A stretch of DNA of 64,000 nucleotides from Spirochaetes bacterium GWB1_60_80. Its GTDB lineage: Bacteria > Spirochaetota > Spirochaetia > Treponematales > UBA12059. Shown here piece by piece: positions 1 to 64,000 of this stretch. Location: contig MIAR01000032.1 of NCBI GenBank assembly GCA_001829185.1, positions 306,414-370,413 of the forward strand, written 5' to 3'. How positions within the stretch are numbered: the first letter of the stretch is position 1; each line of letters begins with the position of its first letter. A program made the translations under genes and the position numbers. The notes beneath the pieces are model-generated. The model was not told where the DNA came from, did no database searches, and saw nothing but the letters and a program-made list of their open reading frames with translations.

Positions 1-1
1 T

Positions 2-1105
2 AATATCGCCATTGGTCCGACCGGGAACCCCTTCCCGATAGAGAACAATTTCGCCTCCGAAGGCGTCCTGCGCTATGATAACCCGCAGCTTTCCATAATC
101 TTGGGCCGCCAAGCCGCTAGCCAGGGCCCTTCCACGCTCAGTAACTTGCAGGTGACTCGCCATTTACCGTACCTTGATGCCTTGCGCGTTGAAGTGCGGC
201 TCGGACCGGACTGGAGCTTCAGCCAGATCGTGGCTAGCCTGGAAAACCGCGCAGTGCTGGGCGATGTAACCCTCCCAGTCATTGACGGTCAACCCATCGA
301 CGGCTATGACTTTGAAACCACCAATATTTGGCTGTCGTCGCGCCGCTTTGCGCTGCGGGGCGACTGGTTCGAGTTTGGCATCGGCGCACTCAGCCTGGTA
401 TCACGGCCCTACAATGCCTTCCATATCGGCGATATTCTGCCGGTATTCTCGATGCACAATGGCAATCCGGGGTGGCATAATCTCTCTTTGCATGCCGATT
501 TTAGCGTTGACCTGTGGCCTGGTCAGCGTCAGTACCTGATAGCTGGCTTGGATGATTTTAACGCCAACCTAGTTGGGATTGGTGATGGTGGCGTGCCGAC
601 CATTTGGGCCGTCATTCTGGGAGGCGACGGCACGGTCGAATTCGGCGGCTTGAACTTGAAGTACGGGCTGGAAATGGCAGCCACGCATTATTTATGGGGC
701 AACTTCCATGCCCATCATATCTTGAGCCGGGCGCTGTATCGCTATGCTATCGATTGGCCGCTGCTTTTGCCGTTGACCTCGCCCTACGGACCGGGTCGGC
801 TGTCCTTTGCGGGCGAGGCCAGCCTGGCGTTGCCCTGGCAACTGGCGCTCCAGCTGTCTGGCTTGCTGCTCTTTGGCGATCCGGACATCAACCTAGTAAC
901 GACGTCTTACGAAGTGCAGGTCACCGAGACGGAGTTCCTGTTGGGGCGGATGGATCTGCGCGTTAGCCGGACACTATTCGACGGCTTGACCGCCTACCTT
1001 TCCGGCGGGCTGGATTTCCTGCCAGGCGGTCTGGAGTGGCGGATTCAAGCTGGAGCGGCTTGGAAAATCAGTGTTGGCAGTGTTTTTAAGGCTGAAAACC
1101 GCTAA
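2..1105 (+). CDS. hypothetical protein, 5'-partial (reading frame open to the window edge)
   Basis: The frame of ORF 101..1105 has no stop back to position 2, so the gene starts outside the window. Gly/Leu/Trp-rich with no recognisable motif. Possibly a beta-rich envelope protein. Confidence 0.5.
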   Translation, partial: NIAIGPTGNPFPIENNFASEGVLRYDNPQLSIILGRQAASQGPSTLSNLQVTRHLPYLDALRVEVRLGPDWSFSQIVASLENRAVLGDVTLPVIDGQPIDGYDFETTNIWLSSRRFALRGDWFEFGIGALSLVSRPYNAFHIGDILPVFSMHNGNPGWHNLSLHADFSVDLWPGQRQYLIAGLDDFNANLVGIGDGGVPTIWAVILGGDGTVEFGGLNLKYGLEMAATHYLWGNFHAHHILSRALYRYAIDWPLLLPLTSPYGPGRLSFAGEASLALPWQLALQLSGLLLFGDPDINLVTTSYEVQVTETEFLLGRMDLRVSRTLFDGLTAYLSGGLDFLPGGLEWRIQAGAAWKISVGSVFKAENR

Positions 1106-1342
1106 GATTCCCGGCTTATCCATTTGACACATTTTTAAATTTGGTGTACTGTTTCTTTGTTGGATACGAATCGTGTTTTAAGGACCTGAACCTGTTAGAT
1201 TTTCGCCGAATTACCAAAGTGTATATCGTTGCACCGCTTTTGGCAAATCCCGCATCTTCGTGCTGCCTGCCTTCTGGTCTTCAATCCCGACTACGTTCCA
1301 CTACTAACTCAAGCCCGGCAATGCCGGCAAAAGGACCATTAG

Positions 1343-1636
1343 ATGGCTAAGAAACTCTATGTAGGAAACCTCTCCTACGGCACCAGCGAAGACGGACTGC
1401 GCACCGCCTTCGGTCAATTCGGCGAAGTTGCCTCCGTGAACATTGTAATCGATCGCGATTCCGGCCGCTCCAAAGGCTTTGGTTTTGTTGAAATGACCAG
1501 TGAAGACGCCGCCATGGCCGCTATCAGCGGCATGAATGGCCGTGAAGTCGATGGCCGCTCACTTCGTGTTAACGAAGCCAACGAGCGCCCGCCGCGCCGT
1601 GAGTACGGTGGCGGCGGCGGTGGAAACCGCTGGTAA
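1343..1636 (+). CDS. RRM-type RNA-binding protein (glycine-rich C-terminus)
   Basis: RNP-2 LYVGNL and RNP-1 KGFGFVEM motifs, GGGGG tail. Shine-Dalgarno-like aaggacc before ATG. Long, lower-GC 5' leader (1106-1342). Confidence 0.9.
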   Translation: MAKKLYVGNLSYGTSEDGLRTAFGQFGEVASVNIVIDRDSGRSKGFGFVEMTSEDAAMAAISGMNGREVDGRSLRVNEANERPPRREYGGGGGGNRW

Positions 1637-1651
1637 GCGATAACTCGCACC

Positions 1652-1690
1652 AAAAAAACCCGTTGGCACTTGATGCTGACGGGTTTTTTT
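1652..1690 (+). terminator. rho-independent terminator after the RRM protein gene
   Basis: aaaaaaacccgt-ggcacttgatgctg-acgggttttttt: GC stem followed by a 7-T run. Confidence 0.8.
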
Positions 1691-1741
1691 ATGCCCGGAA
1701 GAGCGGTTGACAAGGCCTAGTGGCCGTTCCATAATTGGCTC

Positions 1742-3133
1742 ATGGGTATATATTTCGCTATCCTTATACCGGTCATTTTCGTCTCGCTGGTCATCCTGAT
1801 TGGCGGATCGGTTTTTTCGCCCAAAAACAAGAAACAGAAGGCCAAGAGTCGCAAGAAGCGTTTCCACGACAAGGATCATGCCCAGATTCTCAAGGAAGCC
1901 AACCGGCGTCTGGCGCAGAACCCGAAGGATCCGGACGCCCTGATAGCCCTTGGCGAGGTCTATTACACCGAGCAGGCTTGGGACAAAGCTTTCAAAATTT
2001 ACGAAAACTTGCTGGATGTCTCGGCCGGGAACCCGGAGCTTGACGAATTCGAGATCAACCGGGCGTATGGTATGGTAGCGCTCAAGCTGAATCGATTAGA
2101 AGAAGCTTACAAAGGCCTGGCGGTGGCCCATGCGGTGCGCCAGGACGACTTCGAAACCAACTTCAATTTAGGCTACCTCGAATTCCAGCGCCGCCAGTAT
2201 GAGAAAGCGGTCTTACTCTTGAAGGTGGCATTGCGGGTAAACCCCGAGCACGCCATGGCGCTGCGCTACCTGGGGCATTCCTATTTTAAGACTAAATCGT
2301 ACCGCGAGGCGATGGGCTGCCTGAAGCATGCCGTGGACCTGCAGCCAGACGATAAGGAAAGCCTGTTTGCCATGGGCGAATGCTACTACGAACTTAACCA
2401 GGCCGATCAGGCGCAACGCATCTTCACTCATTTGCGTACCGACCCGCAACTCGGGCCCTCGGCGGCTTTATTTGCCGGCACCCTGCATCTCAACCAGCGA
2501 CAGGTTCAGAAAGCCATCATGGATTTCGAGATCGGCCTGCGTCATCCTGACATGAAGGTCGAGGTGCTGGTTGAACTGAAGTATCGTCTGGCCGCCGCCT
2601 ATCTCAAGGAACAGGAGATATCCAAGGCGGTGACGCTGCTCAACGAGATTCAGCAGTTATATCCTAATTACAAAGATGTTATCAGCCAGCTTAACAAGTA
2701 CCGCGAGCTTAACTCCAACCGGAACTTGCAGACTTACCTGATGTCGCCGGCTAGCGATTTTATTACGCTGTGCCGCAAGATCACCTTGTCGTTCTTTCCG
2801 AAAGCCAAGATCAAGATCGTAGACATCGCCGTCGAGAAAAACGACTGGGCCGATATTCTGGCCGAGGTTGAGACCAGCCGCTGGTCGGATCTGGTGCTGT
2901 TTCGGATGATCCGGTCCACCGGCACGGTGGGCGAGTTGGCGTTGCGCGATTTTCATGGCCGCATCAAGGACACCAAGGCCGGTAAGGGGTATTGCGTGAC
3001 AGCGGGCACCTATTCCGACGAAGCCAAGAAATTCGTCGAGGCTCGCCTGATCGATCTAATTGAGAAAGAAAAGTTGATGAATTTCCTTAATACCATAGAC
3101 AGCCGCCAGAAAGGTGTTTTGATCGATGAATGA
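1742..3133 (+). CDS. membrane-anchored TPR-repeat protein with C-terminal restriction-endonuclease-like (Mrr_cat-like) domain
   Basis: N-terminal hydrophobic helix (IYFAILIPVIFVSLVILIGG) then a basic stretch. Multiple TPR-like repeats (ALIALGEVYY..., AMALRYLGHSYF..., FAMGECYY...). The C-terminal ~120 aa fit the pattern of Mrr-type restriction endonuclease catalytic domains (tentative). Confidence 0.7.
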   Translation: MGIYFAILIPVIFVSLVILIGGSVFSPKNKKQKAKSRKKRFHDKDHAQILKEANRRLAQNPKDPDALIALGEVYYTEQAWDKAFKIYENLLDVSAGNPELDEFEINRAYGMVALKLNRLEEAYKGLAVAHAVRQDDFETNFNLGYLEFQRRQYEKAVLLLKVALRVNPEHAMALRYLGHSYFKTKSYREAMGCLKHAVDLQPDDKESLFAMGECYYELNQADQAQRIFTHLRTDPQLGPSAALFAGTLHLNQRQVQKAIMDFEIGLRHPDMKVEVLVELKYRLAAAYLKEQEISKAVTLLNEIQQLYPNYKDVISQLNKYRELNSNRNLQTYLMSPASDFITLCRKITLSFFPKAKIKIVDIAVEKNDWADILAEVETSRWSDLVLFRMIRSTGTVGELALRDFHGRIKDTKAGKGYCVTAGTYSDEAKKFVEARLIDLIEKEKLMNFLNTIDSRQKGVLIDE

Positions 3134-4562
3134 AGTCGCCATGTTCGAGCCCGCAGTCTACCAGGCGCGGCGCGCCGCCCTCTGTGCCGCGCTTAGCGCG
3201 CAGCTGCGGGAGGCCGGCGTTTCGGTTGGACTGATTCTGCTGCCCGGCAACGCCGAAAGCCCGATGAATTACACCGATAATACCTACCGTTTCCGCCAGG
3301 ATTCGGCCTTTCTGTACTGCTTTGGTTTGGCCGAGCCAGACATGGCCGCCACCATTGACGTGGCCAGTGGGCGCACCACTTTGTATGCCGACGAGTTGAC
3401 GGTGGACATGCTGGTCTGGACCGGGCCGCGGCTTGGGGTGGCGGCCTTGGCGGCGGCCTGCGCGGCTGACGATGTGCAACCCTCTGCGGCTTTGCCCTGT
3501 ACCCTGCGAGCAGCGGCCGCACGCGACGGCTTGCCATTGTTCCTGCCACCCTACCGTGGTGAAACCTGCCTGCGCTTGGCCGCATGGCTGGACGTGCCAG
3601 CCGCCATGCTGGCCGACAAGGCTTCCTTGCCGCTTATCAAAGCTATGATAGCGCTGCGCCAGATCAAAGAAGAGCGTGAGGTCGAGCAGATCGAGCAGGC
3701 GGTGAACACCACTATTGCCATGCATCGCGCCGTCATGGCGCTGGGGACGCCGGGCCGTAGCGAGGCCGCGCTGATGGCCGAAGCCACGCGGGTGGCCCTG
3801 GCCGGCGGCGGCATGCCGTCGTTCCCGCCTATTGCCACGGTGCGCGGCGCCGTCCTCCACAACCACGGCTACCCGGGTTACTTGCGTTCCGGTGACCTGT
3901 TTCTGCTGGACGCCGGCGCCGAGACCGTCATGGGCTATGCTGGCGACCTGACTACTACCTTCCCGGTGGACGGGAAATACAGTCCGCAGCAACGGGCTAT
4001 CTACGAGATCGTGCTGGCGGCGGGCAAGGCCGCTGCCGGTTTACTCAAGCCAGGACTTCCCTTCAAAGAGGCCCACTTCGCGGCCGCCCGCACTATCGTC
4101 GAGGGCCTGCAAGCCCTGGGCTTGATGAGTGGCCCGCTGGACGAGATTATCGCTGCCGGCGCCCATGCCCTGTTCTTTCCGCACGGCCTGGGCCATCAGA
4201 TGGGGCTGGATGTGCACGATATGGAATCACTGGGCGAGGCGCAGGTCGGCTATGATGGCCAGCCGAAGAGTACGCAGTTCGGCCTCAAAAGCCTGCGCCT
4301 GGCCAAGCCCTTGCTGGCCGGCATGGTGCTGACCATCGAGCCGGGCATCTACTTCATCGAGGGGCTGATAGCCCTCTGGCGAGCTGAAGGCCGCTTCAAG
4401 CAGTACATCCATTATGACCGCTTGGAACCCTGGCTGCAGGCCGGCGGCTACCGCAATGAGGAAAACTGGCTGATCCGCGCCGACGGCGCCCACCTTCTGG
4501 GTGCGCGCTTCGACAAGTCGGTAGCCGGCATGGAAACCGCCCTGGCTGGCCGTCGGAGCTGA
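3126..4562 (+). CDS. pepP: Xaa-Pro aminopeptidase (M24B family)
   Basis: Pita-bread fold metal-site motifs HGLGHQMGLDVHD and LTIEPGIY. N-terminal creatinase/prolidase-like domain. Start overlaps the upstream stop. Confidence 0.85.
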   Translation: MNEVAMFEPAVYQARRAALCAALSAQLREAGVSVGLILLPGNAESPMNYTDNTYRFRQDSAFLYCFGLAEPDMAATIDVASGRTTLYADELTVDMLVWTGPRLGVAALAAACAADDVQPSAALPCTLRAAAARDGLPLFLPPYRGETCLRLAAWLDVPAAMLADKASLPLIKAMIALRQIKEEREVEQIEQAVNTTIAMHRAVMALGTPGRSEAALMAEATRVALAGGGMPSFPPIATVRGAVLHNHGYPGYLRSGDLFLLDAGAETVMGYAGDLTTTFPVDGKYSPQQRAIYEIVLAAGKAAAGLLKPGLPFKEAHFAAARTIVEGLQALGLMSGPLDEIIAAGAHALFFPHGLGHQMGLDVHDMESLGEAQVGYDGQPKSTQFGLKSLRLAKPLLAGMVLTIEPGIYFIEGLIALWRAEGRFKQYIHYDRLEPWLQAGGYRNEENWLIRADGAHLLGARFDKSVAGMETALAGRRS

Positions 4563-4619
4563 CCGGCTTGGCCGGCGGGCTGACACACTGGCATGCTGTC
4601 CAGCCGCCTAGGCTAGCGT

Positions 4620-5288
4620 TTAGTCCGCCAGGCTGGTTTGCCTGGTCGCTTCATAGCAGTATACCAAGCCAAAATAGTCCACTACCGCCAGTTTGACGGC
4701 CGCCATGTCCTGGGCGCGGCCGAGAATGTTTTGGAGTGAGGTGACGGTCTTGCCGACCAGGCCGCAAGGCACGATGTAATTGAAGTGCGCCAGATTGGTG
4801 TTGACGTTGAAGGCGAAGCCGTGGAAGGTGACGGCGTGCTGGACGGCTAGGCCCATGGCCACCAGTTTGGAGTCTTCGTGCCAGACGCCGGTGTTGACTG
4901 CGCTGCGCGCCACCGTCAGCCCGAAGCGCTCGGCGCAGAGCCGGATGAAGACTTCTTCCAGCCGCTGCACGAAGCGCTTGATGCTGCCGCCGTGATTTTT
5001 TTTGAGGTTGAAGATCGGGTAGCCGACCAGCTGGCCGGGGCCGTGGTAGGTGGCGTCGCCGCCGCGCTCGATGTGGAACAGGTCGATGCCGGCCTGTTTG
5101 AGGGCTTCGGCGCTGAACAGCAGGTTGGCGCCGTTGGCATGGCGGCCCATGGTGATGACCGGCTGGTGCTCCACTAAGAGTAGCGTATCGGGGAAGTCGC
5201 CGGCCTGAACCTTGGCGACATAGTCGTACTGCAGCTGCAAGGTGGCGGCATAGTCGTGCTGGCCGCAATCGATGACATTCAATTCCAT
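4620..5288 (-). CDS. lipB: lipoyl(octanoyl) transferase
   Basis: LLLVEHQPVITMGR, RGGDATYHGPGQLVGYPIF, VAMGLAV and a C-terminal Cys; typical LipB length (222 aa). Confidence 0.9.
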   Translation of the reverse strand: MELNVIDCGQHDYAATLQLQYDYVAKVQAGDFPDTLLLVEHQPVITMGRHANGANLLFSAEALKQAGIDLFHIERGGDATYHGPGQLVGYPIFNLKKNHGGSIKRFVQRLEEVFIRLCAERFGLTVARSAVNTGVWHEDSKLVAMGLAVQHAVTFHGFAFNVNTNLAHFNYIVPCGLVGKTVTSLQNILGRAQDMAAVKLAVVDYFGLVYCYEATRQTSLAD

Positions 5289-5345
5289 TGTACTGGCTCC
5301 CTCTCGGCTGGCGTTGCCCCATCATCGGAAATTCGCCGCCGTGTG

Positions 5346-6242
5346 TCAATCTGCCTGACCTCCTTTTACAGCATTGAACTCCGGCAGGTTGTAGCGGTGC
5401 TTGAGGGGCAGGAAGCTGCGCTGGCAGCGCGGGTTAGCTCTCTCGGCAATGGTAATCGTATCAAAATACTGCCGCCATAGTTCCTGGATGACGAGTTCGC
5501 CTGCCGAGTGGCGCAGATCCTGCGGATTGACGCTGAAGCCTTCCAGGAAGGCCAGCGCTTGGCCTGGCTGATGCAGGCAAGCGCGCCCGCGACCGCTGTC
5601 GTGCAGTATCCAGCGCTGGCCCGGGAAGCGGGCGGCGAAGTGTTCGGCCAGCCAGCCGATGACGTCGCAGGCCGGCTGGATGTCGGCGTACAGGCTGCCA
5701 TCGACCAGTTCGGCGAAGCGGCTGATACCCTTGAACAGGTTCAGCTCGCGGCAGCTGCGGGTGATGGCTTTTTGGACGACGATCACGGCCGGGGCGTCCA
5801 GGCGCTGTAGGGCGGTGGCGCCTTCGGCCCAGGCCAGACGCAGGACACGCGCCAGGGCGCTGTCCAGGCTGAGGCCGTTGGCTGCGCCGAGGTCGCTGGC
5901 CCAGGCTTGCTGCAGCCGCTCCAGGCAGTCGCTACCCAGGCGGGCCAACAAGCGCTGGTAACAGCGTTCAGCCCGATCCGGGTCGTTGTCTACCGGCACG
6001 CGGCTACCGAACAGGTCTGTTTGTTGGCCCGGGCGGCAGACGCCAGGCAGGCGTTCCTCCGGCAAGCCGGCGTGGAAGCGCAGGTTCAACAGCTCGGCCA
6101 TGGTACACAGCCAGCCGGAATAGCTGCCGTCGTATTCCAGGCTGTCGTCCGGCGCGGCAGCTAGGCTAGCGGCCGGCGCACCGGTTGAGCTGGCAGCTAA
6201 GCTGGCGGCCGGGGGGGCAAGCGGTGCGGTTCTCAGGTCCAT
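5346..6242 (-). CDS. TIGR03915-family putative DNA metabolism/repair protein (DUF4130), partner of the radical SAM DNA repair protein
   Basis: The family-typical N-terminus YDGSYSGWLCTMAEL follows an Ala/Pro-rich leader. It overlaps the upstream radical SAM gene by 10 bp. Confidence 0.75.
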   Translation of the reverse strand: MDLRTAPLAPPAASLAASSTGAPAASLAAAPDDSLEYDGSYSGWLCTMAELLNLRFHAGLPEERLPGVCRPGQQTDLFGSRVPVDNDPDRAERCYQRLLARLGSDCLERLQQAWASDLGAANGLSLDSALARVLRLAWAEGATALQRLDAPAVIVVQKAITRSCRELNLFKGISRFAELVDGSLYADIQPACDVIGWLAEHFAARFPGQRWILHDSGRGRACLHQPGQALAFLEGFSVNPQDLRHSAGELVIQELWRQYFDTITIAERANPRCQRSFLPLKHRYNLPEFNAVKGGQAD

Positions 6243-7978
6243 GCGAATTCCGTCTGGCCAGTACCGGCTAGCCCGCTGCTGATGAGCCCACTGCCGATGA
6301 GCCCAGGTAGGGCGCTGTCGCCGTCCAGCGTTAGGACGGCGCGCAGGCTACGCTCGCGGTCTAATAGGTCATGGTGGTAGACGCTCTGGCCGGAGCAGGT
6401 GATAAAATATTGCGCCCGCTTGAGCTGGATGCCTAGGCCGCGCAGCTTGTCGGGCTTCAGGCCGATCTGCCGCCGGGCCTGGATTATGCGCTTGGCGCCG
6501 ATCGGGCCTATACCAGGCACGCGCAGTAGTTGGTGGTAATCGGCTTTATTGATGTCGACCGGGAAATACTGCAGGTTGCGCAGGGCCCAGGCCGCCTTGG
6601 GGTCGAGCTGGCGGTCCAGGAAGGGTTCCTCCGGGCTGAGGATCTCGGCGGCGTTGAAGCCGTAGAAGCGGAACAGCCAGTCGGCCTGGTAGAGGCGATG
6701 CTCACGCAGCAGGTTGGTGGCGGTATCGATAGCCGCGCCAGACTGGTCGGCCATGACTGTCGGTGGATCGGCTGTTGCGCTCGGCATTAGCGTGGCGGTC
6801 GAGTCGCTGGCTGGGCTGGCGGCTGGTTCGGGAAGCCGTTTGGCGGCTGGGCCATTGGGCTGGGACCAGGCGGGCGGCAACAGGGGCGCTTGGACGCGGG
6901 TGTCGTCCCCGACCGGCATGTAGGCTGAATAGTAGACCCGTCGGACGTCGTAGGCCAGGTAGAGGTTTTCGGCTAGGTTGAGGATGGCGTAATCGCTTTC
7001 CGGGCTGGCGCCGATGACCATCTGGGTGGTCTGCCCGGCCGGCAGGAGCGCGGCCTGGGGGTTGCGCTGGCGGTTTTGGCGGGCGGCCCGGACGCTGGCC
7101 GGGTTCAGGCTGGGCACCGGCGCCTCGCGCAGTTCAAGCGTGGCGGCCCGATCCATGCCTGGCCAGTTGGCAGCCGGCGGCGCAGTGGCGGGGCGCGCGG
7201 CGGCTGGCAGGGTGGCAAGCTGACTTGCTGACTGGGCAGCGGCAGTTTGGCGCTCCGGCGACGTGGCGGCTGGCGGCAGGGTAGAGGCGCTGAGTTGCCT
7301 GGTCGGCGGGAGCGAGGTTGAGGGTAATACCAAGCGGCGTGGTTCGAAGCCGCCGGCCCGGGCCAGGCTGCGCATTGGCCGGAAAATGTCGGCCGGGAGT
7401 TTATCAGGGGCTACTAGGCGCAGGCTGGCGGCGCTGGGTAACTCGATATTGACCGAGGCGCGGTCGGCCCAGCGGGCGGCCTCCAGGATCAACTCGTCGC
7501 TGGCGCCGGGTATGACCTTGATGTGCAGGTAGCCGTTGAAGCGTTCGCGCTGGCGCAGCGACCGGGCGACGTGGATCAGCCGCTCCATGGTGGCATCCGG
7601 GCCGCCGCAGACGCCGGAGGACAGCAAGGCGCCTTCTATATAGTTGCGCCGGTAGAAGTCCATGATCAGGCGGACTAACTCTTCCGGCTCAAAGGCGCTG
7701 CGGGCGATGTCGTTGCTGCGGCGGTTGACGCAGTAGGCGCAATCGTAGGCGCAGGCGTTGCTGAGCAGCACCTTGAGCAAGGCTACGCAGCGACCGTCGG
7801 CCGACCAGCTGTGGCAGATACCGCTGACCGCCGCGTTGCCGATGCCACCGGGTTGGTTTTGTCGACCTGAACCAGAGGTGGAGCAGGAGGCGTCGTACTT
7901 GGCGGCGTTAGCCAGGATGGTCAGCTTGTGGTCGATCATACTTAACAACATAGTAGTATACATCTGTGTAGTGGTCAA
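6233..7978 (-). CDS. putative DNA modification/repair radical SAM protein (TIGR03916-like) with C-terminal helix-hairpin-helix; contains a long low-complexity insertion
   Basis: CAYDCAYC (CxxxCxxC) radical SAM motif near the N-terminus. The C-terminal HhH reads [17 protein letters not shown] ~150-aa Pro/Ala/Ser-rich segment sits between the two domains. Confidence 0.8.
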
Positions 7979-8092
7979 GCTTTTTTCGGTTCAGACTTGA
8001 CGGTCGGCGCCAAAAAGACTAGGCTGACTTTGGGCATTACCGTTTCCAGCGGCCGTGACGGCCCGCTAACCCGATACGCACAGGAGCACTAT

Positions 8093-9391
8093 ATGAGCAT
8101 GATCGAATATGTTGAGGCACGTGAAATTCTGGATTCTCGGGGCAACCCGACCATTGAGGTAGACGTTATCCTGGAAGACGGTACCCTGGGTCGGGCGGCC
8201 GTTCCGAGTGGCGCCTCCACCGGCGAGCACGAAGCGGTCGAGCTGCGCGATGGCGACAAATCGCGCTATATGGGCAAGGGCGTCCTCAAGGCCATCGAGA
8301 ACGTCAACAATATCATCGCTGGCGAGCTGTGCGGCTTGGACGTTCTGGAGCAGGTCGACATCGACCGTACCATGATAGAGGTGGACGGCACCCCGAATAA
8401 AGGCAAGCTAGGCGCCAACGCCATCCTGGGCGTTTCTATGGCCTGCGCCCGCGCCGCCGCCGAGTTCCTGGACATCCCGCTCTACAAGTACCTGGGCGGC
8501 GCCCATACCACGCTCTTGCCGGTGCCGATGGCCAACATCATCAACGGCGGAAAGCACGCCGACAACAAAATCGACTTTCAGGAATTCATGGTCATGCCGC
8601 TGGGCGCCGGTAGCTTCCGCGAGGCAGTCCGCATGACCGCCGAAGTCTTCCATACCCTGAAAGGCCTGCTCAAGGCCGCTGGCCACAATACCTCCGTTGG
8701 CGACGAGGGCGGCTTTGCCCCGAATATCGGCAACGAGGATGCCCTGGACTTCATCATGAAGGCCATCGAAAAGGCCGGTTACAAGCCCGGCGAGCAGATC
8801 GGCATCGCCCTGGATTGCGCCAGCTCCGAGCTGTTTGACGAAGGCGGCAAGAAGGGCTACAAGTTCTGGAAGTCCAACCCGGACAAGCTGTTCAGCGCCG
8901 ATGACCTGATCGAGATGTACACCAAGTGGGTGGCCAAGTACCCGATTGTCTCCATTGAGGACGGCCTGGACCAGAACGACTGGGACGGCTACGTCAAGCT
9001 GACCAAGGCGCTCGGCGGCAAGATCCAGATCATGGGCGACGACTTCTTCGTGACCAACACCGAGTACCTGCGCAAGGGCATCGACCTGGGGGCCTGCAAC
9101 TCGATCCTGATCAAGCTCAATCAGATCGGCACCGTCACCGAGACCATCGAGTGCATCAATCTGGCCAAACGCCACAACTACACCGCCGTGGTGTCGCACC
9201 GCTCCGGCGAGACCGAGGACACCTTCCTGGCCGACCTAACCGTGGCCTGCGAGACCGGCCAGATCAAGACCGGCTCGATGAGCCGCACCGACCGCATCTG
9301 CAAGTACAACCAGCTGATGCGCATCGAAGACGCCATGGAAGGCATCGCCGAGTACGCCGGCAAGAACGCCTTCTATAACATCAAGAAATAA
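8093..9391 (+). CDS. eno: enolase (phosphopyruvate hydratase)
   Basis: [47 protein letters not shown] and [12 protein letters not shown] caggag 6 nt upstream of the ATG at 8093. The track ORF began at an upstream alternative start. Confidence 0.95.
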
Positions 9392-9459
9392 GTGGCTGAT
9401 GGGAAAGGCCGCCAACGAGGCGATGCTCCGGAAAACGCCCTACCGCAGCCATGCGGTAG

Positions 9460-9544
9460 GGGCGCGAGTTCCACTCGGGCGCGAGTTCCACTCGGGCGCG
9501 AGTTCCACTCGGGCGCGAGTTCCACTCGGGCGCGAGTTCCACTC
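9460..9544. repeat. perfect tandem repeat, 5 x 17 bp (gggcgcgagttccactc)
   Basis: Five contiguous identical 17-mers with no spacers, in the eno downstream region, preceded by a hairpin ctaccgcagccatgcggtag. Confidence 0.9.
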
Positions 9545-9619
9545 GCGAGTACGCCGGCAAGAACGCCTTCTATAACATCAAGAAATAGTAACTGAGGGCG
9601 ATGGCCGCCAACGAGGCGA
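9545..9619. repeat. second copy of the eno 3' end plus downstream flank (direct duplication of 9350..9423)
   Basis: gagtacgccggcaagaacgccttctataacatcaagaaata and the following ggccgccaacgaggcga motif occur twice, flanking the 17-bp tandem array. Confidence 0.8.
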
Positions 9620-9697
9620 AACTGTCGCCTGAGAATCAAGTAACGGGGGCAGCGGGTCGTTTTGGCTTGCTGCCTTTTTTACAGTGTGGGGGAGTTA

Positions 9698-11095
9698 ATG
9701 AGAAGCGATAAGTGGTGCCTGGTGTTGAGCGGCGGCGGCGCCAAGGGCGTGTACCATATTGGTGCCTGGCAGGCCCTGCGCAAACTGGGCATCCGGCCGG
9801 AGGCCTTTATTGGCAACTCGATTGGGGCTATCATTGCCGCTTGCATGGCCCAGGATTGTTGGCGGGAGCTGGAGAGGGTCATCGATGGCATGGACTTCCG
9901 CACTTTTTTTGATGTGCCGCCGGACTTGATCCGCGATGGTAAGCTAGACTTGCAGCATGCCGACGGCAAGGACCTCCGCCACCTGGCCCGCAGCCTGGTT
10001 AGCCATCACGGCATCGACACTACGCCACTGCGCACCATGCTGGAAGGTCTGGTCGACGAGGCGCGGATCCGGCGCAGCGGCCGCGACCTCGGCATCGTTA
10101 CCGTCAACCTGAGCGAATTGCGGGCCTGCGAACTGTTCCTGGACGATATCCCGGACGGCCGCCTGGTCGAATTCCTGTTAGCCAGCTCGGCGCTGCCTGG
10201 CCTCAAGCCGCTGCGCATCGACAACCAGAAGTACCTGGACGGTGGTCTGTACGACAACATCCCGTATTCCATGGCCAGGCACCGCGGTTACCGGAATATA
10301 ATCGTCATCGATGTTTCCGGGATCGGCGTGGTGCGGAAACACGATTTTTCCGGGGCGCGCGTCATGTACATCCGCAATTCCATCACGATGGGCGGCGTGC
10401 TGGATTTTGGGCCGGATTTCCTGCGCGATTACCAGCGGCTGGGCTACCTGGATACGATGCGAGCCTTCGGGGCGCTGCACGGTTGGCTGTATTTCGTTAA
10501 TCCAACGCCCATACTGGAGCGCCGCTTCGCCGACTTCCTGGTGGAGCGGCACGGCGGCGTGCCGGACAAGCTGCGCAAGCTGACGCCGGCCAGCGTCCGG
10601 TCGGACCGGCGGCACTTGCTCAAGCTCTTGGAGGCCGCCGCCGCCAGCCTGAACATCCCACGGCTAGAGCAGTACAGCTACCGGCGGCTGGCCGATCTGA
10701 TCCACGAACGGCGGCAGGCCGAGGAAGCCAAACTGGCCGCCTTCTTGACCGAAACCGGCCGGCCTGGCCCGGCGCTCTGGGAGGAACTGGTCGTCCAGCC
10801 GCTCAAGTCCGGGCAATACCGGGAGACGCCGTACTATTACCAGCGCCTGATAGCCTTGGCCTCGGAGCGTCCGCTGGCCTCGGTGCTGCGGCGCCTATTG
10901 GCCGCCAATGCGCCGCAACTGGCGCTGGGCCTGCACTATTTCGAGCTGGTAGGCGATTTCTGGCAGCGGCGATCCTGGGTCAAGTCCCTGGCCGGGCTGG
11001 CTAGCCGGTTGACGGGCCGGCAACGGTCGCATTTGGCCGAAATGCCGTCGGCTGACGGCGACTTGGACGACGACCCGGATACAGGCACCCTGTGA
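9698..11095 (+). CDS. patatin-like phospholipase family protein with C-terminal extension
   Basis: Oxyanion hole LSGGGAKG, nucleophile elbow GNSIG and catalytic DGG (YLDGGLYDN). RBS gggggag before the ATG at 9698. Confidence 0.8.
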   Translation: MRSDKWCLVLSGGGAKGVYHIGAWQALRKLGIRPEAFIGNSIGAIIAACMAQDCWRELERVIDGMDFRTFFDVPPDLIRDGKLDLQHADGKDLRHLARSLVSHHGIDTTPLRTMLEGLVDEARIRRSGRDLGIVTVNLSELRACELFLDDIPDGRLVEFLLASSALPGLKPLRIDNQKYLDGGLYDNIPYSMARHRGYRNIIVIDVSGIGVVRKHDFSGARVMYIRNSITMGGVLDFGPDFLRDYQRLGYLDTMRAFGALHGWLYFVNPTPILERRFADFLVERHGGVPDKLRKLTPASVRSDRRHLLKLLEAAAASLNIPRLEQYSYRRLADLIHERRQAEEAKLAAFLTETGRPGPALWEELVVQPLKSGQYRETPYYYQRLIALASERPLASVLRRLLAANAPQLALGLHYFELVGDFWQRRSWVKSLAGLASRLTGRQRSHLAEMPSADGDLDDDPDTGTL

Positions 11096-11142
11096 TAGGC
11101 CGATACTTGAGAATCGCCCAAGCCGTGCCGATATTCTAAGGA

Positions 11143-11451
11143 ATGATTATTACGTTGATCAAGGTCAAGGACGATGGCACCATCCTCTACTACACGCTGC
11201 ATGACCGGCAGCCACTGCTGATGGCCCGCTATGCGCTTTCGGTGGCTTGGCGCTCCGGCGAAGGCCAGGGGCGCGAGAAGATTTATGGTTTTGAGACCGT
11301 CGCCGAGATGGATCGCAAGATCCGGTCCTTGTTCAGCCGTCGCATCCGCGCTGGCTACAAACTGCTTTACAGCTTCATGCGCGAGCGGCCGGCTCACTCC
11401 GCCTCCGACGCCGAAATGGCAGCCATGCTGAAGCGGCGCAAGCTGAGTTAG
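11143..11451 (+). CDS. small WGR-domain protein
   Basis: About 80 aa with W..G....GR and AGYKLL, as in WGR domains. No other domain. Confidence 0.55.
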   Translation: MIITLIKVKDDGTILYYTLHDRQPLLMARYALSVAWRSGEGQGREKIYGFETVAEMDRKIRSLFSRRIRAGYKLLYSFMRERPAHSASDAEMAAMLKRRKLS

Positions 11452-11490
11452 CGGCGCTAACTAGCTAACGGCGCAAGCTGAGCTTGCGGC

Positions 11491-12786
11491 TCAGTCCTTG
11501 TCCAGTCCAGGGGGCTGGATGCGCTCCATGTCGATCAGCTGTTCGGCCAGCTTGCGTACGTTTTCGCGCAGCTTGAAGATGCAGTCGGTGATGACCACGT
11601 GGCCGCGCGCCACGTCTTCGGCGAAGGCCTTGCAGGTCGGCGCGCCGCAGGAGCCGCAGTCCAGGCCCGGCAGGCTGGCGTGAATCACTTCCATTTCTTC
11701 CATCATAATCATGGCCTTGAGCATGTCGGGGTGCAGCCGCAACGCCTCGCGCGCCTGGACGGGTTCTTCCCAGCCCAGTTCCAAGTCGTCGGCCGCCACT
11801 GGTGGCTGGCGATGGCCACGGCTAACGACGCGTCGCTCGCGGGCCCGCAGGCGGGCCCGGGCGATGTAGGGGTTCTCGACAGTTAGCGGACCGCCGACGC
11901 AGCCGGCCGGGCAGGCCAGGGCCTCGATGAAGGCGACGTTGGCCATTTTGCCGTTTTCTAGGGCCTCCAGCACGCTGATGACGTCGGCGATGCCGGAGAC
12001 ACTGATGCCGGCCGGATTGCCCACGGCGTCGCTCTCGCCGTCGATATGGGCCCAGGCGATGCCGCGGCCGCTGGCGTGGGCCAGCGGCAGTTCGACGGTG
12101 CCCGGTAGGGTGTTGCGCAGCGGTACGTAAATGTCCTTGATGCCGATGACGCCGTCCACGGCCGAAGTCTTTACGCCTTGCGGGTAGCGCGAGACGGTGA
12201 CCTTGCCGGCGCAGGGCGAGATGAAGAAGACGCCGACGTCGGCCCGGCCTGGGTAGAACCGCTCCTTTATCAGGCGGGCGGCTACTTCCATCGGGCTTTG
12301 GATCGGCATCAGGTTCTCGATCAGGCTGGGGAAGCGCACCTGGATCAGTTTGACGACGGCCGGACAAGCCGACGATATCATCGGCCCCTTGCATTGTCGC
12401 TGGTCGACGGACAGAGCGCCGGCGTTCGACACCAGCTCGGCCGCCCAGGCCACTTCCAGCACCTGGTCGAAGCCCAGGCCCTTGAGGGCGGACAGGATGC
12501 GGTCGATGGTGAACTTTTCATCAAACTGGCCGTAAAGGGTGGGCGCCGGGATGGCCACCCGGATATTGAAGCGCTCCATGGCGGCCAGCGGGTCGGAGAC
12601 GGCTTTCTTGGCGTTGTGGGGGCAGGCCCGGATGCACTCGCCGCAGTCGATGCAACGCTCGTCCATGATAATGGCCCGGCCTTTGCGTACCCGAATGGCT
12701 TCGGTGGGGCAATAGCGGATGCAGGTGGTGCAGCCGGTGCATTTGGCCGGATCGAGGGTTACCGAGTGGAAGGTCTGGCCGTTCAT
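11491..12786 (-). CDS. [FeFe]-hydrogenase-like protein (putative sensory, HydS-like; ferredoxin N-domain + H-cluster domain + C-terminal Cys4 cluster, no PAS)
   Basis: N-terminal 2x[4Fe-4S] motifs (CTGCTTCIRYCP, CIDCGECIRACP). H-domain motifs SSACPAVV (L1 variant), FISPCAGK (L2) and EALACPAGCVGG (L3). A C-terminal CGSCGAPTC...C cluster site. Confidence 0.8.
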   Translation of the reverse strand: MNGQTFHSVTLDPAKCTGCTTCIRYCPTEAIRVRKGRAIIMDERCIDCGECIRACPHNAKKAVSDPLAAMERFNIRVAIPAPTLYGQFDEKFTIDRILSALKGLGFDQVLEVAWAAELVSNAGALSVDQRQCKGPMISSACPAVVKLIQVRFPSLIENLMPIQSPMEVAARLIKERFYPGRADVGVFFISPCAGKVTVSRYPQGVKTSAVDGVIGIKDIYVPLRNTLPGTVELPLAHASGRGIAWAHIDGESDAVGNPAGISVSGIADVISVLEALENGKMANVAFIEALACPAGCVGGPLTVENPYIARARLRARERRVVSRGHRQPPVAADDLELGWEEPVQAREALRLHPDMLKAMIMMEEMEVIHASLPGLDCGSCGAPTCKAFAEDVARGHVVITDCIFKLRENVRKLAEQLIDMERIQPPGLDKD

Positions 12787-13217
12787 GGGGCCTTGGTGGT
12801 GCTGCCCGGCAGCGTGATACGGATGGTGACGGTGGTGCCTACGCCGACGGTCGACTCGATGCGCAGGTCGTCGGCATTACGCTTCATGTTGGGTAGTCCC
12901 ATGCCGGCGCCGAAACCCAGTTCGCGGGCCGCTTCCGGCGCGGTGGAATAGCCTTCCTGCATGGCCATGTCCAGGTCTGGGATGCCCGGACCGGAATCTT
13001 GCAGCCGGATGTCGATGCCGGCCGGTCCGATTTCGGCGTCGGCGCTGCCGCCATGAGCGTGGATGACCATGTTGATCTCGGCCTCGTACATGGCCACGGC
13101 GGTGCGCTTGATGGTGACCGGATCGATACCGAGTCGGCCGAGCGCTTTTTTCAGTTCGGAGCTGGCCTTACCGGCCAGGGAAAGATCGTCGCCGGGGACG
13201 TCGAAGTGCAGCTTCAT
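12783..13217 (-). CDS. GHKL-type ATPase / anti-sigma regulatory factor-like Ser/Thr kinase (RsbW/SpoIIAB-like)
   Basis: HATPase_c features in a 144-aa protein: N-box E...MVIHA, DSGPGIP, GFGAGMGL. Start overlaps the hydrogenase-like gene end (ATGA). Confidence 0.75.
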   Translation of the reverse strand: MKLHFDVPGDDLSLAGKASSELKKALGRLGIDPVTIKRTAVAMYEAEINMVIHAHGGSADAEIGPAGIDIRLQDSGPGIPDLDMAMQEGYSTAPEAARELGFGAGMGLPNMKRNADDLRIESTVGVGTTVTIRITLPGSTTKAP

Positions 13218-13227
13218 GGCTGGGAGC

Positions 13228-13587
13228 TCAGTAGCGTTCGCGCATGCCGCCTGAGCGGATGCCGGCCTCGTACAGTTTGCCGCAGGCTATGAACATGCTG
13301 AACCGGGTGGCGACAAGCGTCATGCCGTTGCTGGTCGCCTCGTCGATCATATCCTTAGTAACGGTTTTGCCGCGCACGAAGACGATGACCTTGATATCCA
13401 TCATTTCGGCGGTGCGGATGGCCTGGGGATTGACCAGACCGGTCAGCAGTACGACATGATCCTTGACGAAGGCCATGACGTCGCTCATCAGGTCAGCGCC
13501 GCAGGCCGAGCTGATTTCGGCGTCCAGGTTGGCGTCGCCGGTGAGCAAGGTGCCATCCAAGGTCTGTATGATATCGGAAACTTTCAT
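13228..13587 (-). CDS. DRTGG domain protein
   Basis: MKVSDII...GADLMSDV...VVLLTGLVNPQ...A pattern of DRTGG domains. RBS aagga upstream of the ATG at 13587. The track ORF extended further upstream. Confidence 0.7.
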   Translation of the reverse strand: MKVSDIIQTLDGTLLTGDANLDAEISSACGADLMSDVMAFVKDHVVLLTGLVNPQAIRTAEMMDIKVIVFVRGKTVTKDMIDEATSNGMTLVATRFSMFIACGKLYEAGIRSGGMRERY

Positions 13588-13801
13588 GCCTTGTCCTTGG
13601 TTAGCAAAGCGGCTGGTATTGGCCGTACTGCACTCTGATGTGTTATGATAATAACTAGAGTGTACCATGAGTGACAGTGTAGGGCAAGCTGCGTGGAGAC
13701 CACGGCGTGGAGACCACGGCGTGGTAACCACGGCGCTGGGGCTACGGCTTGCCACAAGTGGCGTTGTATGGTGATATGCTCATTATAACTCCGGAGGATA
13801 G

Positions 13802-14479
13802 ATGATTATAAACTGGCTGGAAGTATTTGGCACGGCCGCGTCGATTATCGTGGCCATTTCGCTGATGATGCGCAATATCAAGCGGCTGCGCATCTTGAAC
13901 ACCGTCGGCTCGCTGGCCTTTACCGGTTACGGTATCCTGATCGGCTCACTGCCGGTGGCCGTCCTGAACGGCTTTATTGTCCTGGTGAACATCTGGTTCC
14001 TCTACCGGATGCGCGCCACCCGCGACCGTTTTGATCTGCTGGAGCGCGCCGTCTTCGAGTCGCCCTATGTTGAATTGTTTCTGCAGTTCTATAAGGCCGA
14101 CATCCGGCGCTACCAGCCGGAATTCGACCCGCAGCCGGGCGATGGCTGGAAGTCCGACCTGGTGCTGCGCGACATGCAACCGGTCTCGCTGATTGTTTAT
14201 CGTCAGGTCGACGAGGCGACGCTGGAGATTGGCCTTGATTACGCGGTGCCGCGCTACCGCGACTACCAGAGCGCCCGCTACTATTTCCATCGCGTCGCCG
14301 AGCGTTTGGCCGCCGGCCGGTCGATTACCCTACTGCAGCACAGCGCCAGGCCCGAGCACCAAGCTTACCTGCGCCGCCTGGGCTTCGTGGCCGATCCGGT
14401 AAGCGGGGTAGCCAGCGGCAGCGACGCCGGCAGCAACCAGCTGCTGACCTTCCGCAAGGTTCTGGCGCCAAGCATCTGA
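13802..14479 (+). CDS. YgjV-like inner-membrane protein with C-terminal soluble domain
   Basis: N-terminal ~70 aa have three hydrophobic segments and an MRNIK..LR motif, like YgjV. The C-terminal ~150 aa are unassigned. Confidence 0.5.
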   Translation: MIINWLEVFGTAASIIVAISLMMRNIKRLRILNTVGSLAFTGYGILIGSLPVAVLNGFIVLVNIWFLYRMRATRDRFDLLERAVFESPYVELFLQFYKADIRRYQPEFDPQPGDGWKSDLVLRDMQPVSLIVYRQVDEATLEIGLDYAVPRYRDYQSARYYFHRVAERLAAGRSITLLQHSARPEHQAYLRRLGFVADPVSGVASGSDAGSNQLLTFRKVLAPSI

Positions 14480-14500
14480 TAGTGAGCTGAACAGTGGCAG

Positions 14501-15136
14501 TCAAGCGCTGGGTAATGCGGCCTGGTTCCGCGCCCAGCCTTGGCTGAATTCCACGACCTGCGGCCAGAAGGCCGAAAAGCCGGAGGCGATGGCTGGCCGG
14601 TGCCGGTCGAGGATGACGGCGCAGTCGGCCAGCCCGGCCGCCCCGGACAGCCGCCCGGCCAGTCCGCGCAGGCTACGTGCGAGGCCGGCGCGGCTGGCAT
14701 ATAGCTCCAGCCAGCGGTAGTCAATGATCCATTGGCTAGCCCGGGCAAAGGCCGGGCTGTGCCAGGAGACGGTCTGGCGTATGGCCGCATAGGTTTGGGC
14801 GCTGAAGGCAGTCAGGTCCTGGCCACAGAGTGGCCGGGCCAGAGCGTCCCAGCCGGCCGCCAGCAGGTGTCCCCAGAACATGTCCACCACAATAGCGCCA
14901 GTCAGGCGTGGCGCTCCGTTGGTGGCCACCAGGCGCCGGCATTCGAAAAATAATTTGTGATGGTCGGTGAAGTTATCGATAGCCTGATGCTGGCGGATGG
15001 CAGTGGCCATGGCCGGCGGGCAGCTGTGCAAGTCCTGGCCTGAGAAAAAGTCGGCCATCAGGGCGCCGGCCCGGCTTTGGCCGGCCGCCTCCGGCAGGCT
15101 GATGGCCGCCAAGACGGCGTGGGCCAGCAGGTTCAT
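14501..15136 (-). CDS. acpH: acyl carrier protein phosphodiesterase (AcpH-like)
   Basis: MNLLAHAVLA / LMADFFSG / HQAIDNFTD / AIVVDMFWGHLL / WIIDYRWLE track the E. coli AcpH blocks MNFLAHLHLA / LLADFVRG / HRRIDVLTD / ITLDVMWDHFL / WLVRYRDMD. Start chosen at the internal ATG (15136). Confidence 0.8.
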   Translation of the reverse strand: MNLLAHAVLAAISLPEAAGQSRAGALMADFFSGQDLHSCPPAMATAIRQHQAIDNFTDHHKLFFECRRLVATNGAPRLTGAIVVDMFWGHLLAAGWDALARPLCGQDLTAFSAQTYAAIRQTVSWHSPAFARASQWIIDYRWLELYASRAGLARSLRGLAGRLSGAAGLADCAVILDRHRPAIASGFSAFWPQVVEFSQGWARNQAALPSA

Positions 15137-16518
15137 GCCGAGCCGTTCCCGTCGCCATCCAGGCGCAGGGCCAGCAGGAAAACCTCCATCTCGGCGTTGC
15201 TCAAGCCGCCATGATTGCCGTGGTTGTGGACGTCGAAGCGGCCTGCCTCGAACCACCAGACCGCCTCATCCTTTTCTGGCAGGACGACCAAGTCGCCAGC
15301 CCGGGCCGCCAGGTCGGGTAACAGGGGGCCTGGGCCGTAGGCGTTAATGGCCAGCAGCTCCTGGTGGCTGAAGACTTCGGCCCGGCCGGCCAGCAACTGG
15401 CGCAGTCGGGTTTGGACGGTTTGCCAGACGCCGGGCTTGAGGTGCAGGTTCAAGCTGCGGCCGCCGCCGCCAGCCGCCACCAGCGGAGAGCCGTCCCGGC
15501 CGGTCTGCAAATAGTCGGCCAGGCCCGGCCACAGGCGGTTGAGGTAGATGGCGTCGGCCGGCCGCTGGTCGACCTGGCCATGATCGGCCGTTACCAACAA
15601 CAGACTGTTGGCCGGACAGGCGCCGCCTAGTGAGGTGATAAAATCATCCAGCAACAGGAAGAAGTTTTCGGCCTCGGCCAGGGCGACCGGCGAAGTGGCG
15701 CCCAGGCGGTGCTCCAGGGTGTCGAAACTGTCCAGGTAGAGGAAGTGCCAACCCTTGGGCGTGGCTGCCAGGTTCTGGCGCACTTGAGCGAAGGCGGCGG
15801 CCGGCGAGAGGGTCGGCACGACGACGGCGTCCTGGTGCATGCGCCGGCTGAAGTCCGACGGAGTAAAGGCGGCGTTGGTGTAGACGTAGCTGGTGACGCC
15901 AGCCTCTTTCAGGCGGCGGGGAAAATGGCCGGGCGGGAAGATGTCGGCCGGGCCGAAGCCGTCGGCCTTGACGCTGCCGTAAACCCGATCGCCGGCGTAG
16001 CTCATCAGAAAAGGCGCGATGACCCGGCCGAGGCGCGGTTCGTGGTAGAACCACTCGAGGCAACCAGCTTGGCCGGGCGGCAGGCCGGAAGCCATAGTCA
16101 CCGAGTGCACGACGGTCGTGGACGGAAACTGGCTGGTCAGGGCCGAAACGGTGCCGTGTTCCATGAAGCGGCGCAGGCCGGCGAAACGCGGCGGCCGGTG
16201 GCCGGCGGCCGGATTGGCGTCAGGCGCTTCCAGGCTGAGCGCCGTGGCGGGGTACAACCCGGCTTGGTTCAGCCCGGCCGCCAGTTTATCCCAGCCGAGG
16301 CCGTCGATCAGGACAAAGATGACGTGGTCGGCGCGGCTCATTCCGGGTGGCAGGCAGCTCTCCGGCAGCGGCGGCAATGCCGGGTCGGCCTGTCCGCAGA
16401 GCAGGCGCTGGATGGTGCCGGGCAGGCGCGAGAAATTGTACGATTCATACAGCGGCCGGGTAAGGCCGTGGCCAAAACGGGCGGCACGGACTGCCGCGAT
16501 GGATTCCTGGTTCAGCAT
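15133..16518 (-). CDS. alkaline-phosphatase-superfamily protein (nucleotide pyrophosphatase/phosphodiesterase-type)
   Basis: VIFVLIDGLGWD metal-site motif, LLLVTADHGQVD motif, HNHGNHGG near the C-terminus. 4-bp overlap with acpH. Confidence 0.7.
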   Translation of the reverse strand: MLNQESIAAVRAARFGHGLTRPLYESYNFSRLPGTIQRLLCGQADPALPPLPESCLPPGMSRADHVIFVLIDGLGWDKLAAGLNQAGLYPATALSLEAPDANPAAGHRPPRFAGLRRFMEHGTVSALTSQFPSTTVVHSVTMASGLPPGQAGCLEWFYHEPRLGRVIAPFLMSYAGDRVYGSVKADGFGPADIFPPGHFPRRLKEAGVTSYVYTNAAFTPSDFSRRMHQDAVVVPTLSPAAAFAQVRQNLAATPKGWHFLYLDSFDTLEHRLGATSPVALAEAENFFLLLDDFITSLGGACPANSLLLVTADHGQVDQRPADAIYLNRLWPGLADYLQTGRDGSPLVAAGGGGRSLNLHLKPGVWQTVQTRLRQLLAGRAEVFSHQELLAINAYGPGPLLPDLAARAGDLVVLPEKDEAVWWFEAGRFDVHNHGNHGGLSNAEMEVFLLALRLDGDGNGSA

Positions 16519-16664
16519 TGTACCAGTATAACCCGAAGCTGGGTTTTGGTGATAGCGTAAGGCTGAGTCATTCCAGCCTGCCGGCCGAAACCTGGCGGCT
16601 TTTCTTGCGACCCGGGCGGAAGTGAACTATAGTATTGGCTGAATAAACATGTGTGGAGGTTACG

Positions 16665-18242
16665 ATGAAAGGCAACCAGCGCTCTTTGCTTTTAGCGGTT
16701 TCATTCCTGGCTTTGGCAATCGGCAGTCTTCTAGCCTGTAGCACGGCGCAGCCCGGCGGAATGGCTGGCTTGGCCATGTCCCGGGAGTCGGTCCTCGTCT
16801 CGACTAGTCCGCAACCATCAATGCCGCCGTCCGTGACCGGCGCGGTCGACGCCGAGCCGGCGGTCAACACCGAACAGTACGACAGCATCGTCGAGAACGC
16901 CTTCCTTTCGGCCGCCGACAAGCCGCTCTCAACCTTCTCGATCGATGTCGATACGGCCAGCTACACTAATATCCGCCGCTTCCTGGAGGCCGGCGAGCTG
17001 CCGCCAGCCGATGCCGTCCGTATCGAGGAGATGATCAACTACTTTGACTACCAATATCCGGATCCATTAGCTGGGCAGCCCTTCTCGGTCAACACCGAAC
17101 TGGGCGCTTGCCCCTGGAACCAGGACCATTACCTGTTGCAGATCGGCCTGCAGGGCCGCCGCCTGGATTATAGCGATATTCGGCCGGCCAACCTGGTCTT
17201 GCTGATTGACACTTCCGGCTCGATGGCGGCCGACAATAAACTCGATCTCATCAAGCGCGGGCTGGAGTTGCTGCTGGGCGAGTTGTCGCCGAACGACACG
17301 GTAGCCATCGTGGCCTACGCCGGGTCGGCCGGCTTGCTGCTCGACGCCACGCCGGCCTCCGAACGCCAGCGCATTTTGGCCTCCTTGAACCGCCTCAATG
17401 CCGGCGGCTCGACGGCTGGCGGGCAGGGTATCCAGCTGGCCTATGAGGTGGCTATGCAGAACCTAATAGCCGACGGCAACAATCGCGTCATCCTGCTGAC
17501 CGACGGCGATTTCAACGTCGGCGTGTCCTCGACCACGGAGCTGGTCGACCTGATTCAGGAGAAGCGCCGCAGCGGCGTCTACCTGACTATCTGCGGCGTG
17601 GGTATGGGCAATTACCAAGATGGCCGCATGGAGCAGATTAGCAATGCCGGCAACGGCAATTACTTCTATATCGATAGCATTGAAGAGGCGACGAAGGTCT
17701 TTGTTACCGACATGCGCGCCAATCTGTTCACCATCGCCGGCGACGTCAAGATCCAGATCGACTTCAACCCGGCCATGGTGGAATCTTACCGCCTGATCGG
17801 CTATGAGAACCGGGTGTTGGCCAACGAGGATTTCGCGAACGACGCGCGCGACGCCGGCGAGCTCGGCGCCGGGCACACCGTTACCGCCATCTACGAGATT
17901 GCGCCGGCCGCCAACGCCGCCAATGCCGTGGCCGGCGAACCGCTGCTCAAGGTCAGTCTGCGCTACAAGCTGCCGGGTCAGGAGCAGAGTATCCTCGAGG
18001 AGCATCCGGTGGCCTTTGCCAGCAACGCGCTGCGCCAGACCAGCGACAACTTCCGCTTCTCGGCGGCGGTGGCGGCCTTTGGCATGTTGCTGCGCGCTTC
18101 GGACTACATCGGCAGCTATGGCTGGGCCGAGGTGGTTTCGCTGGCCAGCGGCGCCGTTGGCAACGATGCCCACGGCTACCGTCAGGAACTGGTATCGTTG
18201 GTACGGCGGGCGGCCGGCTTGAGCGCCACCGATACTGATTAG
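16665..18242 (+). CDS. von Willebrand factor type A (vWA) domain lipoprotein, YfbK-like
   Basis: Lipobox LLAC after a signal peptide. MIDAS DTSGSM...LLTDG. An N-terminal vWA_N-like region. RBS ggagg before the ATG at 16665. Confidence 0.8.
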   Translation: MKGNQRSLLLAVSFLALAIGSLLACSTAQPGGMAGLAMSRESVLVSTSPQPSMPPSVTGAVDAEPAVNTEQYDSIVENAFLSAADKPLSTFSIDVDTASYTNIRRFLEAGELPPADAVRIEEMINYFDYQYPDPLAGQPFSVNTELGACPWNQDHYLLQIGLQGRRLDYSDIRPANLVLLIDTSGSMAADNKLDLIKRGLELLLGELSPNDTVAIVAYAGSAGLLLDATPASERQRILASLNRLNAGGSTAGGQGIQLAYEVAMQNLIADGNNRVILLTDGDFNVGVSSTTELVDLIQEKRRSGVYLTICGVGMGNYQDGRMEQISNAGNGNYFYIDSIEEATKVFVTDMRANLFTIAGDVKIQIDFNPAMVESYRLIGYENRVLANEDFANDARDAGELGAGHTVTAIYEIAPAANAANAVAGEPLLKVSLRYKLPGQEQSILEEHPVAFASNALRQTSDNFRFSAAVAAFGMLLRASDYIGSYGWAEVVSLASGAVGNDAHGYRQELVSLVRRAAGLSATDTD

Positions 18243-18349
18243 GCAATAGCGGCAGCGGTTTGCCTGGCGAGGTTGCTAGCTGCCGCCAGGCAGGGCCGCT
18301 TGCCGCTATCCGCTTGCCGCTTTAAGCGAAGCATAGTACAGTCGCAAGC

Positions 18350-19252
18350 ATGGAAACCGAGAATACGCCGTCTCTTCCCGTCAAGACCGAACTGGCCTTT
18401 GAATCGCTGCTGCTGATTACCGCCTTCATCTGGGGCATGGGCTTTGTGGCCCAGCGGGTGGGGCTGGCCAGTCTACCGCCGTTTGCCTTCAACGCCGTCC
18501 GCTTTTTCCTGGGCGCCGCTGTATTGCTTCCGATCATGCTACTGCGGCGAACCACCAAGGCGCAGCTCAAGGCGGCGCTGAAGCCCGGTCTGCTGGCTGG
18601 CTTGGTGCTGTCTTTGGGAGCGGGTTTCCAGCAGGTGGGTATGCAATACACCAGCGCCGGCAAGGGCGGTTTCATTACCGGCCTGTACGTGGTGCTGGTG
18701 CCGATCGCCGCCATGATGCTGGGGCGCAAGACCGCCTGGCGCACCTGGCTGGGCGTTGTCTTGAGCTTCGGCGGCTTGTTCCTGCTATCGGTCAATAGCG
18801 ACTTTTCCATAAACAAGGGCGACCTGCTGATCTTGATCGGCGCTTTCTTTTGGACCGGGCATATCCTGGTGCTGGATCGCTTTGCGCCGCGGGTGGACCC
18901 GCTGGCCCTGGCGGCCGCGCAGTTCGTAATTTGCGCCGCGGTCAACGGCGGCCTTATGCTGGCCCTAGAAAGCCCAACCCTGACTGGCCTGACTGACGCG
19001 GCCGGCGCCGTCCTTTTTAGCGGCGTGCTGACCATCGGCCTCGGTTTCACCCTCCAGGCCATCGCCCAGACCAAGGCCCACCCGGCCCGGGCCTCGATTA
19101 TCATGTCGCTGGAGGCGGTGTTCGCCGCCCTCGGCGGCTGGGTCATTCTGCATGAACGGCTCAGTCCGCGTGAATTGGCCGGTTGCGCCGTCATGCTGGC
19201 CGGTATGATCATCGCCCAGTTACCGGCGCGTCAGCCAAGAATTGCCGTCTGA
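18350..19252 (+). CDS. DMT superfamily (EamA-like) transporter
   Basis: 10 predicted TM helices in two EamA-like halves (LLLITAFIWGMGFVAQR...; ...LGGWVILHERL). Confidence 0.8.
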   Translation: METENTPSLPVKTELAFESLLLITAFIWGMGFVAQRVGLASLPPFAFNAVRFFLGAAVLLPIMLLRRTTKAQLKAALKPGLLAGLVLSLGAGFQQVGMQYTSAGKGGFITGLYVVLVPIAAMMLGRKTAWRTWLGVVLSFGGLFLLSVNSDFSINKGDLLILIGAFFWTGHILVLDRFAPRVDPLALAAAQFVICAAVNGGLMLALESPTLTGLTDAAGAVLFSGVLTIGLGFTLQAIAQTKAHPARASIIMSLEAVFAALGGWVILHERLSPRELAGCAVMLAGMIIAQLPARQPRIAV

Positions 19253-19359
19253 TTCACCGCCTGAGTCGCTGCCTGAAACCGCGCCTGAGTCGTTGACTCA
19301 GGTGGCCCACTTTACAGGCAGGCCGTTTTTTGCTTTAATCAAGGCAGTTCGGTTGCCGG

Positions 19360-19545
19360 TCAAGGCTCTCCTGTGCGGAGCGGTCCTGGTCGACTTAGAG
19401 GGAAGCCGGTGCGAGTCCGGCGCATGCCAGCCGTTGCTGTAAGCGGGGACGAAGGTCGCATTATGCCACTGTCCGTTATGGATGGGAAGGCGCGGCCGGA
19501 GAATGATCCGCAAGCCAGAAGACCTGCCGGACTACAGAGTTTCTG
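19360..19545 (+). promoter_or_regulatory. cobalamin (AdoCbl) riboswitch in the cobT leader
   Basis: GGGAAGCCGGTGCGAGTCCGGCGC core, B12-box GCCACTG, GGGAAGGCG and GATCCGCAAGCCAGAAGACCTGCC, all matching conserved cobalamin-riboswitch segments, about 180 nt upstream of cobT. Confidence 0.8.
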
Positions 19546-19719
19546 TCACATACCTGCCGCTGGAAGCAGCCCGATCGTCCACAAGCGACTGATACGGGTG
19601 AACTGTCTTCGGGCGGCTTTTTCGTCGGTTGGACTTTTCTCCCTGTCTTTTGCCTGTCTGGGTTGTCCTGCCTGGCTGTTAGATGGCTCGGCGTGGAATT
19701 GCCCGAAAGGTTTCCTTCC

Positions 19720-20805
19720 ATGACTGATTCCCGAAACGCCACCCCGGCCACCGCTCAACTACCCCGGTTGCCGGCCATTCCGCCGCTTGATCCAGCGCTG
19801 CGCCAAGCCGCCCAGTCGCTCATCGACAACAAGACCAAGCCGCTGGGCGCGCTTGGTCGCCTGGAGGATTTGGCCGTGCGGCTGTGCGTCATGCAGGGCA
19901 GCCTCAAACCGGTTACGGCCGGTAAGCTGATGCTGGTGTTCGCCGGCGACCATGGCTTGGTAGAGGAAGGCGTCTCGGCCTTCCCGCAGGAAGTGACCGT
20001 CCAAATGCTGCACAATTTTTCCGCTGGCGGGGCGGCCATTAACGTGCTCTGCCGCCAGTTTAACATTGACTTGCAGGTGGTGGATGCCGGCGTCAAGGGT
20101 GACGTCTCCAGCCTGGCTGGCATTATCGGCCGCAAGGTCCGGGCCGGCACCCGGAACGCCGCCAAGGAAGCCGCCATGAGCGCCGACGAGTGCCGACAGG
20201 CGTTGGAAGCGGGCATGGCCGTTTTCAAGGAGTTAGCCGTCCGACAGCCGGTACAGCTGCTCGGGCTCGGCGAGATGGGCATTGGCAACACTTCGTCGGC
20301 CGCCCTGCTCATCGCCGGCCTGACCGGTTCCCCGCTGGATGGTCTGGTGGGTCGCGGTACCGGCCTGGACGACAGTCAGCTGGATCACAAGACCGCAGTA
20401 CTCCGCCGGGTGATGGACTTCCATCAGCTGGCCGGCCGCGACCCCTTCGACATCCTCTGCCGGGTAGGCGGCTTCGAGATTGCCGGGATGGCCGGAGCGG
20501 CTATCGCCGCTGCCGCCGCCCGGGTGCCAGTGGTGCTGGACGGCGTTATTTCCACCGCCGCTGGCCTGGTCGCGGCTGCCTTGTTGCCTGCGGTGCGTGA
20601 TTATATGATTATCGGCCACCGCTCGGTGGAAGGGGCGCAAGCCAGGGCCGCGGCCAGCCTGCGGATTGAGCCGCTCCTAGATCTGGGCATGAGGCTGGGC
20701 GAGGGCACCGGCGCGGCCCTGGCCATGAACCTGTTGGAGACGGCTGGTCGCATTGTCAACCAGATGGCTTCCTTCGCCGACGCTGGCGTCAGCGAAAGGC
20801 TTTGA
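19720..20805 (+). CDS. cobT: nicotinate-nucleotide--dimethylbenzimidazole phosphoribosyltransferase
   Basis: LGRLEDLAV, VFAGDHGLVEEGVSAFPQEVT and GEMGIGNTSSAA, the hallmark CobT blocks. Start taken at MTDSRN (19720). Confidence 0.85.
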   Translation: MTDSRNATPATAQLPRLPAIPPLDPALRQAAQSLIDNKTKPLGALGRLEDLAVRLCVMQGSLKPVTAGKLMLVFAGDHGLVEEGVSAFPQEVTVQMLHNFSAGGAAINVLCRQFNIDLQVVDAGVKGDVSSLAGIIGRKVRAGTRNAAKEAAMSADECRQALEAGMAVFKELAVRQPVQLLGLGEMGIGNTSSAALLIAGLTGSPLDGLVGRGTGLDDSQLDHKTAVLRRVMDFHQLAGRDPFDILCRVGGFEIAGMAGAAIAAAAARVPVVLDGVISTAAGLVAAALLPAVRDYMIIGHRSVEGAQARAAASLRIEPLLDLGMRLGEGTGAALAMNLLETAGRIVNQMASFADAGVSERL

Positions 20806-20960
20806 GCGATTCTTGGCCGGTTGTCCGCCGGCCAGGAATCGGGTTGGCGACCTTCGATCCTGCGCGGTCGTCGGCCAATTCCTCCGCCAATTCCTTATTG
20901 ACAACTCGGCTTTCCGGCCTGACAATAAAAGGTGCGCGCAAACGGTTCTGAGGGGGCAAC

Positions 20961-22589
20961 ATGGAAGTGAATTCCCAGTCCGGGCAATTGACCGGTAAAT
21001 TGCTGGAAGGTATCTCCCGTTTCAAGGAAATTTATCGCGATCTATCCGACCAACTGTGGGCCTTGTCGATGGAATCCGGCCTGACCGCCGATTTTTTTAG
21101 CGAGAACATCAAGTCCAATACCCAGAATGGCCTGGCCTTGCAGTCCATGACCCGCGAATTCAGCGCACTTAAAGCCAGCGCCGACAGCATTACCGGCGCG
21201 GCAGCCCAGGCCAACGCCCAAATCGCGACCGCGGAAACCGCCTCGCGGGCTTCGCTGGACGCCATTGCCGTCGGTGGTCAAGCCCTTCTGGCCATGGACC
21301 GCAGCTACAGCGAGTTCGCGGTACTGTTTCACCGCATTACCGAGGCCGTCGACAAGATTCAATTAACCCTGCGCGCCATCGACGAAATTTCCGAGCTTAC
21401 CAATCTGTTGTCCCTGAACGCCGCCATCGAAGCCGCCCGGGCTGGCATTCATGGCAAGGGCTTCAAGGTTGTGGCTAACGAGGTAAAAAGCCTGGCCGAG
21501 AAGAGCCGCGGCCTGACCGACCAGGCTACCCAGTTGCTGAAGGAGTTATCCGGCAGCATGGGCGGCACCACGGCCAGCCTCAAGGCTTTTGACGGTGGTA
21601 AGACAATATTGACGGCCAAGCTGGCCGCCGCCAAGCAGGATCAGCTGGAAAGCACCACGGCCATGACCGCCGTCGGCCAGAGTATGGGCAGCATCAGCGG
21701 CGCCCTACAGGACCAGGCCGGCAGCATCCAGCACCTGTCCGACACGATGTCGCAGTTGACCCGAGCCGTCAGCCTGCTGGTCAACTCCACCGAACTGATT
21801 ACCAGCAACTTGGACCGCCAGAAGAAAAGCTCGCAGGCCGTTCTGGCCAACGGTAGCCGGCTCAAGTCAGCCATTACGGAAATGCTGCTACTCGGCCGGG
21901 GGGTGCAGGGCGACGAGGCCGATCAGAAGGTTCTTTCCATTGGACACGATGTGTCGTATCCGCCGTGGGTCTATATCCAGGGCGGCCATTCGGCTGGTAT
22001 GACCATCGAGGCTGCCCGCTATGTTAGCCAACAGCTGGACTTGTTGCCGGAATTCAAGCCGGGCCAGTTCGCGGACGTCCTCGACGACTTGCTAGCCGGT
22101 AAGGTTCGCATGTTGGCCAATGTCGGCTGGCCGAACGCCTTTTTCGCCGACAAGCCAGTGGTGGCCAGTTCGCCGTTCGCGCACTTCAAGCCGGCCATTT
22201 TCGCCCATGCCCAGGATACCGATCGCTTCAAATCCTACGCCGACTTGGCAGGCAAGCGCGTCGCCGTGCAGCGAGCTTCCTATGTGGCCGATTGCCTGCA
22301 GAACGCCAGCTGCGAACGAGTCTACGCCGACAATGACCTGGAAGCCTTCGCCGCCCTGATCTGGCAGCGGGCTGATTGCGCCATCACCGAAGAAAAGGTT
22401 GGCGCTTACCTGTCTAAACAGTTTTTCTCCGGCAAAATTGTCCATTGCTTCTCGACCGGGCACACCTTAGACGTGGTATTCCTGTTCCTGAAGGCCAACC
22501 AAGAGCTGGCCAGAACCTTCGATACCTGCTTGCAGGCGGCCGATACCCGGGTCTGGCTGGAGCGTTTACTGGCCAAACCGGTCAACTGA
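20961..22589 (+). CDS. methyl-accepting chemotaxis protein (soluble) with C-terminal periplasmic-binding-protein-like (SBP_bac_3-like) domain
   Basis: Central MCP signalling domain ([33 protein letters not shown]). No TM segment. The C-terminal ~230 aa resemble amino-acid/solute-binding proteins. Confidence 0.75.
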
Positions 22590-22616
22590 CGCGCTTCTTC
22601 GGTCCAGCGCCATCCG

Positions 22617-23879
22617 TCAGCCATTGAAGAAGACGTCGAGCACCAATTCGGCGGCGCCGCGTTGTGCCAGCACTGGATCGTAGGCTTGGGCGTAGATAGC
22701 GGCTTGCTCGGCGTCGAAATGGGAAGCGTAGTCGCGGTTCAGGGAATGTACTCGCTGGCCGACTGCCTCGGCCAGGTTCAGCGATTCAGCCACAAACAGG
22801 ACGGTGTGTGGATTGTACAGTCGGGCGACGGTGCGTAAGGCCGCAGCCAGATACGAGGCCGCCTGGTCGAGTATTAGCTTGGCGCTTGGCGTTTCAGCCA
22901 CGCTACTGCGGCTCGGGGCGGCAGCGCGGGCTGAGTCTATGCTCACCGGTACGCCGGTTCCGGCCGCGGAGGCAGACGGGACATCCGCTGGTAGCAGGCC
23001 GGAGAATAGCCAGTCGCGCTGGCTGGTCTGCCGGTCGTGTAACTCGGTCAATAGCGCCTCGAGGCAACCCTTGGAGCCACAGGGACAGCGCGGGCCATCG
23101 GCTTGAATGGCGATGTGGCCGCTCTCGATGGTGGTTGCGCGCGCCGTGGTGAAGATCGAGTCACCAATGATGAAAGCGCCATTGACGCCCGCCCGTAAAA
23201 GGAACATGAAAAGCGAATTCTGGGGTTGGCGCAGGCTGTAGCGGCATTCGGCCAGGGCCAAGACGGCGCAATTGTTGCTGAGGGTGACGGGCAGCTTGAG
23301 GAGCGCTTCCAGCTCGGCGGCGATCGGGAAGGCGGTCATATCCTTGATGCGTGAATAAAAAGATACTTCGCGGGTTATGACGTTTACCTGGCCGGGAGCG
23401 CCGACACCGACGCCGAGGATCTTTTCACGCTTGATCTTGAGCCTGCGGATGGCGGCGGTAATTTGCTCGGCAATCAGGTCGGTTACCTGGACGGCGGTCA
23501 GCGATTGATCCAGCGCTTTAGTTTCCGACAGCAGCGCCTCACCGCAGAGGTCGAACACGCCCATAGTAAGGCTTTCCGCCCAGAAATCGAGGCCTATCAT
23601 GTACAGGGCGTTGGGCTTGATACGATAGGCGGTCGGTCGCCGCCCCTTGCGCTCGATTTTCTCGCTGGCCTCGCCCTTGCTGAGCACCGGTTCAATCAGG
23701 CCAAGGTTTTCCAGCCGGGTGTAGATACGAAAGACGGTGGGAGCCTTTAACCCCGTTTTCTGAACCACCTCGGACTGGGACGACCCGGTATTCAGACTGT
23801 CGCGAATGAAGCGTAGGACTATTTTTTCGTTGCGTTCCCGGATGTCATCGCCGCGCAGCGGCATAGAATTCGTTCTCAT
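22617..23879 (-). CDS. ROK family transcriptional regulator (N-terminal wHTH + sugar-kinase-like domain)
   Basis: The HTH region reads IYTRLENLGLIEP. ROK zinc motif CPCGSKGCLEA. Glycine-rich ATP-site-like LGVGVGAPG. Confidence 0.8.
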   Translation of the reverse strand: MRTNSMPLRGDDIRERNEKIVLRFIRDSLNTGSSQSEVVQKTGLKAPTVFRIYTRLENLGLIEPVLSKGEASEKIERKGRRPTAYRIKPNALYMIGLDFWAESLTMGVFDLCGEALLSETKALDQSLTAVQVTDLIAEQITAAIRRLKIKREKILGVGVGAPGQVNVITREVSFYSRIKDMTAFPIAAELEALLKLPVTLSNNCAVLALAECRYSLRQPQNSLFMFLLRAGVNGAFIIGDSIFTTARATTIESGHIAIQADGPRCPCGSKGCLEALLTELHDRQTSQRDWLFSGLLPADVPSASAAGTGVPVSIDSARAAAPSRSSVAETPSAKLILDQAASYLAAALRTVARLYNPHTVLFVAESLNLAEAVGQRVHSLNRDYASHFDAEQAAIYAQAYDPVLAQRGAAELVLDVFFNG

Positions 23880-24017
23880 GTTCCATATATTAGGTGAAAT
23901 GGTAGCATCTGTAAACCATCTTTGATGATGATACTAATAAATTACTTTCTCCGTGAAAATTTGTTGACAGATTACCGTTTTTAGATTCAAATGGTAGCAG
24001 TATCAAGGAGCTGCCAT

Positions 24018-25118
24018 ATGAACAAGCTGTTACACGGAATGGGCCTGCTATTAATCGCCCTACTCGCTTTGACTATCCTGCCCGCTCAAGAGGGCCGCCT
24101 GGCGCCGGATGTCGGACTTGATGGCATCGGCCTGTGGGATCTCGGACTCTACGGTGGCCTCAAAGGGCTCGAACTGGTGCCCGACGTCGATAGCCGCGCC
24201 TTGCTCTACCTGCGTGGTGGCTATGTGGAGGACTACTATTATCGCGACACGGCCGGCCTTATGGACCTGGCGGCCGACAATACCGATTTCAATAAATGGT
24301 ACCTGGTAGCTAGGCTGGGCCTCGAACTCGGTCTGGTGCACGATGCCATACTGGGCAAGAACAGTCTCTTTGGCCGGATTTTCGTACGCTCGTTGCTGGC
24401 TGAGCATATATTCGGCGACCTGGTCGATCCACTGCTACTCGACAGCGGCTTGCCCGACATGGCCAACGCTTGGGAAACCAGCTTGTTTGCCGGCTTATTC
24501 CTGGATCAAGTAGGATTCAATCCCTGGTTGCAGTCCAACCATGGCTACGCCCTGGAGGGGTCGGTGGAATGGACGCCCGGTCTGACCTTCAACCAGCTTA
24601 ACGGCGCCGTTGACTATCTGCGCGCTAATTTTACCGGCAAGCTCTATGTACCCCTTTTTGAGAACGATCAATTGGGGCTCTACCTGATGGACCGCGTTAT
24701 GGCGGACGGTCTTTTCGGCGCTGCCATCCCCGGCCTGGCCCGTCGCCGGATGGGTGGCTTTTGGCAAACGGCCGCTCCGGGCGGCGTGGTGCGCGGGACG
24801 GACAATGGCCGCTACGATACCTATCTCAAGCTGGTCAACAACCTCGAGCTGCGTTTCCATTTCCTGCCGCTCTTCGCCACCGCTGACCAGCCGGAGGCGC
24901 GCATTTTGGTACCCGAACTCTTCGCTTTCTGCGACGCGGCCGCCCTGGACGACCTGGATTATCAATTCGGTACGGTACTGGTCAGCGCTGGCGGCGGACT
25001 TATTCTTAATCTACGCTTTATCGGTATAAAATTTGATTTAGGCTACTACGTGGCCTATAATTTCCTGGAAGGAAGCTTCAGCGCCTTTAACCTGGTGCTA
25101 GGCGGGCATCACTTCTGA
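24018..25118 (+). CDS. secreted/outer-membrane protein (signal peptide, C-terminal Phe), function unknown
   Basis: Signal peptide MNKLLHGMGLLLIALLALTILPAQEG. Ends ...GGHHF with an aromatic C-terminus, as in beta-barrel OMPs. Divergent from the ROK regulator via an AT-rich intergenic region with repeated aaatggtagca motifs. Confidence 0.55.
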   Translation: MNKLLHGMGLLLIALLALTILPAQEGRLAPDVGLDGIGLWDLGLYGGLKGLELVPDVDSRALLYLRGGYVEDYYYRDTAGLMDLAADNTDFNKWYLVARLGLELGLVHDAILGKNSLFGRIFVRSLLAEHIFGDLVDPLLLDSGLPDMANAWETSLFAGLFLDQVGFNPWLQSNHGYALEGSVEWTPGLTFNQLNGAVDYLRANFTGKLYVPLFENDQLGLYLMDRVMADGLFGAAIPGLARRRMGGFWQTAAPGGVVRGTDNGRYDTYLKLVNNLELRFHFLPLFATADQPEARILVPELFAFCDAAALDDLDYQFGTVLVSAGGGLILNLRFIGIKFDLGYYVAYNFLEGSFSAFNLVLGGHHF

Positions 25119-25175
25119 CCTTGGTGTTGTTTGGCGTCGAGCTGGATCCAGCGAAGGCTTCCTCGGGGAGGCTCC

Positions 25176-26519
25176 ATGGGCAAGCAGCAGCGGCTCTGGC
25201 TGCGACAGGAATTACCCCGGCTGACGCAAGCCGGGGTAATTGATGAACTCAACGCCGCCCGGCTCGATGCTTGGTGCGCGGCCGACGACAAAGGCGAATA
25301 CTCCAACAAACTGCTGACTACCTTTGCCACCTTGGGCGCCGGGCTGATTGTGCTCGGCGTCTTGTTGTTGCTGGCCTTCAACTGGTCGGAACTGCCGCGG
25401 GCACTGCGCCTGTTATTGGCTCTAACGCCCCTGGCGACGATGCAGGCGCTGGGCGCTTACACCTTAATTCGCAAGCGTTTCTCGCCGGTATGGCGTGAGG
25501 CCGTATCAACTGGCCTAGTGCTGGCCATTGGCGCTGCCTTGGCCCTGGTCAGCCAGATCTACCAGTTGCCGGGTGATATCGACCGCTTCCTGTTGGTGTG
25601 GGCAGCGCTGGCTCTGCCGCTGCTTTATCTGTTCGAGGCGGTCGCAGGCTGTCTTTTGTACCTGACCGCCATCACCGTCTGGGCTATGATCCGGCAGCTG
25701 GAAGGCGGCCAAGCCGTGTTTTTCTGGATCATGTTCCTGTTGGTCCTGCCACGCCTGGTGTTGGCCGTCCGAAAAGCGCCAGCGGCCATGGGCAGCCTGG
25801 CCCTGCTCTGGATGTTCATTATCGACCTGGCCATCTGCCTGGGCTTGACCCTGGAAAAGGTCATGCCTGGCCTTTGGATGCTGGAATACGCCGCCTTCTT
25901 TGCCGCCTTGTATTTGGCTGGTAGTTTCTGGTTCGACCGTGGCTTGAGCGCGCCGCGCAACCCACTGCGGACTAGCGGCTTTCTAGGCACCTGGATACTG
26001 ACCTTTCTGCTGACCTACAGTTGGCCTTGGGAAGAAATAGGCTGGTACAATCTGCGTACCGATCCGAACTTCATTCCGTCTGCCGCCGTGGTCGACTACG
26101 TGGTGCTAGCCGTTATCGTCCTATCTTTTTTAGCCTTACTGGTGCTGGGCTTCCGACAAAAGCGCTTCCGGGCGTTGCCAACGGCCTTTTTGCCTCTCCT
26201 GCTGTGGCCGGCCTACTATCTGGTGGCAGGCCATCCTGGCAGAGATTTTTTCCAGGTGTTCGTCCATCTGGGACTGAACCTGGCCATTTTGGCCGTGGCG
26301 GTGTATTACATCCTGGATGGCTATGGCCGTCGCCAAATGGCTCAGATCAACGGCGGCATTCTGTTGCTGGTCACCCAGATAGCGCTGCGTTTCATTTTCG
26401 TGGAAGGCTTCTTCGAGCACTTGCTGGTACGCGGCTTCATTTTCATCGCTATCGGGGCGGCGTTCTTGGCTGGTAACGCGCTTTTGGTGTGGCGCTTCCG
26501 GAAGGAGCAGGCATCATGA
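25176..26519 (+). CDS. DUF2157-type integral membrane protein (likely fused DUF2157/DUF4401)
   Basis: Soluble N-terminus, then about 10 TM helices. Typical partner of the downstream GDYXXLXY protein. RBS ggggagg before the ATG at 25176. Confidence 0.6.
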   Translation: MGKQQRLWLRQELPRLTQAGVIDELNAARLDAWCAADDKGEYSNKLLTTFATLGAGLIVLGVLLLLAFNWSELPRALRLLLALTPLATMQALGAYTLIRKRFSPVWREAVSTGLVLAIGAALALVSQIYQLPGDIDRFLLVWAALALPLLYLFEAVAGCLLYLTAITVWAMIRQLEGGQAVFFWIMFLLVLPRLVLAVRKAPAAMGSLALLWMFIIDLAICLGLTLEKVMPGLWMLEYAAFFAALYLAGSFWFDRGLSAPRNPLRTSGFLGTWILTFLLTYSWPWEEIGWYNLRTDPNFIPSAAVVDYVVLAVIVLSFLALLVLGFRQKRFRALPTAFLPLLLWPAYYLVAGHPGRDFFQVFVHLGLNLAILAVAVYYILDGYGRRQMAQINGGILLLVTQIALRFIFVEGFFEHLLVRGFIFIAIGAAFLAGNALLVWRFRKEQAS

Positions 26520-27058
26520 ACCGTGACAAGCGAGCGCGGCTGGTAGTGCTGATTGTTTTCGGGTTGGTGGCAGCGGCCCAGCTGGCAGTGCCGCTGGCCT
26601 TGATCGGGCGCGAGGAGGCCAACCTGCGCGGTGGCGAGCTATGGCGTTTCCGGATAGTACCCTTCGATCCGTACGACGCCTTCCGCGGCCGCTATCTGCA
26701 GTTTCAAATGCTTGACATCGACCTTTTGGCCCTTCCAGCCGTCGAGTATGCCCCTTTCGAAGAAGGCGACGAGTTGTGCGGCCTCCTCGCTCTCGATGAC
26801 CGAGGCTTTGGATTCCTACGGGCAGTGTTGCCCTGGGAAGAGCGGTCGGAGGGTGAAGCCTGTCTGAAACTACAGTACCTGGGTGATGGCATGGTGCAGC
26901 CTCCCTTCGACCGCTACTATATCAACCAGGCTCGGGCCAAGGCTATAGACCAGGCATTTTCAAGTAGTTGGGACACGACTTGCTGGATAGAGGTCAGATT
27001 ATCTGATGGGCGTGGGACGATACAGAATTTTTGGATAAATGACGAACCGGTCGACTAG
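26516..27058 (+). CDS. GDYXXLXY-family protein
   Basis: N-terminal TM. RFRIVPFDPYDAFRGRYLQF resembles the signature region of GDYXXLXY proteins. ATGA overlap with the upstream gene. Confidence 0.55.
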   Translation: MNRDKRARLVVLIVFGLVAAAQLAVPLALIGREEANLRGGELWRFRIVPFDPYDAFRGRYLQFQMLDIDLLALPAVEYAPFEEGDELCGLLALDDRGFGFLRAVLPWEERSEGEACLKLQYLGDGMVQPPFDRYYINQARAKAIDQAFSSSWDTTCWIEVRLSDGRGTIQNFWINDEPVD

Positions 27059-27079
27059 GCCTGGTTCACCGGAATGGCT

Positions 27080-27451
27080 TTAGTCGAGATCGGTGGCCGG
27101 AACGGCCAGCGAGGCGCGCGACAGTTCGCGGTAGACCGAGTCGGCCAGGCCAAAGCCGGAAGCCTTGGTCATGTCGCGAGCCCGCTCCTGGTAGAGCATG
27201 TCCTCGAAGATATCCTCGGCATTACCGCCGTTCATCAGCTCGCCCTTATGGACGGTGGCGCGCATTTCCTTGAGCATCATCTGGACGAAGAGCGACTCGA
27301 ACTCTTGGCACTGGGCATACAGGGGCGAGTTGCGGTTGACCGGCTCGTTGGGAATGACGTGGACCCCGCTGCCTTGCAGCGCGGCCTGGCGGGCCACGGG
27401 TGTCTGCAGGGGGCGGTTATTGTAGGCCAGCATGGCATTGTCGATATTCAT
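27080..27451 (-). CDS. flagellar rod-binding protein (FlgJ N-terminal-domain-like)
   Basis: Conserved FESLFVQMMLKEMR and GG..EDIFEDMLYQE motifs of rod-binding proteins. Located immediately downstream of flgG. Confidence 0.7.
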   Translation of the reverse strand: MNIDNAMLAYNNRPLQTPVARQAALQGSGVHVIPNEPVNRNSPLYAQCQEFESLFVQMMLKEMRATVHKGELMNGGNAEDIFEDMLYQERARDMTKASGFGLADSVYRELSRASLAVPATDLD

Positions 27452-27477
27452 GATTCCCCCCGGGGGACTGTCCCCCG

Positions 27478-28272
27478 TTAGCGTTTCAGATTGGTAGCGG
27501 TGGCCAGCATGTTATCCGAGGTCTGGATGGCCTTGGAATTGAACTCGTAGGCGCGCTGGGCCACGATCATGGCTACCATCTCGCGCACCACGGCTACGTT
27601 GGACATTTCCAGGAACTTGTGGATGGTCTTGCCCATGCCGTCGAAGCCAGGCCGTCCGGGGATAGGCTCACCGGAGGCGTTGCTGAGTTTAAACAAGTTC
27701 TCGCCGATGGAGGACAGGCCCACCGGGTTGGGGAAGCGGTACAGCTCCAGCTGGCCGACGTCGATGGCGTCGTCTACGCCCGGAATCTTGACGGTGATGC
27801 GCCCGTCCTGACTGATCGACAGAGTCTCCGGGATGAAGTTTTCGGGCAAAATCACCTCGGGCATCAGCTTGTAGCCGTTGCTGGTGACTATCTGGCCGTT
27901 GGCGTCGATCTTGAAGGCGCCGTCGCGGGTGTAGCCGAAGGAGCCATCGTACATCAGGATGCGGAAAAAGCCGTCGCCCGCTATGGCGATGTCCGAAATA
28001 TTCTCGGTATTCTGTAGGTTGCCCTGGGTAAACTGGTGTTGGGTTGCGGCCAGCTTGACGCCGTGTCCCATTTGGATTGGCACCGGCACGACTGTATCCT
28101 CGGTCGCCGGGGTGCCGGCGACGCGCACGGTCTGGTAGATGAGGTCCTCGAAGTCGGCCCGCATACGCTTGTAGCCGGTGGTATTGACGTTAGCCAGGTT
28201 GTTGGAAATCGTGTCGATGCTGGCCTGTTGACCAATCATGCCGCTGGCGGCGGTCCATAAGCTGCGTACCAT
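27478..28272 (-). CDS. flgG: flagellar basal-body rod protein FlgG
   Basis: N-terminal MVRSLWTAASGM...ISNNLANVNTTGYK and C-terminal VVREMVAMIVAQRAYE, the Flg rod signatures. Start set to the internal ATG 28272. Confidence 0.9.
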   Translation of the reverse strand: MVRSLWTAASGMIGQQASIDTISNNLANVNTTGYKRMRADFEDLIYQTVRVAGTPATEDTVVPVPIQMGHGVKLAATQHQFTQGNLQNTENISDIAIAGDGFFRILMYDGSFGYTRDGAFKIDANGQIVTSNGYKLMPEVILPENFIPETLSISQDGRITVKIPGVDDAIDVGQLELYRFPNPVGLSSIGENLFKLSNASGEPIPGRPGFDGMGKTIHKFLEMSNVAVVREMVAMIVAQRAYEFNSKAIQTSDNMLATATNLKR

Positions 28273-28524
28273 GTCGTGCTCCTGACGCGCCGGTCGGGTA
28301 TACCCGCTGTCCGGCAGAACTGCTCTCTTGATCATCGGCTGGATGCAGGGCCGGGTTTAGCAGGCACTTGCCAAAGTGGCGGCTTTTTTGTCGCCTGGCG
28401 ACTAGGGTGGCCGCGGCCTTTGCCCCTCGGCTCGGCCACCGCTGCGGCGTGTCCGCTGCCCGGTTTTCTGGCTGGCCGGATTGCCCGGAGGCTGGTCATC
28501 GGCTATACTGGAGCGCGGAGCCAC

Positions 28525-29415
28525 CTCATGATGTGCTATTCACTGACGGCGGCGATGCTGCGTCCGCCGATTATCGATTTCCTGTACGCCGATCCGGAAT
28601 ACGAATGGTTCTGCATCGACGGCTGGGACGCCGACCTGTACGTGCAGGCCGCCCGGGCCGGCATGATCAGCATTACCCTGGAACTGGATGGGGGCACCTG
28701 GCTGGCGCCGCAGCTGCAGTCCGAATACGCGCTGCTGGAATGGCCCGACCGGCACCTGCCGCGTCGGCTGCAGCGCCAGGCGGCGCGGTGCCTGGCCGCG
28801 CCGGGCACCGGCTCCCTGGCCGCGCCGGGGGCTGGGCCTTTGGGCGGGGTGTCCTTCCGCCTGATGGACGATCCGACCGCAGTGGTGGCCGGCATTCAGG
28901 GCCGTTACGGCCAGCGCTGGCTGGATGACGACTATGCGCGCCTGCTGCACGTTGTTCGGCGTAGCGACCTGGCCGGCTTCCGTTTACTGGTCAGCGAGGT
29001 GCGGGCTGCCGACGGCTGCCTGCTGGCCGGCGAGCTGGGCTACCTGACCGGGCGGGTCTACACCTGCCTGAGCGGCTACGTAGCCGTCGACGCGCCGGCC
29101 GGGGTGTCCTGGGGCAGCGCCCAGATCTTGGCGCTCAGCCAGGTATTGGTCGAGTCGGGCGTCAGTTTCATGAATATGGGGCACGCTACGCAGGTTTATA
29201 AACTGTATCTGGGGGCGCGTATCTTGGACAGGAAAGCCTTCCTGGCGCGTTGGCTGCCGGCGGTGGCGGCCGAACCCGCCAGGTTGGAGTACGGGGAGCA
29301 ATCGCTGGCCGGGCTGCTCGGGCGCCTGGTTCAGGCTGCGCCGACCCTGTCGGCGGCGTCAACTGCGTCGCTTAAGCCGGTGGCGACTGCGCCGGGTCGA
29401 CCGCTTAGATCTTGA
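28525..29415 (+). CDS. divergent Leu/Phe-tRNA--protein transferase-like (Aat family) protein
   Basis: GGTWLAPQLQSEYALLE versus Aat EGTWITRGVVEAYHRLHE. C-terminal GELGYLTG...LGARILDRKAFL versus Aat ELVGGMYG...LGACEIPRRDYL. Encoded antisense-oriented between two minus-strand rod genes. Start uncertain. Confidence 0.4.
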   Translation, partial: LMMCYSLTAAMLRPPIIDFLYADPEYEWFCIDGWDADLYVQAARAGMISITLELDGGTWLAPQLQSEYALLEWPDRHLPRRLQRQAARCLAAPGTGSLAAPGAGPLGGVSFRLMDDPTAVVAGIQGRYGQRWLDDDYARLLHVVRRSDLAGFRLLVSEVRAADGCLLAGELGYLTGRVYTCLSGYVAVDAPAGVSWGSAQILALSQVLVESGVSFMNMGHATQVYKLYLGARILDRKAFLARWLPAVAAEPARLEYGEQSLAGLLGRLVQAAPTLSAASTASLKPVATAPGRPLRS

Positions 29416-30253
29416 TTATTTCGTTGATCAACTTGCCGAGGGCGGCGTCGTGGGCCTGGATGGTTTTCTGATTGGCCTCATAGGCGCGGTTAACCTCGAT
29501 CATGCGCACCATTTCCAGCACCGGGTTGACGTTGGCGGCTTCGGTGAAGCCCTGGTGCACGCCTGGCCGGTTGTCGTTTTCCATGACTCGGGCTGGCCCA
29601 GACAGCTCGGTGTCAGCCCATAGGCTGGAGCCCTGCTTGGTGATATAGCGGTCCAGCTCGAAGTCGACGATGCGCAGGGTGTCCAGGTGGACGGTGTTGT
29701 CCCAGGTGTTCTCTTCACGGCCCACCAGGCGGTTCGGGTCGTCTTGCCTGTCGGCATTGACCCAGATGCGGCCGTCGCGGTCAATCTGGAAATTGTTGGC
29801 TTTGACCATGATGGGGCCATTCTCGCCCAGCACCGGGTAGCCTTCCTTGGTTTCCAGATAGCCTTCCTTGCCCAGGATGAAGCCGCCGTTGCGGGTGTAG
29901 CGCTCGCCGTAGGGGGTTTGGACGCAGAGGAAGCCCTCGCCGTCCAGGGCCACGTCGAAGTCGCTTTCGGTGGCCTTGAGCGCGCCTTGCTCAAAGGTGG
30001 TGAAGACCTCATTGGTCTCGACGCCGGTGCCCACCTTGCCGATGATCGGCGCCATATCACCGGAACCCAGCGGGTGCAGGTATTCGCCATCGTCGTTCAT
30101 GCGGCGCAACAGTAACTGGGCGAAGGCCTTGTGCACCGCCACCTCGCGCTTGTAGCCGTCGGTATCGACATTGGCCAGATTATTAGCGATGGTATCGAGT
30201 CTTACCTGCTGGGCGGCCATGCCGCTGGCACCAGTGTACCAGCCACGAATCAT
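29405..30253 (-). CDS. flagellar basal-body rod protein (FlgF/FlgG family)
   Basis: MIRGWYTGASGM...IANNLANVDTDGYK N-terminus and LEMVRMIEVNRAYE C-terminus. Confidence 0.85.
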   Translation of the reverse strand: MIRGWYTGASGMAAQQVRLDTIANNLANVDTDGYKREVAVHKAFAQLLLRRMNDDGEYLHPLGSGDMAPIIGKVGTGVETNEVFTTFEQGALKATESDFDVALDGEGFLCVQTPYGERYTRNGGFILGKEGYLETKEGYPVLGENGPIMVKANNFQIDRDGRIWVNADRQDDPNRLVGREENTWDNTVHLDTLRIVDFELDRYITKQGSSLWADTELSGPARVMENDNRPGVHQGFTEAANVNPVLEMVRMIEVNRAYEANQKTIQAHDAALGKLINEIIKI

Positions 30254-30480
30254 AAATACCTCCGCTCTGAGTCCTGGATAGGCTGCTGGTGCTGCTTGTC
30301 AAGCTTGGCTGGCGACACCATCCTTCCATATATCGGCCGATGGGCCTGGCTGGTTGATGCCTTCTTGAAGCGGATTTACCAGCTTTGAGTCGGATGGCGA
30401 GGCGTAGTCAAAAAGTGGACGAGCAAGCTTGTTTTATGTAGTGTACTATATTATAATACAATATATAACCAGGAGGCACT

Positions 30481-30966
30481 ATGGCAACGACCATTTTTGA
30501 ACATCAGGCCCAGGCCAACGACGGCCGGGCGGTTTCCCTTGAGACCTACCACGGCAAAGCGCTATTGATTGTGAATACCGCCAGTAATTGCGGTTTTACG
30601 CCGCAGTACAAGGGCCTGGAGGCGCTGCACCGTAAATACGCCGACCAGGGGCTGGTGGTTTTGGGCTTTCCCTGTGACCAATTTGCCCATCAGGAACCTG
30701 GCAGCGACAGCGAAATCGCCCTATTCTGTTCACGTAATTTTGGCGTGTCCTTTCCGTTAATGTCCAAGATCGAGGTCAATGGCCCTAATGCCCATCCCTT
30801 GTTCGCCGACTTGCGCAAACGGGCGCCGGGCATCATCGGCGATCAGATAAAATGGAATTTTACCAAGTTCCTGGTGACGCGCGACGGCCTGACGGTCAAG
30901 CGCTTCGCTCCGACGGTGGAACCGGAAACCATGGAAGCCGATATCCTCAAGGCGCTCGGTGCGTGA
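30481..30966 (+). CDS. glutathione peroxidase (Cys-type)
   Basis: VNTASNCGFTPQY (catalytic Cys), LGFPCDQF and WNFTKFLV signature blocks. RBS aggagg. Confidence 0.9.
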   Translation: MATTIFEHQAQANDGRAVSLETYHGKALLIVNTASNCGFTPQYKGLEALHRKYADQGLVVLGFPCDQFAHQEPGSDSEIALFCSRNFGVSFPLMSKIEVNGPNAHPLFADLRKRAPGIIGDQIKWNFTKFLVTRDGLTVKRFAPTVEPETMEADILKALGA

Positions 30967-31403
30967 GTTATCCAGAATTGCTGCTGTCTAACCAGTTGTG
31001 CTTCCTGGTGCACCGGCTGAACCGCGGCATCACCAGTCGGTACCGGCCCTTGTTGGCAAAGCTAGGTCTGACCTATCCGCAGTATCTGGTGCTGTTGGCC
31101 TTGTGGGAGCGTGACGGACAAGGCGTGGGCGAACTGTGCACCGCGCTGGACCTGGATACCGGCACCATGTCGCCGCTATTGAAGCGGTTGGCGGCGGCCG
31201 GCCTGCTGGAACGGCGGCGGCGGCCGGAGGATGAACGGGCTGTCGGCATCAGTTTGACGGCGGCTGGCCGCGCTTTGGAGGAAAGCGCCCGTGCGTTGCC
31301 GGTCGAAATTGCCGGCTGTCTGCTGACCGGCGCCGACGAATACGTCAATCTGAAGCGGCTACTGCAAGAGCTGGTAGGCCGCTTGGAGCGGGTCGACTGT
31401 TAG
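30963..31403 (+). CDS. MarR family transcriptional regulator (OhrR-like context)
   Basis: wHTH LTYPQYLVLLALWE...GVGELCTALDLDTGTMSPLLKRLAAAGLLER. GTG start overlapping the gpx stop (gcGTGAgt). Confidence 0.75.
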   Translation: MSYPELLLSNQLCFLVHRLNRGITSRYRPLLAKLGLTYPQYLVLLALWERDGQGVGELCTALDLDTGTMSPLLKRLAAAGLLERRRRPEDERAVGISLTAAGRALEESARALPVEIAGCLLTGADEYVNLKRLLQELVGRLERVDC

Positions 31404-32605
31404 GCGCCAGCCGAGGCGCCCGAGGCGCCCGAGGCGCCAGGCGCAGGGTTGGACGCCGACGCGTTGGCTGCGGCCACCGGGCTGCCGGCTTGGTCGATCG
31501 CTGGGCCGTCCTGGCCGTACTTTGCCAAACCGAGCACGCTGCCCATGTTCATCGATTCCAGAACCGTGGACGGCAAGAGTACCAGCCCGCCCTTGTTCTT
31601 AAGGCTGTCGTAGACCATGTTCATGGCGCGCAGGTTGAGGGCCGCTGGGCAACCCTCGTAGACGGCCGCCGCCTGGCGGAACTTGGCGGCTACGGCCACT
31701 TCGGCGTCGGCCAGAATCAGGCGGGCGCTTTTCTCGCGCTCGGCCTGGGCTTGGCGCGACATGACGTCCTGCAGCTCGGCCGGCAGCTCGATATCGGTAA
31801 ACTCGACGCTCAGGATGGTAATGCCCCAGGGATTTGTCTTGGCGTCCAGGATCTGCTGAATTTCGTTATATAAAGTTTCGCGTTGCGACAAGAGCGTGGT
31901 CAGGCTGTACTTGCCGATGGAATCGCGCAAGGCTGCCTGGGCCGACAGGGTAACCGCTTCCACGAAATTCTCCACCTCCAGTATCGCCTTCTGGGCGTCC
32001 CAGATCATCCAGAAAGCCAGGCCGTCGACGTGGACGGGAACGGTGTCGCTGGTCAGGATGCGCTCGGCGCTGAAGTCGCTGGCCCGGATACGGGTGTCGA
32101 CGAAGGCGGCGCAGCGGTCGATGAGCGGCAAGAGCAGGAAGGGTCCGGGGCCGTGCACCTTGTGGAAGCGGCCTAGCCGCAGGACCACTACCTTGTCCCA
32201 ATGGGTGATGACTTGCAAGCTAGGGCCGAATAAACAGGCGGTAATCAGGAAGCCGAGCGACAAGAGGTCGCCGGCGCCGGGCTGCCAGTCCAGTTGGCGC
32301 AGCAGCGGTCCAGAGCCACCGGTAACGAAGAGGGTGGTCATGACCACCGCCAGGGCTAGGAGCAGGCTGTGCCAGCGGGGCAAGAGGCTGTACACGATGG
32401 CGGCCAGCACCAGGCCCAGGCCGGAGCGGGCTAACAAACCCGGCTCTGGTTGGCCGGCCAAAGCCGACTGCAACGCCACACCGCAGCCAAACCAGACCAT
32501 CATGGATAGGAAGGCGAAAAGGCTGAATTCAAAGTCATGACCCTGACGGATCCGGCCGGGGTTACGGATGCGGTTGAATTTCGGTTGAAACGGGTTGAAC
32601 ATCAT
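31400..32605 (-). CDS. SPFH/band-7 (stomatin-like) membrane protein with C-terminal GAS-repeat tail
   Basis: Four N-terminal TM helices, then an SPFH core (VVVLRLGRF...VHVDGLAFWMI...AQAEREKSAR). The C-terminus is GASGASGASAGA, encoded by a 3x 9-bp tandem repeat at 31410-31440. Confidence 0.8.
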   Translation of the reverse strand: MMFNPFQPKFNRIRNPGRIRQGHDFEFSLFAFLSMMVWFGCGVALQSALAGQPEPGLLARSGLGLVLAAIVYSLLPRWHSLLLALAVVMTTLFVTGGSGPLLRQLDWQPGAGDLLSLGFLITACLFGPSLQVITHWDKVVVLRLGRFHKVHGPGPFLLLPLIDRCAAFVDTRIRASDFSAERILTSDTVPVHVDGLAFWMIWDAQKAILEVENFVEAVTLSAQAALRDSIGKYSLTTLLSQRETLYNEIQQILDAKTNPWGITILSVEFTDIELPAELQDVMSRQAQAEREKSARLILADAEVAVAAKFRQAAAVYEGCPAALNLRAMNMVYDSLKNKGGLVLLPSTVLESMNMGSVLGLAKYGQDGPAIDQAGSPVAAANASASNPAPGASGASGASAGA

Positions 32606-33006
32606 GCCTCCCTGTCGCTCATGTATTGTCCCAGGGCGTGGCAGACTTCGGACAGGCTGAAGCCGTAAGCCAGGGCTTTGCTGGCAAATGGCTGTACCAG
32701 GCCTTCCAGGAATTGCTCGCGCTCAATGTCGCTGAGCTGGAATTTTTTGTCACTGATAAAGGTGCCCGTGCCTTGCTGGGTGTTCACGATGCCGCGGATT
32801 TCCATTTCGTTGTAGGCTCGGGCTACCGTATTGGGGTTGATCTTGAGATCCACTGCCAGGCTGCGCACCGTGGGCAGTTGGTCGTTGCTGGTCAGCCGAC
32901 CGTCGGCGATGGCTAGCTCCACCTGCAGGATGATCTGCTTGTAAAAGGGGACGCCGCTCTTGGGATCGAGGTGAAAAGGCAGGCTCTGCTTCTGTTTTTC
33001 GTCCAT
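32602..33006 (-). CDS. GntR family transcriptional regulator (short, YtrA-like)
   Basis: GntR HTH: DQLPTVRSLAVDLKINPNTVARAYNEMEIRGIV. 4-bp overlap with the SPFH gene. Confidence 0.85.
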   Translation of the reverse strand: MDEKQKQSLPFHLDPKSGVPFYKQIILQVELAIADGRLTSNDQLPTVRSLAVDLKINPNTVARAYNEMEIRGIVNTQQGTGTFISDKKFQLSDIEREQFLEGLVQPFASKALAYGFSLSEVCHALGQYMSDREA

Positions 33007-33167
33007 CGTCGCTCCCGCTGTGGCCAGATTTTTGTATCATATAGATAGTACAATGATACATATAAGCGACCGTGAGCCTCTTGTCAAGCCAGCCTCGGCC
33101 TGGGCAAAAAAATGGGGTAGCCGCGTGGCCACCCCGGGAGCAAATTCGTCGGTCTAGCGTCTAGACT

Positions 33168-35804
33168 CTACTGGCGGTTGGCGACCAAGGAGTATGTGCC
33201 GGCGCCGACTATCCGGCTACCGAGTTGATAGACCTTGATATAGTAAGTACCCGGATTGAGGTAGAGTTGAAGGTTGGAATCCAGGCCAAAGCCACCATCG
33301 TCGTCGCTGCCTACCAGGCTGGAGCGTGAATCGTACAATTCGAGGTAAGTGTCCAGGGCGGTGTCGCTTATGCCGCGCGCCGTAATGCTGTAGTTACCGG
33401 CCTGGGTGACGGCTAGGCGAACCCAGTCCTGGTCGTCGGCGCTGTGGAAAGTCCGCTGTTGGCCGGTGCTGCTGAGACTGATGGGTTTGGCCTCGCTCAT
33501 GGTGTTGTCCGCTTCGTAGTCGTCGGGCCGGGCCGGTTGCACGTATTGGATGCGGATGGTGTAATCGCCGGCGGCGCTGGCGTAATTGCGAACGCTAAAC
33601 AGGTACTGGCCGGCGGACAGGGTCTGTTGGACCAAGGCGTTCAGTTCCTCGCCGGAATCGTCGTCGTCGATAATTAACCCATAATTGGCGTCGTATAGCT
33701 CGATCATGGTATCGGTGGAGCCTTCCGTCGAAATGCTGACCGTCAAGCCAGCCTGGCTGAGCGTGATCCGATACCAGTCAAAATCGCCCGAGCTGTGGAA
33801 GCTGGCCGGATAGAGTCCGCCGTCGGCGGCTAAGGTCAGCGACGCGGCGCTTTCCCGCATATCGTTTGGTTCGTAGCCATCGCCGAGTTGACCGGTGGTA
33901 AACGCGACGCGCAAGGTGTATTCGGCGGTGCTGTTGTCGTAATTACGGATGGCGACCAGGTAGTCACCCGCCGTCAAGGTCAGCTGGATCATGGAATTGT
34001 AGCCATCGCCGGAATCATCGTCGTTGGCCAGGACGTTGCCCTGGCTGTCGCTCAGTTCCATGACCGTATCCGCGTCGCCCTCGGTGGATACCGCCAGATT
34101 GCGGCCGCCCTGCGGCACGGTGACGCGGTACCAGTCAATATCGTTGGTGGCGCTAAAATTGGCGCTGAAGGTGCTGCCGCCTTCGCTGCCGCTGAGCCTG
34201 GAGGCCTGCTCGCGGCTATTGTTTGGCTCGTAGGCATCGACCTGGGGCGCGGTAACGCTTTCAAAGTTCAGGCTGTAGTCGCCGGCCGTGCCGTCATAGG
34301 TTCGGACATGGAGAACGTAATCGCCGGCCGTCAAGGTTTGCAGGATGCGGGCGTTGTAGTCGGACCCGGAATCATCGTCGCCGGACAGCTGGCCATTGTT
34401 GCTGTCGAACAGCTCCAGGACCGTGTCCATCGTGCTCACGGTGTAGATGCCAAAAGTCAGGTTGCCCTGCGGCACGGTGAAGCGGTACCAGTCGCTGTCG
34501 CCACCGATGTGGAAATTGGCGCTGAAGGTACTGCCGGCCATAATGATGCCGAGGCGGTGGGCGGCCTGGAAGCTGTCGTTCGGTTCAAAGCTGTCCGGAG
34601 TGGCCGGCTCGATGAACTGGAGGTTGAGGACGTAATCGGCCAGAGTGCTGTAGTAGCTGCGCACCATAACCAAGTAGTCGCCAGGATTCAGGAGCTGTTC
34701 AATCAGGGCGTTGCCGCCGCTACCGGAGTCGTCATCCTCGTCGATGGCGTTGCCGGAGGCGTCGTAGAGCGCCATGACGGTGTCGCTGTCCCCTTCGGTG
34801 AACAGGCGCAGCGGGCGATTGCTCTGCGGTACGGTGATGCGGTACCAATCGATATCGCTGGTAGTATGGAAGTTAGCTTGGACGACATTGCCCTCTGCCG
34901 AGAGGCTGATGCGCCGGGCCATGCTTTGGGTGTCATTGGGCTCCAGGGCGTCGCCGTCGGGGGCCTGCACAAATTCAAAATCCAGGGCGTAGCTGCCGGT
35001 GGAACCGGAGAAATTGGATACTTTAACCAGGTAGGTGCCTGGCGCTAACGCCAACTGGATGAGCGAATTGAGGTTGCCGTTGGAGTCATCGTCACTGGCC
35101 AGAATTGTGCTATTGGCGTCGGCCAGCTGGAGGATGGTGTCCGAGCTGCCGGTAGTGGCGATCCGTAGTGTCTGGTTGCCCTGTGGCATGACGATGCGAT
35201 ACCAGTCTTCGTCGCCTTCAACATGGAAGCTGGCGTTGATGGACAGACCATTGGCGGTCAGATTGAGAACCCGGGCGGTCTGATAGCTGTCATTGGCTTC
35301 ATATTGGTCGCGGACGACGCTACCGCTGCTCGACGTGGCGCTAGTCAGCAAGGCGCCGACGAACTGGTTGTTGCCAAGGTCGATCTGGCGGCTGAACAGG
35401 GCGGTATTATCGGTGGCTCGGATCAGTCGGGTGTAGATACGGATGGTCGTGCCTATGTTCATCATGTCGCCCTGAATGATGAACTCGTGGTTGCCCGGTT
35501 CGTCGAGGATGCGGAAGCGTTGGCTGTTTTGGGTTATCAGGAAGTTTTTGAGGTTGATGCCCCACAGTTTACCGAGGTTGACGATATCCCCATCCAGGGT
35601 GAAGTTGCCGATGGCCACCAGTATGACGTCCGAGTCGGAGCGGGCGGTGGTCAGCGCCGTTCCCAATTGCCCGGCCAAGTCCTGGCTGGCCTGGTCGAAG
35701 CTTTCCGGGGTTGGATCTAGCAGACTGGTCTGGGCGGCCAAGGGCAGGCTCAAACCGACCAGAACGGCCACGAGGACTAGGGTATGGAATATAGGGTTAC
35801 GCAT
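33168..35804 (-). CDS. secreted protein with ~8 tandem pre-peptidase C-terminal (PPC) domains
   Basis: Signal peptide MRNPIFHTLVLVAVLVGLSLPLAAQ. Eight ~95-aa repeats of the form EPNDs...A..l...FhssgD.DWYRitv.q....v.t.gdsDTvlELyD..g..i..DDDSG...NsliqqtL.aGdYl..Vr.y....gdY.L. A rho-independent terminator lies at about 33095-33130. Confidence 0.8.
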   Translation of the reverse strand: MRNPIFHTLVLVAVLVGLSLPLAAQTSLLDPTPESFDQASQDLAGQLGTALTTARSDSDVILVAIGNFTLDGDIVNLGKLWGINLKNFLITQNSQRFRILDEPGNHEFIIQGDMMNIGTTIRIYTRLIRATDNTALFSRQIDLGNNQFVGALLTSATSSSGSVVRDQYEANDSYQTARVLNLTANGLSINASFHVEGDEDWYRIVMPQGNQTLRIATTGSSDTILQLADANSTILASDDDSNGNLNSLIQLALAPGTYLVKVSNFSGSTGSYALDFEFVQAPDGDALEPNDTQSMARRISLSAEGNVVQANFHTTSDIDWYRITVPQSNRPLRLFTEGDSDTVMALYDASGNAIDEDDDSGSGGNALIEQLLNPGDYLVMVRSYYSTLADYVLNLQFIEPATPDSFEPNDSFQAAHRLGIIMAGSTFSANFHIGGDSDWYRFTVPQGNLTFGIYTVSTMDTVLELFDSNNGQLSGDDDSGSDYNARILQTLTAGDYVLHVRTYDGTAGDYSLNFESVTAPQVDAYEPNNSREQASRLSGSEGGSTFSANFSATNDIDWYRVTVPQGGRNLAVSTEGDADTVMELSDSQGNVLANDDDSGDGYNSMIQLTLTAGDYLVAIRNYDNSTAEYTLRVAFTTGQLGDGYEPNDMRESAASLTLAADGGLYPASFHSSGDFDWYRITLSQAGLTVSISTEGSTDTMIELYDANYGLIIDDDDSGEELNALVQQTLSAGQYLFSVRNYASAAGDYTIRIQYVQPARPDDYEADNTMSEAKPISLSSTGQQRTFHSADDQDWVRLAVTQAGNYSITARGISDTALDTYLELYDSRSSLVGSDDDGGFGLDSNLQLYLNPGTYYIKVYQLGSRIVGAGTYSLVANRQ

Positions 35805-35966
35805 CGAGGACTCCTTTTTATCAAAAGCCACAAACCTAAGCTTGCAACAAGCCCCGGCTGGCGGTGTTACAGACCAGCCGCCATGGGTCAGCCTAAGTAT
35901 ACTGTAATCGAAAAAAAAAACCAGATTGAGGTAAGACAGATTTGCGCCGCTACCCGGCGCTCGGTC

Positions 35967-36842
35967 TCATGCTGTCGCTGGGCCGTCCAGCTTGAGCAGC
36001 TTGAAGGTGGCCGGCGCGCCGGCGCTGATCCAGAAGCCCATCAGGCCGTAGCGGATGCTATCGGTGGCTATGGTCGGGAAGGGTAGCAGTATTTTTAGGC
36101 CCTCCTTGAGGGCTACGAGTATGGCCAGCCCAACCAGAAGCTTCAGAAACTGCAGGAACCGGCGGGTGCGGACATTGAAGTGGATGTAACGCTCTTCCAC
36201 GACGTAGCCCAGCCAAAAACCAACAGCCACCGCGAAGGCCACCGTTAAGTCTTTGTCGTAGCCGCCCAGGTTGATGACAACGCAGGCTCCCGCCAGCGGC
36301 AGCAGCAGCAGGCCCAGCAGCCAGGGGCGGCGCAAGCGCTTGGCATAGTCGAACAGGGCATTGCAGGCCAGTACCCAGGCCAGGCCACAGGCTATGCCGC
36401 CGAGTACATCGGTCAGCCAATGCACGCCCAGATACAGCCGCGACAAGGCGACCAGCAGGATCATGGCGCAGCCGGCCACGGTCAGCCAGCGTCGCCGGAC
36501 TGAAGTCATCAGGCCGGTCCAGAAGGCGGTGGCCCCCTGGGTGTGGCCGCTGGGGAAGGAGAAGCCGGTGGCGGTGTGCAGCCGCTCGGAAACGATGCCC
36601 TCCAGGCCGATTGGCCGCTCAAAGCGGACGATATGCTTGATAACCGGGTTGATGGTGGCGCTGGTCAGGAGGGCAAAGCCTAGTCGGTAGCCGAGTTGCT
36701 TGTCGTGGCACCACAGCAGCCAGCCGGCCGCTAGGATAAAAAAGATCTCCTCGGCGCTCATGGTGACGGCCTCGAAGAAGACATCCAGTGCCGGGTGCTT
36801 GAATTGCTGGATGAAGGTCAGGATGTCGATCTGCCAATCCAT
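35967..36842 (-). CDS. PAP2 (type 2 phosphatidic acid phosphatase) family membrane protein
   Basis: PAP2 motifs KHIVRFERP, SFPSGH and the SRLYLGVHWLTDV pattern (SR...H...D). An additional C-terminal membrane domain. Confidence 0.75.
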   Translation of the reverse strand: MDWQIDILTFIQQFKHPALDVFFEAVTMSAEEIFFILAAGWLLWCHDKQLGYRLGFALLTSATINPVIKHIVRFERPIGLEGIVSERLHTATGFSFPSGHTQGATAFWTGLMTSVRRRWLTVAGCAMILLVALSRLYLGVHWLTDVLGGIACGLAWVLACNALFDYAKRLRRPWLLGLLLLPLAGACVVINLGGYDKDLTVAFAVAVGFWLGYVVEERYIHFNVRTRRFLQFLKLLVGLAILVALKEGLKILLPFPTIATDSIRYGLMGFWISAGAPATFKLLKLDGPATA

Positions 36843-36851
36843 GGGGGGCTC

Positions 36852-37391
36852 CTATTCGACCAGGTAGCGGCCGAGTTCGTTGAGCTCCGGATAACGATTG
36901 AGGATGGGCGGGCGGGATCCGGCGTGCTCGCGGTCGATTTCGACCACCTTGACGTATAGCTTGTTGACGGCGTCGGCCAGGACATTGAGGTTAGCCGCAA
37001 AGTTGCTCAGCGCCATGTCGCGGAATAGCTTGTCTTGCGTGGACATGCGGCCGTCGGCCAGGGCGGCGCTTTGCTTGAACATGTGCAGCCCCTGTTTGCG
37101 GGCCAGCATGATGAATTTGCCCATGGCGACGATCATCGGGTACAGCTCGTCCAGATGGTAGCCCTGGTAGCGGTAGTGGTCGCTCTTTTCGGTCAGCTCC
37201 TCGATTTGCAGCCAGTGGGCATTCTCGAGAGGCAGCAGGGTTAGAACCGGCCGAGTGTAGCGGTTGGCGATGTTGTTACGGTAGTGCTGGGCGATCGACT
37301 CGATGATCGAATAGATTTCGGGGTGCTTTATTTGCATGACAACCTGATTATAAAGCACTTTGGCATTTTGCGCCAGTTTGGAAATCGACAA
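36852..37391 (-). CDS. hypothetical cytoplasmic protein
   Basis: 179-aa ORF with coding-like composition and no recognisable motif. Its 5' end lies inside a long hairpin, so the start is uncertain. Confidence 0.45.
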   Translation of the reverse strand: MSISKLAQNAKVLYNQVVMQIKHPEIYSIIESIAQHYRNNIANRYTRPVLTLLPLENAHWLQIEELTEKSDHYRYQGYHLDELYPMIVAMGKFIMLARKQGLHMFKQSAALADGRMSTQDKLFRDMALSNFAANLNVLADAVNKLYVKVVEIDREHAGSRPPILNRYPELNELGRYLVE

Positions 37392-37438
37392 TTCCCGGGC
37401 TGGCCTGTCTGGTCGGCCAGTCCCGGGAATTGTCGATT
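37383..37438. repeat. long near-perfect inverted repeat (23-bp arms, 9-nt loop)
   Basis: aatcgacaattcccgggctggcc / tgtctggtc / ggccagtcccgggaattgtcgatt, lying between the tatD stop and the next gene start. Confidence 0.85.
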
Positions 37439-38210
37439 ATTCTTCGATGCGGAAGAAACGGCAGGCGTTGCGGTATACCGCCTCGGCTACTTCTTCCACC
37501 GCCAGATCGAGCAATTCGGCTAGGGCATCGACCGTGGAGGGCAGGAATTCGGGCTTGTTGCGCTTGCCGCGATGCTCGGATGGCACCATGAAGGGGGCTT
37601 CCGACTCCACCAGGATGCGGTCCAGCGGCAGGATGCGGACGGTATCGTGCAGGTTCCTGGCGTTTTTATAGGTCAGGTTGCCGGCGAAGGAGAAATAAAG
37701 GTTCAGCTCCATCGCCCGGCGGGCGTATTCGGCGTCTTCCGAATAGCAGTGCAGAACGCCGCCGGCCGGTGGCAGGCGGTCGACCAGGATCTCGAACATG
37801 TCTTTGCCGGCCTCGCGGTTGTGGATGATTACCGGCAGGTCATGCTGGGTGGCGATATGCAGTTGGTCGATAAACAGCTCGATCTGGCTGTCGCGGTTGC
37901 CGAATTTGTGGAAATAATCGAGGCCAATCTCGCCGACGGCCAACAGCCGCGGCAGTTTGAGGGCTTCCTCCAGTTTGTCCTTCCAGTCCTTGCCCGGGTT
38001 AGCCACCTCGGATGGTGAGACGCCGGCGGCATGGTAAACATGCTCGGCGGTTTTGAGGTTCTCGTAGATCTGGAAAAAATCGATCAGGCTATTGCTGATA
38101 GAAACGATCCGGCTTACGCCGGCCTGTTTGGCTTGTTGGCAAACCAGCAGTTGTTCAATCGGGTCGTCATAAATGAGCCCGACGTGGGCATGAGTATCAA
38201 AGTAGCGCAT
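37437..38210 (-). CDS. TatD family metal-dependent hydrolase/DNase
   Basis: MRYFDTHAHV, ...EIGLDY..., ...VIIHNREA... and LVESEAPF blocks. Confidence 0.9.
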   Translation of the reverse strand: MRYFDTHAHVGLIYDDPIEQLLVCQQAKQAGVSRIVSISNSLIDFFQIYENLKTAEHVYHAAGVSPSEVANPGKDWKDKLEEALKLPRLLAVGEIGLDYFHKFGNRDSQIELFIDQLHIATQHDLPVIIHNREAGKDMFEILVDRLPPAGGVLHCYSEDAEYARRAMELNLYFSFAGNLTYKNARNLHDTVRILPLDRILVESEAPFMVPSEHRGKRNKPEFLPSTVDALAELLDLAVEEVAEAVYRNACRFFRIEE

Positions 38211-38331
38211 CTGTCTTCCATGGAATGATTATGATGGGAGTCCCGGAAACCGGGCCCGGTAACCGGGTAAACCTAAATGTAACACGGACTGGAGGCGTCG
38301 TCAATGTAATAATAGTCTTAATTGGGGTTGT

Positions 38332-39276
38332 TTACATGGTAAAATTCGAACCAAGGTAGATTTCGCGCGCCAATTCCGAGTTGAGGATGTCCTGGCGGCT
38401 GCCGGAAACCAGGATTTGGCCCTGGTGGATGATGTGGGCGCGATGGGTTATCTCGAGGGTATCGCGCACATTGTGGTCGGTAATCAGGACGCCGATGCCT
38501 TTTTCGGACAGCCGCAGCACGATGCTTTTAATTTCGTGTACCGCGATCGGGTCAATGCCGGCGAAGGGCTCGTCCAAGAGCAGGAATTTTGGCTTGATGG
38601 CCAGGGCCCGGGCGATTTCGGTGCGGCGGCGCTCGCCACCAGACAGGGTGTAGGCATATTGGCGGCGGATGCTGCTGATGCCGAATTCCTCCAGCAGTTC
38701 ATCGGCCGTCTGGCGTTGCTGGCGGCGGTTCAGGTCGTCGCGGGTTTCCAGGATGGCCAGGATGTTCTGCTCCACCGTCAGCTTGCGGAAAACCGAGGCC
38801 TCCTGCGGCAGGTAGGCAATGCCCAGGCGCGCCCGGCGATACATCGGCATGGCGGTGAGCAGGTGGTGGTCCAGATAGACGCCACCGCTATTGGGTCGGA
38901 TAAAGCCGACGATCATGTAGAACGAGGTGGTTTTACCGGCGCCGTTTGGCCCCAAGAGGCCGGTTACTTGGCCGGTTTGCATGCTGAAACTGACGCCTTT
39001 AACCGCGATCTTGCGCCCGAAGCGCTTGACCAGCTGGCGGATTTCCAGGACATGCTGGATGCGCGGGTCGAGCACCGTCGGCGGAACATTGTCGTAGGGC
39101 GCGTCAACGGCTACCGTTATGACATCGCCAGTGGCGGGGGCCTCAATTGCGTCCGGGACGGCGTCCGCGCTGGCCGGTGGAGCGGCGTCCGAGGTGACTA
39201 GCGGAGCGGCGTCGACGTTGACCCGGGATTCCAGCGCCTCCGGGGCGGCGGGTTGGTCGCTGTGGGGGTCGCTCAT
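38332..39276 (-). CDS. lptB: LPS export ABC transporter ATP-binding protein LptB (with ~70-aa Ala/Pro/Asp-rich N-terminal extension)
   Basis: Walker A GPNGAGKTT, signature LSGGERRR, Walker B LLLDEPFAGIDP, H-loop ITDHN, C-terminal EIYLGSNF. Last gene of the lptC-A-B order. Confidence 0.85.
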   Translation of the reverse strand: MSDPHSDQPAAPEALESRVNVDAAPLVTSDAAPPASADAVPDAIEAPATGDVITVAVDAPYDNVPPTVLDPRIQHVLEIRQLVKRFGRKIAVKGVSFSMQTGQVTGLLGPNGAGKTTSFYMIVGFIRPNSGGVYLDHHLLTAMPMYRRARLGIAYLPQEASVFRKLTVEQNILAILETRDDLNRRQQRQTADELLEEFGISSIRRQYAYTLSGGERRRTEIARALAIKPKFLLLDEPFAGIDPIAVHEIKSIVLRLSEKGIGVLITDHNVRDTLEITHRAHIIHQGQILVSGSRQDILNSELAREIYLGSNFTM

Positions 39277-40064
39277 AGCTGAGCTCCGGTGCCCGTGGCG
39301 GGCGGCGTCGAGGTGTCGGTGGCGGGCACGGTGGTGTTGGTCGGGGGCATGGTGGTATCGGTGGCGGGCGCAGCAGCGTCGGTGGGTGGCACGGTACTGT
39401 CGGCTGGCGGGACGGTGGCGTCGTCGCCAGTCTCACTGGCCGGTGGCGCGGTCTGAATCACGCTGCCGCTGACCCGGCCTTCCAGGCGGATATCTTCGGT
39501 GTCGATATTGACGGTGATGCGGGCGGCCTGGTAGGTGTCTGTGTCGCGCGTGACCAGCGGTGAGCCGGTCAGTTCCAGAATCTTGGTCTTGCGGTCGTAA
39601 CGCGCGAACTCGGCGCGGCAGATCAGCTTGTCTTTAATGATGCGCACGTTGATCTGAATGACCACCAACTCGCGCACTTCGTCGTTTTCAATGTAGTTGC
39701 CGCGGATGACCAGGTTGTTTTGGCGGTCTTCCATGGCCGATGGCCCGGTCAGGCGTGAAATCTTAAGTTCGCGGTCGTAGTAGAGGTTTTCGGTGGTCAG
39801 AAGCAGCTCTTTGGCCTCGTCGATGATCTGGACGCTGCCCGAGCATTCGGCAAAGCGGAAATCGCTACCATACAGCTCGATGCGGTTGGCCTTGATGACC
39901 AGGCCGTCGGACACGATGCTGGCGTTGCCCTGCAGTATGGTGCGTTCACGTCCTCGCGCCATACTGCCGTTCATCGAGTCGGCCGTAAAGGTAAAGGTGC
40001 CGGCCGCCAGGCCGGAGAGGGTCAGCCAGGCACAGGCGGCCAGGCCGAGCAGGCGCCGCGTCAC
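39273..40064 (-). CDS. lptA: LptA/OstA-like periplasmic LPS transport protein with Thr/Pro-rich repeat tail
   Basis: Signal peptide, then OstA-N-like beta-jellyroll repeats (IKANRIELY..., VIRGNYIEND...). The C-terminus is TVPPADSTVPPTDAAAPATDTT..., encoded by tandem DNA repeats at 39300-39430. ATGA overlap with lptB. Confidence 0.75.
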   Translation of the reverse strand: MTRRLLGLAACAWLTLSGLAAGTFTFTADSMNGSMARGRERTILQGNASIVSDGLVIKANRIELYGSDFRFAECSGSVQIIDEAKELLLTTENLYYDRELKISRLTGPSAMEDRQNNLVIRGNYIENDEVRELVVIQINVRIIKDKLICRAEFARYDRKTKILELTGSPLVTRDTDTYQAARITVNIDTEDIRLEGRVSGSVIQTAPPASETGDDATVPPADSTVPPTDAAAPATDTTMPPTNTTVPATDTSTPPATGTGAQL

Positions 40065-40903
40065 TGGGCGCTGCCTTGTTGGTCGGTTGGGCTGGTATTC
40101 GGCCTGATAGACGGGCTGGTAGCCGGCGGATTGGCCGGGCTGGCGACTGGGTTGAGAGCCGGGCTGGGCGCCGCGGTGTCCGTTGTTGCGTCGTCCTGTT
40201 CGAGGGTGGAAGCCTCGGTAATTGTCTGTTCGTCGGCTGGTGCTTCATTAGTTGCTGCTTCAGGCGCTACCACCTCGGACAGTTCTGGCGCGGCGGCATC
40301 GGGCGCAGCGCTATCCGGCACAAAGCGGCCGTTGACCGTTTCCTGGAAAATGAAACTGCGCGTCCGGGCGTCGGCGGCGAAACCGGCGCCGGACAGGCTG
40401 GATGCGCCGTCGGACAGGGTGGTGATGGTGTCTAGCTGGCTGGAAAGGGTCCGGTTTTCGCCGTTCCAGGACAGATTGCCGGTGGTAACGGTGATGTCGT
40501 CGCCCGGGGCGGCGAAAAAGACGTTGCCGGATAAATCGGCGCTTTCGGTTTCGACATAGAAGCTGCCGCGGTCGGCGTGTCCATTGGCGACAATGTGACC
40601 GTCATGCGGATCATATTCGGTGAAGGTGACGCCTTCCATGGCAAAACGGCCTTCCTTCTCCCATTTTTCGGCCTTTTCGGCTTCTAACTTGTAGAGGATG
40701 CGGCCGTTCCTGACCACGGTATGGCGGAAGTCGAAGACGATGGTATCCGGCAAGGTGCTGGCGTCATCGTCGAGACTGCCGTAATCGAGGCTGCACGCGG
40801 CCAGGAGAAGGCTAACCATCAGGGCGAGCGCCTTAGCTGGCGCCTGGCCGTTTCGCCGATGGCCAGGAGGCAAGCGGACAGTTTCAAGCACGGGGTTTAA
40901 CAT
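40061..40903 (-). CDS. lptC: LptC-like lipoprotein with Ala/Pro/Thr-rich C-terminal tail
   Basis: Lipobox LLAAC. Beta-rich ~150-aa core. Positioned immediately upstream of lptA-lptB, overlapping lptA by 4 bp. Start set at MLNPV, just after the pyrG stop. Confidence 0.6.
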   Translation of the reverse strand: MLNPVLETVRLPPGHRRNGQAPAKALALMVSLLLAACSLDYGSLDDDASTLPDTIVFDFRHTVVRNGRILYKLEAEKAEKWEKEGRFAMEGVTFTEYDPHDGHIVANGHADRGSFYVETESADLSGNVFFAAPGDDITVTTGNLSWNGENRTLSSQLDTITTLSDGASSLSGAGFAADARTRSFIFQETVNGRFVPDSAAPDAAAPELSEVVAPEAATNEAPADEQTITEASTLEQDDATTDTAAPSPALNPVASPANPPATSPSIRPNTSPTDQQGSAQ

Positions 40904-42525
40904 GATCCAGGAGTCTGTCGGGCTTTGGCTTGGTCCAGGCAAGCCTTTACGAAAGCGGCGAATAGCGGGTGTGGCGCAACTGGCGCCGACTTAAATTCGG
41001 GGTGGAATTGGACGCCGACGCCCCAGGGATGATTGGGCCATTCCAGGCACTCCACCAGTTCCTCGTCGGGGGTCAGGCCGGCGATGGTGATGCCGGATTT
41101 GCGGAAGTCGTCGCGGTAGGTATTCGTAAACTCGTAGCGGTGGCGGTGGCGCTCCGAGACTAGGTTGCCGCCGTAGGCCAGGGCGGCCTTGCTGCCGGCC
41201 ACGAAGACCGTGTCGTTGCGTCCCAGGCGCATGGTGCCGCCGAAATTCTTGATGTTGATCTGATCCTGGAGCAGGCTGACCACCGGGTGCGGCGTGTCCT
41301 GGCAGAATTCGGTGGAATCAGCGTCGGCCCAGCCCAGGATGTGGCGGGCCCAGTCGATGGCCATGATCTGCATGCCCAGGCAGATGCCGAAGTAGGGCAG
41401 CCCTGTCTCGCGCGCCCAGCGGGCGGTGTCCACCATGCCACGGGTGCCGCGGTGGCCGAAGCCGCCGGGCACCAGGATGCCGGCGACGTCCTTGAAGACG
41501 GCCGCAAAGTCCACCTGGGCGCTCTCCAGCTTGTCGGAATCGACCGGCACGATGTCGACAGCCGCCTGGTGGGCGAAGCCGCCGTGATGGAGGGCTTCCC
41601 AGACCGACTTATAGGCGTCGTGCAGCTCCATGTATTTGCCAACCACGGCGATGCGCACCCGGCTTTTCGGCTCCTTGATGCGGCGCACTAGGCTTTGCCA
41701 GAGCTTGAGGTCGGCATGGCGGCTTTCGACGTTCATGCGCTTCAGGATGAAGCTGTCCAGCCCCTGCTCCTGGTAGACCAGCGGCACCTCGTAGATCGAG
41801 TCGACATTGTAGGCCGAAATGATGCCGTCAAAATCGATATTGGTGAAGGCGGCCAGCTTGCGGCGCAGCGCCTCGTCGAGCGGCTCGTCGGAACGACAGA
41901 CCAGGACGTCTGGCTGGATGCCAACTTCCTGCAGTTCCTTGACCGAGTGCTGCGACGGCTTGGTCTTGAGCTCTCCGCCGGTGACGGCCGGAATCAGGGT
42001 AACGTGGACGCTGACGGCGTTGGCGTGGCCGTATTCGTGGATCAGCTGGCGGGCCGCCTCCAGGAAGGGGATGCTCTCGATGTCGCCGACCGTGCCGCCC
42101 ACCTCGATGATGGTGATGTCGACGTCGGCTTCCTTGCCGATGGCGGTGATGCGGGCCTTGATCTCGTCGGTGATGTGCGGCACCACCTGCACGGTGCGGC
42201 CCAGGAAGCGGCCTTCGCGTTCCTTGTTGATGACGTCGCGGTAGACTTGGCCGGTGGTTACCGAGTTGGCGCGCGAGATGGGCGCGTTGGTGAACCGGGC
42301 GTAATTGCCCAGATCGAGGTCGGTTTCGGCGCCATCGTCGGTGACGTAGACCTCGCCATGCTGGTAGGGACTCATGGTACCGGCGTCGACGTTCAGGTAG
42401 GGGTCCACCTTGAGCATGCGCACGGTCAGGCCGCGCGCCTCCAGGAGGCAGCCGATTGAGGAGGCGGTAATGCCTTTTCCGAGGGAGGAACAAACGCCTC
42501 CGGTCACAAAGATAAGCTTCTTCAT
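40897..42525 (-). CDS. pyrG: CTP synthase
   Basis: MKKLIFVTGGVCSSLGKGITASS N-terminus. GATase domain with GICLGMQ and H/E. 542 aa. Confidence 0.95.
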   Translation of the reverse strand: MKKLIFVTGGVCSSLGKGITASSIGCLLEARGLTVRMLKVDPYLNVDAGTMSPYQHGEVYVTDDGAETDLDLGNYARFTNAPISRANSVTTGQVYRDVINKEREGRFLGRTVQVVPHITDEIKARITAIGKEADVDITIIEVGGTVGDIESIPFLEAARQLIHEYGHANAVSVHVTLIPAVTGGELKTKPSQHSVKELQEVGIQPDVLVCRSDEPLDEALRRKLAAFTNIDFDGIISAYNVDSIYEVPLVYQEQGLDSFILKRMNVESRHADLKLWQSLVRRIKEPKSRVRIAVVGKYMELHDAYKSVWEALHHGGFAHQAAVDIVPVDSDKLESAQVDFAAVFKDVAGILVPGGFGHRGTRGMVDTARWARETGLPYFGICLGMQIMAIDWARHILGWADADSTEFCQDTPHPVVSLLQDQINIKNFGGTMRLGRNDTVFVAGSKAALAYGGNLVSERHRHRYEFTNTYRDDFRKSGITIAGLTPDEELVECLEWPNHPWGVGVQFHPEFKSAPVAPHPLFAAFVKACLDQAKARQTPGSC

Positions 42526-42776
42526 GGAAGGCCATTATCGGGCTTTTCTACCCTGCGGGTCAAGGCGGGGTCTGGGCGTGCCGGCGCCCTGGCGGCCGCC
42601 GTCGGGTCGCCGCTGGAATCTTCGGCCCGGGGCCGAAGGATTTCCGCTCTGCCCCTCACGCTCGGCTGGCGGTGGCGGCTCAGAGTCGCATCTCCTGACC
42701 TCGAAAGGCCTAGCTTCGCAGCCTGGTCTTCTGCGCCACCCTGTCAGACGGCGGCATTCCCTGCTATACTCTGTAG

Positions 42777-43238
42777 ATGGAGCAAAACACCCGCCGTTTC
42801 ATCGTCGAAAAGCTGACCAACCGGCAGGATGCCTACTTTACCATCCACTGGTCGCCGTTTACCCTAGCCGAGCGTATGCTGGTCAACCGCAGCGTGCCGT
42901 CGGTGGGCGGGTTGGCCGAGCTGTATTACAAGAACGACCACGGCCAGCTTTGCCTCTATCACCTGGCGCGTTGTTTCTACGGCGGCCTGCGCTCCACCAT
43001 CCGGGCGGCCATCGACCTGGAGACCGAAACCGACGAGCGGCGGCGCGTCATTCTGGCCGCGTACGAGGATAAAATCTTCTATAGATATACCTGCGTCGAA
43101 TCGCAGGCCGATATCAGCGACATCGTTTTTTTCTTCATGAAAACTTATATGCCCAAGGGGCCAGCCTACGAGCATTCTGGCCGTTACCTACGCATTTTCC
43201 TGAAGGAACTGAACGCCGAGCAGCTGATTACCATCTAA
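42777..43238 (+). CDS. hypothetical protein
   Basis: 153-aa ORF, coding-like, no recognisable motif. Convergent with pth, 4-bp overlap. Confidence 0.45.
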   Translation: MEQNTRRFIVEKLTNRQDAYFTIHWSPFTLAERMLVNRSVPSVGGLAELYYKNDHGQLCLYHLARCFYGGLRSTIRAAIDLETETDERRRVILAAYEDKIFYRYTCVESQADISDIVFFFMKTYMPKGPAYEHSGRYLRIFLKELNAEQLITI

Positions 43239-43822
43239 ACCGCTGCTAAGGCGTTCAGCTTGCGGTATGTGACCAGCCCGGCCTCGAACTCGCCGGCCAG
43301 GCAGGCGGTGATGGCCCGTTCGGCGGCTGGAAAGATACTGCAGCTCAGTTTTTCGTGTTCGTCGCGGCTGAAATCGGACAGCACATAACCGGAGATGTCG
43401 TCGTGGTTGGGCCGTCCGATACCCAGGCGTAGGCGCTGCCAGGCCTCGGTGCCGAAGCTGGCCTTCATGGAGCGCAGGCCGTTATGACCACCCAGGCCGC
43501 CGCCGCTCTTGAGACTAAAGAAACCGAAACCGAGTTCCAGGTCGTCGTGGACCACCAGGATTTCGGTCGGTAGAATCTTGTAAAAGCGGGCTAGTTCGGC
43601 GACGCTAGTGCCCGACAGGTTCATGAAGGTTTCCGGTTTCAGGAACCAGACTCGGCCGGCGGTAGTTTCCAGGTCGGCCCAGCTGCCCTTGTAGCCGCGC
43701 CGCCAGTTGAGGCCGCGGGCGCAGGCCAAGCTGTCCAGGAACTGCCAGGCCACGTTGTGGCGGTTGTTGGCGTATTCCCGCCCGTGGTTGCCCAGGAACA
43801 CAAAGAGCTTTATACCTGTCAT
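43235..43822 (-). CDS. pth: peptidyl-tRNA hydrolase
   Basis: LFVFLGNHGREYANNRHNVAW and GGHNGLRS, the Pth signature blocks. Confidence 0.9.
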   Translation of the reverse strand: MTGIKLFVFLGNHGREYANNRHNVAWQFLDSLACARGLNWRRGYKGSWADLETTAGRVWFLKPETFMNLSGTSVAELARFYKILPTEILVVHDDLELGFGFFSLKSGGGLGGHNGLRSMKASFGTEAWQRLRLGIGRPNHDDISGYVLSDFSRDEHEKLSCSIFPAAERAITACLAGEFEAGLVTYRKLNALAAV

Positions 43823-44067
43823 CGATTTCTCCCCGCCTGGTTTGATTCTCGGACGCTGTACTATTTTCGCAGCCGGAGCGTATAGTACAGTATGGTTGAC
43901 TGGAGGGCAAGCCGAAGCGCCTGACGCCGGGGCTGACAGCCTGGCCGGTTTGACCAGGGCTTGCCGGGGATGCTACTATTGTCTCGGGCCGGAGATCGCT
44001 GGCGGCCGGGCATCGGGTCGCCCTGAAAGAGACAAAGCCTTCCGTCATTTTGCCTACAGGAGCTGTT

Positions 44068-45723
44068 ATGAAGCCAATCGTTTATGTGCTCGGCCATAAG
44101 AATCCGGATACCGACTCGGTGGTTTCGGCCACGGCCTACGCCCACCTGAAATGCGAGCTTGGCCAGACCGACTGCGTGGCGGCCCGGGCCGGCGCCATGA
44201 ACCCGCAGGCCGAGTACATCTTTGAGCGCTTCAAGGTGCCTTTCCCGGTCTTCATACCCGATCTTCTACCTAAAGTGGAGTACTATCTGGGCGCTTCGCC
44301 GGTGCTGGTGGACCGCGGCACGCCGTTGTGGGACGCCTTGTCCCTGATGAACTCCGGCAACCAGAAGGCCCTACCTATCGTCGACAGCGACGGCCGTTAC
44401 CGGGCGATGCTCCATTACTCCTCGTTTGCCCAGAACATCCTCAAGAAGATCAACCCGCACAAGAAAGCGGTCATCCCCACCAGCCTGGGACGGCTGCTGG
44501 CCACCATCAAGGCTCAGCCGGTGGCCGTCTTCGACCCCGAGGAGCAGTTCAAGGCCCGTATCCTGGTGGCCGCCCTGGAAATGCCGACCTTCAAACAGCA
44601 TCTGGACGCCGAGGACGCTTCCAACGTGGTGGTCATCGTCGGCGACCGCCTGGACGTGCAGCGCTACGCCATCGAGTCCAAGGTGCGGCTACTGCTGCTG
44701 ACCAACGGCGTGCTGCTGAGTAAGGAGCTCAAGGCCCTGGCCGAGGTTAATCGGGTGTCGGTGCTGGTCTCGCCCTACGACACTTCCAGCACCTCGCTCT
44801 TGGTGATCTACTCCACGCCGGTGGAGACGATGGGCGACGCCAGCATCCATAGCATCCCGCTGCACGAGCCGATGAAGAAGGCGCGCGAGGCCATTAACGC
44901 CTCGCCCAGCCGCTCGGTGCCGGTGGTGGACGAGGATGGCCGGGTGGTTGGCCTGTTCACGGAAGGCGACCTGATCCGCGAGCCCAACCTGTCGCTGATT
45001 CTGGTGGACCACAACGAGCTGAGCCAGGCCGTGGACGGCGCCGAGCATTACCGCATCCTGGAGGTGATAGACCACCACCGGCTGGGCGCCTTTGCCACCC
45101 GCTATCCGATAACTTTTATTAACCGAGTGGTGGGCTCCACCAGCACCATGGTGGCCGACATGTTCCGCGCCGAGAAGATACCCTTGCCCCGACCCCTGGC
45201 CGCCTTGCTGTTGGGCGGCATTCTGTCCGACACCCTGGTGCTGAAGTCGGCTACCACCACCGGCCTGGACGTGGACATGGCCGAGTACCTGGCCAACATC
45301 AGCGACCTGGAGATCGACGAATTCGGCCGCGACATCATGAGCTCGGCCAGCCTGGTGGCCAGCAAGCCGGTCGACGAGATCGTCGGCCTGGACATGAAGG
45401 AATACCAGGCCGCCGGCTTCGGCTTTACCATCAGCCAGGTGGAGGTCAACGCCCCGGCCGAGATACTGGAGCGCCGCGAGGAGCTGCTGGCCACCCTGGA
45501 CGGCTTACGCAAGGCTGGCGGCCATTTCTTCAGCGCCTTGATGGTCACCGACATCACCGAACTGTCCAGCATCCTGTTTATCCAAGGCGACAAAGAGATG
45601 CTGGCCGCCCTGCGCTGGCCGCGGCTGGAGCCGGGGGTGTTCGAGCTCAAGGACGTGCTGTCGCGCAAGAAGCAGCTGGCGCCGGTGTTGATCGAGCTGG
45701 TGGAGAAGCTGGCGGGAGACTGA
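44068..45723 (+). CDS. putative manganese-dependent inorganic pyrophosphatase (DHH-DHHA2) with CBS and DRTGG insert domains
   Basis: DHH motif VLGHKNPDTDSV. A CBS pair and a DRTGG-like region (VVIVGDR). LVDHNE. DHHA2 C-terminal domain. RBS caggag before ATG 44068. Confidence 0.85.
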   Translation: MKPIVYVLGHKNPDTDSVVSATAYAHLKCELGQTDCVAARAGAMNPQAEYIFERFKVPFPVFIPDLLPKVEYYLGASPVLVDRGTPLWDALSLMNSGNQKALPIVDSDGRYRAMLHYSSFAQNILKKINPHKKAVIPTSLGRLLATIKAQPVAVFDPEEQFKARILVAALEMPTFKQHLDAEDASNVVVIVGDRLDVQRYAIESKVRLLLLTNGVLLSKELKALAEVNRVSVLVSPYDTSSTSLLVIYSTPVETMGDASIHSIPLHEPMKKAREAINASPSRSVPVVDEDGRVVGLFTEGDLIREPNLSLILVDHNELSQAVDGAEHYRILEVIDHHRLGAFATRYPITFINRVVGSTSTMVADMFRAEKIPLPRPLAALLLGGILSDTLVLKSATTTGLDVDMAEYLANISDLEIDEFGRDIMSSASLVASKPVDEIVGLDMKEYQAAGFGFTISQVEVNAPAEILERREELLATLDGLRKAGGHFFSALMVTDITELSSILFIQGDKEMLAALRWPRLEPGVFELKDVLSRKKQLAPVLIELVEKLAGD

Positions 45724-45795
45724 GCGCCGCAGTGGTCGTTATGAAAGAAAGAGGCGCCCGTTTGGAGCGCCTCTTTCTTTTTGGAGAGGTGAGGA

Positions 45796-47820
45796 TTAGG
45801 CGGCCAGTTTCTGCCGGACGACCGGCCCTTTGAGCAGCCGTTGCAGGACATAGCCGCAGATCAGTACGGTCAGGCCGATCAGGTCAGTGTAGACGCCGGG
45901 CATGACCATCAGCACGCCGCCGGCCAGGAAGATGGGACGTTCCCAGAAGTGCAGGCTGCGCCGGAAGTAGCCCATGACGCCGGCCGACACGCCGACGATG
46001 CCGATGACGCTGGTTAAGACCATCAGGATGACGTCGACGGGGGTAACGTTGAACAGCAGCATCTGCGGGTTGTAAACAAAAATGTACGGCACCATGAAGG
46101 CGGCCACGGCTAGCTTGGAGGCATGTAACCCGGTTTTCATCGGGTTGGCCTTGGCGATGCCCGCCCCGGCGAAGGCGGCTAGCGCCACCGGCGGCGTCAC
46201 GTCGGCGATGATGCCGAAGTAGAAGGCGAACATGTGGGCCGGCAGCACGATCATGGGCGCGAAGTCGCCCAGCTCGGGGTAGATGCCGCGCAGGATGAGG
46301 ATGATGGCCGGCGCGGCGATGGTCGAGGTGATGACGTAGTTGGCGGTGGTCGGCACACCCATGCCCAGGATGATTGAGGTGACCATGGTGAAGACCAGGG
46401 TCATGAAGAGTTGCCCGTCGGCCAGGGCTACCAGGCTGGAACCCAGCTTCAGGCCCAGGCCGGTCAGGGTAACCACGCCGATGATAATGCCGGCGCAGGC
46501 CGTGGCCGACAGGACGCCCAGGGCGCCGCGGCCGCCGGCTTCCATGCCGGCGATGATGTCGATCGGCTTGAAGGCGACCGGCTTCTTGCGCAGCAGGTTG
46601 ACGCCCGAGGCGCACAGCGCCGTGGTAATCGAGAGCACGATGGCCACCAGGGCGGCGCGCATCGGCGTGTAGCCGGTAACCAGCAGGAAGATGATGGCCA
46701 CCAGCGGGATGGTCAGATAGCTCTTCTGCCACAGATCCTTCCACTTGGGCATCTCGGCCTTGGTCAGGCCGCGCAGGCCGAGCCGCTTGGCCTCCAGGTG
46801 GACGCCGGCCCAGACGCCAAAGTAGTAGAGCAGGGCGGGGATGATGGCCGCCGCGATGATGCGCGAGTAGGGTATCTCGGTAAACTCGGCCATCAGGAAG
46901 GCGGCCGCGCCCATGATCGGCGGCATCAGCTGGCCGCCGGTGCTGGCGGTGGCTTCCACGGCGCCGGCGAATTCCGGCTTGTAGCCGAGTTTCTTCATCA
47001 TGGGAATGGTGAAGCTGCCGGTGCCGACCACGTTGGCCACCGACGAGCCGGAGATCATGCCCATCAGGCCGCTGGACAGCACCGCCACCTTGGCCGGTCC
47101 GCCGACGCTGCGGCCGGCGATGGCGTTGGATATGTCGATGAAGAATTGGCCGAGGCCGGTGCGCTCCAGGTAGGCGCCAAACAGGATGAACAGGAAGATG
47201 AAGGTGCTGGACACGCCCAGCGGGATGCCGAAAACGCCTTCGGTGGTGTAGAAGAGGTGGCCCACCAGGGTGCTGATGTTGGCGCCGCGATGGCCGAGCC
47301 GGCCGGGGATGTAGGGGCCGACGAAGGCGTAAACGATGAACAGGCAGGCGATGACGATGATCGGGATACCTACCACGCGACGGGCGGCCTCCAGCACCAG
47401 CAGGATGCCGATGATGCCGACCACTATGTCCAGCGGCGTCGGCATGCCGGCCCGCGTCACCAGCTGCGAGTACATGCCGATGATATACAGCGGCGTGATG
47501 CCGCCGATAATGGCCAGCACCCAGTCCACCGGGTGGATGCTGTCGCGCGGCCATTTCTTGCTGGCCGGGTACAAGAGGAAGATCAGCACCAAGCCGAAGG
47601 ACAGGTGGGCCGAGCGCTGGATCATGGCGTCGAGCACGCCGAAGACGGCGGTGTACAGCTGGAAGGTGGTGAAGACGATGGCGATGGCGGCTACCGCCTT
47701 GCCCAGAAAGCCGCCGAGGATGCGGAAATCCGATTCCTTGTCGAATTTTTTCAATATTTGCTGACTGTCGACCTGGCCGGAATCGGCGGCGGTTGGCGTA
47801 GCATGGCTGGTATCACTCAT
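45796..47820 (-). CDS. TRAP transporter fused permease subunit (TAXI-type, 4TM/12TM fusion)
   Basis: About 18 TM helices. The 674-aa size and architecture are typical of TAXI-TRAP permeases. Start set at MSDTSH; the longer track ORF would overlap the upstream gene. Confidence 0.8.
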   Translation of the reverse strand: MSDTSHATPTAADSGQVDSQQILKKFDKESDFRILGGFLGKAVAAIAIVFTTFQLYTAVFGVLDAMIQRSAHLSFGLVLIFLLYPASKKWPRDSIHPVDWVLAIIGGITPLYIIGMYSQLVTRAGMPTPLDIVVGIIGILLVLEAARRVVGIPIIVIACLFIVYAFVGPYIPGRLGHRGANISTLVGHLFYTTEGVFGIPLGVSSTFIFLFILFGAYLERTGLGQFFIDISNAIAGRSVGGPAKVAVLSSGLMGMISGSSVANVVGTGSFTIPMMKKLGYKPEFAGAVEATASTGGQLMPPIMGAAAFLMAEFTEIPYSRIIAAAIIPALLYYFGVWAGVHLEAKRLGLRGLTKAEMPKWKDLWQKSYLTIPLVAIIFLLVTGYTPMRAALVAIVLSITTALCASGVNLLRKKPVAFKPIDIIAGMEAGGRGALGVLSATACAGIIIGVVTLTGLGLKLGSSLVALADGQLFMTLVFTMVTSIILGMGVPTTANYVITSTIAAPAIILILRGIYPELGDFAPMIVLPAHMFAFYFGIIADVTPPVALAAFAGAGIAKANPMKTGLHASKLAVAAFMVPYIFVYNPQMLLFNVTPVDVILMVLTSVIGIVGVSAGVMGYFRRSLHFWERPIFLAGGVLMVMPGVYTDLIGLTVLICGYVLQRLLKGPVVRQKLAA

Positions 47821-47851
47821 CGGATGCCTTTCGGCGGGGTTCCGGCCGGCT

Positions 47852-64000: not shown

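What the first reader, a model, noticed from the sequence alone, without database searches (positions are those of the whole stretch)
11491..13587. Putative H2/redox-sensing partner-switch module: PAS-less HydS-like [FeFe]-hydrogenase-like protein + GHKL anti-sigma-like kinase + DRTGG protein
A three-gene minus-strand operon (DRTGG, then HATPase_c kinase, then hydrogenase-like) with 4-bp overlaps. The hydrogenase-like protein keeps H-cluster motifs L2 (FISPCAGK) and L3 (EALACPAGCVGG). Motif L1 reads SSACP instead of TSCCP, so the Cys that relays protons to the H-cluster bridgehead is replaced by Ala. The protein has an N-terminal 2x[4Fe-4S] ferredoxin domain and an extra C-terminal CxxCx4C...C cluster, but lacks the PAS domain of characterised sensory HydS proteins. 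No hydrogenase maturase genes (hydEFG) are in the window. Together with an RsbW/SpoIIAB-like kinase, this suggests a non-catalytic H2 or redox sensor feeding a partner-switching cascade. Output and cognate antagonist/sigma factor are absent from the window.
Basis: partly seen in the sequence, partly recalled or inferred. Interest (0 to 1): 0.72.

Follow-up and report, generated by a model that had tools for sequence, protein, structure and literature searches.

The report
Kinase-linked hydrogen-sensor-type hydrogenase operon
This is a real three-gene operon encoding a known but poorly understood class of hydrogenase-like protein thought to sense hydrogen gas, with its two usual partners (a small kinase-like ATPase and a DRTGG protein); here it sits in a spirochaete, away from any hydrogenase enzyme genes.

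Summary
Three co-directional minus-strand genes encode a DRTGG protein (13228-13587), a SpoIIAB-like GHKL kinase (12783-13217) and a 431-aa [FeFe]-hydrogenase-like protein (11491-12786).

The hydrogenase-like protein is not a new kind. It is a Group D ('M2e', HydDB 'C1 histidine kinase-linked') putative sensory [FeFe]-hydrogenase, the class of the characterised TamHydS. Every published hallmark is met, including the Cys-to-Ala change, which is the family norm.

In 80 species genomes the kinase gene lies directly upstream of the hydrogenase gene in 76 of 77 assessable loci. Of the 150 best kinase relatives, 50 are natural kinase-hydrogenase fusions, 9 are DRTGG-kinase fusions and 29 are CBS-kinase fusions. 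This argues for one physical complex.

Clostridia usually add a second DRTGG gene, a PHP phosphoesterase and the bifurcating hydABC genes. Spirochaetes, including this window, carry only the bare module.

TamHydS turns over H2, its key residues are conserved here, and no adjacent STAS, PP2C or sigma partner was found.

Verdict: new member of a known kind, moderate interest.

The parts
11491..12786 (-). Group D (M2e) [FeFe]-hydrogenase-like protein, 431 aa, HydS-type putative H2 sensor
   Evidence: ORF. Pfam Fer4 x2 + Fe_hyd_lg_C (1.2e-35) + FeS (9e-14), no PAS. PDB phmmer to [FeFe]-hydrogenases at 1e-20. 46% identity to a TamHydS-like Thermoanaerobacteraceae orthologue, with all Group D hallmark residues except the two outer proton-path positions. 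Exact match to 'hypothetical protein A2087_06560, Spirochaetes bacterium GWD1_61_31'.
12610..12759 (-). N-terminal 2x[4Fe-4S] ferredoxin domain (residues 10-59; Cys16/19/22/26 and Cys45/48/51/55)
   Evidence: Pfam Fer4 family hits. All eight Cys invariant in alignment A1.
11887..12558 (-). H-domain (residues 77-300). L1 SSACP (Ala140 at the relay position, Cys141 ligand), L2 FISPCAGK (Ser190 for Met353, Cys192, Lys195), L3 EALACPAGCVGG (Leu290 for Met497, Cys292, Cys296). Also Glu251 and Glu288.
   Evidence: AF2 pLDDT is 70-93 over most of this domain.
11575..11673 (-). C-terminal Cx2Cx4Cx16C cluster motif (Cys377/380/385/402, flanking Asp376/Asp401, Glu390/Asp391)
   Evidence: Pfam FeS PF04060. 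Translation. Invariant in A1 and in all 79 relatives. Matches the TamHydS description in PMC13104023.
12783..13217 (-). SpoIIAB/RsbW-like single-domain GHKL kinase/ATPase, 144 aa; overlaps the hydrogenase start by 4 bp
   Evidence: Pfam HATPase_c_2 2.6e-10. Best solved relative is SpoIIAB, 3e-7, with N-box E/N, DxGxG and GxGxG aligned. Directly upstream of the hydrogenase gene in 76/77 assessable loci. Fused to the hydrogenase in 50 of the 150 best relatives.
13228..13587 (-). Stand-alone DRTGG-fold protein, 119 aa; 10-nt gap to the kinase start
   Evidence: Pfam DRTGG E=2e-3 for this protein, but 18/18 relatives hit DRTGG. AF2 pLDDT 81.7 with top fold match 2IOJ (DRTGG), TM 0.81. Upstream of the kinase in 11/16 Spirochaetota and 53/56 Bacillota loci. 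DRTGG-kinase fusions exist.
13659..13687 (-). Promoter-like element: -35 TTGCCC (13687-13682), 17-nt spacer, TG (13667-13666), -10 TACACT (13664-13659)
   Evidence: Read from the sequence. The same TTGnCC-17/18-TGnTAnACT arrangement recurs upstream of the DRTGG gene in related spirochaete loci. Inferred, not tested; the simple scan did not list it.
11432..11490 (.). 18-bp tandem repeat with a palindromic core, directly after the hydrogenase stop, between convergent genes; possible transcript end
   Evidence: TRF and sequence. No T-run, so a terminator function is only inferred.

Best explanation
The three genes form one transcription unit encoding a signalling module built around a Group D (M2e) [FeFe]-hydrogenase.

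Proposed mechanism:
- The hydrogenase-like protein binds an H-cluster whose pocket is tuned for slow turnover and stable H2-dependent states. The relay Cys is Ala, Met353 is Ser and Met497 is Leu.
- It is physically bound to the small SpoIIAB-like GHKL kinase/ATPase encoded just upstream.
- The H2 (or redox) state of the hydrogenase changes the kinase's ATP-dependent activity or its binding to a target.
- The DRTGG protein is a third subunit on the other side of the kinase. It is more likely a regulatory or ligand-binding input (as DRTGG and CBS are in CBS-pyrophosphatase) than a STAS-like phospho-acceptor.
- The downstream target is not encoded nearby in spirochaetes.

Shown: class membership, operon structure, near-universal kinase-hydrogenase adjacency, and natural fusions in the order DRTGG-kinase-hydrogenase.

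Inferred: H2 as the signal (from published TamHydS biochemistry), a direct complex, the direction of signalling, and the role of DRTGG.
For: Class membership:
- All Group D hallmarks are present, checked against the definitions in PMC8163306, PMC10407848 and PMC13104023.
- The relatives cluster apart from catalytic HydA in a neighbour-joining tree.

Coupling:
- The kinase gene is adjacent upstream in 76/77 assessable loci across Spirochaetota, Bacillota and one MAG labelled Desulfobulbaceae.
- A 4-bp ATGA overlap joins the two genes here.
- Of the 150 best kinase cluster representatives among 1.84 billion proteins, 50 are kinase-hydrogenase fusions, 9 DRTGG-kinase, 29 CBS-kinase and 1 DRTGG-CBS-kinase. 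The domain order equals the gene order.
- PMC11406978 independently reports HATPase_C fused to 'C1' hydrogenases.

Signalling context elsewhere:
- Histidine kinase + OmpR regulator, then kinase, hydrogenase and a hydrogenase-MCP fusion (L037).
- CheW upstream (L039); receiver domains upstream (L024, L032); Rex upstream (L084).
- In Bacillota the module precedes a PHP gene and hydABC.

Published biochemistry for the class: low turnover, raised H2 affinity, H2-induced structural change.

The kinase keeps its ATP-binding motifs.
Against: - No experiment has shown H2 sensing or signalling for any Group D enzyme.
- The published work found the C-terminal cluster is not reduced by H2, and the interaction partner is still called unknown.
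- No output (substrate, sigma factor, DNA-binding protein) is linked in spirochaetes, and the PHP phosphoesterase common in Bacillota is absent here.
- Whether this genome has the hydEFG maturases could not be checked.
- In the window protein, two outer residues of the proposed Group D proton path differ (Ile248 for Ser249, Ser264 for Asp265).
- Some fused relatives have lost Lys358 (P0254), so not all family members need bind a complete H-cluster.
Confidence: 0.6

Rival explanations
1. The hydrogenase is the regulated enzyme, not the sensor. It is a slow but real H2-evolving or H2-oxidising hydrogenase, and the kinase and DRTGG protein switch its activity according to energy or nucleotide state.
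For: TamHydS catalyses reversible H+/H2 interconversion. The catalytically important E252 and E289 equivalents are conserved. The N-terminal ferredoxin-type clusters form a normal electron-transfer path. CBS and DRTGG domains, which regulate CBS-pyrophosphatase in response to adenine nucleotides (abstracts), are fused to the kinase in relatives.
Against: Reported rates are low. In Bacillota the gene sits in front of a dedicated high-activity hydABC. It also occurs beside chemotaxis and two-component genes. Both contexts fit a sensor better than a second enzyme.
Confidence: 0.2
2. It is a classical partner-switching module. The kinase would be an anti-sigma factor that phosphorylates an antagonist and releases a sigma factor encoded elsewhere, with DRTGG standing in for the STAS antagonist.
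For: SpoIIAB is the closest solved relative, and the SpoIIAB model is the best NCBIfam hit. One related locus has a STAS gene 2.5 kb upstream (L056). A Ser in the DLMSDV motif of the DRTGG protein (Ser35) is invariant. A sigma-70-family gene exists in the window at 60073-60702.
Against: The SpoIIAB model score of 51.7 is far below its cut-off of 135. No STAS, PP2C or sigma gene recurs among the neighbour gene families of the 80 loci. DRTGG has a different fold from STAS. DRTGG and CBS are fused N-terminally to the kinase, as regulatory domains usually are. The window's sigma gene is 47 kb away beside a GGDEF gene.
Confidence: 0.1
3. It is an Fe-S redox or O2 sensor without a [2Fe] subcluster. 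In this organism the protein would carry only [4Fe-4S] clusters and report ferredoxin or redox state rather than H2.
For: No hydE/F/G in 64 kb. Some fused relatives lack Lys358, which binds the subcluster cyanide in catalytic enzymes. PMC11406978 could hardly find H-cluster motifs in its fused 'C1' proteins. Rex lies upstream in L084.
Against: The window protein keeps all four H-cluster cysteines, Lys195 and the pocket residues E251 and E288 that contact the subcluster bridgehead in the TamHydS model. Maturase genes are commonly unlinked to hydrogenase genes (general knowledge), so their absence from the window says little.
Confidence: 0.1

Closest known systems
TamHydS of Thermoanaerobacter mathranii (Group D / M2e [FeFe]-hydrogenase)
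   Same: Same domain order: 2x[4Fe-4S], H-domain, Cx2Cx4Cx16C, no PAS. Same pocket substitutions: Cys299 to Ala, Met353 to Ser, Met497 to Leu. Same E252/E289, D378/D403, E392/D393 and R30/R32 equivalents. About 45% identity. A GHKL ATPase gene is adjacent.
   Different: Spirochaete rather than Firmicute. Not upstream of hydABC, no PHP gene, no second DRTGG gene, no AraC regulator. Ser249 and Asp265 equivalents are Ile and Ser.
HydDB [FeFe] Group C1, 'histidine kinase-linked (putative)'
   Same: A sensory-type [FeFe]-hydrogenase defined by linkage to a kinase-like gene, with function listed as undetermined. PMC11406978 describes C1 proteins without PAS, some fused to HATPase_C.
   Different: The equivalence of C1 with Group D is my inference; I could not run the HydDB classifier. 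The linked protein is a single GHKL domain without a HisKA/DHp phospho-acceptor domain, so 'histidine kinase' is a misnomer.
Group C (M2f) sensory hydrogenases: TmHydS, R. albus HydS, T. saccharolyticum HfsB
   Same: Relay Cys lost, altered Met353/Met497, C-terminal four-Cys cluster, proposed H2 sensing, often near hydABC.
   Different: Those carry a C-terminal PAS domain and are linked to PP2C phosphatases or Ser/Thr kinases. This protein has no PAS.
SpoIIAB / RsbW anti-sigma factor kinases (partner switching)
   Same: Single-domain GHKL fold of about 145 aa with conserved N, G1 and G2 boxes. SpoIIAB is the closest solved structure.
   Different: Below the SpoIIAB family cut-off. No adjacent STAS, PP2C or sigma partners. 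The partners are a hydrogenase-like protein and a DRTGG protein instead.
Regulatory [NiFe]-hydrogenase HoxBC with HoxJ kinase and HoxA (Cupriavidus necator)
   Same: The same logic: a low-activity hydrogenase bound to a kinase reports H2 (described).
   Different: Unrelated metal site and proteins. HoxJ is a true histidine kinase with a PAS domain and a cognate response regulator. No response regulator is linked here.
DRTGG domain of CBS-pyrophosphatase (3L2B) and AF1212 (2IOJ)
   Same: Same fold (TM 0.70-0.81).
   Different: Here it is a stand-alone 119-aa protein with its own conserved motif SACGxDLMSDV...LLTGL. No ligand or function is known.

Membership tests
Group D (M2e) [FeFe]-hydrogenase | [quoted passage not shown] | tested here: met
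   Fer4 family hits and eight invariant Cys.
Group D (M2e) [FeFe]-hydrogenase | H-domain with the four H-cluster cysteines (CpI C300, C355, C499, C503) | tested here: met
   Fe_hyd_lg_C 1.2e-35. C141, C192, C292 and C296 are aligned to solved hydrogenases and invariant.
Group D (M2e) [FeFe]-hydrogenase | Proton-relay Cys299 not conserved | tested here: met
   Ala140 aligns with DdH Cys178. Relatives have Ala (68) or Ser (10), never Cys at the relay position, out of 79.
Group D (M2e) [FeFe]-hydrogenase | Met353 replaced by a hydroxyl residue (Ser/Thr) | tested here: met
   Ser190 in ISPC. Relatives: Ser 44, Thr 35, of 79. Feature as stated in PMC8163306.
Group D (M2e) [FeFe]-hydrogenase | C-terminal Cx2Cx4Cx16C motif | tested here: met
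   C377/C380/C385/C402 with exact spacing.
Group D (M2e) [FeFe]-hydrogenase | No PAS domain | tested here: met
   No PAS hit in Pfam or NCBIfam. The protein ends 29 residues after the last cluster Cys.
Group D (M2e) [FeFe]-hydrogenase | Group-D-specific Glu at TamHydS 252, plus Glu289 | tested here: met
   E251 and E288, invariant in A1, mapped through a TamHydS-like orthologue. The outer path residues S249 and D265 are Ile and Ser here.
Group D (M2e) [FeFe]-hydrogenase | Binds a complete H-cluster and reacts with H2 | not testable with these tools
   Needs expression, maturation and FTIR/EPR. The maturase content of the genome is unknown.
Group C (M2f) sensory [FeFe]-hydrogenase | C-terminal PAS domain after the four-Cys cluster | tested here: not met
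   No PAS.
SpoIIAB/RsbW partner-switching module | GHKL kinase of the anti-sigma factor family | tested here: inconclusive
   HATPase_c_2 passes Pfam (40.8 bits against a cut-off of 27.4). SpoIIAB is the best PDB hit at 3e-7. TIGR01925 scores 51.7 against a cut-off of 135.
SpoIIAB/RsbW partner-switching module | STAS-domain antagonist as kinase substrate | tested here: not met
   None in the window. None among the recurrent neighbour gene families of the 80 loci; one STAS gene 2.5 kb away in L056. The third gene has a DRTGG fold.
SpoIIAB/RsbW partner-switching module | PP2C phosphatase and a cognate sigma factor | tested here: not met
   No PP2C in the window. The only sigma-70-family gene is 47 kb away. 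Bacillota relatives carry a PHP gene, not PP2C. The rest of the genome was not searched.
DRTGG domain family (PF07085) | Sequence match to the family model | tested here: inconclusive
   The window protein scores 18.2 bits against a cut-off of 25.2. 18/18 relatives match at E<=0.01, best 2.9e-10. Many homologues carry a precomputed PF07085 annotation.
DRTGG domain family (PF07085) | DRTGG fold | tested here: met
   AF2 pLDDT 81.7. Foldseek top hit 2IOJ 'Pfam DRTGG', TM 0.81, then the CBS-PPase DRTGG domain.

The most novel reading that the evidence does not exclude
DRTGG protein, GHKL kinase and Group D hydrogenase would form a self-contained, ATP-driven H2-signalling complex. It would combine H2 level (through the H-cluster) with a second input (through DRTGG or CBS) and act on unlinked targets. 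That would be a third bacterial H2-signalling design, distinct from the HoxJ/HoxA two-component system and the PAS-HydS/PP2C system. The spirochaete three-gene form would be its minimal version, and it would identify the long-sought interaction partner of Group D hydrogenases.
Probability: 0.35. Interest if true: 0.6.

Novelty: new member of a known kind. Interest (0 to 1): 0.35.

Why it matters
How fermenting and syntrophic anaerobes sense H2 is unresolved. The 2026 TamHydS study states that identifying the interaction partner of Group D hydrogenases is the critical next step.

This window adds nothing categorically new. The comparative work it prompted points firmly at the adjacent GHKL kinase as that partner, through near-universal adjacency and frequent natural fusions. 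It places the DRTGG protein on the kinase's other side.

The spirochaete version is stripped of hydABC, PHP and the second DRTGG gene. It shows the three-gene core can stand alone, so it probably controls something other than a neighbouring hydrogenase. It would make a compact construct for reconstitution.

Tried and rejected
- Calusinska et al. 2010, the original M2e description, is not held in the library, so its statements on kinase linkage are not cited.
- A sequence search of solved structures with the DRTGG protein gave only E=0.3. It was replaced by family-level Pfam and a fold search.
- The AF2 model of the hydrogenase-like protein (12-sequence alignment) was confident only in the H-domain; both Fe-S termini had pLDDT below 50. 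I did not use it for domain packing and ran no fold search on it.
- The TamHydS coding sequence in the supplement is corrupted by text extraction (frameshifts). Residue mapping therefore went through a near-identical Thermoanaerobacteraceae orthologue, L051.
- The palindromic 14-bp tandem repeat upstream of the promoter was tested as a possible conserved operator. It is absent from related loci and has no other exact copy in the window, so it is reported only in passing.
- The whole source genome could not be searched for hydEFG, hydABC, PHP, STAS or PP2C.
- Two Pfam calls failed on wrong coordinates, one paper look-up failed on a too-short term, and two literature searches failed on term syntax.
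- No paper in the searchable library combines DRTGG with hydrogenase, or [FeFe]-hydrogenase with RsbW/SpoIIAB.
Full report
**What is in the sequence**

Three co-directional ORFs lie on the minus strand. They are a 119-aa protein (13228-13587), a 144-aa protein (12783-13217) and a 431-aa protein (11491-12786).

The middle and last genes overlap by 4 bp (ATGA). The 119-aa start is supported by three things: an AAGGA site before the ATG, homologues that begin MK(V/L)xDI, and public gene calls on three assemblies.

A sigma-70-like promoter (TTGCCC, 17 nt, TG-n-TACACT; 13687-13659) lies 72 nt upstream. A similar arrangement recurs in related spirochaete loci. A palindromic 18-bp repeat follows the last stop codon. 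Flanking genes are divergent or convergent and unrelated: an Imp-YgjV-like membrane protein, a 102-aa ORF, patatin and enolase. This is therefore a self-contained three-gene unit.

The exact 431-aa protein is 'hypothetical protein A2087_06560' of Spirochaetes bacterium GWD1_61_31, a groundwater MAG.

**The hydrogenase-like protein**

Pfam finds two Fer4 motifs, Fe_hyd_lg_C (E=1.2e-35) and the C-terminal FeS domain PF04060 (E=9e-14). There is no PAS domain.

Alignment to the Desulfovibrio hydrogenase puts Ala140 on the proton-relay Cys and Cys141 on the cubane ligand. One of the PDB hits is the engineered C178A variant, with the same TSACP-type sequence. The motifs are:
- L1: SSACP.
- L2: FISPCAGK, with Ser for Met353.
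- L3: EALACPAGCVGG, with Leu for Met497.
- C-terminus: C377-x2-C380-x4-C385-x16-C402.

These are exactly the published hallmarks of the M2e / Group D class, whose only characterised member is TamHydS. They include the conserved Ser/Thr at position 353, Leu at 497 and the absence of PAS (PMC8163306).

Mapping through a TamHydS-like orthologue (L051, 46% identical) shows further conserved residues. These are the Group-D-specific Glu252 (E251 here), Glu289 (E288), Asp378/Asp403 (D376/D401), Glu392/Asp393 (E390/D391) and Arg30/Arg32 (R32/R34). The two outer residues of the proposed Group D proton path differ: Ile248 and Ser264.

Across 79 relatives the relay position is Ala (68) or Ser (10) and never Cys. 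Position 353 is Ser (44) or Thr (35). The C-terminal motif is universal.

**The two partners**

The 144-aa protein is a single GHKL domain (HATPase_c_2, E=2.6e-10). Its closest solved relative is SpoIIAB (E=3e-7), with the N-box Glu/Asn, DxGxG and GxGxG aligned. It scores far below the SpoIIAB family cut-off (51.7 against 135). It has no HisKA domain, so 'histidine kinase' in the literature is loose wording.

The 119-aa protein scores below the Pfam DRTGG threshold on its own. However, all 18 relatives tested hit DRTGG (best E=2.9e-10). An AF2 model (pLDDT 81.7) matches the DRTGG structures 2IOJ (TM 0.81) and the CBS-pyrophosphatase DRTGG domain (TM 0.70-0.72), followed by the N-terminal domain of HPr kinase. 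It does not have a STAS fold.

The DRTGG family has a strongly conserved motif, SACGxDLMSDV...LLTGL..PQ.IRTA.

**Conservation of the arrangement**

A scan of one genome per species found at least 596 stretches encoding relatives of the hydrogenase. I analysed the best 80 loci.

| Feature | Spirochaetota | Bacillota |
|---|---|---|
| Kinase gene within 450 bp upstream | 17/17 | 58/59 |
| DRTGG gene upstream of the kinase | 11/16 | 53/56 |
| Second DRTGG gene downstream | 0/15 | 45/59 |
| PHP phosphoesterase downstream | 0/15 | 50/59 |
| hydA or hydB within 10 kb (both flanks at least 8 kb) | 0/7 | 20/31 |

The one MAG labelled Desulfobulbaceae also has the kinase upstream, giving 76/77 overall. 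The Spirochaetota counts include the window.

In Bacillota the usual continuation is the bifurcating hydrogenase genes: hydC, a 185-aa HATPase, a small 2Fe-2S protein, hydB and hydA. Spirochaetes have none of these within 10 kb.

A neighbour-joining tree without support values places all these proteins far from catalytic HydA. The spirochaete sequences, together with that of the MAG labelled Desulfobulbaceae (L042), form one clade beside the Bacillota clade.

A spirochaete sub-branch with SSSCP and EAMAC motifs mostly lacks DRTGG. There the kinase-hydrogenase pair follows ECF-transporter or receiver-domain genes.

**Fusions**

I searched the kinase against 1.84 billion cluster representatives. 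It gave 2351 hits at E<=1e-3 and 713 at E<=1e-10. The best 150 break down as follows:
- 62 stand-alone kinases.
- 50 kinase-hydrogenase fusions of roughly 510-590 aa when full length, with some shorter, probably cut.
- 29 CBS-kinase fusions.
- 9 DRTGG-kinase fusions.
- 1 DRTGG-CBS-kinase fusion.

These counts come from profile searches. Pfam confirmed them on samples, except that the one DRTGG-kinase fusion scanned (P0250) gave no Pfam DRTGG hit; its DRTGG part rests on the profile search and the sequence itself.

The domain order in fusions equals the gene order here: DRTGG, kinase, hydrogenase. A CBS-kinase gene sits between a DRTGG gene and a Group D hydrogenase gene, downstream of Rex, in locus L084. 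An independent paper notes HATPase_C fused to HydDB 'C1' hydrogenases in Hydrogenedentota (PMC11406978).

Adjacency and fusions together are the strongest evidence that the kinase binds the hydrogenase-like protein directly. They also suggest that DRTGG binds the kinase.

**Mechanism**

The best-supported reading is a signalling complex. The H-cluster state of a slow, H2-affine hydrogenase modulates a GHKL kinase/ATPase, and DRTGG acts as an added regulatory subunit.

Evidence that H2 is the signal is published and indirect: TamHydS has low rates, raised H2 affinity and an H2-induced structural change.

The sensor reading is helped by the company the pair keeps elsewhere: a histidine kinase with an OmpR regulator and a hydrogenase-MCP fusion, CheW, receiver domains, and Rex.

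Nothing here shows what the kinase acts on. In spirochaetes no output is linked.

'Non-catalytic' conflicts with TamHydS activity and with the conserved E251 and E288.

**Rest of the window**

No hydE/F/G, hydABC, PHP, PP2C or STAS was found among the scanned ORFs of at least 110 aa. A canonical CBS-DRTGG family II pyrophosphatase (44050-45723) and a sigma-70-family gene beside a GGDEF gene (60073-61809) are present but unlinked. The rest of the genome could not be searched.

**Comparison and verdict**

This is a Group D (M2e) [FeFe]-hydrogenase with its usual kinase. It probably corresponds to HydDB class 'C1, histidine kinase-linked (putative)', whose function is listed as undetermined; that equivalence is my inference. 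The kinase and phosphatase genes upstream of bifurcating hydrogenases in clostridia have also been remarked on before (PMC3492117).

What is not in the searchable literature:
- The DRTGG partner.
- The scale of the fusions.
- The bare three-gene form in Spirochaetota. The published list of 70 Group D enzymes contains no name beginning Spirochaet- or Treponema.

I rate it a new member of a known kind. Interest is moderate (0.35): the class is real, widespread and mechanistically unsolved, but the finding as stated re-describes published features.

Noticed in passing
window 13691-13735: 14-bp tandem repeat, 3.2 copies (unit CCACGCCGTGGTCT on the minus strand, palindromic core CCACG-C-CGTGG), just upstream of the operon's -35 element. 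It could be a regulator binding site. It is not conserved in related spirochaete loci and has no other exact copy in the window.
   Followed up: partly
window 9460-9545: Perfect 17-bp tandem repeat, 5.1 copies (GGGCGCGAGTTCCACTC), in the gap between the enolase and patatin genes. No function is evident.
   Followed up: no
window 11432-11490: 18-bp repeat, 3.3 copies, with a palindromic core (GCAAGCT-C-AGCTTGC), between the convergent hydrogenase-like gene and the 102-aa ORF. It overlaps the 3' end of that ORF (11143-11451). Possibly a bidirectional transcript end without a T-run.
   Followed up: partly
window 44050-45723 (+): A canonical family II pyrophosphatase with a CBS-DRTGG regulatory insert (DHH, DRTGG 1.4e-16, CBS, DHHA2). 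The genome therefore carries DRTGG in its classical context as well as in the stand-alone hydrogenase-linked form.
   Followed up: no
window 60073-60702 (-) and 60724-61809 (-): A sigma-70-family protein (regions 2 and 4 only, 209 aa) directly downstream of a GGDEF diguanylate cyclase. A stand-alone receiver-domain gene lies at 56966-57343. All are 43-47 kb from the finding, with no evidence of a link.
   Followed up: no
window 5346-7978 (-): Gene pair encoding a radical-SAM/HHH_3 protein (581 aa) and a DUF4130 protein (298 aa). This is not HydE or HydG.
   Followed up: no
L037 11398-13311: In a Clostridia MAG the kinase and Group D hydrogenase pair is followed by a second hydrogenase-like protein fused to an MCP signalling domain, and preceded by a dCache-GAF-PAS histidine kinase and an OmpR regulator. 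Two different putative H2 sensors sit in one cluster.
   Followed up: partly
L012-L083 (Bacillota loci), e.g. L066 7264-7821: A second, 185-aa HATPase_c protein is conserved between hydC and the small 2Fe-2S gene inside the hydABC cluster. It is distinct from the kinase next to the sensor, and its role is unknown.
   Followed up: no
P0254, P0258, P0280 (kinase-hydrogenase fusion proteins): The fused forms keep the four H-cluster cysteines and the relay Ala. In P0254 Lys358 is replaced by Gln. In P0254 and P0258 the L3 motif also diverges (ACDEAC, ACDQGC). These fused forms may not bind a normal [2Fe] subcluster.
   Followed up: partly
L005, L006, L007, L009, L010, L011, L017 (about 1-2.5 kb downstream of the hydrogenase gene): A glycoside hydrolase of about 490 aa (MGH1-like / trehalase-like) recurs downstream of the module in spirochaete loci but not in this window. 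This is probably lineage synteny rather than a functional link.
   Followed up: no

What the first reader, a model, noticed from the sequence alone, without database searches (positions are those of the whole stretch)
20961..22589. Soluble chemoreceptor with inverted architecture: MCP signalling domain followed by a C-terminal solute-binding-protein-like domain
No TM helices or signal peptide. The N-terminal ~300 aa form the methyl-accepting coiled-coil ([33 protein letters not shown]). The last ~230 aa look like an SBP_bac_3/PBPb ligand-binding domain. Sensor domains of MCPs are normally N-terminal and periplasmic. A cytoplasmic C-terminal PBP-type sensor is rare and implies sensing of an intracellular metabolite, possibly linked to the upstream B12/cobT context.
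Basis: partly seen in the sequence, partly recalled or inferred. Interest (0 to 1): 0.55.

Follow-up and report, generated by a model that had tools for sequence, protein, structure and literature searches.

The report
Soluble spirochaete chemoreceptor with C-terminal flytrap sensor
This gene from an uncultured spirochaete encodes a membrane-free chemotaxis receptor whose sensor, a "Venus-flytrap" solute-binding domain with an unusual pocket, sits at the tail instead of the head; it belongs to a conserved but unstudied family, and is an interesting variant rather than a new kind of system.

Summary
ORF 20961-22589 (+) encodes a 542-aa protein with no TM segment or signal peptide. It has an MCP signalling hairpin (residues 3-315), a short linker and a complete SBP_bac_3 / type-II PBP fold (324-538). 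The fusion is not a frameshift: at least 83 clusters carry the same ~540-aa architecture, and nearly all named sources are Spirochaetota MAGs. The window's enolase is identical to that of Spirochaetes bacterium GWD1_61_31.

C-terminal sensors on cytoplasmic receptors are a recognised topology (H. pylori TlpD). The cobT/B12 link looks like local synteny: cobT lies nearby in 2 of 9 homologue contexts, has its own cobalamin riboswitch, and the receptor gene has its own promoter-like site.

New points:
- The SBP pocket has lost the amino-acid carboxylate clamp (invariant P391, variable A396) but keeps the aromatic pair and two acidic residues.
- Its signature (GHD..YPPW, NVGWPN) is in 40 of 42 MCP-fused representatives and 0 of 77 multi-flytrap proteins.
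- The hairpin tip is canonical, but consensus methylation sites are absent.
- The tip-to-sensor distance is length-locked.

The ligand is unknown; an amine-type metabolite is a weak guess. Verdict: new variant of a known kind, moderate interest.

The parts
20898..20926 (+). Sigma-70-like promoter match (TTGACA-17-GACAAT) about 35 nt upstream of the start codon
   Evidence: 10 of 12 consensus positions. This is a consensus match only, and the transcription start was not determined.
20950..20956 (+). Shine-Dalgarno-like GAGGGGG
   Evidence: sequence; it lies 5-11 nt upstream of the ATG at 20961.
20961..22589 (+). Complete ORF (542 aa plus stop): soluble MCP with a C-terminal SBP_bac_3 domain
20967..21905 (+). 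MCP signalling hairpin, residues 3-315 (about 22 heptads per arm, 44H-like length)
   Evidence: continuous helix 3-315. (aligns 14-299 to residues 14-292 of T. maritima TM1143, PDB 2ch7). (profile match, E 8e-36).
21357..21518 (+). Kinase-control hairpin tip, residues 133-186; the most conserved part of the signalling half
   Evidence: I140, I143, T147, L149, L150, A154, A155, A158-G162, G165, G167, F168, V170, V171, E174, L178 and T186 are invariant in 80 sequences; E157 is E in 79 of 80 (1 Q).
21906..21929 (+). Linker, residues 316-323: variable in sequence, constrained in length
   Evidence: pLDDT below 50 at 316-319. (no conserved columns). (tip-to-GHD distance is 163-164 aa in 59 of 80 members).
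21930..22574 (+). C-terminal Venus-flytrap / type-II PBP domain (SBP_bac_3), residues 324-538, with a non-canonical pocket signature
   Evidence: Invariant residues include H329, D330, Y333, P334, P335, W336, N387, W390, P391, Q437, S440, N458, D459, W468 and T476. The carboxylate clamp is lost (P391 and A396 in place of Thr and Arg).

Best explanation
The gene encodes a cytoplasmic chemoreceptor of an uncultured spirochaete.

Shown:
- Each chain folds into one long antiparallel coiled-coil hairpin of the length of the 44-heptad receptors of Thermotoga.
- The kinase-control tip is canonical.
- A complete two-lobed Venus-flytrap (SBP_bac_3) domain hangs from the end of the C-terminal helix by a short linker of fixed length.
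- The flytrap belongs to a distinct subclade found almost only in this fusion.
- Its pocket has lost the Thr/Arg clamp that holds the alpha-carboxylate of amino acids, but keeps the aromatic pair and two acidic residues.

Inferred:
- The protein dimerises and joins CheA/CheW arrays through its tip.
- The flytrap closes on a small cytoplasmic molecule that is not a standard amino acid. A cationic or amine-type metabolite is the best weak guess.
- Closure displaces or re-packs the C-terminal helix of the four-helix bundle. The change travels about 150 residues down to the tip and alters kinase activity. This is the same logic as the C-terminal CZB domain of TlpD.
- Adaptation is probably not by canonical methylation, because consensus sites are missing.
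- The gene is a stand-alone receptor gene, not part of a B12 or che operon.
For: Architecture and location.

Fusion conserved: P0001-P0083, and about 40 representatives at the 50% identity level with the SBP at about 300-545 of 500-565 aa.

Soluble family-wide: median max KD19 is 1.08.

Tip residues: those equivalent to Tsr N381, R388, F396, V398 and E402 (N153, R160, F168, V170, E174) are invariant or >=90% conserved; E157 (Tsr E385) is E in 79 of 80.

44H-like length: near end-to-end alignment with TM1143.

Length-locked coupling: the tip-to-GHD distance is 163-164 aa in 59 of 80 members, although the linker sequence varies.

Pocket: in the alignment to AncQR (4zv1), Thr aligns to the invariant P391 and Arg to the variable A396. 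W336 and F370 occupy the aromatic-sandwich positions, and D330 and E477 the acidic positions.

Signature specificity: 40 of 42 MCP-fused representatives versus 0 of 77 giant multi-VFT proteins.

Amine hint: the same SBP type is fused to a PigE/putrescine-aminotransferase-like Aminotran_3 enzyme on two independent contigs, with speE/speD-like genes about 7 kb away.

Methylation: there is no adjacent E/Q pair in residues 1-320 of the window protein. 58 of 84 family members lack the strict motif, against a mean of 2.3 motifs in 37 control MCPs.

Precedent for C-terminal sensor coupling: TlpD structure preprint.
Against: - No ligand, dimer, array membership or kinase control was tested, so every mechanistic step beyond the fold is inference.
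- No che gene is near the receptor gene in the window or in any of nine homologue contexts. The partner pathway is therefore unknown.
- The tip Glu equivalent to Tsr E391 is I, V or A in most members; the effect of this is unknown.
- Pocket residues were assigned from sequence alignment, not from model coordinates.
- pTM of 0.56 means the relative orientation of the two domains is not reliable.
- The amine guess rests on one divergent fusion protein (32% identity) and on residue chemistry. Several homologues instead sit next to TCA or anaplerotic genes, which would suggest carboxylate ligands.
- Non-consensus methylation sites are known in Thermotoga receptors, so the absence of the motif does not prove the absence of methylation.
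Confidence: 0.6

Rival explanations
1. The C-terminal domain is a conventional amino-acid sensor (Gln/Arg/His/Glu type), reporting the cytoplasmic amino-acid pool.
For: The best sequence and fold matches are amino-acid-binding proteins and their reconstructed ancestors: AncQR, AncCDT-1, GlnBP, ArgBP and the cystine receptor. NCBIfam gives a sub-threshold hit to the Lys/Arg/Orn SBP subfamily. The aromatic sandwich and an acidic residue at the GlnBP D157 position are retained.
Against: The Thr/Ser and Arg that clamp the alpha-carboxylate align to the invariant P391 and the non-conserved A396. A 4-residue deletion follows S440, where canonical binders place the second carboxylate-binding turn. 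The family signature is absent from all 77 other close SBP_bac_3 relatives examined. Ancestral sequences score well partly because they resemble a consensus.
Confidence: 0.12
2. The receptor is functionally tied to the adjacent cobT/B12 lower-ligand pathway. It might sense nicotinate (the CobT by-product, and a known modulator of the BvgS flytrap), DMB or a corrinoid.
For: cobT lies directly upstream on the same strand with no terminator-like site between the two genes. The adjacency persists in the two closest homologues. From established knowledge, BvgS VFT2 responds to nicotinate.
Against: cobT is absent from seven of nine homologue contexts. In L089 two genes, one on the opposite strand, separate it from the receptor gene. 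The shared neighbourhood in the close relatives extends to EamA, ROK and NMT1_3, so it reflects general synteny. cobT has its own cobalamin riboswitch and the receptor gene its own promoter-like site. The pocket offers no conserved basic residue for a carboxylate.
Confidence: 0.05
3. The flytrap-like domain is not a small-molecule sensor. It could be a protein-interaction, localisation or oligomerisation module (for example, organising a cytoplasmic array), or a catalytic descendant like cyclohexadienyl dehydratase.
For: TlpD's C-terminus is needed for polar localisation (PMC13001251). Cytoplasmic arrays stack head-to-head through the receptor ends that here carry the SBP domain (PMC3964821, cited). 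CDT-lineage proteins are among the best matches.
Against: The most strongly conserved residues map to positions that line the ligand cleft in homologues: D330, W336, F370, the G389-N392 loop, Q437, S440, T476 and E477. An exported stand-alone form and an enzyme fusion carry the same signature, which fits a portable ligand-binding module.
Confidence: 0.12
4. It is a chemoreceptor-like protein that feeds a non-motility output (an alternative chemosensory pathway or a direct regulatory role) rather than flagellar chemotaxis.
For: No che genes are nearby in any context. Consensus methylation sites are missing and the tip Glu varies. GGDEF or histidine-kinase genes are neighbours in some homologues. 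Precedents exist: FrzCD, and the E. coli Tls regulator (PMC12623472).
Against: The trimer-contact and kinase-control residues of the tip are invariant. Orphan receptor genes are the norm for flagellar chemotaxis receptors. Spirochaetes are motile and chemotactic (established knowledge).
Confidence: 0.15
5. The two-domain protein is an assembly or frameshift artefact that fuses two genes.
For: None found. One homologue cluster contains a split copy (P0130, 367 aa, and P0132, 71 aa, share the longest-contig length 127,971 listed), which shows that disruptions do occur.
Against: The same uninterrupted architecture occurs in at least 83 clusters from NCBI, JGI, ENA and Logan assemblies. The exact window protein is listed in 33 blocks of the contig collection, and 24 contigs carrying it were read. 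The junction length is conserved.
Confidence: 0.01

Closest known systems
Helicobacter pylori TlpD (cytoplasmic chemoreceptor with a C-terminal CZB sensor domain)
   Same: It is a soluble MCP whose sensor domain follows the signalling hairpin, so input enters through the C-terminal helix. It lacks canonical methylation sites.
   Different: TlpD's sensor is a zinc-binding four-helix bundle that straddles the coiled coil. Its hairpin is about half as long and it has an N-terminal PAS-like domain. Here the sensor is a bilobed PBP fold on a 44H-length hairpin that starts at residue ~3, with no N-terminal domain.
Venus-flytrap (PBPb / SBP_bac_3) sensor domains of signalling proteins: BvgS, Geobacter HK29s (PDB 3h7m), V. 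cholerae CdgH
   Same: The same fold is used as a built-in sensor rather than a transporter partner. HK29s is among the top sequence and fold matches, with a related DYPPY / ISWS motif. The next-nearest relatives of the domain are giant proteins with tandem SBP_bac_3 domains; of the two sampled, P0193 is a BvgS-like multi-VFT hybrid kinase and P0204 shows no output domain.
   Different: Those domains are periplasmic, N-terminal and coupled through a membrane to kinases or cyclases. This one is cytoplasmic, C-terminal and coupled to an MCP hairpin. Its pocket signature is absent from all 77 multi-VFT proteins checked.
Thermotoga maritima receptors TM1143 (2ch7) and soluble TM14 (3g67)
   Same: They are the best structural and sequence templates for the signalling half. 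The hairpin has 44H-like length and the tip is similar, including Lys in the GKGF motif as in TM14.
   Different: TM1143 is transmembrane with an N-terminal sensor, and TM14 has no sensor domain at all. Neither carries a C-terminal PBP domain.
Periplasmic amino-acid-binding proteins (GlnBP, HisJ/LAO, ArgBP, AncQR)
   Same: They share the fold, lobe order, hinge, aromatic-sandwich positions and an acidic residue at the alpha-ammonium position.
   Different: This domain has no signal peptide. The carboxylate clamp Thr/Arg is replaced by Pro/Ala, there is a 4-residue deletion after S440, and invariant H329, W390 and N392 are added. No transporter genes are associated with it.
Indirect SBP-mediated chemotaxis (MBP-Tar, and the SBP-receptor pairs reviewed in PMC8050422)
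   Same: An SBP-fold protein supplies ligand specificity to a chemoreceptor.
   Different: In those systems a free periplasmic SBP docks onto the periplasmic domain of a transmembrane receptor. Here the SBP fold is covalently fused, cytoplasmic, and attached at the opposite end of the signalling domain.

Membership tests
Methyl-accepting chemotaxis protein signalling domain (Pfam PF00015) | Significant match to the MCPsignal profile | tested here: met
   90.2 bits against a cutoff of 34.6, residues 124-268; the family profile matches TM1143 with E 8e-36.
Methyl-accepting chemotaxis protein signalling domain (Pfam PF00015) | Conserved hairpin tip with trimer-contact and kinase-control residues (Tsr N381, E385, R388, F396, V398, E402 equivalents) | tested here: met
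   R160, F168, V170 and E174 are invariant, E157 is E in 79 of 80, and N153 is >=90% conserved. Exception: the Tsr E391-equivalent position 163 is I (28), E (24), V (18) or A (8) among 80 sequences.
Methyl-accepting chemotaxis protein signalling domain (Pfam PF00015) | Consensus methylation sites ([ASTG][ASTG]xx[EQ][EQ]xx[ASTG][ASTG]) in the methylation helices | tested here: not met
   the window protein has no adjacent E/Q pair in residues 1-320. 58 of 84 family members have no strict motif, whereas 37 control MCPs average 2.3. Non-consensus sites cannot be excluded.
Methyl-accepting chemotaxis protein signalling domain (Pfam PF00015) | Assembly with CheA/CheW and control of kinase activity | not testable with these tools
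   No che genes are in the window or in the homologue loci examined. Biochemistry or whole-genome data would be needed.
44H heptad class of MCPs (Alexander and Zhulin classification) | About 22 heptads per arm, with a class-specific indel pattern | tested here: inconclusive
   residues 14-299 align to 14-292 of the TM1143 construct with small gaps; the N-arm is about 159-162 aa, and the tip-to-GHD distance is about 163-164 aa including the linker. Class-specific HMMs were not available.
Cytoplasmic (soluble) chemoreceptors with a C-terminal ligand-binding domain | No transmembrane segment and no signal peptide | tested here: met
   max KD19 is 1.21 and the N-terminus is polar; the family median is 1.08, with a single borderline member at 1.68.
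Cytoplasmic (soluble) chemoreceptors with a C-terminal ligand-binding domain | A sensor-type domain located after the signalling hairpin | tested here: met
   SBP_bac_3 at residues 324-538 follows the hairpin at 3-315.
SBP_bac_3 / type-II periplasmic binding protein fold (Pfam PF00497) | Profile match and a bilobed alpha/beta fold with two hinge crossovers | tested here: met
   33.5 bits against a cutoff of 26.4. Foldseek E 3e-16 and target-normalised TM 0.78-0.86 over about 220 columns.
SBP_bac_3 / type-II periplasmic binding protein fold (Pfam PF00497) | Export to the periplasm and association with an ABC transporter | tested here: not met
   There is no signal peptide, and no adjacent ABC permease or ATPase genes in the window or in the homologue loci examined.
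Polar-amino-acid-binding SBPs (GlnBP / HisJ / LAO type) | Alpha-carboxylate clamp: Ser/Thr and Arg in the G-x-[ST]-x-[ST]-x-x-R loop | tested here: not met
   the alignment to AncQR places the invariant P391 and the variable A396 at these positions; conservation.
Polar-amino-acid-binding SBPs (GlnBP / HisJ / LAO type) | An acidic residue for the alpha-ammonium group (GlnBP D157) and the aromatic sandwich (F13, F50) | tested here: met
   E477, W336 and F370 occupy these positions. W336 is invariant, and F370 and E477 are >=90% conserved.
BvgS-type multi-VFT sensor kinases | Tandem periplasmic VFT domains N-terminal to a TM segment and a histidine kinase | tested here: not met
   there is a single cytoplasmic VFT and no kinase domains; the pocket signature is not shared with these proteins.

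The most novel reading that the evidence does not exclude
This family could be a methylation-independent, cytoplasmic 'metabolic state' chemoreceptor. A dedicated flytrap subclade would read an intracellular amine or polyamine (or another non-amino-acid metabolite) and drive the kinase-control tip through the C-terminal helix alone. That would make it the first example of Venus-flytrap-to-MCP coupling from the C-terminal end, and a tractable soluble model for long-range receptor allostery.
Probability: 0.3. Interest if true: 0.55.

Novelty: new variant of a known kind. Interest (0 to 1): 0.4.

Why it matters
Soluble chemoreceptors are common, but few have a known signal, and only TlpD shows how a C-terminal sensor talks to the signalling hairpin. 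This family offers a second, structurally different case. It has a bilobed flytrap on a full-length 44H-type hairpin with a fixed-length linker, and it is entirely soluble, so it suits structural and in vitro kinase work. Its pocket signature defines an SBP_bac_3 subclade of unknown specificity that also occurs as an exported protein and as an aminotransferase fusion. Identifying the ligand would therefore annotate several protein types at once, and would show what internal cue free-living spirochaetes steer by. It does not reveal a new kind of system.

Tried and rejected
1. The GTDB genome scan with the family alignment was swamped by the generic tip peptide AAIEAARAG.

2. The word-indexed search with the SBP domain alone returned only three fragments of the same family. 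The exhaustive HMMER search replaced it.

3. AFDB Foldseek was unavailable.

4. The Collins et al. 2014 review (PMC4248653) is not held. Its content is cited only through papers that refer to it.

5. The literature searches for MCPsignal plus SBP_bac_3, PBPb or Venus flytrap with chemoreceptors, and C-terminal sensor domains, and reading within three of the retrieved papers, turned up no description of this fusion.

6. Frameshift artefact: rejected.

7. Periplasmic location: rejected, because there is no signal peptide or TM segment family-wide.

8. che-operon membership: not found in ten loci.

9. A functional cobT link: judged unlikely.

10. The recurrence of TCA and anaplerotic genes near homologues was noticed but not tested statistically.

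Full report

Yes. The window holds an ATG-initiated ORF at 20961..22589 (+) of 542 aa, preceded by GAGGGGG at 20950-20956. Pfam places MCPsignal at residues 124-268 (90.2 bits, cutoff 34.6) and SBP_bac_3 at 325-536 (33.5 bits, cutoff 26.4). NCBIfam gives only partial, sub-threshold hits, to MCP equivalogs and to the Lys/Arg/Orn SBP subfamily.

The best 19-residue hydropathy window scores 1.21 and the N-terminus is polar and acidic, so there is no TM helix or signal peptide. An AlphaFold2 model built on 80 family sequences (mean pLDDT 83.5, pTM 0.56) shows a continuous helical hairpin at 3-315, a low-confidence linker at 316-319 and an alpha/beta domain at 324-538. Foldseek matches that domain to closed, liganded Gln/Arg-binding proteins, reconstructed ancestral SBPs and the Geobacter HK29s sensor domain (E about 1e-16, target-normalised TM 0.78-0.86).

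**2. Is the fusion genuine?**

Yes. A search of 5.8 billion proteins returned 83 clusters (P0001-P0083) at 30-59% identity. The full-length ones are 501-568 aa, and nearly all carry both Pfam domains. The exact window protein is listed in 33 blocks of the contig collection, and 24 contigs carrying it were read. Named sources are Spirochaetes, Spirochaetota, Spirochaetia, Spirochaetales, Spirochaetaceae or Spirochaeta sp. MAGs, with one 'Clostridia bacterium' bin that is probably mis-binned.

The window's enolase is 100% identical to that of 'Spirochaetes bacterium GWD1_61_31', so the window comes from an uncultured spirochaete. Across the family no member has a convincing TM segment (median maximum 1.08, one borderline 1.68).

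**3. The signalling half**

The family profile matches the cytoplasmic domain of T. maritima TM1143 (2ch7) with E 8e-36. The single sequence aligns at 14-299 to 14-292 of that construct with only small gaps. The hairpin therefore has about 22 heptads per arm, the length of 44H receptors. Class HMMs were not available, so formal class membership is left open.

Conservation peaks at the tip (residues 133-186). Most positions there are invariant in 80 sequences, including R160, F168, V170 and E174; E157 is E in 79 of 80.

Two features are unusual:
- The position equivalent to Tsr E391 is I, E, V or A, rather than a fixed Glu.
- Consensus methylation motifs are largely missing. The window protein has no adjacent E/Q pair anywhere in residues 1-320. 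58 of 84 family members lack the strict motif, whereas 37 unrelated MCPs from the same search average 2.3 motifs.

This resembles TlpD and TM14, which also lack canonical sites. It does not exclude non-consensus methylation.

**4. The sensor half**

An exhaustive HMMER search of 1.84 billion representatives with residues 318-542 found 1102 hits (E <= 1e-3), 41 of them with E <= 1e-30. The top ~60 are almost all 500-565 aa proteins with the match at about residues 300-545, which is the same fusion. The next tier is giant 1000-3000 aa proteins with 2-7 tandem SBP stretches. One sampled giant (P0193) has four SBP_bac_3 domains plus HisKA, HATPase and a receiver domain, making it a BvgS-like multi-flytrap kinase; the other sampled giant, P0204, has four SBP_bac_3 stretches and no output domain in the Pfam scan. 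The domain is therefore closest to built-in sensor flytraps, not to transporter partners.

Residue-level alignment to AncQR (4zv1) shows two things:
- **Clamp lost.** The Thr and Arg of the G-M-T-I-T-E-E-R loop, which clamp the alpha-carboxylate in amino-acid binders (established for GlnBP T70/R75 and LAO S72/R77), correspond to the invariant P391 and the non-conserved A396. A 4-residue deletion follows S440.
- **Other pocket positions kept.** W336 and F370 sit at the aromatic-sandwich positions, and D330 and E477 at the two acidic positions.

The resulting signature (HD..[YF].PW plus [NS].GW[PS][NSD]) occurs in 40 of 42 MCP-fused representatives and in none of 77 giant multi-flytrap proteins.

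Rare non-MCP carriers exist:
- An exported stand-alone protein with a clear signal peptide (P0182), and a probable second one (P0247).
- A fusion to a class-III aminotransferase (P0190). This enzyme is closest to the PigE and putrescine aminotransferase models, below their cutoffs. The fusion is found on two independent contigs, with speE/speD-like genes about 7 kb away.

An acidic, aromatic, clamp-less pocket together with this fusion weakly suggests an amine-type ligand. This is inference only.

**5. Coupling**

The linker is not conserved in sequence. Yet the distance from the tip to the GHD motif is 163-164 residues in 59 of 80 members. That is what one expects if the flytrap must sit in a fixed register at the end of the C-terminal helix.

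By analogy with the TlpD structures, where changes in the C-terminal CZB propagate along the coiled coil to the tip, the most likely mechanism is as follows. Lobe closure on ligand binding repositions or re-packs the C-terminal helix, and this alters kinase control at the tip. Dimerisation, array membership and kinase control are all inferred.

**6. Genomic context and the B12 idea**

cobT (19663-20805; DBI_PRT, 432 bits) lies directly upstream, and a ROK regulator is convergent downstream. A cobalamin riboswitch (RF00174, 109.7 bits) sits at 19333-19545, ahead of cobT. The receptor gene has its own TTGACA-17-GACAAT match at 20898-20926. No terminator-like site separates it from cobT, so read-through cannot be excluded.

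Across nine homologue contexts:
- cobT is adjacent only in P0001, and two genes away in P0002 with an opposite-strand gene between them. Both loci share wider synteny with the window (EamA, ROK, a 375-aa unknown gene, NMT1_3).
- cobT is absent in P0003, P0010, P0024, P0038, P0058, P0072 and P0081.

The link is best read as inherited gene order. No che gene lies near any copy, and none was found among the window ORFs scanned. Several homologues neighbour Iso_dh, PEPCK, PEPcase or aconitase/citrate-synthase genes. This was noticed but not tested.

**7. Comparison with what is known**

Cytoplasmic receptors with C-terminal sensor domains are established. [quoted passage not shown] An archaeal survey reports C-terminal LBDs and SBP_bac LBDs in MCPs. 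Flytrap sensors in kinases and cyclases are also established.

No paper describing an MCP with a C-terminal SBP_bac_3 domain was found. Public pipelines label these proteins 'methyl-accepting chemotaxis protein' or 'transporter substrate-binding domain-containing protein'.

**8. Verdict**

This is a conserved, uncharacterised, Spirochaetota-restricted variant of two known themes (a C-terminal-sensor soluble MCP and a built-in flytrap sensor). It has a distinctive non-amino-acid pocket and probably methylation-independent behaviour. I rate interest at 0.4 and novelty as a new variant of a known kind.

Noticed in passing
window 19333-19545 (+), with 19603-19616: A cobalamin riboswitch (RF00174, 109.7 bits, full length) lies upstream of cobT. 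It is followed by a terminator-like hairpin that may be its expression platform, so cobT looks B12-regulated on its own.
   Followed up: partly
L095 8001-10082 and L096 5068-7149 (protein P0190): A 693-aa fusion joins a class-III aminotransferase (closest to the PigE and putrescine aminotransferase models, below cutoff) to the same SBP subclade. It occurs on two independent contigs, with spermidine-synthase-like and AdoMet-decarboxylase-like genes about 7 kb away in L095.
   Followed up: partly
L094 1537-2271 (protein P0182); also P0247: These are rare stand-alone versions of the same SBP subclade with a hydrophobic signal-peptide-like N-terminus, so the pocket type also exists outside the cytoplasm. 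The contig is too short to show neighbours.
   Followed up: partly
L092 670-1752; L093 5901-7865 and 9900-11582; L091 2607-5156; L001 16200-20488; L090 12274-13629: Homologues of the receptor gene repeatedly sit near central-carbon genes: Iso_dh, PEPCK, a pyruvate carboxylase/oxaloacetate decarboxylase-type gene, PEP carboxylase, and aconitase/citrate synthase. This could be chance and was not tested statistically.
   Followed up: no
proteins P0188, P0194, P0197, P0206 and others: Very large proteins (up to 2993 aa) carry up to seven tandem SBP_bac_3 stretches. One sampled case (P0193) is a four-flytrap hybrid histidine kinase, and another (P0204, 1125 aa) has four SBP domains and no detected output domain.
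   Followed up: partly
window 23991-25118 (+): A 375-aa ORF has only a sub-threshold Omp85 hit (E 0.029). A gene of the same size with no Pfam hit sits beside the ROK regulator in L087, L088 and L089. It is a conserved neighbour of unknown function, possibly an outer-membrane beta-barrel.
   Followed up: no
window 25131-27058 (+): A DUF2157 membrane protein (462 aa) overlaps the start of a GDYXXLXY protein (189 aa). The pair looks like an operon of unknown function.
   Followed up: no
window 33168-35831 (-) and 50153-54656 (-): An 887-aa protein carries six PPC (pre-peptidase C-terminal) repeats. Elsewhere, a subtilase (S8) gene sits next to a 767-aa protein with cadherin-like domains. These are probably secreted or surface proteins.
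   Followed up: no
cluster of P0010: P0130 and P0132: A 367-aa and a 71-aa product in the same cluster share the same longest-contig length (127,971). They look like a split (frameshifted or interrupted) copy of the receptor gene in one assembly.
   Followed up: no
P0134 and P0308: A receptor homologue and an enolase 89% identical to the window's are both labelled 'Clostridia bacterium' MAG, among otherwise Spirochaetota hits. This is probably a mis-binned or mislabelled assembly.
   Followed up: no
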